From positions 1 to 35,350 of the IMG/VR virus record IMGVR_UViG_3300044608_002164: 35,350 bases of DNA. One strand, 5' to 3'. How positions within the stretch are numbered: the stretch's first letter is position 1; each line of letters begins with the position of its first letter. The notes beneath the pieces were generated by a model that worked only from the letters and a program-made list of their open reading frames with translations, searched no databases and was not told the origin of the DNA. The stretch is from a virus (Duplodnaviria > Caudoviricetes). Of the stretch, positions 1 to 35,350 are shown piece after piece. Position numbers and translations under genes: made by a program.

Positions 1-2
1 TG

Positions 3-503
3 GAGATCCGCGGCGGCCTCACCGTCAAGGAGTCCCGCATGATCTCGGCCATGCTGGCGGAGCACGAATCCGCCTTGGTGACTAGCGCCAAGCTGGCCGA
101 CGCCATCGCCACGGCCGAGAACATCACCATCACGGAAGCCTTCGACATCGTGCAGGCGGCCGTGCGCGGCGCCGACCTGGAGACCGCGGCTCGCGCCATC
201 ATGCTGCGCCACGCCGCCGAAATCGCCAAAATCGCCAACCTCCTCCAAAGCAGCAACGACTTCCCCGACGAGGCCACCGTCACCGCGCTCATCCAGACCC
301 GCTGCAACCGCCCCGACTGGTCCCACGCCGACACTCTCGGCCTCGATGGAGCGATCTTCCGAGGAATCCTGGAGTTCGCCGCCGAGGAGCAGGCCGCCGA
401 GAACATGCCCGCCTCCCGCCCCTCTGAGGACGAGCTAAAAAAGCCGCCGCAGGACAGCGCGGAAACCCCCAAACGCCGTGGGACGAAATCTTCTGGGACC
501 TAG
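3..503 (+). CDS. Tail assembly chaperone (gpG-like), probably 5'-partial
   Basis: Frame is open from the left edge through ATG 39. Helical acidic protein ending ...SEDELKK, with the slippery heptamer A AAA AAG at 437-443 shortly before the stop. Confidence 0.7.
   Translation, partial: EIRGGLTVKESRMISAMLAEHESALVTSAKLADAIATAENITITEAFDIVQAAVRGADLETAARAIMLRHAAEIAKIANLLQSSNDFPDEATVTALIQTRCNRPDWSHADTLGLDGAIFRGILEFAAEEQAAENMPASRPSEDELKKPPQDSAETPKRRGTKSSGT
437..443 (+). other. Programmed -1 ribosomal frameshift site (A AAA AAG)
   Basis: Codons CTA AAA AAG (435-443) in the upstream frame. The -1 frame then stays open for 216 codons. Confidence 0.8.
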
Positions 504-1093
504 CCCACGGCTTCCCAGGCCAGTTCCACCGCACCACCTTTGAGGACGAGCTTCGCGGCGTCGTCCTCGCTGCTTGGCGCCACCTCCAGCGCATCCAGCA
601 CGATCAGGCGCACCTCCACGAGCTGCCCATCGCCGCCCTCCAAGCCCTCACCGCCAACATCAACCGCGACACCAAGTCCCGCCCCAAGGCGTTCACGACT
701 GCCGAGTTTGTCATCTTCCGCCGCAGCGAGACCGACGACACCCTCCTGCCCGGTCCTGTCGCCGCCACCGCTCTCGCCCTCCGCGCCGAGCACAAGGACT
801 CCCCCATCCTGCTCGCCGCGTGGGATCAGATACTCGCCAGCGCTGACGAGACCTCCCGCCCACCCCACATCCGCGCTCTCCACTCCGACGACAAACAGGT
901 TTGGGTCCTTTGCCCCGAGTGGGAAGGCCCCAACATCCGCGGCGGCCTCGTGGCAGTCGGTGACCACCTCCACGGCCCCATCCGCCTCCGCGACGTGGAT
1001 CGCCCACTCTCCACCTACACGGTCATCCTCCCTGACCGCCGCACCTTCGCATGGCTGGAGGCCGGCCTCCTCCTGCAGACCCGGGAAAACTAG
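443..1093 (+). CDS. Frameshift extension (gpT-like part of the G-T fusion); not in the ORF track
   Basis: My translation: AAAGQRGNPQTPWDEIFWDLAHGFPGQFHRTTFEDELRGVVLAAWRHLQRIQHDQAHLHELPIAALQALTANINRD...WLEAGLLLQTREN, TAG 1091-1093. No ATG in frame. Codon usage is C-ending like flanking genes. Confidence 0.8.
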   Translation, partial: AAAGQRGNPQTPWDEIFWDLAHGFPGQFHRTTFEDELRGVVLAAWRHLQRIQHDQAHLHELPIAALQALTANINRDTKSRPKAFTTAEFVIFRRSETDDTLLPGPVAATALALRAEHKDSPILLAAWDQILASADETSRPPHIRALHSDDKQVWVLCPEWEGPNIRGGLVAVGDHLHGPIRLRDVDRPLSTYTVILPDRRTFAWLEAGLLLQTREN

Positions 1094-1094
1094 G
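1084..1094 (+). promoter_or_regulatory. Late-gene motif GGAAAACTAGG, copy 1
   Basis: One of six GG(A/C)AA(A/C)CTAGG copies; 23 nt before GTG 1118. Confidence 0.65.
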
Positions 1095-1117
1095 CACAGG
1101 CCCCCTGCAGTGGTGCG

Positions 1118-1570
1118 GTGAACATCCTGCAGCTCCGCGCCGAGATCGAAGACCTCCTCACCGACGAGCTGGGCGTCTACACCCTGCCCAACGGCGAGAC
1201 CACCCCAGCCATCTCCGTCCGCGCCGATGGCGAGGCCCTCCCCGCCGGAACCACCGCCGAAGGTCTAGAGGTCGTCATCATCCGCGACCCTGACCTCACC
1301 CCAATCCTGCAATACTCCGAGGCCGGCACCCTCAAGCGGTGGATCATCTTCCTCGTGGTGTGGAGCACCTACGTCGAGGTCGAAGTCGCCGCCGCCAAGC
1401 TGATCTACGCCTACGCCGGTAGCCGCCTCGACACCGTTCCGGTCCCGCGTGGCACCGGCCCGATCAGCCAAACCCGCCTCGTCATCCCGAGTCCTCCGCC
1501 GCCTGTCGAAGTCCCGGCTGGCGAGGGCGTCTACGTCCCCGACGTGTTCGAGGTCGGAGTCTTCGTCTAA
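1118..1570 (+). CDS. Putative virion protein (tail terminator/completion-like)
   Basis: 150 aa, typical codon usage, preceded by the late motif. Function is inferred from size, context and the LRAEIEDLL...PAISV pattern only. Confidence 0.45.
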   Translation: MNILQLRAEIEDLLTDELGVYTLPNGETTPAISVRADGEALPAGTTAEGLEVVIIRDPDLTPILQYSEAGTLKRWIIFLVVWSTYVEVEVAAAKLIYAYAGSRLDTVPVPRGTGPISQTRLVIPSPPPPVEVPAGEGVYVPDVFEVGVFV

Positions 1571-1582
1571 CCACCGGCCACA

Positions 1583-1593
1583 GGAAAACTAGG
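1583..1593 (+). promoter_or_regulatory. Late-gene motif GGAAAACTAGG, copy 2
   Basis: Intergenic, 16 nt before GTG 1610. Confidence 0.65.
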
Positions 1594-1609
1594 TCAGAAG
1601 ACCGCTTCC

Positions 1610-1819
1610 GTGCTTGTGGGACCTGAGCTACTCGCCGCCGGGATTGCCGCGATCGGCCTCAGCGGTGCAGGCGTCGCTGCCCTCTGGAAGATCGCCAACG
1701 GCCTGGGCAAGTTCGAGGCCCGCACCACCACAATCCTCAGCGGCATCCAGGAGATGCTGAGCGACCACGAGCAGCGCCTCCGATACGTGGAACGCCGCGC
1801 CCCAGACGGCGACCGCTGA
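1610..1819 (+). CDS. Small membrane protein with coiled coil (lysis cassette, holin/XhlA-like)
   Basis: N-terminal hydrophobic helix, C-terminal MLSDHEQRLRYVE heptads, upstream of the endolysin. Confidence 0.5.
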   Translation: MLVGPELLAAGIAAIGLSGAGVAALWKIANGLGKFEARTTTILSGIQEMLSDHEQRLRYVERRAPDGDR

Positions 1820-1835
1820 GTCCCGCGGCTGTAGC

Positions 1836-2072
1836 ATGACCTCGTACACGCCTATCAGAATAGTCATGCCGGTCGTGAGCTACTTGATCGACAACTGGCG
1901 GCAGGTCTTCGAGGTCGTTATCGCGGCCCATGCCGTGGCCTTGATGATCGTCAACCTTACCCCGACCCCCAAGGACGACCGGGCCGTGGGCGCAATCGGA
2001 GCTGCCCTGCCCAAGCTCTACCGAGCCCTCGAAATCCTCGCCGGGATCGTGCTACCCATGGCCAAGCGCTGA
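1836..2072 (+). CDS. Putative holin (start may be ATG 1866)
   Basis: Hydrophobic, contains IVNLTPTPKDD, and lies immediately before the endolysin. Confidence 0.55.
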   Translation: MTSYTPIRIVMPVVSYLIDNWRQVFEVVIAAHAVALMIVNLTPTPKDDRAVGAIGAALPKLYRALEILAGIVLPMAKR

Positions 2073-2076
2073 GCCG

Positions 2077-3231
2077 ATGACCTACGCCTCCGTCCGCACC
2101 GCCGTAGAGCACGCCATCCGCCAGGGCCATCTGCTCCCGCACCAGCTCGCCGCCTTCGAGGCCCTCGACCGCGATCTGACCGCAACCCAGCGCCAGACCT
2201 TCACCGACGACTGGCGCTCCACCGGCAGCCCCGCAGCCGCCGCCACCCCCATCTGGATGGCCCCTGCCCGCGCCATCGTCAAGGAGTTCGAGGCGTGCCA
2301 CCTACGGGCTTCCCTCGACCCCGCCAACGCTTGGACCCTGGGGTGGGGCCACACCGGCCTCGATGTCCGCGAAGGCGTCGCCATCACCCAAGCCCAGGCC
2401 GACACCCTCCTCGATCAAGACCTCACCTACTTCGCCGAGGGCATCCACCGCCTCCTCCCCGGCGCCAACAAGCTCGGCGGCAGGCAGCAGGCCGCCCTGA
2501 TCTCCTGGGCCTTCGACGTGGGCCTCGCCGCGGTGGACACCAGCATGTTGCGCCGCCGCATCCTCGCGGGCGAGTCGTACGTCACCGTCATCCCGCAGGA
2601 GCTGCCGCGGTGGAACAAGGCGGACGGCATCGTCATGGTCGGGATGGTTCGCCGCCGGGCCGCGGAGGTGGCTCTCTTCGTCGGCAACACGGGCCGCACC
2701 AACCCGCTGCCAGTTCCCTACTTCGCGCAGCTCGACAGCAAGACCGATCAGGGCCGCCGCATGTGCTTCTCCAGCTCGTGCGCCATGCTGCTCCAATTCC
2801 TGAAACCGGGGCTCCTCACGGGCCCCAACGGCGACGATCAGTACCTCGCCCGGGTCCGCAGCTTCGGAGACACCACGAGTCCCTTGGCCCAAACCCGCGC
2901 TCTTGCGTCGTACGGCCTCCCCGCTGAGTACATCCAGAACGCCGACTTCGCTCTGGTGGAGCGCCTGATCGATGCCGGCATCCCTGTGCCCTGCGGCTAC
3001 CTCCATCGCGGCCCCGTCTCCGCTCCCGCGGGCGGCGGCCATTGGCTCACCATCGTGGGCTACACCCCAACCCACGTCATCGTCCACGATCCACTCGGCG
3101 AGGCCGACCTCGTAACCGGGGCAACGCTTGACCGCCCTGCCCGTTTCTGTCGCTACAGTCGCGAGAACTTCGGCCGCCGCTGGATGGTCGAGGGCCCCGG
3201 AAGCGGCTGGGCAATCGTCGCCAAGCGCTAG
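2077..3231 (+). CDS. Endolysin: GH24 lysozyme fused to a C39-like cysteine peptidase
   Basis: EFEACHLRASLDPANAWTLGWGHT (E-x8-D-x5-T triad) and RWNKA...RRRAAEVALF. C-terminal VPYFAQ...CFSSSCAM, GGGHWLTIVGY, VHDP (Cys-His-Asp). Confidence 0.85.
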   Translation: MTYASVRTAVEHAIRQGHLLPHQLAAFEALDRDLTATQRQTFTDDWRSTGSPAAAATPIWMAPARAIVKEFEACHLRASLDPANAWTLGWGHTGLDVREGVAITQAQADTLLDQDLTYFAEGIHRLLPGANKLGGRQQAALISWAFDVGLAAVDTSMLRRRILAGESYVTVIPQELPRWNKADGIVMVGMVRRRAAEVALFVGNTGRTNPLPVPYFAQLDSKTDQGRRMCFSSSCAMLLQFLKPGLLTGPNGDDQYLARVRSFGDTTSPLAQTRALASYGLPAEYIQNADFALVERLIDAGIPVPCGYLHRGPVSAPAGGGHWLTIVGYTPTHVIVHDPLGEADLVTGATLDRPARFCRYSRENFGRRWMVEGPGSGWAIVAKR

Positions 3232-3258
3232 ACTCTCACTGTTCAGCGCTTCCGCTCC

Positions 3259-3525
3259 ATGGCACAGGCCGACTGGATGATCCCACGTCCATCCTTGGCA
3301 GCTCAGGCCCAACTGGAGTACAGCCTGCGGGTGCTGCAAGCAGAAGGGCCCGCCGAATGCGACAAGGTGCTATCCATCGCCGCCGATCTCATGCGCCAAA
3401 ATATGCACTACAAAACGTTACTCAACCAAGCCATTGCCCACATCACCCAGTTGGAAGCGTTGGCAGCTCTGCACGATCGTACTCCTGCTCTATGCGACTC
3501 ATGTAAAGCCGCAGTCGATTCGTAG
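3259..3525 (+). CDS. Hypothetical helical protein
   Basis: 88 aa, TAGACT -10-like hexamer at 3229-3234. The 3' end overlaps the convergent sigma gene by 83 nt. Confidence 0.6.
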   Translation: MAQADWMIPRPSLAAQAQLEYSLRVLQAEGPAECDKVLSIAADLMRQNMHYKTLLNQAIAHITQLEALAALHDRTPALCDSCKAAVDS

Positions 3526-4378
3526 CCTTCGTGTAGACCTGCAAAACCCGCTGCCGGCTGACGCCATGGGCCTTCCCGATATCCGACCAATTCTGCGCCG
3601 TGTACCCGTCAAGCCCTAGCCTCCTGTTCACGATGTCCCGATCGCGCTCAGGCAATCTCACCACTGCCTGCATGATCAGGCCAATCCTCTCCTCCTGAAC
3701 CATGTTGTCCAGCGGCCCCTCGCCCTCCACGTCATCCGTGAGCGTGTTGACGATGGAGGTCCCATCGCCCTCCCGCACAACCAAGTCGAGCGACACCGGC
3801 GGCTGTCCCCGCTCCAAGTAGAGCAACACATCCTGCGGAGTCACACCGAACTCCTCCGCCAGCTCAGCAGTTGTAGGCGCCCTGCCCAGCTCCATCCGCA
3901 ACCGCTGCGTTCTAGCGCCCCAGTTCGCCGCCATATCTCCGATCTTCCCGGGCATATGCACCGATCGATCCTTCTTGATGATGGCGCGTGTGATGCCCTG
4001 CCGGATCCACCAATAGGCATAGGTCGAGAACTTATACCCCATCGAGGGGTCGTAGCGGTGGACCGCCGTGATGAGGCCAATGTTGCCCTCCTGCACCAGA
4101 TCCATCAGGTCCATGCTCTTGGTGACGCGGCTGTAGCGCTTGGCGCAGGACACCACGAGCCGCAGGTTGCTGCGCACAAACTTGCGCTCCGCCCGCTCCC
4201 CAAGCGCCACCTCCCGCCGCTCCTGCGGCGTCAGTTCCCGCTCCATCGCCTTGAGTTCCTGTGCTCTGCGCACCTTCCTCCCGAGGTCGATCTCCTGGTC
4301 GGGAGTCAGCAGCGGCACCCGCCCGATCTCGTTGAGGTAGGCGTGCGAGGTGCTTTCGCCGGTTGTCAGCGTCTTCAT
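3443..4378 (-). CDS. RpoD-like sigma70 factor lacking region 1.1
   Basis: YLNEIGRVPLLT (1.2), NLRLVVSCAKRY, DLVQEGNIGLITAV, YKFSTYAYWWIRQGITRAI (2.3-2.4), IGKAHGVSRQRVLQV (region 4 HTH). Confidence 0.95.
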   Translation of the reverse strand: MKTLTTGESTSHAYLNEIGRVPLLTPDQEIDLGRKVRRAQELKAMERELTPQERREVALGERAERKFVRSNLRLVVSCAKRYSRVTKSMDLMDLVQEGNIGLITAVHRYDPSMGYKFSTYAYWWIRQGITRAIIKKDRSVHMPGKIGDMAANWGARTQRLRMELGRAPTTAELAEEFGVTPQDVLLYLERGQPPVSLDLVVREGDGTSIVNTLTDDVEGEGPLDNMVQEERIGLIMQAVVRLPERDRDIVNRRLGLDGYTAQNWSDIGKAHGVSRQRVLQVYTKATNRLRLYMSRIEQEYDRAELPTLPTG

Positions 4379-5121
4379 GGTGCGAGTCGTGCGCGAGTGA
4401 GTCGAGTCTTCTTATACCAAGCCGCGATCTCCGGCGCCCACGCCTCAAGATGCGGCCACATCAAATCGCAGAGCTGCCGGATCTCCAGCTGCGCATCCGC
4501 CTTAGCCCGCAGATCCAGGAAGTGCAGCATGGCACGCAAACTGAAGCTCACCACAAAATGCTGCCTGTAGTCGAACGGTAACATTCCGCGGGCGTGTTCT
4601 TCAGCGTAGCCGTAGATACGTGTCCAGTAAAGGTACTTAATGGCGGCGTCCTTACAGCAGAACAGTATGTCTTCCTTACGCTGTATGTCGGTGTAGGTGT
4701 AACTCGTACCACTACGGTCGGTGTAGTCTCCGGCTGGGCGCAGGTAGAACACTTCTTCCAGATCGAGGTCTCCATTGGCGGCGCGGCAGATGCGCTCGCC
4801 CGTATAGCGCATCGACTGCACGTCGAAGCTCACACCGACACGGTGCGTTCGCGCCTGCTGCATCACCGAATGAGGGAACCACCCCACGTTGAGTGTGATC
4901 TGCGGGTGCTCCAGCGGCCCGTAATGCCCCCTATCGCCCGCCAGCAACCGCTGCACACAAATCTCCCCAGCACGAGTCTCATCAGGCCAATTCGCCCGAT
5001 CGTCGTAGACATAACCCTCGCTATAATCTTGGTGCATAGCCGCATAAATGCACTGCTGCGGATTCGGCGTAGCCGTAATAAGATCCACCCGAAACAGCGG
5101 ATCCATCGGTGTGTCAGTCAT
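4375..5121 (-). CDS. thyX: Flavin-dependent thymidylate synthase
   Basis: GHYGPLEH, QQARTHRVGVSFDVQSMRY signature, HFLDLRAKADAQLEIR. Confidence 0.95.
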   Translation of the reverse strand: MTDTPMDPLFRVDLITATPNPQQCIYAAMHQDYSEGYVYDDRANWPDETRAGEICVQRLLAGDRGHYGPLEHPQITLNVGWFPHSVMQQARTHRVGVSFDVQSMRYTGERICRAANGDLDLEEVFYLRPAGDYTDRSGTSYTYTDIQRKEDILFCCKDAAIKYLYWTRIYGYAEEHARGMLPFDYRQHFVVSFSLRAMLHFLDLRAKADAQLEIRQLCDLMWPHLEAWAPEIAAWYKKTRLTRARLAP

Positions 5122-5371
5122 TGTAGGTAGGCTCCTCTACGGGATATACATTAACCTGCCAACCATGCTTTTGCATACTTTTTGTTAATGCTGCAACCAC
5201 AAGCTGTGCGGTGCTCTCCGGCTTCCATGTGCAAGCGTCTTCAGCTACATCGGTGAACATAGCGTCCAAATCACCGGATTTGTTTGGTATAAAACCGGTC
5301 ACATATACAGTGGTGCCGTCTACGTGCGCGGATACCCCGTAGCGCGTTTCGGTCTTAATGTTTTGGCCCAT
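5114..5371 (-). CDS. Hypothetical protein
   Basis: ORF overlapping the thyX start; ATG 5371 preferred over the track's 5386. Lower GC than neighbours. Confidence 0.6.
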   Translation of the reverse strand: MGQNIKTETRYGVSAHVDGTTVYVTGFIPNKSGDLDAMFTDVAEDACTWKPESTAQLVVAALTKSMQKHGWQVNVYPVEEPTYND

Positions 5372-5436
5372 GGGCTGTGTGAACAACCCACTTACACTAG
5401 CAGGGTAGTACCGCCGCCCGCGCCCTAGTCACAAAA

Positions 5437-5694
5437 CTACACACTCTGCTGCTTCGTGCGCTGGCGCCCCTGCACGCGGCGCCGCACCGCCTCCGCCCAC
5501 AGCGCCCCATCCGCCGCCTCGGCAGCCCGGTAGTCCGACGCCGGCAGATCCTGCTGCAGTCGTTCGTAGACCCACTGCCGGATCAGCGCCGTCACCTTCA
5601 TGTTCTTGGCCTGCGCTTCCCGCTCCAGCAGCTCGTACCTGTGCGGGTCCAGCAGCACCTGAGCGTAGAACTTGCAGCCCTGGCGCACCGCCAT
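5437..5694 (-). CDS. Small DNA-binding protein (ribbon-helix-helix-like)
   Basis: FYAQVLLDPHRYELLEREAQAKNMKVTALIRQWVYERL fits a strand-helix-helix pattern. TAGACT -10-like hexamer at 5720-5715. Confidence 0.55.
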   Translation of the reverse strand: MAVRQGCKFYAQVLLDPHRYELLEREAQAKNMKVTALIRQWVYERLQQDLPASDYRAAEAADGALWAEAVRRRVQGRQRTKQQSV

Positions 5695-5738
5695 TGTGTC
5701 ACACAGAAAATGTCAGTCTACAGTACCACTCCAAACAA

Positions 5739-5930
5739 TCAAGAACCGCTGCGCCGCGCCCTCGACTGCCGCCGCTTGTCCTGACACCCCTTTCTGCAGT
5801 CGTACGCGAACTCCAGAAACGCCGCAGCCCGCAGGATCTCCCCCGCGGTGGCACGCGACACAGCCTTCCCAAGCCGCACCATGACAATCTGCCTGCCTGT
5901 GAGCGCCGGCTTGCTTTCAGGCTCCGACAC
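5739..5930 (-). CDS. Hypothetical basic protein
   Basis: 63 aa, TACACT -10-like hexamer at 5960-5955. Confidence 0.5.
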   Translation of the reverse strand: MSEPESKPALTGRQIVMVRLGKAVSRATAGEILRAAAFLEFAYDCRKGCQDKRRQSRARRSGS

Positions 5931-5966
5931 TCCACAGGCAAGCAGTTGTATGACAGTGTAGCGGCG

Positions 5967-7799
5967 CTACTTGGCCTCGCTCCACGTCCTCCCGATCTTG
6001 GCCTCAGCCAGCGGTGGCACGTCCCCGAGCCACCGGCTTTCCGCCTCCTCCATCACCTGGGCCAGCGTCACAGCCCAGCGCTCCGCCGCATCCTCGCGCA
6101 CCAGCAGGATCAGTTCGTCGTGGATCGCCCCCGCCAGCCGCACCTCCGCCTCTCCCGCCTCCCTGAGCAGCGGCCACAGCTTCCCGAGCGTCAGCTTCAT
6201 CACCGCCGCACCGGCCCCCTGGATCGGGGTGTTGCATCGAGTGGTGAGCTTGTTGTGCTCCCCCGGCAGGAACCGCCGCAGGTTCGACACCCGCACCCGC
6301 AGCGACGCATCCTTCCCCGAGTTCTGCGCCGCCGCGGCGTTGTTGCGCTGCCACTTCGAGATCCCCGCATAGGCCGCGTGGAACTTGTCCCGAATCGCGT
6401 TGGCCTCGTCGAGCGTCATCTGAATCCCGCTGGCCCCCGCGTACGACCGCAACCCCTTCGCCCCGCTGCCGTAGAGCAGGCCGAAGTTCGCACTCTTGGC
6501 AATCTGCCGCTGCTCCTTCTTGACCTCCGACTCGTCGTCGAGCCCGTAGATCGCCATGGCCGTGATCGTGTGCAGGTCCTGCCCGGCTTGGAAGGCGCTC
6601 ACCATTCGGACATCCCCGGACTCCGCGGCGGCCAGTCGCAGCTCCATCTGGGCGTAGTCCGCCACCACGAACACATGCCCCTCCGGCGCCACAACACAAG
6701 CCCGGAACCGCGGATCCCGCGGCACCTGCTGCAGATTGGGGTTGAAGCAGCTCATCCTCCCCGTGTCCGCACCCATCTGCCAGTAGCTGGCCCGAATGAA
6801 CCCGTCAATCTCATGGTGAGACAAAAGAGACTCAACCATCTGCCGCCGCTTCTCCACCCGCTTCCACGCCAGGTACTGCGCCACCACCGGATGGTCCGCC
6901 ACGTACTCCCGCAGCGCCGCCCTGCTGGCGCTGGCATTCCCGTCAGCATCCTTTGGCACCTGCCCCAGCAGCGCGGTGAACACATCGAGGAGCTGCTTGG
7001 GCGAGTTCAGGTTGAACCCCGCCGGCCGCTTGTCCCCACCACGCACCGTCCCCGTCGCCTTCGGCCGCAGGTTCAACGACCCATCAGGATCCCGCGGTAA
7101 CTTCTTCTCCTCGGGCAGCGCGGCATCCAGCGCCACGATGAACTCCTCCCCAAGTCGAACGTTGTCGGCCCCCAGCTCATCCCGCAGCGCCTCCAGCTTC
7201 TCGCGGTCGAACGGCAGCCCCGTCCTCCGCAACTGCGCCATCGCCGGCAGCGCCTTGCACTCCAGCGCCCACGCCCCCATCAGGGCCCCAAACTGCAGCC
7301 TCTCCAGCAGCAGCGGCCATAGCTCCACCAGCACCATCACGTCGAGCGCCGCGTACTGGAGCTGCTCGGGCCGCAGCTCCGAACTCCAGTCCGACTTCTG
7401 CTCCTCCTTGCTCAGCTCGCGCTTCAGGTAGCGCGAAACGAGGTGCTGGAGGCCATGCCGGATATTGGGCATCCCGTTGGTGAGCACCCGGCTGGCCAGC
7501 ATCGTGCAGAACACCTCCCCCTCCGGGTAAAGGTCGTGCGCCTGCAACCATCCCAAGTCGAACACGGCATTGTGCGCCACCCAGCGGCGCCGCTGCCCGA
7601 GGAACCGACCCACGGCGTCCCAGCCGCTGTCCTCCAGCTCCCAGCAGTCGATCACCACCGGGAACTCACCATCCGCGGCAAATTGCAGAAGGCGCATTCC
7701 CCCGGCCACAGGCTTCAACCCCGTGGTCTCACAGTCGAATGCCACAACCTCGGCATTCTCCAGCGTGGGCAGGTGCTGGACCCCAAAGTAGGTTTTCAT
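5967..7799 (-). CDS. polA: Family A DNA polymerase with 3'-5' exonuclease domain
   Basis: Exo I FDCETTG, Exo II HNAVFDL, Exo III YAALD; TGRMSCFNPNLQQVP; motif A ADYAQMELR, motif B KSANFGLLYG, motif C IHDELI. Confidence 0.97.
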   Translation of the reverse strand: MKTYFGVQHLPTLENAEVVAFDCETTGLKPVAGGMRLLQFAADGEFPVVIDCWELEDSGWDAVGRFLGQRRRWVAHNAVFDLGWLQAHDLYPEGEVFCTMLASRVLTNGMPNIRHGLQHLVSRYLKRELSKEEQKSDWSSELRPEQLQYAALDVMVLVELWPLLLERLQFGALMGAWALECKALPAMAQLRRTGLPFDREKLEALRDELGADNVRLGEEFIVALDAALPEEKKLPRDPDGSLNLRPKATGTVRGGDKRPAGFNLNSPKQLLDVFTALLGQVPKDADGNASASRAALREYVADHPVVAQYLAWKRVEKRRQMVESLLSHHEIDGFIRASYWQMGADTGRMSCFNPNLQQVPRDPRFRACVVAPEGHVFVVADYAQMELRLAAAESGDVRMVSAFQAGQDLHTITAMAIYGLDDESEVKKEQRQIAKSANFGLLYGSGAKGLRSYAGASGIQMTLDEANAIRDKFHAAYAGISKWQRNNAAAAQNSGKDASLRVRVSNLRRFLPGEHNKLTTRCNTPIQGAGAAVMKLTLGKLWPLLREAGEAEVRLAGAIHDELILLVREDAAERWAVTLAQVMEEAESRWLGDVPPLAEAKIGRTWSEAK

Positions 7800-7801
7800 T
7801 G

Positions 7802-8047
7802 TCAGTTGTTGTTGATAAGTTGCCAGTCGTCAATCTCACGCCCAAACATATCCATCAGCTCACGATCTGTCGGCCCGATTCTCGTGTCATCAGAAACGTA
7901 CAGGGTGCCTCGGAACAGGGCAGGCCCGTACTCCGGCGGGTCCAAGTCGGTCGCCGGCCTGAGCAGCACCGCGTCCTCCAGGACAGCATCAACCACAAGA
8001 AAGTCGCCATCACACTTCACATCACGGATCTCAAGAACCACGCTCAC
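7802..8047 (-). CDS. Hypothetical acidic protein
   Basis: 81 aa, coupled to the upstream gene; contains PATDLDPPEYGPAL. Confidence 0.65.
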   Translation of the reverse strand: MSVVLEIRDVKCDGDFLVVDAVLEDAVLLRPATDLDPPEYGPALFRGTLYVSDDTRIGPTDRELMDMFGREIDDWQLINNN

Positions 8048-8418
8048 GCAACACCTCCCTCGGGTGCCGCAACTGCGGCGTCCTCGTGCACCTTTGCCTC
8101 ATCTGCGAGACTGCGCACAAGGTCAAGCCGCTCCTCGCAGTTCCGCTTGTACTGCCTATACCGCTCAATAGCCGGGCTATCCATTCCCAGCCAATCACTG
8201 TACTCGTAGTACGACATACTCAGGAACATCTGGATGTCCTGCATCCCCTCCAGCATCATCTTGTGATGGTACGGGGAAATGCCGAGCCTCTGGCACTCGG
8301 CAATCTCTCTATTCAGCACCGTGCAGCCGTGCTCAATCGCCAGTACCCACGCAAACAACTTGTCATTGGGGGCTACGGCAACGGGTACGGGTTCGGTTAG
8401 GCAACGTGGTTGATTCAT
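8044..8418 (-). CDS. Hypothetical protein
   Basis: 124 aa in the same operon, with a GTGA overlap to the next gene. Confidence 0.6.
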   Translation of the reverse strand: MNQPRCLTEPVPVAVAPNDKLFAWVLAIEHGCTVLNREIAECQRLGISPYHHKMMLEGMQDIQMFLSMSYYEYSDWLGMDSPAIERYRQYKRNCEERLDLVRSLADEAKVHEDAAVAAPEGGVA

Positions 8419-8445
8419 TGGGTGGTTAGCGAATGCGGCCGGTCA

Positions 8446-8480
8446 GGCCCGCGGCAACCCTAAGCGGAATACCACGGGCC
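8446..8480 (-). other. Intergenic stem-loop
   Basis: Minus strand GGCCCGTGGTA...TGCCGCGGGCC forms an 11-bp stem with two G-U pairs and no U tract. Confidence 0.35.
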
Positions 8481-8494
8481 GAACCACCCACACG

Positions 8495-8746
8495 TCACAC
8501 TTCGTAACAATCGCATTCCGAGAGCACCGTGAGGTCGTACCCCTGCTCCTCGGCCTGCTCGATGGCCATGAGGACGACCGTTGGGCCGCCCTCAAAGTCC
8601 GAGACCGCGAACTCCTCGACGGTATCGGCTAGGCCCTCGTGGAACCACGTCAGGCGCAGCACCGCCAGCACCTCCGGCCCCACCTCCCCCTGGACAAACC
8701 TCACCATCGGCCTGCGGTGAGACTCACGCGACTTGGATTGCGTCAT
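8495..8746 (-). CDS. Hypothetical protein
   Basis: 83 aa, starts 3 nt after the primase stop. Confidence 0.6.
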   Translation of the reverse strand: MTQSKSRESHRRPMVRFVQGEVGPEVLAVLRLTWFHEGLADTVEEFAVSDFEGGPTVVLMAIEQAEEQGYDLTVLSECDCYEV

Positions 8747-8749
8747 GGC

Positions 8750-11227
8750 TCACTCCCAGAGGTTGGCGGCGTTGGTTAGGGCCTCCGCAGACACCGCTCC
8801 ACCCTCTGCGGCGCCATCCGCCTCGCGCGCGCGCGCGGGGGGATATTCCCCAGAGTGTCCCCCGGTGGCAGATCCATTGGTATCACTGCCTTTGACCGGG
8901 GGACAGGGGGTGCCTTTTTCGGGTAGGTGTCCCCCGGTCGCGCCACCCTTACCGGAACCACCCTCTGACCGGGGGACACTTTGTTTTTCCACAGGGGGGG
9001 TGTCCCCCGGTCGATCGACTGCAGCGCAAGGGAAGTGCCCACTGGGGGACACATTTTTAACCTCTCCGCGTGCGCGCGTAGTGGAGGTATCAGGATGAAC
9101 CAAAACCGCCCTGTAGTGGATCACGGTGGATCCCCTCGGCCCCGGCACGCTCTCCACAGCCTCTATTAACCCCCTCTTCACCAAACGCTGGATCGCTTTC
9201 TTCGTCGCAGCCACCCGCCCCCCAACGAGTGGGTCGCTATTGAGATCCGCCTGCCGCAGCGTCCGCGGGAACACCGTCCGCAACCGCTGCAACACCCGAT
9301 CCGAGTGGCTCGCCGGAGTGCTGTCATCCGGGTTGACCTCCGGCGTGAAGTCCCGAATCGAGAACGACAGGTCGTCCTCCATCCGCATAAGCAGCTGTGT
9401 GCCCCCACGACCGCACCGGGACTTCTCGATCGTTATGACCCTCGCAGCGGGCCCTACCTCCGCCAGCAAGGCCCCCTCGGGCTTCTTCAGGGCCCAGACC
9501 TCGTTGACCGCATCCCGAATGGCGCTGGTGCCCCGGAAACCCCCCTGCTTGTTCGCGTGGTGGATCACCACGATCGTCGTGGCCGGATACAGCACCCCGT
9601 TGTTTCTGGTGAGCCAGTACAGCGGCTGCGCAAACTCGCTCTTGTTCTCGTCGAACGCCTTACCCCCAGCGCACCCGATCAGCGAGTCGATGATCACGAG
9701 CTTGGGCCGCCGCCGCTTCATCAACTCCATGAACTGGGCGTAGTAGTGGAGCGACCACTCCCCACGGATCAGCGTGCGCTCATCCAGCGGAAACTCCGCC
9801 TCCTGCAGCTGCTCCTGCAGGTCGCTCAGCGGCTGATCCCCGTTCAGGATCACCACATCGCCCTGCTGCACCGGCACCGGCCTCCCTCGAACCATGAATG
9901 GCAACCCCTCCAGCACATGCCGCCCCAGCGTCCAGGCGCTCATGCTCTTGCCGTCACCCCCCGAGCCGTACATCAGTACCACCCCCGGAGTGGGTAGCAA
10001 ATCAGGGATCAGGTACTCCCGCTCAACCACGAAGTCGCGCAATTTGTCCGCCGTCAGCTCCCCTGGATTTTCCACAAAGCCGACGTGATCGACATACACC
10101 TGCTCCAGCCGGCTCTGATCCCGATACCCGGCCTGCAGCGCCAACTGGTTCAGCTCGAAGTTCCGCTTCCCCGGATCCTCCAGCTCCATCACCGCCTTCA
10201 TCCGAGACATCGCCTCCTCGAACGACAGCGTTGCCTGCCTCACCTCCTGAACCTGGCGAGCTTCCGCCGCCTCAAGAACTCCCCTGCTGGCGTCCGAAAA
10301 TCGCCGCCTCAGCGGATCCTGCTGATCCGCAAGCCACACGAGGGTGGCAAACCCAATCCCCCCGCCCTGCTTGAACGACCCCCAAGGCTTCTCACACGGA
10401 TTCCCCTCCGCCCACTCGGCCGAATACTCCGGGTCCTCCGCACTCCACGCACTCCACAGCGTCAGCCCCAACTCCCCCGGCAGCGCCGAGTGGATCGCCA
10501 TGCCCACCTGCAGCCAGTGGTCCCGGCTCCCCGCCCCCTGCTGCGGAATCACCCGCAAGCAATCCTGCGCAATCTCGGCAATCTCATCCTCAGTCCTATC
10601 TGAGACATCCAAGGCTTTACGATTTTTTAAGAATCCCTTGCCGTCCACCGAGTCGGACGCCGCCGCAGACTCCCGCATCTCCGCCAGCAACCAACCCGGC
10701 GCCTCCGGAATGGAGCGCAAATCCCCAGACAGCGTGTACGCCCCCACAGGGGCCTTCCCATCGCTCGACCCCGGGTAGACGCCGTACAGCAGCCCCTGGC
10801 GGCCCCACAGGACCTCGTAGCCCGCTCCCGTGGCCGCCAGGCTCAGCCCCTTCACCTCCCCCCAGTGCTTCTCCGGCACCCGGAACAGGAACTTGGCCGC
10901 ATTGGCCTTGGTGCTGGTGACGCAGGGTGCCCCCTCCAGCGTCGCCCCCCACTTCTTCTTGAGTCGAGCGAGGTTGGCATCCACATCCAAAATCACCAAC
11001 CCCTGGCTCCGCGGTCCCGTGAACACGCCCACCGCCTTGAACACCTCGGGTCGCCGCTCGATCTGCAGCGCCACATCAGCCGGGTTCATCACGTGGTACC
11101 GCGCTCTGCCGTGGGGCGACTTGCCACGGCTCGGCTTCCCATCGCCCGGCATCACCGCCCCATCGGCGTAGATCGGCGCATAGGCGTAGCCCTCCGGCAG
11201 CGCCCTGACAAACGACAGCAGATCCAT
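8750..11227 (-). CDS. Primase-polymerase / PriCT-2 / RepA-type (AAA_25) helicase fusion
   Basis: GVFTG...LVILDVD (Prim-Pol), RDHWLQVGMAIHS...WSAWS (PriCT-2), Walker A YGSGGDGKS, Walker B LVIIDSL, VVIHHANK, RGTSAI. AGGAG RBS upstream. Confidence 0.9.
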   Translation of the reverse strand: MDLLSFVRALPEGYAYAPIYADGAVMPGDGKPSRGKSPHGRARYHVMNPADVALQIERRPEVFKAVGVFTGPRSQGLVILDVDANLARLKKKWGATLEGAPCVTSTKANAAKFLFRVPEKHWGEVKGLSLAATGAGYEVLWGRQGLLYGVYPGSSDGKAPVGAYTLSGDLRSIPEAPGWLLAEMRESAAASDSVDGKGFLKNRKALDVSDRTEDEIAEIAQDCLRVIPQQGAGSRDHWLQVGMAIHSALPGELGLTLWSAWSAEDPEYSAEWAEGNPCEKPWGSFKQGGGIGFATLVWLADQQDPLRRRFSDASRGVLEAAEARQVQEVRQATLSFEEAMSRMKAVMELEDPGKRNFELNQLALQAGYRDQSRLEQVYVDHVGFVENPGELTADKLRDFVVEREYLIPDLLPTPGVVLMYGSGGDGKSMSAWTLGRHVLEGLPFMVRGRPVPVQQGDVVILNGDQPLSDLQEQLQEAEFPLDERTLIRGEWSLHYYAQFMELMKRRRPKLVIIDSLIGCAGGKAFDENKSEFAQPLYWLTRNNGVLYPATTIVVIHHANKQGGFRGTSAIRDAVNEVWALKKPEGALLAEVGPAARVITIEKSRCGRGGTQLLMRMEDDLSFSIRDFTPEVNPDDSTPASHSDRVLQRLRTVFPRTLRQADLNSDPLVGGRVAATKKAIQRLVKRGLIEAVESVPGPRGSTVIHYRAVLVHPDTSTTRARGEVKNVSPSGHFPCAAVDRPGDTPPVEKQSVPRSEGGSGKGGATGGHLPEKGTPCPPVKGSDTNGSATGGHSGEYPPARAREADGAAEGGAVSAEALTNAANLWE
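8856..9051. repeat. Iteron-like array of six alternating-orientation 11-mers (candidate replication origin)
   Basis: TGTCCCCCGGT at 8856, 8928 and 9001. Reverse complement ACCGGGGGACA at 8895 and 8968, and ACTGGGGGACA at 9041. Period 72-73 bp. Confidence 0.8.
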
Positions 11228-11258
11228 CTGTTAGACTCCTAGTGGAATGTTTGGTTTC

Positions 11259-11290
11259 CGCCCCAGAGCCTAACCGCCTGGGGCGTTTTT
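11259..11290 (+). terminator. Intrinsic terminator-like hairpin in the divergent primase/SSB intergenic region
   Basis: CGCCCCAG-11 nt-CTGGGGCG followed by TTTTT. Confidence 0.5.
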
Positions 11291-11370
11291 CCAGACTACC
11301 CCCAGCGGCTTCCGAGCTGCTACACTCTCACTCGATGGCACTCCCGCCGTCCTCCCCAAACCAACCACCT

Positions 11371-11955
11371 ATGGGATTCCTCAGCAAAACCGCCTCCGAT
11401 GCCGTCAACGCCACCGCGGGCGGCAACTACTTCTCGCCCTCCAAGCTCCAGGACGGTGGCTCCATCCGCTTCGCCCTCCTGAGCGACGAGCCCCTTGAGT
11501 TCTATGAGACCTGGGGCACCGACGCCTCCAGCAAGTCCAAGCCCTTCCGCTTCGACTACGAGCCCACCTTCGAGGACGTGCTCGCCGAACTCGGCGACTT
11601 CACCCCCCGCGAAGGCCGCGGCGGCCCCGGCACCGCAGATGTGAAGTTCTGTATCGCCGCCCCAATCTGGTCGTACGAGGCCGGCACCGTCCAAGTCCTC
11701 TCCGTCTCCCAGAAGTCGATCCTGCGCGAGCTTGACGCGATCTCCCAAGAGGAGGACTATGCCAACCTGACCGAGTGGGACTTCACCCTCTCCAAGAAGG
11801 GCAGCGGCCTCACCACCGAGTACAAACTTCGCCCCGCCCCCCGCAAGAAAGGCAGCGATGTCACCATCGCCGCCGCGTGGGAAGAAGCCAAGTCGGCCGG
11901 CTTCGACCTCTCCCGCCTCCTCACCGGCGGCAACCCCTTCAAGCCCGAAGGCTGA
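11371..11955 (+). CDS. Putative single-stranded DNA-binding protein (gp32-like)
   Basis: Likely start MGFLSK (11371), not 11242. IRFALL, WSYEAGTVQVL, WDFTLSKKGSGLTTEYKL, GGNPF tail. TACACT at 11321-11326; divergent from the primase. Confidence 0.6.
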   Translation: MGFLSKTASDAVNATAGGNYFSPSKLQDGGSIRFALLSDEPLEFYETWGTDASSKSKPFRFDYEPTFEDVLAELGDFTPREGRGGPGTADVKFCIAAPIWSYEAGTVQVLSVSQKSILRELDAISQEEDYANLTEWDFTLSKKGSGLTTEYKLRPAPRKKGSDVTIAAAWEEAKSAGFDLSRLLTGGNPFKPEG

Positions 11956-11990
11956 GCTTCGCAGTCACCAAATCCTCCGCCTCTACCACA

Positions 11991-12212
11991 ATGGGTAACT
12001 ACAACAATTCCGACGACAACGCCGCTCTACTCGGCGCGGGCCTCGCCATCTTTCTTGCCGTGGCCATCACCACCGGCAGCGCTGTCGGCTGGGTCCGCAA
12101 CGTCATCGTCGTAACCCGCAGCGACTTCAACCACGTTGACGGTGAACTGGTCGTACGTGTCGTGGGCATCCCCATGGCCCCAGTCGGCGCCGTCATGGGG
12201 TGGATCCCATGA
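11991..12212 (+). CDS. Small membrane protein
   Basis: MGNYNNSDDNAALLGAGLAIFLAVAI...GWVRNV...RVVGIPMAPVGAVMGWI; ATG 11991 within the track ORF 11775..12212. Confidence 0.65.
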   Translation: MGNYNNSDDNAALLGAGLAIFLAVAITTGSAVGWVRNVIVVTRSDFNHVDGELVVRVVGIPMAPVGAVMGWIP

Positions 12213-12391
12213 CACACACGCTGGCCATGCTCGCCGGTCCTCTCTACGGGTACATGGCAGCCTGCACGATGCTCGCAGCCGAGAGGAAGGTGCCACCCGC
12301 TGGCACTATTGAACGAATCGGACTTGTCATCGCCGGGCTGGCGTGGCCCGTGATTATCGGATCCGCGGTGATTTACAAGACCATCCGCTAG
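12209..12391 (+). CDS. Small two-helix membrane protein
   Basis: ATGA overlap with the previous gene; two hydrophobic segments. Confidence 0.55.
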   Translation: MTHTLAMLAGPLYGYMAACTMLAAERKVPPAGTIERIGLVIAGLAWPVIIGSAVIYKTIR

Positions 12392-12459
12392 CACTCGGCC
12401 CGCCGGGAGCCTATCCCGGCCTTTCTCACAAACACCACCACCCACTCACCACAAAAACC

Positions 12460-12621
12460 ATGCCCGAATGGATCACCGACCGCCTTCCAACCGATGTCGA
12501 TTCCGACGCAGACGGGGACGTGCTAATTCCACGCTGTATCGGCGATACTCCCAGCACTGACAGGTGTAATTACCAACGCTTTGCGCTAGTCGTCCCTGGG
12601 CAGCCGTGGTACCCCGCATAA
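12460..12621 (+). CDS. Hypothetical protein
   Basis: MPEWITDRLPT...DADGDV; start follows a C/A-rich leader. Confidence 0.55.
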   Translation: MPEWITDRLPTDVDSDADGDVLIPRCIGDTPSTDRCNYQRFALVVPGQPWYPA

Positions 12622-12677
12622 ACAGCACCAACTAACCTGTAACCGCAAACAATCCCCCCATCCCCAACGACAAACCC

Positions 12678-13529
12678 ATGGAACAGTTCAAGGCTTCAGA
12701 AGAAGACTGGCAGCAAATTGAGTTGCTGTCCAAAGAAAGGTTCGGCGTTGCGTTCGTAGGTCTCTGCGACCTCCGCGACCGCGTGGCGGCGCTGGAGGCG
12801 AAGCAAGCACCCGGGGAATCCCCGGCGACTGCCCCGGCTGCCCCGGTTGTGGCGGTGCCGTCGGATCAGGAGCTGTGGGAGGTGCAGTTGAAGGTAAAGA
12901 GTCAATCAAGGCCGCACATTGGCTGGCAGGTATGGTCTCCAGAATCCGAACCTCTGATCGCCGCCCACCGCGCCCTGTACGACCACGGCTACGACCACGG
13001 CTACCAGCAGGGCCTAGCGGCCGGCCGCGCCGAGCAGGGAAGCAGTCAAGGAATCCTTGACGACTCAACGCCCGAGCCGAGCGACTTCCAGACCCTGCAC
13101 GGCACAGCACTAGGCATTGTTGACAGCTTGGGTCGGTCCTTCCACCTGCTCCCCGACATCCTGGACACCCTGCGCCGGGCGATCCACGAGCCGATGGCGG
13201 AGCAGCAGGCAGCCGCTGAGGCCACCCCCGATCCCGAGCCGGAACCTGTGCATTCCCAATACTTCTCCGGCCATGGTTTGATCGCTGGTGAAATAGACAG
13301 AGCGCTAGCGGAGGGAGGGTGGACGCCCACCCCGGAGCCCACCCCCGAGCCCAGCCCGTCCCCGGCGGCGGATGGGGGGCTGGTGGAGGAAGCGGTGCGT
13401 GCCATGCGTGCCGCGCCACTGGGCTACCAACCCGAAGCCCGCGCCGCAATCCTCAGAGCGGCCGGTTGGCTGCATAGAGAGGGCCACCTCAGCGCTGCCG
13501 CTTTGCTTGAGCAGGAGGCCAACCGATGA
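12678..13529 (+). CDS. Hypothetical modular protein with Pro/Glu-rich linkers
   Basis: 283 aa with PDPEPEP and PTPEPTPEPSP linkers; first gene of an overlapping chain. Confidence 0.65.
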   Translation: MEQFKASEEDWQQIELLSKERFGVAFVGLCDLRDRVAALEAKQAPGESPATAPAAPVVAVPSDQELWEVQLKVKSQSRPHIGWQVWSPESEPLIAAHRALYDHGYDHGYQQGLAAGRAEQGSSQGILDDSTPEPSDFQTLHGTALGIVDSLGRSFHLLPDILDTLRRAIHEPMAEQQAAAEATPDPEPEPVHSQYFSGHGLIAGEIDRALAEGGWTPTPEPTPEPSPSPAADGGLVEEAVRAMRAAPLGYQPEARAAILRAAGWLHREGHLSAAALLEQEANR

Positions 13530-13735
13530 CCACCAGCATTAACGGAGAGCGCCGCTACGGCGTGTGGGCCGGTTGCTCGAAAGGGTTTCCCGAGATTCCT
13601 GAAAGGTGCATTGAGGAGGTCTGGCCTCACGGCAGAGGTGGATGGACTCCATACCAATGCACCCGCAAGCGCGGCCACGGCCCAGATGGGTGCTACTGCA
13701 AGCAACACGCCAAACAATACGAGGCCACGAAATGA
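13526..13735 (+). CDS. Small Cys/His-containing protein (possible zinc binder)
   Basis: C...YQCTRKRGHGPDGCYCKQH; ATGA overlaps at both ends. Confidence 0.6.
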   Translation: MTTSINGERRYGVWAGCSKGFPEIPERCIEEVWPHGRGGWTPYQCTRKRGHGPDGCYCKQHAKQYEATK

Positions 13736-13959
13736 CCACCCCGCCCCTTTCGCCCGCCGCTCAGGCGGTGCTTGATGCTTACGAAGACGCCCCAATAATT
13801 GGCGGTCCACATGGCGGTGACGCCCTGGGAATCGCCGCCGCCATCCGAGCCCTGGTGGAGCAGGTGGCGAGGATAGGTCCAACGGGTATGCCTCACATCA
13901 TTCACGCCGACATCATCGCAATCGCCGCCGAGCTGGACGGCAAGGAGGTGGAGCCGTGA
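13732..13959 (+). CDS. Hypothetical protein
   Basis: MTTPPLSPAAQAVLDAY...; coupled start at 13732. Confidence 0.6.
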   Translation: MTTPPLSPAAQAVLDAYEDAPIIGGPHGGDALGIAAAIRALVEQVARIGPTGMPHIIHADIIAIAAELDGKEVEP

Positions 13960-14141
13960 GATCTGCTTTCATCTTCCTGGCCGCCAATCTCGCCAGCCTG
14001 GCGTGCGTGATCGGTGCGATCTTCCTAGCCCATGCGGGCATCGCTGGCTGGGGATGGTTCCTGGCCGTTGGCCTCCTGCTCTCAAGCTCTCCATCAAAAT
14101 CCACCACCCAACCCACGGAGAACGCCAATGAGCACGCCTGA
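13956..14141 (+). CDS. Small membrane protein
   Basis: Two hydrophobic helices with GWGWFL; GGAGGTG RBS. Confidence 0.6.
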   Translation: MRSAFIFLAANLASLACVIGAIFLAHAGIAGWGWFLAVGLLLSSSPSKSTTQPTENANEHA

Positions 14142-14874
14142 CCCCACCCCCACGCCGTTGCCGGCCGCGCCCGACTGGAGGGCGCTGTGCCAGGAGCTGC
14201 ACGATGCGCTGGACAGCGTTTTCCAAGTGATGGCCGGAGAGGCCGGAACAGATCACATCAACACTGCAACCAACGTGCTACTCCGCGTTGACGCCGCCCT
14301 GGCCACCCCGCCGGCCGTGGATGCCGATGAGCGGCTGCGCCTGGTGACCGCCGGTGTTCGCTCCGGTTACACCGCCGGGCATGACGCAACGGTTGAAGGT
14401 CACTACGGAGACCCCGAAGAGGTGGCGGCAGATATGGCCCCCGTGGTGCTGGCAGAAGCGGGCCCCGCCCCGCCGGCCGCCACCCGCGAGGCGGGGCCGC
14501 AGGCGGGGGCGGAGATCAGTGATGAGGAGCTAAGAGCGATTGGGGACACGATCATGGGATACGTTGCGGACCCAGTTGATAGTCAAGAGATGGTCGAGTA
14601 CGGTCGCGCCGTGTGGAACCGCGCCGCGCTTGCCCGCTGGGGCGGCGCTGCGGTGCCGGTGCCGGTGAGTGAGCGGCTGCCCGGGCCTGAGGATTGCGAC
14701 GCGGAGGGCCGGTGCTGGTTTTTCATCAGCAGTCTCGGCGGCTACGACGACGATTGGGGGTGGAAGCTGCTGGATCGAACCTACGGGGCCAGTCAGTGCC
14801 AGACGACGTGGATGCCACATCGGGCTTTGTCCTTGCCCGTTGCGGACGCTGAGGAGGCGAAAGGCAATGACTGA
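14128..14874 (+). CDS. Hypothetical modular protein
   Basis: MSTPDP...DWRALCQEL...PVPVSERLPGPEDCDAEGRCWF; start 14128 follows GGAG. Confidence 0.65.
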   Translation: MSTPDPTPTPLPAAPDWRALCQELHDALDSVFQVMAGEAGTDHINTATNVLLRVDAALATPPAVDADERLRLVTAGVRSGYTAGHDATVEGHYGDPEEVAADMAPVVLAEAGPAPPAATREAGPQAGAEISDEELRAIGDTIMGYVADPVDSQEMVEYGRAVWNRAALARWGGAAVPVPVSERLPGPEDCDAEGRCWFFISSLGGYDDDWGWKLLDRTYGASQCQTTWMPHRALSLPVADAEEAKGND

Positions 14875-15304
14875 AACCATACAGTCCACTACTACCCTTT
14901 ACGTCAAGAAGGGCCGCCGTTACATCCCATACGGCAATGTTGCCGACTGGCACCATGACGGCGACCGCATGCAAGCCGGCGAGTTTCGTCTAACCCATTG
15001 CGTCGGCGATGGGTCAACCCGGTATTACTACAACGTCACCCCCGATAATGCTGCATTCCTGGCAGCGGCCGGCATTGCGCAGGTTGCGATGGAGGAGGCG
15101 ATCTACCGAGAAGCAGCAAAAATAAACCCGGAAGCAGTCTGGGCTTGGACGCCGCAGCAACAGGAGATTATTCAGCGATTCCGGCACGACATGGCCGCCG
15201 CCGGTGGCTTGCTGCCGACCTACTGGCGCAAAGGCACGGCCGCTGAGATTGCCGCCGCTGGTGTTGCTGCCGTGCAGGCTGCAGCGGGGGAGGTGCAACC
15301 ATGA
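14867..15304 (+). CDS. Hypothetical protein
   Basis: MTETIQSTTTLYVKKGRRYIP...; GAGGAGG upstream. Confidence 0.6.
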   Translation: MTETIQSTTTLYVKKGRRYIPYGNVADWHHDGDRMQAGEFRLTHCVGDGSTRYYYNVTPDNAAFLAAAGIAQVAMEEAIYREAAKINPEAVWAWTPQQQEIIQRFRHDMAAAGGLLPTYWRKGTAAEIAAAGVAAVQAAAGEVQP

Positions 15305-15591
15305 ACATCAAGTACGTTGTCCACCGGTGCGCGGCACAAATCGACGCCTGCAAATGCGCAGAGGAAACCGCATCCTTTGTATGGCTTACGGGAGTTCACT
15401 CCGATAATGACCTCACCCAAAAGAAAAAGGATGGTGACGTGTTTGACACATGGGAGGCGGCACACGCCGAACTGACCCGCCGAGCTGAAACCAGTCTGAA
15501 TGCAGCACGCCGTCAGCTGCAGCTAGCCCAGGGCTTCGCCGGTAACGTGCGGGGCATGAAGCCGCCAGAGGGCGCGGGGGTGGAGTCGTGA
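15301..15591 (+). CDS. Hypothetical protein
   Basis: GGAGGTG RBS, ATGA overlap, FDTWEAAHAEL followed by a coiled coil. Confidence 0.6.
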   Translation: MNIKYVVHRCAAQIDACKCAEETASFVWLTGVHSDNDLTQKKKDGDVFDTWEAAHAELTRRAETSLNAARRQLQLAQGFAGNVRGMKPPEGAGVES

Positions 15592-16046
15592 GCCGCACAT
15601 GGGAGGGCGAGTCCGATAATCCCCTCGACTGGGGACGCTACGAGGCCGCCAAGCGCTCCACCCTGCGAGGCAAGCGTGGCCAGGCGTTCCTCCGGGAGCT
15701 TGTCGCCGCTCTGGATACCCTGCCGCAACCGGAGCTGTCAGAAGGCGCCCTGGGTGATCGCCGAACCGGCTGCGTATGCGCCCTGGGAGCCGTTGCGCTG
15801 GCACGGGGGCAGTCGTTTGCCGACCTGGCAACGGATGACGGCAACTGGAGCCCGGACGAAGCCGCCGAGTGGTACTCCATCTCCCCAACATTGGCCAACG
15901 AGATCATCAGCGCCAATGATGATTGGCGCGACGGCGATACCGTCAGCGTCCGCCGGTCTCGTTGGCGGCACGTCCGGGCCTGGGCGGTTCGCCATCTGAT
16001 CGAAGCGCCCCAGCGCGAGGCGGAGGTGCAGCCATGGGGGAGGTGA
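15588..16046 (+). CDS. Hypothetical protein
   Basis: GKRGQAFLRELVAALD...CVCALGAVA...ND...RWRHVRAW; GTGA overlap. Confidence 0.65.
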   Translation: MSRTWEGESDNPLDWGRYEAAKRSTLRGKRGQAFLRELVAALDTLPQPELSEGALGDRRTGCVCALGAVALARGQSFADLATDDGNWSPDEAAEWYSISPTLANEIISANDDWRDGDTVSVRRSRWRHVRAWAVRHLIEAPQREAEVQPWGR

Positions 16047-16050
16047 AGTG

Positions 16051-16275
16051 ATGTCCAGCATCAGACAGAAAAGGCTTATTGCAGATCGGGTACAGCGAAT
16101 CCTGCGGGAGACGGGACACCCGGAACTTCCAGCCGGAGAGATCACCTTCCACCTGCACGTAGAAGGCGCGGAGTCGTGGTCTTGGGCGGACATCCGCAAC
16201 AACGGGGCGATTGCTGCGCCCACTGCCAATCCATGGAACGAAGCGCAGGATCGCGCCGCCGCGGGTGATTGTTAA
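16051..16275 (+). CDS. Hypothetical protein
   Basis: GGAGGTG RBS; GTG 16048 or ATG 16051 start. Confidence 0.6.
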   Translation: MSSIRQKRLIADRVQRILRETGHPELPAGEITFHLHVEGAESWSWADIRNNGAIAAPTANPWNEAQDRAAAGDC

Positions 16276-16321
16276 GAACCACAACAACCGCACCGCCGCC
16301 CCTACCACGCCCACCTACACT
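16269..16321 (+). promoter_or_regulatory. Putative dcd promoter: TTGTT-N9-AACAA site plus TACACT -10
   Basis: GATTGTTAAGAACCACAACAACC is near-identical to 19403-19425. TACACT at 16316-16321. Confidence 0.5.
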
Positions 16322-16344
16322 CCCCTCACACACGAGCCCACCCC

Positions 16345-16959
16345 ATGCTGAAAAACGATCGCTGGCTCCAGGATGAGGGCCTCTTCGGTCTGGTCAAACC
16401 TTTCGTGCCGGAGCTGGTGCGGGAGGTGCAGCTTGACCGGGGCCCAGCACTGCACTTCTGGCGCAACGTGCCTGCCATCTCCTACGGCTGCTCCTCCTAC
16501 GGCTACGACCTGCGCCTATCACCAAGGGAGTTTCTTATCTTCCGCCACATCCCCGGCACCGTGATGAACCCCAAACGGTTCAACCCTGCAAACCTCGAAC
16601 CCGCAGAACTCCACAATGACGAGGATGGCGACTTCTTCATCCTCCCCGCCCACACCTACGGCCTTGGGGTGGCACTGGAGCACATCAACATGCCCCCCAA
16701 CGTCACCGGCCTGTGCATCGGCAAGAGCACCTACGCCCGCCTTGGCATCATCGCCAACATGACCCCCGTAGAGGCCGGATGGAGCGGCCACCTCACCCTA
16801 GAGTTCAGCAATTCAAGTGGTGCGGACTGCCGCATCTACGCCAACGAAGGTATCTGCCAGCTCCTCTTCTTCGAGGGCGAGCCCTGCGAAACCACCTACC
16901 AAGATCGCTCCGGCAAATACCAAAACCAACCCGAATCCGTCACCCCCGCAAAAGTGTGA
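16345..16959 (+). CDS. dcd: dCTP deaminase
   Basis: ISYGCSSYGYDLRL, GKSTYARLG, TPVEAGWSGHLTLEFSN, IYANEGICQLLFF, YQDRSGKYQNQ. Confidence 0.95.
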   Translation: MLKNDRWLQDEGLFGLVKPFVPELVREVQLDRGPALHFWRNVPAISYGCSSYGYDLRLSPREFLIFRHIPGTVMNPKRFNPANLEPAELHNDEDGDFFILPAHTYGLGVALEHINMPPNVTGLCIGKSTYARLGIIANMTPVEAGWSGHLTLEFSNSSGADCRIYANEGICQLLFFEGEPCETTYQDRSGKYQNQPESVTPAKV

Positions 16960-16993
16960 GCTTCGCCCACACATAACCACCGCACACACCTCC

Positions 16994-17239
16994 ATGACAC
17001 ACTGGCAACCGATTGAAACCGCCCCCAAAGAGTTCGGCGAAGTCATCCTCGGGCGTCTAGGACCGTACGACCCGGACGAAATCGCGGCTATCACATTCTG
17101 CATCGATAATTGGCACCGGGGATTCTGGCGAGTCGTACTCCCATCTTCTATAGCCAATCAGCTATATGCGGATGATGCGCCGCACCTCTGGAGAATAGAA
17201 ACCCGGTGGGAGCCCACCGAATGGATGCCGCGGCCATGA
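16994..17239 (+). CDS. Hypothetical protein (WQPIETAPK...PTEWMP type)
   Basis: MTHWQPIETAPKE...WEPTEWMPRP, a common small phage protein pattern. Confidence 0.65.
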   Translation: MTHWQPIETAPKEFGEVILGRLGPYDPDEIAAITFCIDNWHRGFWRVVLPSSIANQLYADDAPHLWRIETRWEPTEWMPRP

Positions 17240-17505
17240 CTTACACCTACGTAGGTCGTGTCTACGACCTAGCGCTTTCCCAAGGTTCCGCCAAGTGGAA
17301 AGTCCGCATCCACTGCACAAACCCAAACATCGATGTATTCGTACGCCTCAAAACCACCAACACCTACATACTCAACCAGCTCACCACTCTCCAAGATGGT
17401 GCGCTCATCGAAGTATCCGCCACCCCCAGCCCCGCCTCCGCCCCCGGCGAGCCCTACACCGTCACCCGCCTCACCGTGCTGAGCACTACCTCCGCAGAGC
17501 CATGA
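17236..17505 (+). CDS. Hypothetical protein
   Basis: ATGA overlap; beta-rich, possibly OB-fold-like. Confidence 0.55.
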   Translation: MTYTYVGRVYDLALSQGSAKWKVRIHCTNPNIDVFVRLKTTNTYILNQLTTLQDGALIEVSATPSPASAPGEPYTVTRLTVLSTTSAEP

Positions 17506-17684
17506 GATTCACAATCACTTCAGACTACGGCCGCATTGGTCCCTTCTGGTGGTACAACAGTGACACCCAGATCCGCGAAATGCACGGCCCGGGCTACCTC
17601 ACAACCTTCAGTAGGTGGGGCAGCTTCACCCTAGGCGGCGGCACCGTAGTTCACTCCCATACAGTCAGGCGCCCCCAGCCCTAA
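17502..17684 (+). CDS. Hypothetical protein
   Basis: MRFTITSDYGRIGPFWWYNSD...; ATGA overlap. Confidence 0.5.
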   Translation: MRFTITSDYGRIGPFWWYNSDTQIREMHGPGYLTTFSRWGSFTLGGGTVVHSHTVRRPQP

Positions 17685-17702
17685 CCACCCGCAACCACCC
17701 CC

Positions 17703-18986
17703 ATGCCCAACCAGCCCTGGTCGAAAGGCCACGTCCCCGAGACCCTCACCGCCGCCCTCCTCGCCCCGCCCGAGCAGCGCGACGCCGCCTTCCGCGCCAT
17801 CGCCCTGCAGGGTCGATCGCGCCTCGCCAGCCCCCGCTTCGGCATCCTCCCCTGGCCCATCGTTGGCCTACCCCCCTTCCCCGCCGACGACAGCGCTCAA
17901 ACTGCTGCCGAACTGGTGGAACTCGCCACCCTCCTAACCCGCGTCGCCGACACCCCCTTCCGCAACATCCGCACCACCCTGCAGTCGCTCGGCAACCCCC
18001 TAGACGGCCTAGGCGTGTATCTTTTGGGCCCCACCAAATCCGCGTCGGTCTTCCGCCCCGAGGAGCAGACCGCCCCCGAGCCCTACATCAGCCAGCTCCT
18101 CCTTCTGCCCGTCCCCATGGGCGCCATGAAGGCCGAGCAGCGCTACACCCTCCGCACCGGTGCCTACGGCACCACACCAGAAACCCGCGCCGCCATGCTG
18201 CGTGGATCGCCCACCGAGGCCCAGCGCTACGGCGAGTCGGTCTACATCCACACCCCCCGTGCCCTGGCCTCGGCCATGCACCAAGACCCGCCCTACCTGA
18301 TGGGCCTCCACGCACTCCTAATTCTGCAGTCGTTAGGAGTTCGCCCCAGCTCCCTATTCCCCGCCCTCCCCGCCGAGGCCGGCTTCACCTCCTACGGCGG
18401 CCCCGCCTTCGCCCAGTGCCTCCTCGCCGAAGCCAGTGATCGAGCGTTCCGCGACTGCTGGATCGTCAAGTACAACCCCGACCCCCAGCAACGCCGCGCC
18501 CGCCCCGAGGAACTCCTCGCCACCCCCGAGCGCCTCCACCCCCTCTGGCACGAGCGCGGCGCCCCCCTTCTCCGCGAGTGGAACGGCTACCTCCCCCTCC
18601 CCATCGCGGAGGGATCCCCACTCCACCCCTCGTGGGTATCCGGCCACGCCGCCACCGCCGCCGCAGAAGCCGTGATCCTCATGGCCCTTCTCGCCGACAG
18701 CCCCTGGCCCGGCGCCCCCCTCCAGGCCAGCAACGATGGAACGTCCCTCGTCACCGCCAACACCACCGCCCTCACGATCCACCGCGAGATCCGCAAATGG
18801 GCGTGGAACAAGTCGTTCGGCCGCGTCGCCCTGGGCGTCCACTACCGCTCCGACATCACCGCCGGCCTCCTCCTAGGTCAAGCCGCCGCAGTCCAACTCC
18901 TCCAAGAGACCAAAGCCGCCTCCCTCGAACCCTGGGGCACCACCGCCTTCATCGGCTTCGACGGCCAGGTGGTGATCATCAAGTGA
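17703..18986 (+). CDS. Vanadium-dependent haloperoxidase (bromoperoxidase-type, PAP2 superfamily)
   Basis: WIVKYNPDPQQRRARPEE, EGSPLHPSWVSGHA and SFGRVALGVHYRSD. Also VBPO-type upstream segments PYISQLLL...EQRY and YIHTPRALASAMHQD. Confidence 0.88.
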   Translation: MPNQPWSKGHVPETLTAALLAPPEQRDAAFRAIALQGRSRLASPRFGILPWPIVGLPPFPADDSAQTAAELVELATLLTRVADTPFRNIRTTLQSLGNPLDGLGVYLLGPTKSASVFRPEEQTAPEPYISQLLLLPVPMGAMKAEQRYTLRTGAYGTTPETRAAMLRGSPTEAQRYGESVYIHTPRALASAMHQDPPYLMGLHALLILQSLGVRPSSLFPALPAEAGFTSYGGPAFAQCLLAEASDRAFRDCWIVKYNPDPQQRRARPEELLATPERLHPLWHERGAPLLREWNGYLPLPIAEGSPLHPSWVSGHAATAAAEAVILMALLADSPWPGAPLQASNDGTSLVTANTTALTIHREIRKWAWNKSFGRVALGVHYRSDITAGLLLGQAAAVQLLQETKAASLEPWGTTAFIGFDGQVVIIK

Positions 18987-19089
18987 CACAGCGCACCCCC
19001 AGCGTGGAACGGGGCTGCGCAGGCAAGGCAAACCTCGGCCGAGACTACCAACGATCGGCCGACCGCCTAGCCGCCAGCCATGGCAAGCT

Positions 19090-19380
19090 CTAACGCCGCG
19101 GCAGCTTCAAGTGGTCCAGGATCCTCTCGATCTCCCGGTCCTGCCTATCGTCGTGGCGCTTCCCTTCCACCAGCTCCTTGTCCTGCCGGGTATCAACCCC
19201 CTTCTTCTCCTCCATCTGCTTGCACACCTCGCGCAGCGTCACCTCCATCTTCTGGAACGAGCTGACCATCCCACTCCCCGCCCCCAACGCCCACCCCACC
19301 ACAGCCGTCACCGACCCCACAGCAATCTGCCCAGCCCATCCCGGGCCGCCCTGAGATCCGCCGCCATTAGCACGAGTCAT
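19090..19380 (-). CDS. Solitary antisense gene: hydrophobic helix plus coiled coil
   Basis: WAGQIAVGSVTAVVGWALGAG followed by charged heptads. TAGCAT hexamer (19392-19387) 6 nt before the ATG. Confidence 0.65.
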   Translation of the reverse strand: MTRANGGGSQGGPGWAGQIAVGSVTAVVGWALGAGSGMVSSFQKMEVTLREVCKQMEEKKGVDTRQDKELVEGKRHDDRQDREIERILDHLKLPRR

Positions 19381-19404
19381 GGCGCCATGCTAGCCACTGC
19401 GCGA

Positions 19405-19458
19405 TTGTTAAGAAACACAACAACCCGCAGCCGCCACCCCCGCCCGCCGTGCAATACT
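19405..19458 (+). promoter_or_regulatory. Second TTGTT-N9-AACAA site plus -10-like AATACT
   Basis: GATTGTTAAGAAACACAACAACC; AATACT at 19453-19458, same spacing as at dcd. Confidence 0.45.
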
Positions 19459-19502
19459 AGGCTCACAGGGAACAAGCCCTGCCACACCACCGCAACTAAA
19501 CC

Positions 19503-19910
19503 ATGTGCCTATCCATCGCAATCAAGCGCCCTGAAGATGTACTCGCCAAAGGCGAGCACCTCGGATTCGAGTGGAGCGTCATCCACAACGGCAGCGGCTA
19601 CCGGTGTGGTTATGTTCGCGTTCCGATCGGCCACCCGTGGCACGGACAGGACTACGACGAGGTTGCCTGCGACTGTCACGGCGGCCTCACCTTTGCCGAA
19701 GCGGACATCCCCTGCGGCAAAGGCGGTGAGGACAACGCCTGGTGGGTCGGTTTCGATTGCGCACACGGCGGAGACGCCCCCGACCCCGAGCTGCCCCGGT
19801 CGTTCGTGCCGTCCTTTGAATGGGGCCTAGTCCGCACCCAAGAGTATGTCGAGGCGCAGTGCAGGCAAATCTGCGAACAGGCCGCCGCCATTCAAGCGGG
19901 GGTGGCATGA
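19503..19910 (+). CDS. Conserved phage hypothetical protein (Cys/His-rich)
   Basis: GYRCGYVRVP..HP, CHGGLTF and WWVGFDCAH.GD motifs. Confidence 0.75.
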   Translation: MCLSIAIKRPEDVLAKGEHLGFEWSVIHNGSGYRCGYVRVPIGHPWHGQDYDEVACDCHGGLTFAEADIPCGKGGEDNAWWVGFDCAHGGDAPDPELPRSFVPSFEWGLVRTQEYVEAQCRQICEQAAAIQAGVA

Positions 19911-20122
19911 CCGCAGACCGAACCAGGGCCCTTCAACTCGCCGGTGAATTGGCCAATGCTGCCCGCGCCCTTGTTGGCGGCATCGACACCAAAGGCTGGT
20001 ACATCAAACCCGCCACTGTAGACAGCGTGGGTCGCCTATCCGAGGCCCTGCGCACCGCCCTCGACGCCTACGACCACCACATCATCGAGATGCTCCGCAA
20101 CCCAACCGCACCCAAACCATGA
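19907..20122 (+). CDS. Hypothetical protein
   Basis: MTADRTRALQLAG...; ATGA overlaps. Confidence 0.55.
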   Translation: MTADRTRALQLAGELANAARALVGGIDTKGWYIKPATVDSVGRLSEALRTALDAYDHHIIEMLRNPTAPKP

Positions 20123-20319
20123 ACACCCCCGACACTGATGTGCGAATCCGCGCCCTCGAATACGAGGTCCAGACCCTGCGCACCCTGCTCACCGCCCTGC
20201 AAGGTCGCGTAGCCGAACTCAGCACATCCGCGACGCCGCAAACAGCGCATACTACGTGGGACATATCGGAGGCCGATATTTTCGATACGGGGGTTGAGCC
20301 CCGCCGCGTACGTCCCTAA
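20119..20319 (+). CDS. Hypothetical coiled-coil protein
   Basis: RIRALEYEVQTLRTLLTALQGRVAEL. Confidence 0.55.
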   Translation: MNTPDTDVRIRALEYEVQTLRTLLTALQGRVAELSTSATPQTAHTTWDISEADIFDTGVEPRRVRP

Positions 20320-20624
20320 TGGAAGGCCCCACCAAGCGGAACTGGTACAACGACCTAGAGACCTATCTAGCCCGTGAGGAACACCGACGTGCTAGGGAGG
20401 AGCGGTGTTTTGCCGTGCTCAAAGTGTTCACACTAGCGTCAATGCTTGCGCTACTTGCGGTATGTGTACTCCAAGAACAAAAGCTAATAGAAGACTGCAC
20501 CGCGACCGAAACCACACGCCAAGCAACTCCGGTGTGGATGTACTTCGGTAGTGGTTTCTTCATCCCAGTCCCGCGTTCTGAGCACCTCTATGTCTGCCCC
20601 AACAACCGCACTCTTTGGCGCTAG
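20319..20624 (+). CDS. Hypothetical membrane-anchored protein
   Basis: TAATG overlap; central hydrophobic helix. Confidence 0.55.
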   Translation: MEGPTKRNWYNDLETYLAREEHRRAREERCFAVLKVFTLASMLALLAVCVLQEQKLIEDCTATETTRQATPVWMYFGSGFFIPVPRSEHLYVCPNNRTLWR

Positions 20625-20775
20625 CCGCCCCCGCCCTGTGTGGCGCGTCATCACCAACAACGGCGAGCTGCACCTCCACGCCCCCGACCGCCGCGAGGCC
20701 ATCATCTGCGGCCTCGAACTCCTCGGCCCCCGCGTCGAGTGGATCCGCTGCTCACTCCTAGAGCAGTGGGCCTAG
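20590..20775 (+). CDS. Hypothetical protein (start uncertain)
   Basis: VWRVITNNGELHLHAPDRREAIICGLEL with host-genome-like codon usage of this phage; overlaps the previous gene. Confidence 0.45.
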   Translation: MSAPTTALFGASRPRPVWRVITNNGELHLHAPDRREAIICGLELLGPRVEWIRCSLLEQWA

Positions 20776-20808
20776 TGTGCTAGAGTAGTCGAGTACACCC
20801 ACACCACC

Positions 20809-21075
20809 ATGCCCCGCAAGTACACCCGCGATCCGCACCTCCCGCACCCGGAAGTCTGCGACTGGCTCCTCTCTCTTGAGTGGGAAGGTCCATTCCGCGC
20901 AGAGCTGCGCACTCCGCTATTCAAGGGTGTGCGCCCCAACGCCCTAGCCACATCCGCCGCCCTGGGCCGCGACCACATGGTCGAACTCTTCATTGACGAG
21001 GACGACCTCCCCGCCCTCAAAGAGGACGCCCGCGCCCGTGCCGCCATGGCCTGGCTCACCGAGAACAACCCATGA
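20809..21075 (+). CDS. Hypothetical protein
   Basis: TAGAGT -10-like hexamer at 20781-20786. Confidence 0.6.
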   Translation: MPRKYTRDPHLPHPEVCDWLLSLEWEGPFRAELRTPLFKGVRPNALATSAALGRDHMVELFIDEDDLPALKEDARARAAMAWLTENNP

Positions 21076-21623
21076 CACACCGCGAACCCGGGTGGTACGT
21101 GTATCTGCACCGGCCTACCGACCATTGTCAAATATCGCGCCAAGACTCTCCTAATTTCATAGAGGACATGTATAACGCGACTGTATACGGACCGTTCCCA
21201 TCGCGCGAGGCTGCCAATTTATGGGACACAATGCGCCGCTCAGCACGTGTGGAACCTGATTCCGTACCGCAGGAACCCCTAGGCGAGACACCTACAGCCC
21301 CACCCCGCCCCCGCCTTGACCTCCTCCCCACCGCCCCCCTAGAGGAAGTGGCTCGTGTCCTCGCCCACGGCGCCGAAAAGTACGACCCCTACAACTGGTG
21401 CAACGGCACCCGATGGGGCCGCTGCTACCGCGCCCTGCTGAGCCACGCCTGGGCCTGGTGGCGCGGCGAAGACACCGACCCCGACTCCGGCCTCTCCCAC
21501 CTTGCCCACTGCATCTGCAACCTCCTCTTCCTGATGGAATACCAGCGCAACGGGTGGGGCGAGGACGACCGCTTCCGCGGCCCCACCGGCGCCGCATTCA
21601 AGAAGAACGACGGTGCCGCGTAG
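21072..21623 (+). CDS. dATP/dGTP diphosphohydrolase domain protein (DUF5664 type)
   Basis: RLDLLP..LEEVARVLAHGAEKYDPYNW..G...ALLSHAWAWWRGEDTDPDSGLSHLAHCICNLLFL. Confidence 0.85.
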   Translation: MTHREPGWYVYLHRPTDHCQISRQDSPNFIEDMYNATVYGPFPSREAANLWDTMRRSARVEPDSVPQEPLGETPTAPPRPRLDLLPTAPLEEVARVLAHGAEKYDPYNWCNGTRWGRCYRALLSHAWAWWRGEDTDPDSGLSHLAHCICNLLFLMEYQRNGWGEDDRFRGPTGAAFKKNDGAA

Positions 21624-22462
21624 TGGATCGCACCGACGCCCTAGCCGCCCTGCGCCGCTCCAAGCTGGTACGTGACGACAGCGGCCCCACCCGCGTCTAC
21701 CGCGACCCCGCCGGCAACGTCTACAACTCCGTCACCACCATCCTCGGAGCCACCGCCGACAAAACCAACCTCGACGGGTGGGTCGCTCGCCAGGACCGCA
21801 TCTACGGCCCCGGCGCCGCCGCCCAAGACCGCACCGTGGCCGCCACCCGCGGCTCCCAGGCCCATTCGCAGGCCGAGTACCTCCTCAAGACCACAAACAA
21901 GGTGGCTCGTGCCACCGCAAACCGCCGCGGCGTCCTGCGCATCGACGCCCACGGCCTCCCCCACATCCCCACGCCCATCTTCCGCTGGGCAATGGAGCGC
22001 ACCCTCCCCAACCTCCCCCCGGTGTCGCTCAGCGCCAAGGGCTACGCCCGCGGCCTCACCGAGTGGATCGCAGCCAACACAACCCAGTGCCACGCCTGCG
22101 AGTTCTCCATTCACCACCCCGCCGGCTTCGCAGGCACCGCTGACGCTCTCCTCTCAGTGGTGCCCACCGACGAGATCGAACTGGGCGCCCCCCTGGTGGT
22201 TGACTTCAAGACCTCCGCCAACCGGCGCAGCGCCGCCATGCTGGCCGACTACACCCTGCAGCTCGGCGCCTACTCCCTCGGGCTGGAGCACCTCACCGGC
22301 CTCCGCCCAGCCGGTGCCCTAATCGTTGTCGCACGCCGCGTAGGACCCCCCGATCTCACATTCATCAGTCGATCGGACCTCACCATCGCCGAGGCCGGCT
22401 TCCTAGAGCGCCTCGACGCATTCAAGGCCATTCAGGGCGAAGCGCAAAAATCGCATTCATAG
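21623..22462 (+). CDS. PD-(D/E)XK exonuclease
   Basis: Likely start GTG 21623. YNSVTTILG, RGSQAH, CEFSI, FAGTADAL, VVDFKTS, LQLGAY. Confidence 0.85.
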   Translation: MDRTDALAALRRSKLVRDDSGPTRVYRDPAGNVYNSVTTILGATADKTNLDGWVARQDRIYGPGAAAQDRTVAATRGSQAHSQAEYLLKTTNKVARATANRRGVLRIDAHGLPHIPTPIFRWAMERTLPNLPPVSLSAKGYARGLTEWIAANTTQCHACEFSIHHPAGFAGTADALLSVVPTDEIELGAPLVVDFKTSANRRSAAMLADYTLQLGAYSLGLEHLTGLRPAGALIVVARRVGPPDLTFISRSDLTIAEAGFLERLDAFKAIQGEAQKSHS

Positions 22463-22498
22463 CCGTATTTCGCATTCATGCCGGGATTTTGCATTCAT
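22451..22498. repeat. Three T(C/T)GCATTCAT direct repeats, 19-bp period
   Basis: Copies at 22451, 22470 and 22489. Confidence 0.8.
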
Positions 22499-22553
22499 GG
22501 GGACGCTACGGCCCGGTGATGGTTCAGCCTGTGCGGGCACCGCGGGACCGCGT

Positions 22554-22639
22554 GCGAATGAGAATCGTTCTCACTCCCTGGCGGTACTGAGAACCGTTCT
22601 CAACAAGCTAGGGCACCGCGGGAATGAGAATCATTCTCA
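22554..22639. promoter_or_regulatory. Three Fur-box-like palindromes TGAGAA-N3-TTCTCA
   Basis: TGAGAATCGTTCTCA 22559-22573, TGAGAACCGTTCTCA 22588-22602, TGAGAATCATTCTCA 22625-22639. Confidence 0.6.
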
Positions 22640-22649
22640 ACCGCAGCGC

Positions 22650-22683
22650 AAAGAAAGGGCCCCCACGGGGAACCGTAGGAGCC
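22650..22683 (-). terminator. Intrinsic terminator ending the leftward early-type operon
   Basis: Minus strand GGCTCCTACGG-TTCC-CCGTGGGGGCC then CTTTCTTT, just after the 22692 stop. Confidence 0.7.
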
Positions 22684-22691
22684 AGGGTGGT

Positions 22692-22958
22692 TCAGGCTGT
22701 CGGATCCTCTAAAGCATTATCGCGCTCAACCTTGTGGGTTTGGCAAACATGCGCCGCACGCTCAAACGTGTGGCAGGATCCTATAGCCTTTCCACAGAAT
22801 CTAGGGCAGTACATAGGAACACTGTAGCCGCAATACTCTAGGTTGACTGTATAGCGGGCATCGGAGCGCACAGGGCGCCACACCTGGCCGACGCGGTGGG
22901 CAGTATCTGCAGACATAGGAAGGGTGGGGGATGTTGGAAGGGTGGTTAGGGCTGTCAA
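22692..22958 (-). CDS. Hypothetical protein
   Basis: YTVNLEYCGY..P.YCPRFCG; last gene before the terminator; start uncertain. Confidence 0.55.
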   Translation of the reverse strand: MTALTTLPTSPTLPMSADTAHRVGQVWRPVRSDARYTVNLEYCGYSVPMYCPRFCGKAIGSCHTFERAAHVCQTHKVERDNALEDPTA

Positions 22959-23060
22959 TCAAGCCAGCCTGTCTCGGGGGTCCACACTGACGCGGTGGAA
23001 CGGTCAGAGAGCCATTGCCAATAGTCGCGTTCTGTGGTGTGCCGGTTGGCAAGCGCAGCA

Positions 23061-23095
23061 GAAAACCCCGCAGGCTCACAGGGAACCTACGGGGC
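23061..23095 (-). terminator. Terminator-like hairpin
   Basis: Minus strand CCCCGTAGGTTC-CCTGT-GAGCCTGCGGGG then TTTTC. Confidence 0.55.
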
Positions 23096-23119
23096 AGGGA
23101 AGGGGCCCGGGTGGGAAGG

Positions 23120-23326
23120 CTAGGCGGCTGCCGCGGCGGTAGGCAGCAGAGTCACCAGAGCGTCCCGACAGGCTGTAGGTGGATACCTATAAACGCTGAT
23201 CAGGCCCCGGCGCTCTAGGGAATCCACAATACGGCGATTCTTTGCCGTCCGGTAGTTAAAATGTACCGGCTTGCCAGCGCGAACAAGAAAGGCTATGGCG
23301 CGTTGTTGTAGGGGTCCTAGTTTCAT
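23120..23326 (-). CDS. Small basic protein, possible winged helix
   Basis: MKLGPLQQRAIAFL...RRIVDSLERRGLISV. Confidence 0.55.
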   Translation of the reverse strand: MKLGPLQQRAIAFLVRAGKPVHFNYRTAKNRRIVDSLERRGLISVYRYPPTACRDALVTLLPTAAAAA

Positions 23327-23361
23327 GGGAAGAACCGGCAGACAGCCGGGCGAAAGGTGGA

Positions 23362-23721
23362 TCAAACGTAAGCGCTGTCGCGCTCTACAATGTCGCCGTA
23401 ACACGCTACGCGATACCGGCCATCCGAGAATCGTATAATTGTGGGGATGTATGGATCGCCGACGTTCAAATAATCGAAACCGTAGGCTTCCGTGTGAGTG
23501 TCTTCTTTGTGGGCAATGTACTCTACGCCGCACGTTTCCGCGACAGCGTTAAGAACATGCAAGCGTATATCGTAGGTCGTAGGGGGGTGATAGCACCCCC
23601 TTAACCTATCCTCACCGGCAGGATGCGCCATAAGATCGGAGCGCTTCATCTCTAGGACTTTGCGCAGTTCTTTTCCATGGCCAGGGAAAGCGGTTTCTAG
23701 AGTCTTGACGGATGGGAGCAT
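23362..23721 (-). CDS. Hypothetical protein
   Basis: MLPSVKTLETAFPG...GVEYI...YLNVGDPYIPTII...YGDIVER. Confidence 0.65.
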   Translation of the reverse strand: MLPSVKTLETAFPGHGKELRKVLEMKRSDLMAHPAGEDRLRGCYHPPTTYDIRLHVLNAVAETCGVEYIAHKEDTHTEAYGFDYLNVGDPYIPTIIRFSDGRYRVACYGDIVERDSAYV

Positions 23722-23786
23722 GGTGAGAAAACGAGAAAAACTAGGTCGGGACTGGGTTCCGTGCTGAGACAGGCTGAGAGCCTGTA

Positions 23787-24095
23787 TCACGAGGCTAGGC
23801 GTTGGAGCACACTGAACCACCTAAGCGCCGCTTTGCTGTCGTCATTCGAGACAGCCGCCGCGTACTGGCGTGCTGCTTCCGCTGCAAGGTCGATCGCCCC
23901 AGTTTCGGTGCGGGCAATATCGGCAGGGGGCTCACCCGTGCCAAGCATGGCGCGGGCAATTATCCGGTAGGCAGTGGCGCGGCTTACGCCGAAAAACGTT
24001 TGCAGCGATTCCGCGACTTCCGGCCTACCGTCGCCGTTTGCCAGGCACCGTGCGGCGAATTGTGCCGCTGTCTCTGCAGTAAGATCACTCGCCAT
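23787..24095 (-). CDS. HTH protein resembling the terminase small subunit candidate
   Basis: RPEVAESLQTFFGVSRATAYRIIARA. Confidence 0.6.
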   Translation of the reverse strand: MASDLTAETAAQFAARCLANGDGRPEVAESLQTFFGVSRATAYRIIARAMLGTGEPPADIARTETGAIDLAAEAARQYAAAVSNDDSKAALRWFSVLQRLAS

Positions 24096-24471
24096 AGATT
24101 GCCCCATCGTCGCCGATGTAGCAGCTAAGCTCACCGAAACTATGCGACAGGGTGGTTAGCTTACTTGCCCACGGCTCTAACCATCGCCCGGTATCCCAAA
24201 AGCCCGCACCGTGATGGTTCCGGGTAAGGATGAAATCATGGGCGGCAGCATTCCAGGCGTCCCGTTCACAGTCTGGATGTAGTATCATCGCCCTGTGTTC
24301 TTCCGCATCAAATCCTAGCGCTTCCGCCTTTTCGCGGAAGCTATCCCAATCTGCTGTAACCTTAGCCTTAAGGCTATTGGATACGGGATAATCGCCAGAG
24401 TCTAGTGGGTTGCCTTCATCGTCTGTCTCGGACCATAGAAGCGCGATTAGCGTATGTTCGGATGGCATCAT
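24085..24471 (-). CDS. Conserved phage hypothetical protein
   Basis: ALLWS...AHDFILTRNHHGAGFWD...YIGDDG motif pattern. Confidence 0.7.
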   Translation of the reverse strand: MMPSEHTLIALLWSETDDEGNPLDSGDYPVSNSLKAKVTADWDSFREKAEALGFDAEEHRAMILHPDCERDAWNAAAHDFILTRNHHGAGFWDTGRWLEPWASKLTTLSHSFGELSCYIGDDGAIYGE

Positions 24472-24496
24472 GGTTTGTTTTTGCGGTGGGGCAGGT

Positions 24497-24682
24497 TTAA
24501 TTCAGCCAGCTCTTAACGCGAAACCTTCTTCCGTTAATAACGGCCCATAGGTTCCCGCGCCATACGTTATGGCAGCTGAGATAGTAACAGTTTGTTGATA
24601 CCTTGCGGAATCGACGGCCCTTACAGTCGGTCCCGGTAAGCACAAAGGTTTCGGCAGAGTCTAAGATAGTTTGAAGGTCCAT
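24497..24682 (-). CDS. Hypothetical protein
   Basis: 61 aa in the leftward gene series. Confidence 0.55.
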   Translation of the reverse strand: MDLQTILDSAETFVLTGTDCKGRRFRKVSTNCYYLSCHNVWRGNLWAVINGRRFRVKSWLN

Positions 24683-24714
24683 TAGGTGTGTGTGGTAAGT
24701 GTGCTAAAGGTGGC

Positions 24715-25239
24715 TCAGAACTCTACAGCATAGAGAGTAGGAGAAAGTTGCATAACATAGCGGGGAACAGTATTTGTTAAACCTGCCTTGGCGGCCCATC
24801 GTATGGCTGCCGCTATGGGTCCGTCCGTATAGGACCCGTAGGCTATTCCCCTTTCGTAGTGTTTCGCTTGCCACCGCGAGGGCTTGTGATCGGTGGCGCC
24901 CATATACTTAACCAGCACGGCATGATCGCCATTTGTGCGCAGACTGCAACCGTTCCAACGTTCTTCTAGGGGTCCGTCAATTCCGGCCTCGTTACAGACC
25001 GTCAGCGCACCCTGTAGCCATTCGTAACACTCCGACGCGCTAAGGTTACTGGATAGCCTGTTTATTGCCCCGTGCGCATTACAGATACGATGGACCCCGT
25101 ATCCGTATCCATCGTGGTTAATGTGAATATTCCCAATTTGCGCTTGTCTGCCGATGTACGGACTATCCGGCCGGCCTAGGTTTCGAGAGAGAATCCTAGC
25201 CAGGTTGTCTAGAGTCTTAGCTGTGACGCGGTGGGCCAT
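24715..25239 (-). CDS. Hypothetical protein
   Basis: 174 aa, possibly two small domains (second contains VKYMGATDHKPSRW). Confidence 0.65.
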   Translation of the reverse strand: MAHRVTAKTLDNLARILSRNLGRPDSPYIGRQAQIGNIHINHDGYGYGVHRICNAHGAINRLSSNLSASECYEWLQGALTVCNEAGIDGPLEERWNGCSLRTNGDHAVLVKYMGATDHKPSRWQAKHYERGIAYGSYTDGPIAAAIRWAAKAGLTNTVPRYVMQLSPTLYAVEF

Positions 25240-25297
25240 AGTTTGGGGTCTCTTGCGGTGGTGGGGATGCTTGCTATATTGGGTTAGGTGGGAAGTG

Positions 25298-25573
25298 CTA
25301 TCCTTTTTCTCCTAGGGTGATAAAGGCTACGGTAGCGCTGCCATAGGGTCGCAGCTCAAACCCCTCACAGCCCCCTAGGTGGCTCGTCCTACAACGAACC
25401 CCCGTAAGACCTAGCGCCGCTTTCCCGGCCCTAACGATGGCACGGTCTGTCGCATAGGTGGGAAGCTCAACCGTCGCCGTTCGGGCCCACGCGTAGTTAG
25501 CCTCGCCGTTAAAGGTGTCAGTGTGCTCACAGTGCCACGTAAGAAGGCGTGGCGCGGCGGTAGTGGTCGTCAT
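25298..25573 (-). CDS. Conserved phage hypothetical protein
   Basis: EHTDTFNGEANYAWAR...KAALGLTGVRC...ELRPYG. Confidence 0.7.
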   Translation of the reverse strand: MTTTTAAPRLLTWHCEHTDTFNGEANYAWARTATVELPTYATDRAIVRAGKAALGLTGVRCRTSHLGGCEGFELRPYGSATVAFITLGEKG

Positions 25574-25749
25574 GGCAGTAGATAGCGAAGGGTGGAACGG
25601 TCGGTCGGGGCGCCACCTAGCAGCGTGGCGCGGGCCTCAGTGGAGCGCTGCAGCATCCGTGCCGCATCGCACCCCAGGGAATAACCCAGACAGCCGACCA
25701 TAAATGCGAGCACGGCAACGGCTGCCAGGGTGGTGCGGGGTCCAGTCAT
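25570..25749 (-). CDS. Small membrane protein
   Basis: MTGPRTTLAAVAVLAFMVGCLGYSLG; ATGA overlaps on both sides. Confidence 0.5.
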   Translation of the reverse strand: MTGPRTTLAAVAVLAFMVGCLGYSLGCDAARMLQRSTEARATLLGGAPTDRSTLRYLLP

Positions 25750-26141
25750 GCCGCCCCCTGTTCGGCTTGCGGATTGCGGGCATGGATCACTCCGGCATCC
25801 AGTAGTCGGCCATCTGGCAGCCGGAATAGCTGGCTTGACGTGAAACCGGTAGTGGTTCGGCCCAGCACGCTGACGCGGCCTTCTAGTCCGTAACCAGCCT
25901 CGCGCAGCGCGTACAGGGTACGGGACCCGTACAGGGTCACAGCTACGATCGAAGAGAACGGCCCCCAGTCGTACGTCAGGCACGGCGCCACGAACCGGAC
26001 GGGAAGGCTCCAAGGTCCGATTGTTTGGAGATCGCCGCGGCCATCTTCCAGGGTGGGGCGCACGTAGGCGGTCCACTGGGCTTCAGTGATGGGAACGCAG
26101 CCGGGCTCAGCCGGTAGCGTCAAGGGTGGGAGCTTTCTCAT
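25746..26141 (-). CDS. Hypothetical protein, first gene after the leftward sigma70 promoter
   Basis: 131 aa; GYGLEGRVSVLGR...GFTSSQLF. Confidence 0.6.
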   Translation of the reverse strand: MRKLPPLTLPAEPGCVPITEAQWTAYVRPTLEDGRGDLQTIGPWSLPVRFVAPCLTYDWGPFSSIVAVTLYGSRTLYALREAGYGLEGRVSVLGRTTTGFTSSQLFRLPDGRLLDAGVIHARNPQAEQGAA

Positions 26142-26188
26142 TGCGAAGCGTGGAGAGTGGCGCGGGTCGGCCTTGCCTCTCGCCTCTC

Positions 26189-26218
26189 ATTCTAACCACA
26201 CTTCCCGCCGGATGGCAA
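26189..26218 (-). promoter_or_regulatory. Host-type sigma70 promoter TTGCCA-N18-TAGAAT
   Basis: -35 at 26218-26213 and -10 at 26194-26189, pointing into the leftward gene series. Confidence 0.6.
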
Positions 26219-26224
26219 CCTAGG
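26214..26224 (+). promoter_or_regulatory. Late-gene motif GGCAACCTAGG, copy 3
   Basis: 23 nt before ATG 26248. Confidence 0.6.
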
Positions 26225-26247
26225 TACAAGGGAGGCATTGTGAGTCG

Positions 26248-26592
26248 ATGGGAGAACCTGTACGGCGTCGGTTCTCTGCTCTGGAGACTGCGGAGCAGAT
26301 AGACACGGTGCGAGGGTGGCTCTCTGACGGACTGCGGCCATTTGAGATCCGTGCGAGGTGCGGCGAAACGTGGGGCCTGAAGACACGCGCGGCAGAGAGC
26401 CGCATCGCCGCAGCACGCCAAGCAATGGTGCGAGATATTGACGCGATCGATCGGAAAGAGCTTGCAGCGCAAGCGCTAGAGACTTTGCTAAAGGTGCAAG
26501 AGATGAGTCTTAAAACGAAACAAGGCAGTAACGCCATAGGATCCACACGCCTAATGCTGGAGCTTGCGGGAATCCTGGGGCGCACCAGCTAA
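26248..26592 (+). CDS. terS: Putative terminase small subunit
   Basis: N-terminal HTH (WGLKTRAAESRIAAAR), helical C-terminus, late motif and GGAGG upstream, same strand as and about 0.8 kb before terL. Confidence 0.6.
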   Translation: MGEPVRRRFSALETAEQIDTVRGWLSDGLRPFEIRARCGETWGLKTRAAESRIAAARQAMVRDIDAIDRKELAAQALETLLKVQEMSLKTKQGSNAIGSTRLMLELAGILGRTS

Positions 26593-26611
26593 GGCACAGT
26601 GGCTAGCGCTG

Positions 26612-26821
26612 TCAGGCTGCCGCTGCAAGCGTGGCGCGGACACGGTAGCGTGTTACGCCTAGGTGGCTCGCGATCTTCCGTTGCGGCCACCCATAGGCAG
26701 CCAGGCGTCGGATCCGCTGATCTCGTGAGAGCGTGGCGCAGTCCAGCACGAGCAGGGGGAGCGTCAAGGCCACTAGGGCCCATAGCAGGGTGGTTAGGCA
26801 GGCGCAGAGGATGGGGCGCAT
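26612..26821 (-). CDS. Transmembrane helix plus HTH protein
   Basis: LTTLLWALVALTLPLLVL then RIRRLAAYGWPQRKIASHLGVTRYRVR. Confidence 0.6.
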   Translation of the reverse strand: MRPILCACLTTLLWALVALTLPLLVLDCATLSRDQRIRRLAAYGWPQRKIASHLGVTRYRVRATLAAAA

Positions 26822-26856
26822 GGGGGAGCGGTTGTAGTGGTTGCGTGTGGAGCGGG

Positions 26857-27063
26857 TCAGCGGCGCTGCCGCACCGGAACCACACGGCCGGTAGCTGAGT
26901 CGTGCCACATAACGGCGACCGGTACTCCGCAGTTTTCCGCGGCGGCGCGAACATAACGACAGCGCATATGGGCCTGGGTAAGCGTCATTAGCCGTGTTGC
27001 CTGAATCCCGTTGATGAACAGGGAAAAGGTCTCTTGGTTGGCAGGAATGGAAGGGGTTTTCAT
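26857..27063 (-). CDS. Hypothetical protein
   Basis: MKTPSIPANQETFSLFING...; start 27063 preferred. Confidence 0.45.
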   Translation of the reverse strand: MKTPSIPANQETFSLFINGIQATRLMTLTQAHMRCRYVRAAAENCGVPVAVMWHDSATGRVVPVRQRR

Positions 27064-27296
27064 CAGGAGGGGGCGGTGGGGAGCTTGTGAGCGGGAGGAG
27101 CAGAGAGACACGGGACCTTAGGTGGGGTGTGGTGGTGACGGAAGGCAGCGCTGCACCCTCTCACCTAAACCGCCCCTTGCACCCTGCTCTCACCTCTCAC
27201 TCTACATCATCACGCCCACCTTTGCATGGATCGCCCCACTACCACACGGCGCGGCGCCCTGTGACCCCCCGTTACAAATCGTTACCCTCCCCCCAC

Positions 27297-27315
27297 GGGA
27301 ATGATTATCGTTCCC
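27297..27315. promoter_or_regulatory. Fur-box-like 9-1-9 palindrome
   Basis: GGGAATGAT-T-ATCGTTCCC; 13/19 match to GATAATGATAATCATTATC by hand count. Confidence 0.45.
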
Positions 27316-27426
27316 GGGGTGCTACCCAACACTCTCTGGTCAACCCCATTTTGAACTACCCTCACACTCTACCACCCTGCCCCCTACCCCCCGTTACATT
27401 GCTATGCAAGAACTCCCCCAAGTGGT

Positions 27427-28824
27427 ATGAGCCTGCTGGCCCGAATCCCCGCAGGCGGCTGCCTCACCACCCCCACCAGCAGTGGAACGCGCTGCACCGA
27501 CGCCCTCGATAAGCTCCGCCCCCGCATCCTCGACAGCCTGATCCCCCACCAACGCGACTTCTGCGTGGATCGGGACACCAAAATCCTCGGCCTCTGCGCC
27601 GGCTTCGGCGCCGGCAAGACCCGCGCCCTCTGCGCCAAGGTCATCATCCAGGCCACCTACAACCCCAACACGGTCATGGCCGTGTTCGAGCCCACCAACA
27701 TCATGATCCGCGACGTGTGGCTCCGCGAGTTCGACCTATTCCTCGAAGAGTTCGACATCCCCCACGACTTCCGCGTCTCCCCCCAACCTGAATACACCAT
27801 CCACACCCCAAGTGGAACGACCTCCCTCCTCTGCCGCGCCACCGAAACCTTCAACCGCATCCGCGGCCAAAACCTCTCCTTCGCCTGCGCCGACGAAATC
27901 GACACCTCCCCCCAACTCATCGCCGAAAAAGCCGTCGAAATGATCCTCGCCCGCCTCCGCGGTGGATCGCTCCCCCAACTCGCCCTCGCCTCCACCCCCG
28001 AGGGCTACCGCGCCATGCACCGCCTCTTCGTCCAGGACTTCCACGACGCCGAAGCCACCTCCAACGTGGAACGCCTCACCACCCTCCAGCGCGAGCGCCG
28101 CCTCATCCGCGCCCGCACCGCCGACAACCCCCACCTCCCCCCGGGCTTCATCGACACCCTCAAGTCCACCTACCCCCCACAACTCCTCGCCTCCTACCTC
28201 GAAGGCCAATTCGCCAACCTCGAAAACACCACCGTCTACTCCTACTTCGACCGCGACACCCACTGGTGCGACACCGAAATCGAACCCGACGACCGCCTAT
28301 TCGTCGGCTGCGACTTCAACATCAACGCCGTCTTCACCGAAATCCTCGTCCGCCGCGACTCCGAGTTCCACGTCGTCGCCGAGCACCACCCCAAAGACAC
28401 CCCCACGATGGTTCGCCTCCTCCAAGACACCTACAAATCCCACTTCAAGGCCGGCGAAATCGTCATCATCCCCGACGCCGCCTCCCGCCACCGCAGCACC
28501 ACCAACGCCGCCGAGTCCGACCTCTCCATCCTCCGCAAAGCCGGCTTCCCCATCAAAAACCAACTCGCCAACCCCCCAATCGAGGACCGCGTGAACTGCG
28601 TCAACATGCTCCTCCTCGCCAACCGCCTCCGCGTCCACAACCGCTGCCGCTACCTCATCCGCGCCCTCGAACAACAAGCCTACGACTCAAGTGGAAAGCC
28701 CGCCAAAGGCCGCGGCGGCCTCGACGACCCCTCCGGCCCCGTTGACGCCCTCGGCTACGCCGCCTACAAACTCGCCCCCCTCCGCCGCTACGCCACCGGC
28801 TCCAGCAGCTTCCCCACCTACTGA
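27427..28824 (+). CDS. terL: Terminase large subunit
   Basis: PHQRDF, Walker A AGFGAGKT, RIRGQN, Walker B ACADEID, ASTPEG, TADNPHLP, nuclease VGCDFN and DALGY. Confidence 0.95.
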   Translation: MSLLARIPAGGCLTTPTSSGTRCTDALDKLRPRILDSLIPHQRDFCVDRDTKILGLCAGFGAGKTRALCAKVIIQATYNPNTVMAVFEPTNIMIRDVWLREFDLFLEEFDIPHDFRVSPQPEYTIHTPSGTTSLLCRATETFNRIRGQNLSFACADEIDTSPQLIAEKAVEMILARLRGGSLPQLALASTPEGYRAMHRLFVQDFHDAEATSNVERLTTLQRERRLIRARTADNPHLPPGFIDTLKSTYPPQLLASYLEGQFANLENTTVYSYFDRDTHWCDTEIEPDDRLFVGCDFNINAVFTEILVRRDSEFHVVAEHHPKDTPTMVRLLQDTYKSHFKAGEIVIIPDAASRHRSTTNAAESDLSILRKAGFPIKNQLANPPIEDRVNCVNMLLLANRLRVHNRCRYLIRALEQQAYDSSGKPAKGRGGLDDPSGPVDALGYAAYKLAPLRRYATGSSSFPTY

Positions 28825-28870
28825 GCGCTACACTAATAGAAGACCGCCAACCGCTTATCCCGTGGATACA

Positions 28871-29029
28871 ATGAGACCCTGCGTCTTCGTACCATGCCTG
28901 GTCCTAGCAATTTTTGCTGGACAGGTCATAGCATTCTTTGGCTCTCGCTACTTGGCTTGTGTGGACGTGTACGGCCCCCAACTCTGCGCCGAGTACATCA
29001 CCGAGCGCCTGCCACGGAGAAAGCCGTGA
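28871..29029 (+). CDS. Small membrane protein
   Basis: MRPCVFVPCLVLAIFAGQVIAFFG; TACACT at 28829-28834; less C-skewed than flanking genes. Confidence 0.45.
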   Translation: MRPCVFVPCLVLAIFAGQVIAFFGSRYLACVDVYGPQLCAEYITERLPRRKP

Positions 29030-29078
29030 CCCACGCCCAATGGGCGCCCTACGGTGAGGGCATCCTCACCACCTGACC

Positions 29079-29261
29079 ATGCCCCTCAAACGTGGCACGT
29101 CCAGCAAGACCGTCAGCAGCAACGTCCGCAAACTCATGGACGAGGGCTACACCCAAAAGCAAGCCGTAGCCATCGCCCTCTCAAAGCGGGGCAAGCGGGG
29201 CAAGCCCCGCAAATCCAGCGACAAGGACACCCACAAGGGCAAAGATCGGGATAGGAAGTAG
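29079..29261 (+). CDS. Small basic protein (KQAVAIALS type)
   Basis: [36 protein letters not shown]. Confidence 0.75.
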
Positions 29262-29270
29262 CACCGCTCT

Positions 29271-29281
29271 GGAAAACTAGG
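29271..29281 (+). promoter_or_regulatory. Late-gene motif GGAAAACTAGG, copy 4
   Basis: Intergenic, 23 nt before the portal GTG. Confidence 0.65.
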
Positions 29282-29304
29282 GTAGTACCGCCTCTGCGTG
29301 GATC

Positions 29305-30918
29305 GTGAGCGACAACAGCAGCTACCCCGTCGCCGCCGCCATCCCCGCAGCCCCGGCCTACAACCTCCCGCTTCCATCGGGCGTCAACGACTCCGACCCC
29401 TCGAAGCGCTCCCAACTCGTCCAAACGATGGAGCCCGACTGGGCCCCCATCGACCTCTGCGTCGGCGGCACCACCGCACTCCGCGCCAACAGCACCACAT
29501 ACATCCCCAAGGAACCCCGCGAGGACGCCGAAGCCTACAACCGCCGCATCTTCCACGCCACCCTCCCGCCCTTCCTGACCCGCCTTGCCTCCCAAGCCGC
29601 GGGCGTCATCCTCCGCAAAGGCATCCAGATCGAGGGCGACGACTACTGGACCACCTGGGCCAAGGACGTAACCGGCGACGGCACCACCCTCGACGAATAC
29701 GCCCGCACCAAACTCATCACCGCCTTCCTCTACGGCCACCACAGCACCATCGTCGATTTCCCCGACGCCGCCCCCGCCTCCAACCTCGCCGAAGAACGCG
29801 CCCAAGCCCGCACCCCCTACCTCGTCCCCATCACCCCCAAACAAATCCTGGGGTGGCGCACCTCCGGCACCAGCTGGTCGAGCGCCCTCTCCCAAGTCCG
29901 CATCCGCGAGACCGTCATCCTCACCGAAGAACTCGGCCGCTTCGGCGAGGAAATCACCGACCAAATCCGCGTCCTCGAACCCGGCCGCTACGAACTCTGG
30001 CGCCCCAAAACCCCCCGCACCAACCTCCCCCCAAACAACCAAATCCCTGGCCCCACCTCCTGGGAGATTTACAAATCCGGCACAACCAGCCTAGAGCGGA
30101 TCCCCCTCGTCACCGTCTACGCCAACCGCCGCGGCAATCTCCTCAGCACCCCACCCCTCCTCGAAATCGCCCACCTCGTCATCGCCTACGCGCAGCGCTT
30201 TTGCGACTACCACCACTCCATCCACGTCGGCGCCTCCCCCATCCTCACCCTCCTCGGCTTCGACGACACCGAACTCAAAGATGGAGAGGCCGGTCTCTCC
30301 GTCAACAACGCCGTCCTCCTCCCCATCGGCGGCGACGCCAAATACGTCGAGCCCACGTCGGACGCCTTCGACGCCCAGCTCAAGTGCCTCGCCGCCCTCG
30401 AAGATCAAATCTCCCGCCTCGGCATCAACACGCTCACACAACAAAACTTAACAAACGCTGCCGCCGAGTCCCGCCGCCTCGACCGCATCGACAACGACTC
30501 GATCATGGCCGTCATCGCGGGCGACCTCGAACGCGCCATCCGCGAAATCTTCGACATCGCCTCCGCCTACGTCGGAATCGAACCCCCCGAAGTCTCCATC
30601 CCCCGCGACTACGAAAACCGCCTCCTCGACGGCAACCAAGTCACCGCCTACCTGCAACTCTTCATGCAAAAGGCGATCAGCCACAAGACCCTCATCACCA
30701 TCCTCCGCGATGGCGAGGTCCTCCCCGCCAGCCTCGACCCCGACGAGGAAATCTCCGCCGTCCAGGAAATGCTCGAAGAGCAACTCGCCATGAACCGCCT
30801 CCGCCTCAACGACTCCCCGGGTGGTGCGGACCTCGCCTTCCAGAACGCCGGCCAAGGCGAGTCCCTCAACAGCCAGACCCTCCCCACCCCCATGCGCCCC
30901 GGCCGCAACGCCGACTAG
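29305..30918 (+). CDS. Portal protein (DUF4055 type)
   Basis: GGTTALR...YIPKEPREDAEAYNRRI, DVTGDGTTL, IPLVTVY...PPLLEIAHL; position after terL. Confidence 0.85.
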   Translation: MSDNSSYPVAAAIPAAPAYNLPLPSGVNDSDPSKRSQLVQTMEPDWAPIDLCVGGTTALRANSTTYIPKEPREDAEAYNRRIFHATLPPFLTRLASQAAGVILRKGIQIEGDDYWTTWAKDVTGDGTTLDEYARTKLITAFLYGHHSTIVDFPDAAPASNLAEERAQARTPYLVPITPKQILGWRTSGTSWSSALSQVRIRETVILTEELGRFGEEITDQIRVLEPGRYELWRPKTPRTNLPPNNQIPGPTSWEIYKSGTTSLERIPLVTVYANRRGNLLSTPPLLEIAHLVIAYAQRFCDYHHSIHVGASPILTLLGFDDTELKDGEAGLSVNNAVLLPIGGDAKYVEPTSDAFDAQLKCLAALEDQISRLGINTLTQQNLTNAAAESRRLDRIDNDSIMAVIAGDLERAIREIFDIASAYVGIEPPEVSIPRDYENRLLDGNQVTAYLQLFMQKAISHKTLITILRDGEVLPASLDPDEEISAVQEMLEEQLAMNRLRLNDSPGGADLAFQNAGQGESLNSQTLPTPMRPGRNAD

Positions 30919-30941
30919 CGCCGCACTGACCCCTACCACCC

Positions 30942-31748
30942 ATGACCGAGCAGGAACTTCTCACCGCCCTCGCCCGCGCCCTCACCCGCCGCGAGGACCT
31001 GCTGCGCTCCGAACTCCGCCCCCAAATCCTCGAACTCATCCTTCGCATCCGCGCCCTCCTCCTGCAGTCGTTCGCCCCCACCGCCTCCGCCCCCCTCCGC
31101 AGCTTCCTCTACGCCCAACTCCGCCCCGAGATCCTCGCCCTCATCCAACCCTTCACCAACACCTACTACACCTCCATCCGCGCCATCCTCCCCGAGGTCC
31201 ACGCCGACCTCCGCCGCATCAACGCTGCCTACTTCAACATCACCCCCGACGCCCTCCCCACTCCCACCCTCACCGCCCTCCTCACCAGCGCCACCATCCT
31301 CAATCGCTCCGCCAGCGCCCTCCTCTCCCCCTCCCCCAACGGCATCTCTCCCCTAACCCTCCAGCTGGAACGCTTACTGGACACCACCATCCAGGCCGCC
31401 ATCCTCCGCGACGAGCCCAACGACCGCCTCGCCTCCCTCCTCATCACCGCCACCAACGCCGGCCCCGCCATCCGCAAAGGCACCGTCGCCAACGCCTGGG
31501 TGGAACGCCTTCGCGCCACCAACTCCGCCCTCCTCTGGTCGCTCGTCCCCTCCGTCCAAACCGAAGCCGCCGCCCTCGCCGACCCGCCACCCCGCGCTTG
31601 GCGATGGAACGCAATCCTCGACCCCGACACATGCCCAATCTGCCGCCCTCTGCATAAGACGCTCGCGGCCACCCCCGAAGACTTTCCCCACGGCCCGCCA
31701 CCTCTCCACCCCCTTTGTCGCTGCATTCCTATCCCCGTGTGGGGCTAA
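30942..31748 (+). CDS. Minor head / head morphogenesis protein (Mu gpF-like)
   Basis: WRWNAILDPDTCPICRPLH...PPPLHPLCRC. Confidence 0.8.
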   Translation: MTEQELLTALARALTRREDLLRSELRPQILELILRIRALLLQSFAPTASAPLRSFLYAQLRPEILALIQPFTNTYYTSIRAILPEVHADLRRINAAYFNITPDALPTPTLTALLTSATILNRSASALLSPSPNGISPLTLQLERLLDTTIQAAILRDEPNDRLASLLITATNAGPAIRKGTVANAWVERLRATNSALLWSLVPSVQTEAAALADPPPRAWRWNAILDPDTCPICRPLHKTLAATPEDFPHGPPPLHPLCRCIPIPVWG

Positions 31749-31777
31749 CGTTTGGCCGCCCAAGTAGATCGCGGCTC

Positions 31778-31788
31778 GGCAAACTAGG
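31778..31788 (+). promoter_or_regulatory. Late-gene motif GGCAAACTAGG, copy 5
   Basis: Intergenic, 21 nt before the scaffold GTG. Confidence 0.65.
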
Positions 31789-31809
31789 AGTGTACCCTCA
31801 CTTAACCGC

Positions 31810-32544
31810 GTGGCTGAACAAGTCAACGGGGTTCCTCCGGTGGAGGAATCGAGTGCATCCGCGATGCCCTCACCCGACGCACCCGGCAACTCTTCCGACG
31901 AGCTTGCCCGCCTCCGGGCGAAACTCGAACTCGTCACCAGCGACAAGCAGCGAGCCGGCGAGAAAAACGCCGCCCTCAACGCCCGCCTCCAAGAACTGGA
32001 AGAGTCGCTCCGTGCGACGCAGGCCCAGCTCAAAGACGGCCAGACTCAAAAGCTGGCCGACTCCGGCGAGTACAAACGACTCTGGGAAGAGGCCAAGGAA
32101 ACCAACCTCCAGCTCGAACGCCAACTTGCAGATCTCCGGGCCGAACTTGACGCCGTGCGCCAAGACAACGCCGCCGAGAAACTCGTCTCCCGAGCCCTCG
32201 TCGAGATCGGCCAAGCTGACGCCCGCAGCCCCGAGCAACTCCTCGACCTCCTCAAATCCAACCTCACCGAGGTAGGTGGAAAGCCCGCAGTCATCACCGG
32301 CGGCATTGAAGTCCCCCTCTCCGAGTACCTGACGCGCCTACGCGCCCCCGACTCGGGGTGGGACCACCACTTCAAGGCCACCGGCGCCCGAGGTATGGGA
32401 ACCGCCCCCACGGTGCCCACTGGCACCGCCCCCGCGACCAACCCCTACCTCCAATCCCCGCCGAACCTCGACGAGATCGCTCGCCTCTACACCGAGGACC
32501 GCGCTCTCCACGATCGCTACAAAGCCGAGGCCTTTCGAGGCTGA
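31810..32544 (+). CDS. Capsid scaffolding protein
   Basis: Long coiled coil, GEYKRLWEE, Gly/Pro-rich C-terminal region with NP motif; directly before the major capsid gene. Confidence 0.8.
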   Translation: MAEQVNGVPPVEESSASAMPSPDAPGNSSDELARLRAKLELVTSDKQRAGEKNAALNARLQELEESLRATQAQLKDGQTQKLADSGEYKRLWEEAKETNLQLERQLADLRAELDAVRQDNAAEKLVSRALVEIGQADARSPEQLLDLLKSNLTEVGGKPAVITGGIEVPLSEYLTRLRAPDSGWDHHFKATGARGMGTAPTVPTGTAPATNPYLQSPPNLDEIARLYTEDRALHDRYKAEAFRG

Positions 32545-32578
32545 GCGGTACGCCCACCACAACCCCTGAGATCCAGCC

Positions 32579-33634
32579 ATGGCTGCTGTCCTGCGCAGCG
32601 ACGTAATCATCCCCGAGATTTTTACGCCGTACCTCATCGAGGCTTCCACCGTCCGCAACAGTTTCCTGATGTCGGGAGTGGTTACCGCCCTCGACGCCCT
32701 CAACGCCACCGAGGGTGGCGATACCGTCAACATCCCCAACTGGAAGGCCAACCTCGACGGTGACGCCGAGCGCCTTACCGACACCACCAGCCTCACCCCC
32801 GGCAAAATCAGCGCCGACAAACAGGTCGGCGTGATCCTCCACCGGGGCCGTGCGTGGGAAGCCCGCGACCTCGCCAGCATGGCCGCCGGCTCCAACGCCA
32901 TGGGCGCCATCGGCGACAAGAGTGCTGACTACATTGCTAACCAGCAACAGAAAGACCTGATCGCCGCAATGACCGGTGTCTTTGGCGCCCTGGGTAGCTC
33001 CAACGCCGGCGCGGCCTTCGAGGACCTCTGCGTTGACGCGAGTGGGTCGGGCGAAACCAACCTCGGCCCCCGCCAAATCGCCGCCGCCGAAGTCATCCTC
33101 AACGAGGACGCCGACAAACTCGGCGCCATCCTCATGCACCCCCGGGTCTACGCCGACCTCAAGGAGCGCAAGGCGATCGACTTCGTGACCGCCACCGATG
33201 CCCGCGTCACCGCCTCCACGGTGGCCGCCGGTAGCATCCAGGCCCTCAACGCCTTCGGCGGCTCCATCGCGGCGGCCTACACCGCCAACCTCGCGGTCCC
33301 CTTCTACATGGGGATGCGCGTGATCCGCTCCAAGGATGTCCCCACCTCCGGCAGTGGCTCGTCCACCAAGTACGCCTGCTACGTCATGGCGACCGGCGCC
33401 GTGGGCACCGGCCAACAGGCCGCCCTCCGCTCTGAGACCGACCGCGACATCCTCGCCAAGTCGAGCGCGATGTCCGTGGACTGGCACAACGTCTACCACC
33501 CCCTCGGCTCCCGTTACAAGGGACCCGTCAACCCCACCCGCGAGACCCTCGCCACCGCCACCAACTGGGAAAAGGTCTTCGAGACCGAGAACATCGGAAT
33601 CGTTCGCCTCACCGTCACCAGCTCCTACGACTGA
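32579..33634 (+). CDS. Major capsid protein
   Basis: SDVIIPEIFTPY, GGDTVNIPNW, RGRAW, ILMHPRVYADL, ETDRDIL, YHPLG, LATATNWEKV. Confidence 0.9.
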   Translation: MAAVLRSDVIIPEIFTPYLIEASTVRNSFLMSGVVTALDALNATEGGDTVNIPNWKANLDGDAERLTDTTSLTPGKISADKQVGVILHRGRAWEARDLASMAAGSNAMGAIGDKSADYIANQQQKDLIAAMTGVFGALGSSNAGAAFEDLCVDASGSGETNLGPRQIAAAEVILNEDADKLGAILMHPRVYADLKERKAIDFVTATDARVTASTVAAGSIQALNAFGGSIAAAYTANLAVPFYMGMRVIRSKDVPTSGSGSSTKYACYVMATGAVGTGQQAALRSETDRDILAKSSAMSVDWHNVYHPLGSRYKGPVNPTRETLATATNWEKVFETENIGIVRLTVTSSYD

Positions 33635-33710
33635 GGCTCGGGCTAGCGCCCTCGCCGGTAACCGCCCCGCCACCGCGGCGGGGCACCTCCCTTCCCACTA
33701 GGACCCACCC

Positions 33711-34118
33711 ATGGCTTCCCTCTTCGAGCTGGGCGACATCCCCGGCGGCCTGATCCCCAGCCAGATGAAACTGGCTGAGCCCACGGCCACCGCCACCCTC
33801 AGCACGGCCAACAGCTACAACGTCATCATCCGCGGCGTTCCCACCGCCGCCGCCACCTACACCACCGCCAGCGCCACCGCGATCGTCTCCGCCATCGGCG
33901 GCGACTGCGAGATCGGCACCACCTTCCAGGTCGTGGTCATCAACGCCTCCGCGGGCGCCAACACCATCACCTTCGCAGGCGGCGACGGCGTAACCGTGTC
34001 GGGCGTGGCCACCGTGGCCCAGAACGCCTCCAAGGTCTTCCTCGGCCGCGTCACCGGCGTCACCACCCCCGCCATCACCCTCTACGGCCTCGGCTCCGTC
34101 GCCGCTGCCGCCGCGTGA
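33711..34118 (+). CDS. Putative head decoration / structural protein
   Basis: Ala/Thr/Gly-rich beta protein directly after the major capsid gene and before a terminator. Confidence 0.6.
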   Translation: MASLFELGDIPGGLIPSQMKLAEPTATATLSTANSYNVIIRGVPTAAATYTTASATAIVSAIGGDCEIGTTFQVVVINASAGANTITFAGGDGVTVSGVATVAQNASKVFLGRVTGVTTPAITLYGLGSVAAAAA

Positions 34119-34150
34119 TGGGAGCGCTTCGCGCCCTCTATAACATCGCT

Positions 34151-34177
34151 GCCCCGCTTTCCGCGGGGCTTTTTCTT
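34151..34177 (+). terminator. Intrinsic terminator after the capsid genes
   Basis: GCCCCGC-TTTCC-GCGGGGC followed by TTTTTCTT. Confidence 0.8.
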
Positions 34178-34195
34178 CTTCCGAGTGGATAGCCC

Positions 34196-34393
34196 ATGGG
34201 CATGATGACCTTCCGGCGCCTACGCGCCCAAGAAGCCGCCGCGGTCACAGGCCGCAGTACCCCCGCTCCGGCGTCCCCACCACCCCCCAGCCCGCGGAAA
34301 ACTAGGAGCAAGGAGAGCCTGTCCGATGCCGCTAGCACTGATCCGCAGGCTCATCAAGGGCACCCCGCTGACAGCGGCCGAGCACGACGGTAA
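34196..34393 (+). CDS. Small basic low-complexity protein
   Basis: MGMMTFRRLRAQEAAA...; overlaps the start of the next gene. Confidence 0.45.
   Translation: MGMMTFRRLRAQEAAAVTGRSTPAPASPPPPSPRKTRSKESLSDAASTDPQAHQGHPADSGRARR
34296..34306 (+). promoter_or_regulatory. Late-gene motif GGAAAACTAGG, copy 6
   Basis: 19 nt before ATG 34326. Confidence 0.65.
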
Positions 34394-35350
34394 CCTCAAC
34401 GTCCTCGAAGCCGCTATCGCCGCGTCCCTCCAACCAGGCCAGGCGATCCCGTCCGATGTGGAGTGCCGCAACAACAGCGGCGTAGGTCTAACCGCAGGCG
34501 CACCGGTCTACATCGTCAGCAGCTCTGGCACTAAGCCGACGGTTGCCCTTGCGGACGCCTCCTCGGAAGCGACCGCTGCCCGCTCGCTGGGCCTGGTTGT
34601 CGCGACGGTGGGCAACAACGCGGACTGCATGGTTCGCACCCACGGCGTCCTCACCGGCGTCAACACAGCGACGCTCACCGAGGGCGCCGCGGTGTGGCTG
34701 AGCGAGACCACCGGGCAGCTCACCAGCACACGCCCCACACAGCCGGCGCATGGCGTGTTCTTCGGCTTCTGCGTCAAACAGGCTGCCGGCACCGCCGGAA
34801 TCATCTACATCAATGTCATCAACGGCCAAGAGCTGGATGAGCTGCACGATGTTCTGATCAGCTCTGCTGCCGAAGGCCAGGTGCTGCGCCGGGCTGCCGA
34901 TGGCCTCTGGAAGAACCACACGCTGACACCCGGCGACGTCGGAGCCCAACCGCTCGACACCGACCTAACGGCAATAGCTGCGCTCACCACAGCGGCATTC
35001 GGGCGAGGACTTCTGACGGCCGCCGACGCAGCAGCAGCCCGGACGGCGATCGGCGCCGGCACCAGCAACGTGGCGATCAGCACGGCGACGCCGCAAGCGC
35101 CGGGCACTCCTGCAGCAGGCACTACGGGGCAGGCTGCGGACGCCGGACACGTCCACGCATTGCCTTCGCTTATAGCCACAGCACCGTTGGCCTACGATGC
35201 GCCAAATCAAACGATTAGCCTGTTGAACATCGGCGACGGCATGGTGCTGGTGATCAGCAACAAGGGCGAGACTGCGACCGCTGGCACCAACTACGCCGAG
35301 GTGCCGGTGCCGGTGCCGTCTGGATCGTTCACCCTGACGGCGGTGAGGTT
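34326..35350 (+). CDS. Fibre-like structural protein, 3'-partial; not in the ORF track
   Basis: My translation: MPLALIRRLIKGTPLTAAEHDGNL...GAPVYI...ALADASSE...ELDELHDVLI...GQVLRRAADGLWKN...QPLDTDLTAIAAL; open to the window edge. Confidence 0.75.
   Translation, partial: MPLALIRRLIKGTPLTAAEHDGNLNVLEAAIAASLQPGQAIPSDVECRNNSGVGLTAGAPVYIVSSSGTKPTVALADASSEATAARSLGLVVATVGNNADCMVRTHGVLTGVNTATLTEGAAVWLSETTGQLTSTRPTQPAHGVFFGFCVKQAAGTAGIIYINVINGQELDELHDVLISSAAEGQVLRRAADGLWKNHTLTPGDVGAQPLDTDLTAIAALTTAAFGRGLLTAADAAAARTAIGAGTSNVAISTATPQAPGTPAAGTTGQAADAGHVHALPSLIATAPLAYDAPNQTISLLNIGDGMVLVISNKGETATAGTNYAEVPVPVPSGSFTLTAVR

Follow-up and report, generated by a model that had tools for sequence, protein, structure and literature searches.

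A compact vanadium bromoperoxidase-fold protein encoded tail to tail with a small membrane protein in probable lake cyanophages

Introduction

What would a phage gain from a vanadium haloperoxidase, and would such an enzyme work alone? The question is raised by a viral contig, IMG/VR record IMGVR_UViG_3300044608_002164, the whole 35,350-nucleotide stretch of which was analysed and is referred to here as the window. The first-pass annotation of this DNA recognized a vanadium-dependent haloperoxidase gene, which it took to be a stand-alone auxiliary gene with the signatures of algal and cyanobacterial vanadium bromoperoxidases (VBPOs). Work on vanadium haloperoxidases concerns secreted enzymes of algae, fungi and bacteria, with small molecules as their substrates, and in VBPOs a peroxo-vanadate species oxidizes halides.

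The annotation also knew of no such enzyme characterized in phages. This view still stands: a survey of titles and the beginnings of abstracts, covering few subscription journals and no supplements, returned no paper on a viral vanadium haloperoxidase, although virome tables could use PAP2 names for such genes. The available part of a 2026 halogenase-mining paper makes no mention of phage (PMC13519999). VirX1 is, like the present enzyme, the product of a halogenase-type gene on a cyanophage, but the accessible text describes a flavin-dependent halogenase, unrelated in family and in cofactor, which is flavin and not vanadate (PMC6864650). The compact enzyme clade and the partner protein described below are undescribed in the sources that we searched.

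Phage, host and integrity of the locus

The window belongs to a siphovirus from a lake, the nearest cultured relatives of which infect Synechococcus. Its genes include those for DNA polymerase A, a primase-helicase, ThyX, a sigma factor, dCTP deaminase, terminase, portal, capsid and endolysin. Among cultured phages, the best matches, at 36–45% identity, are with the Synechococcus phages S-CBS1, S-2L/KBS-S-2A and S-CBS2 for its sigma factor, portal and endolysin, and the host is for this reason likely to be a picocyanobacterium. At least half of the sampled words of the window occur in six sequencing runs, all of them metagenomes from lake water; three of the six are possible sources. The same phage is also represented by a longer, 49.6-kb record (G048), in which tail genes are present and no integrase match was found; an integrase is present in the relative L004. 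No tRNA genes were found in the window.

A chimeric assembly, which the first-pass annotation had listed as a risk, is not what we see. A contig from run X1, possibly the source, covers positions 16488–22000 without difference, a contig from run X4 bridges 18664–20129 unchanged, and the relative L002 is syntenic with the window at 93%. At 17507 and at 19505, contigs of X7, X12 and X20 depart from the window; the cassette between these points is thus common to related strains that have different flanks. The features of the locus are collected in Table 1. The 36-codon remnant makes up the 103-base gap that separates the two cassette genes in the window. It is missing from L002 and from the contigs of runs X5, X7 and X17, and in these three runs the contigs join the enzyme and partner genes across the gap.

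Table 1. Features of the window discussed in the text
Feature	Position	Strand	Remarks
Phage lysis cassette	1610..3231	+	Two small membrane proteins (1610-1819, 1836-2072); lysozyme/C39 endolysin
Group 2-like sigma factor	3443..4378	-	Best cultured matches in Synechococcus siphoviruses
60-aa ORF of no known function	17502..17684	+	Just upstream of the enzyme gene
Compact VBPO-fold enzyme, 427 aa	17703..18986	+	ATG 17703, TGA 18986; complete vanadate site, no signal peptide
Remnant gene, 36 codons	18983..19093	+	Intact gene of 74 aa downstream of the enzyme in L016
Partner gene, 96 aa, single-pass membrane protein	19090..19380	-	Hydrophobic Gly-rich N-terminal helix, coiled coil, basic C-terminal tail
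Putative partner promoter	19381..19421	-	-10-like hexamer 19392-19387, six bases before the ATG; presumably leaderless
HLR1-like direct repeat, 12/16	19421-19404	-	Weak lead

Active site and fold of the enzyme

The ligand residues of a vanadate site, K256, R267 (followed by P268), S313-G314-H315, R374 and H380, are present in this order together with H308, all at the places that the first-pass annotation had assigned to them. Counted along the alignment with VBPO I from Ascophyllum nodosum (PDB entry 1QI9), K256, R267, H308, S313-G314-H315, R374 and H380 correspond to K341, R349, H411, S416-G417-H418, R480 and H486, and by the same count W253 and D195 correspond to W338 and D278. A second histidine before the SGH motif and a conserved aspartate (H411 and D278 in the Ascophyllum enzyme) mark the VBPOs. 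When the enzyme was searched against the sequences in the PDB, all ten matches were vanadium bromoperoxidases (E from 2e-19 to 2e-11), with 1QI9 as the best (E = 2e-19).

An AlphaFold (AF2) model computed from a 42-sequence alignment has a pLDDT of 91.8. The 12 solved structures that it matches at E ≤ 0.001 are all VBPOs (TMq 0.71–0.84), and the TM score with 1QI9 is 0.83. The model superposes poorly with acid and PAP2 phosphatases (TMq 0.14–0.29, E ≥ 0.018) and with VCPO-type chloroperoxidases and the Zobellia iodoperoxidase (TMq 0.13–0.26). On these values we rejected a class A acid phosphatase or membrane PAP2 phosphatase fold (about 200–240 aa), of which only the C-terminal motifs match, as well as the fungal/actinobacterial chloroperoxidase and Zobellia iodoperoxidase types. 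The Pfam PAP2 family does match residues 294–397, covering only the shared C-terminal motifs, and SepP scores 18 bits against a cut-off of 250. PF22778 matched neither the window nor the control genomes. The predicted fold and the site together indicate that the enzyme is a member of the VBPO structural family, a placement by fold and site and not by activity, which agrees with the earlier preference for a VBPO over an ordinary PAP2 protein.

The Ascophyllum enzyme is the best match in both sequence and fold (profile E = 7e-44 over its residues 100–531; TMq 0.83; 24–25% identity), and it shares with the phage enzyme the seven vanadate-site residues, the second histidine, the aspartate and the tryptophan. 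It has 556 residues compared with 427, and the phage enzyme is without about 60 residues at the N-terminus and about 20 after the RP motif, while its K-to-R loop is longer (ten residues rather than seven). Unlike 1QI9, the enzyme is viral, is paired with a membrane protein and carries C239 and H360, which are specific to its clade. The usual K-x7-RP spacing and length of 550–670 aa, which are typical of VBPOs but not strictly defining, thus give way here to ten residues and 427 aa. The shorter chain, the extra residues before RP and the replacement of tyrosine by tryptophan in the HPSY motif had all been noted in the first-pass annotation and were borne out.

The VBPOs from Corallina and Acaryochloris marina (PDB entries 1UP8, 1QHB and 5LPC) have the same fold (TMq 0.71–0.82) and vanadate site. 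In the available text they are described as dodecameric, with chains of 595–666 aa, and have an arginine (R397/R425) where the phage clade has the tryptophan (PMC11871015). Three giant-virus proteins, from Hokovirus (A0A1V0SGK0), Sylvanvirus (A0A3G5AI90) and Yasminevirus (A0A5K0U6L7), also share the fold (TMq 0.78–0.85); they are longer than the enzyme and are labelled only as PAP2 or uncharacterized. No match to the enzyme was found in PHROGs, in 50,697 cultured-phage records or in PADLOC, and Atlas searches returned viral clusters at 0.93–0.94 only and no named family.

A compact clade on phage-like DNA

Our first protein search gave 49 matches, 43 of which were short (267–447 aa, 37–97% identity). 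Deeper homologues were then added with a second profile and by searching among 50% representatives. The short proteins make up a compact clade of 355–456 aa with a K-to-R spacing of 6–10, compared with a spacing of seven in 111 of the 115 long homologues. R267, H308, G314, H315, R374, H380 and D195 are kept in all 71 compact homologues, and K256 and S313 in 70 of them. Around the fixed ligands the surroundings of the site vary: the loops at its entrance differ, as in the K-to-R spacing, position 311 changes among Tyr, Trp and Asp, and D384 is replaced by serine in 22/71. In the accessible part of a study of VBPOs, specificity is described as shaped by loops at the interface between subunits (PMC11871015). 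Two further residues set the clade apart. H360 occurs in 71/71 compact enzymes and in 3% of the long homologues. C239 is found in 58 of the 71, being absent from 13, compared with 5% of the 115 long homologues, and all 16 enzymes taken from loci have it.

Our 82-row tree, computed by a quick search without a mixture model and rooted at the midpoint, places the 29 compact enzymes on one side of a branch with a support of 100. The nearest rows outside the clade are proteins of 490–540 aa (P0059/62/68/73/105/112), which are probably viral and have the same fold in a longer chain. Loci L110–L112 gave no match to the partner. Two copies from cyanobacterial plasmids and 16 from bacterial genomes lie farther from the compact clade, and the plasmid copies do not group with it; an origin of the gene from cyanobacterial VBPOs is therefore not supported. 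A scan of species genomes (63 of 64 parts) gave at least 32 loci, and among the matches listed none was titled cyanobacterial and none was compact. Compact enzymes were seen only on phage-like or unassigned DNA, in 25 contigs of which 18 come from the viral collection or are the window and seven are short metagenome contigs. Their dN/dS ratios are 0.13–0.47 (nine pairs, simple counting method). The viral contexts, the tree and these ratios support residence in phages, as had been suggested, and purifying selection.

The first-pass annotation had also pointed to a strong bias towards codons ending in C, shared with terL and portal. The bias is present (0.67, compared with 0.79 for terL and 0.75 for portal), but it is a strand skew, because the minus-strand polA, primase and sigma-factor genes end in G (0.51–0.60). 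The codon bias shows amelioration, not codon adaptation.

The membrane partner

Partner-family proteins are 73–111 residues long and combine a single hydrophobic helix rich in glycine with a coiled coil and a basic tail. Three residues, C53, Q66 and D67, never change across a 15-row alignment (13–75% identity), and a cysteine is present in 44/44 partner sequences. The dN/dS ratios (0.03–0.54; eight pairs, simple counting method) indicate purifying selection. The partner matched no Pfam, NCBIfam or PADLOC family and no holin family, and two partner sequences searched against cultured phages gave nothing meaningful. Several partners match PHROG families of Rz-like spanins, the inner-spanin type, but weakly (E 0.003–0.05). 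The predicted model has a pLDDT of 52.5 and is too poor to use. A simple homodimer disulfide is not favoured, as our own heptad count puts C53 at a flanking site.

Cyanophage loci that have no enzyme carry relatives of a different kind, placed upstream of the endolysin. These Cys-free coiled-coil proteins with an N-terminal transmembrane helix (of the type found in L131, L139, L141 and L157) have the layout of the partner and its D-x-R-Q-D stretch, but have no cysteine and a shorter stalk. Against the partner family they give 83.9% in hhalign (E = 7.8e-6), and in a separate comparison they score 9–15.5 bits, where a true member has 112. Since these relatives sit in enzyme-less lysis cassettes, the alignments indicate that the partner is a specialized offshoot of a common class of lysis-cassette genes.

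The partner has a hydrophobic helix and a basic tail, which would be compatible with a holin-like protein. It follows the endolysin in six of 16 loci (L004, L008, L009, L011, L017 and L104). In L003, L006, L010, L012, L105, L106 and the window it lies away from the lysis cassette and still beside the enzyme. In the window, the phage's own lysis cassette is 16 kb distant, and the partner is on this account an extra gene. It is unlikely to be the ordinary holin of these phages, as its carriers have separate holin-like genes; such a gene stands beside the endolysin in the window and in L004, L008, L010, L011 and L106.

Upstream of the partner gene, a -10-like box lies 5–8 bases before the ATG in 6/16 loci, compared with 9/370 other starts. 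An HLR1-like repeat (at least 12/16, at about -32 to -65) precedes the gene in 6/16 loci from four lineages, compared with 19/370 other starts; it was spotted by eye before the test, and the window holds 18 such sites. The HLR1 consensus was taken from the available part of PMC6525291. A sigma-70 promoter scan of positions 16900–19700 gave no promoter, and two terminator-like sites, as in shuffled sequences. These motifs give a weak hint that the partner may be under its own, perhaps light-linked, control.

Linkage of enzyme and partner

Of the 23 contigs that have downstream DNA, 22 show the enzyme and partner genes in tail-to-tail order; about 15 contigs are distinct and several are near-copies. 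Adjacency was examined in the window and 23 loci. The partner was present in 21; the sequences of L007 and L019 stop at the enzyme gene, although the L007 record is permuted and has the partner right behind the 3' end of the enzyme. L018, which breaks off within the enzyme gene, was left out of the count. The single exception is L016, with no partner in the 404 bases behind the enzyme. The stop-to-stop distance is between -20 and +37 bases in 20 of the 21 cases measured, the window accounting for the other with +103. The pairing holds between enzymes of only 34–41% identity while the upstream neighbours change.

Three sets of controls bear on this association. Of 77 viral loci collected with a related endolysin as anchor, 74 have neither gene, three have both and none has only one, the three positives being contigs already used to build the profile. 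In 47 whole records (44 of the 77 that are longer than the locus, plus the three positives) the enzyme was found in the positives only, and the partner in the positives and in one further, weak match (E = 0.009) that falls within a frame of 360 aa; in the nine records that are at least 90% complete, neither enzyme nor partner was found (0/9). Partner-anchored scans with two sub-alignments led in 5/5 loci to enzyme-bearing contigs; the partner types of L010/L012/L106, L011, L104 and L105 had no separate search, the 15-row alignment being too divergent. A Cys-form partner without the enzyme was found in none of the endolysin-anchored, whole-record and partner-anchored controls.

The distances in the enzyme and partner trees are correlated (rho = 0.75 for 15 pairs and 0.68 for ten distant pairs, p ≤ 0.0003), with L106 placed differently in the two. 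Linkage alone can give congruent trees without co-evolution, and abutting or overlapping stop codons could hold two unrelated genes together. In our view the pattern of occurrence nevertheless makes it quite probable that the two proteins act jointly and that more than linkage connects them, and the original description of a stand-alone auxiliary gene gives way to that of an enzyme which travels with a convergent membrane-protein gene.

What the pair may do

Photosynthesis in strong light gives H2O2, lake water is poor in bromide, and of the targets of hypohalous acids thiols are attacked fastest. Phosphate in the cytoplasm competes with vanadate, and the cytoplasm is reducing. From its site and fold the enzyme is likely to bind vanadate and to form a peroxo-vanadate oxidant. 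We propose that H2O2 from host photosynthesis would feed the compact, signal-less enzyme, and that the partner would be inserted with its N-terminus out and its C-terminus in, such that the coiled coil meets the enzyme in the cytoplasm. The oxidant would then be directed at the partner thiol, by direct oxygen transfer, through HOCl or HOBr, or by way of a tether between C239 of the enzyme and C53 of the partner, both of them clade-specific cysteines. Because the chemistry would go to the partner thiol, little bromide would be needed. The holin-like partner could in turn alter membrane permeability or the timing of lysis. Direct transfer of a peroxide oxygen to a sulfide is reported for the Ascophyllum enzyme in the accessible part of PMC11433219. 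The two proteins may differ in timing, since the enzyme gene closes a rightward run of early and middle genes while the partner often follows the endolysin.

We hold the whole chain, in which a peroxide-driven enzyme oxidizes or cross-links its membrane partner as an envelope switch late in infection, tentatively and at somewhat less than even odds. A more far-reaching reading of its purpose is a redox device that would write photosynthetic H2O2 onto the partner cysteine and so tune lysis to light and oxidative stress; we put its probability at roughly 0.25.

The enzyme could instead act alone, disposing of H2O2 or halogenating organic matter of the cell and the lake at lysis, with the small gene hitch-hiking by way of the abutting stops. 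The complete vanadate site and VBPO fold would suit such a role, as would the lack of an adjacent partner in L016 and the existence of Cys-free partner relatives without the enzyme. The residue W253 is moreover that of chlorinating enzymes in the available text of PMC11871015, so that chloride could serve in lakes. The same tryptophan is, however, shared with 110 of the 115 long homologues; being inherited, it is uninformative on function, and we rejected it as an adaptation to chloride. The scarcity of bromide in the lake habitat weakens the ideas of bromination, signal halogenation and deterrence of grazers. An adjacency that outlasts many rearrangements on either flank and persists between enzymes of as little as 34% identity, and a Cys-form partner not found without the enzyme in the control loci, count against a solitary enzyme, which we consider unlikely.

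A second possibility assigns the partner to export. It would be a holin-like pore or adaptor that takes the enzyme out to the periplasm or cell surface, as a substitute for the Tat signal of cellular relatives; reactive halogen would then weaken the envelope or act outside. Here the N-termini are relevant. That of the window enzyme is not signal-like, in agreement with the first-pass annotation. A Tat pattern is present in 51 of 115 long homologues, with eight having a hydrophobic N-terminus and 56 neither (23 further long homologues, short or without a Met, were skipped). It occurs in only four of 74 compact enzymes, in each case in a conserved internal stretch and not as a signal. Read from these sequences, the compact clade is without the export signal that many of its cellular relatives have. 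The partner, for its part, is similar to membrane proteins of lysis cassettes, and in the six loci named above it comes after the endolysin. But the nearest outside group in the tree is likewise without a Tat pattern, the phage has its own holin-like genes, lysis would free the enzyme anyway, and the invariant cysteine is left unexplained. Export therefore seems to us rather improbable.

We are more doubtful of a vanadium-free phosphatase acting on nucleotide, sugar or lipid phosphate, either kept at the membrane through the partner or working with the adjacent DNA-metabolism genes. In its favour, bromide is scarce in lakes and phosphate abundant in the cytoplasm, the residues that surround the site drift within the clade, and a dCTP deaminase gene lies near the enzyme gene in 9/22 loci; vanadium haloperoxidases and acid phosphatases are also said to share their active-site pattern in the accessible part of PMC9144378. 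Against this, the bromoperoxidase features H308 and D195 are kept in 71/71 compact enzymes, the whole 427-aa VBPO scaffold is retained when phosphatases are about half that size, and the upstream neighbours are not constant.

Least probable is a toxin-immunity pair, in which the enzyme would make a damaging oxidant and the membrane protein would inhibit it or soak up the oxidant by its thiol: the strict pairing and convergent layout recall some colicins, which have convergent membrane immunity genes, the -10-like box before the partner ATG (6/16 loci, compared with 9/370 starts) suggests separate control, and a VBPO-like gene on a Rhizobium plasmid adjoins defence genes, but neither protein matches PADLOC, a single cysteine on a small membrane protein would be a poor scavenger beside glutathione, and the partner appears to stem from lysis-cassette genes.

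Significance

The compact enzymes form a deep, selected clade in lake cyanophages with a fixed membrane partner, in a setting where bromide is scarce. At 355–456 aa they are among the smallest VBPO-fold scaffolds seen here, and their naturally varied channel loops may be useful for work on halide specificity. Two small genes and two cysteines offer a concrete and cheap test, by standard assays, of what a viral haloperoxidase is for. If the enzyme simply halogenates, lake viruses would be an unrecognized source of organohalogens. If the pair is functional, it would link photosynthetic peroxide to the phage lysis machinery and would be a new kind of system. Should the proposed redox device prove true, this would be the first viral haloperoxidase with a dedicated protein partner or substrate, and would bring vanadium chemistry into the control of lysis.

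Distribution of VBPO-fold proteins

Within the compact enzymes, a divergent subclade (homologous proteins P0060, P0061, P0063–P0065, P0085, P0091 and P0177; loci L104 and L105) retains the vanadate ligands, but the tyrosine of the HPSY stretch is often replaced by aspartate and the position of Asp384 is often occupied by serine. Cys239 is missing from some of its members. The R-to-H stretch is shorter in the homologous protein P0051.

The full VBPO fold is also found in giant-virus proteins (BFVD predicted structures A0A1V0SGK0, A0A3G5AI90 and A0A5K0U6L7; also loci L110, L111 and L112), whose database labels are no more specific than PAP2 or uncharacterised.

VBPO-like or vanadium haloperoxidase genes also occur on bacterial plasmids. 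The VBPO-like Rhizobium phaseoli protein shows 37% identity over 60% of the query, and its gene is adjoined by AbiGi, Shedu nuclease and GIY-YIG genes, surroundings that resemble those in a defence island; a PADLOC search gave no match for the VBPO-like protein itself. The Pseudanabaena gene is flanked by IS630 and IS21 elements, the former of which apparently truncates its 5' end.

Other genes and sequence features of the phage

In related phages that carry the same endolysin, the gene upstream of it encodes a coiled-coil protein with either an N-terminal or a C-terminal TM segment. The N-terminal type, as at loci L131, L139, L141 and L157, and the C-terminal type, as at L116, L119 and L140, are apparently alternatives to each other. 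An annotated PHROG family was found for none of the three such proteins tested.

The second sigma-factor-like ORF, on DNA of the same phage outside the window (L207), is short and is surrounded by head–tail and tail genes. Among the families matched in a general scan of ORFs, 55 from the window and 15 from L207, none was PurZ-like.

The plus strand is C-rich over nearly all of the window (1–35350), independent of gene direction (cumulative GC skew −5.7), and long shadow frames such as that over the portal gene occur because of this composition. The HLR1-like repeats tabulated below may be sites for RpaB of the host or, alternatively, an element of late promoters of the phage.

Coordinates of features in the window and compared loci
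Feature	Position	Strand	Remarks
HLR1-like repeats	3407; 5170–5428; 8494–8508		
dATP/dGTP diphosphohydrolase gene	21072–21623	+	
HLR1-like direct repeat, 14/16	27271–27288	+	Upstream of terminase large subunit
HLR1-like direct repeat, 13/16	27393–27410	+	Upstream of terminase large subunit
Long shadow frame	29298–30929		Overlies portal gene
Portal gene	29305–30918	+	Best cultured match, cyanophage S-2L
Second sigma-factor-like ORF, 181 aa	L207:10715–11260	−	PHROG 351, E 6e-14
VBPO-like 'hypothetical protein', 375 aa	L206:3824–4951		Rhizobium phaseoli plasmid NZ_CP013575.1
Vanadium haloperoxidase gene	L204:2965–3978		Pseudanabaena PCC 7367 plasmid
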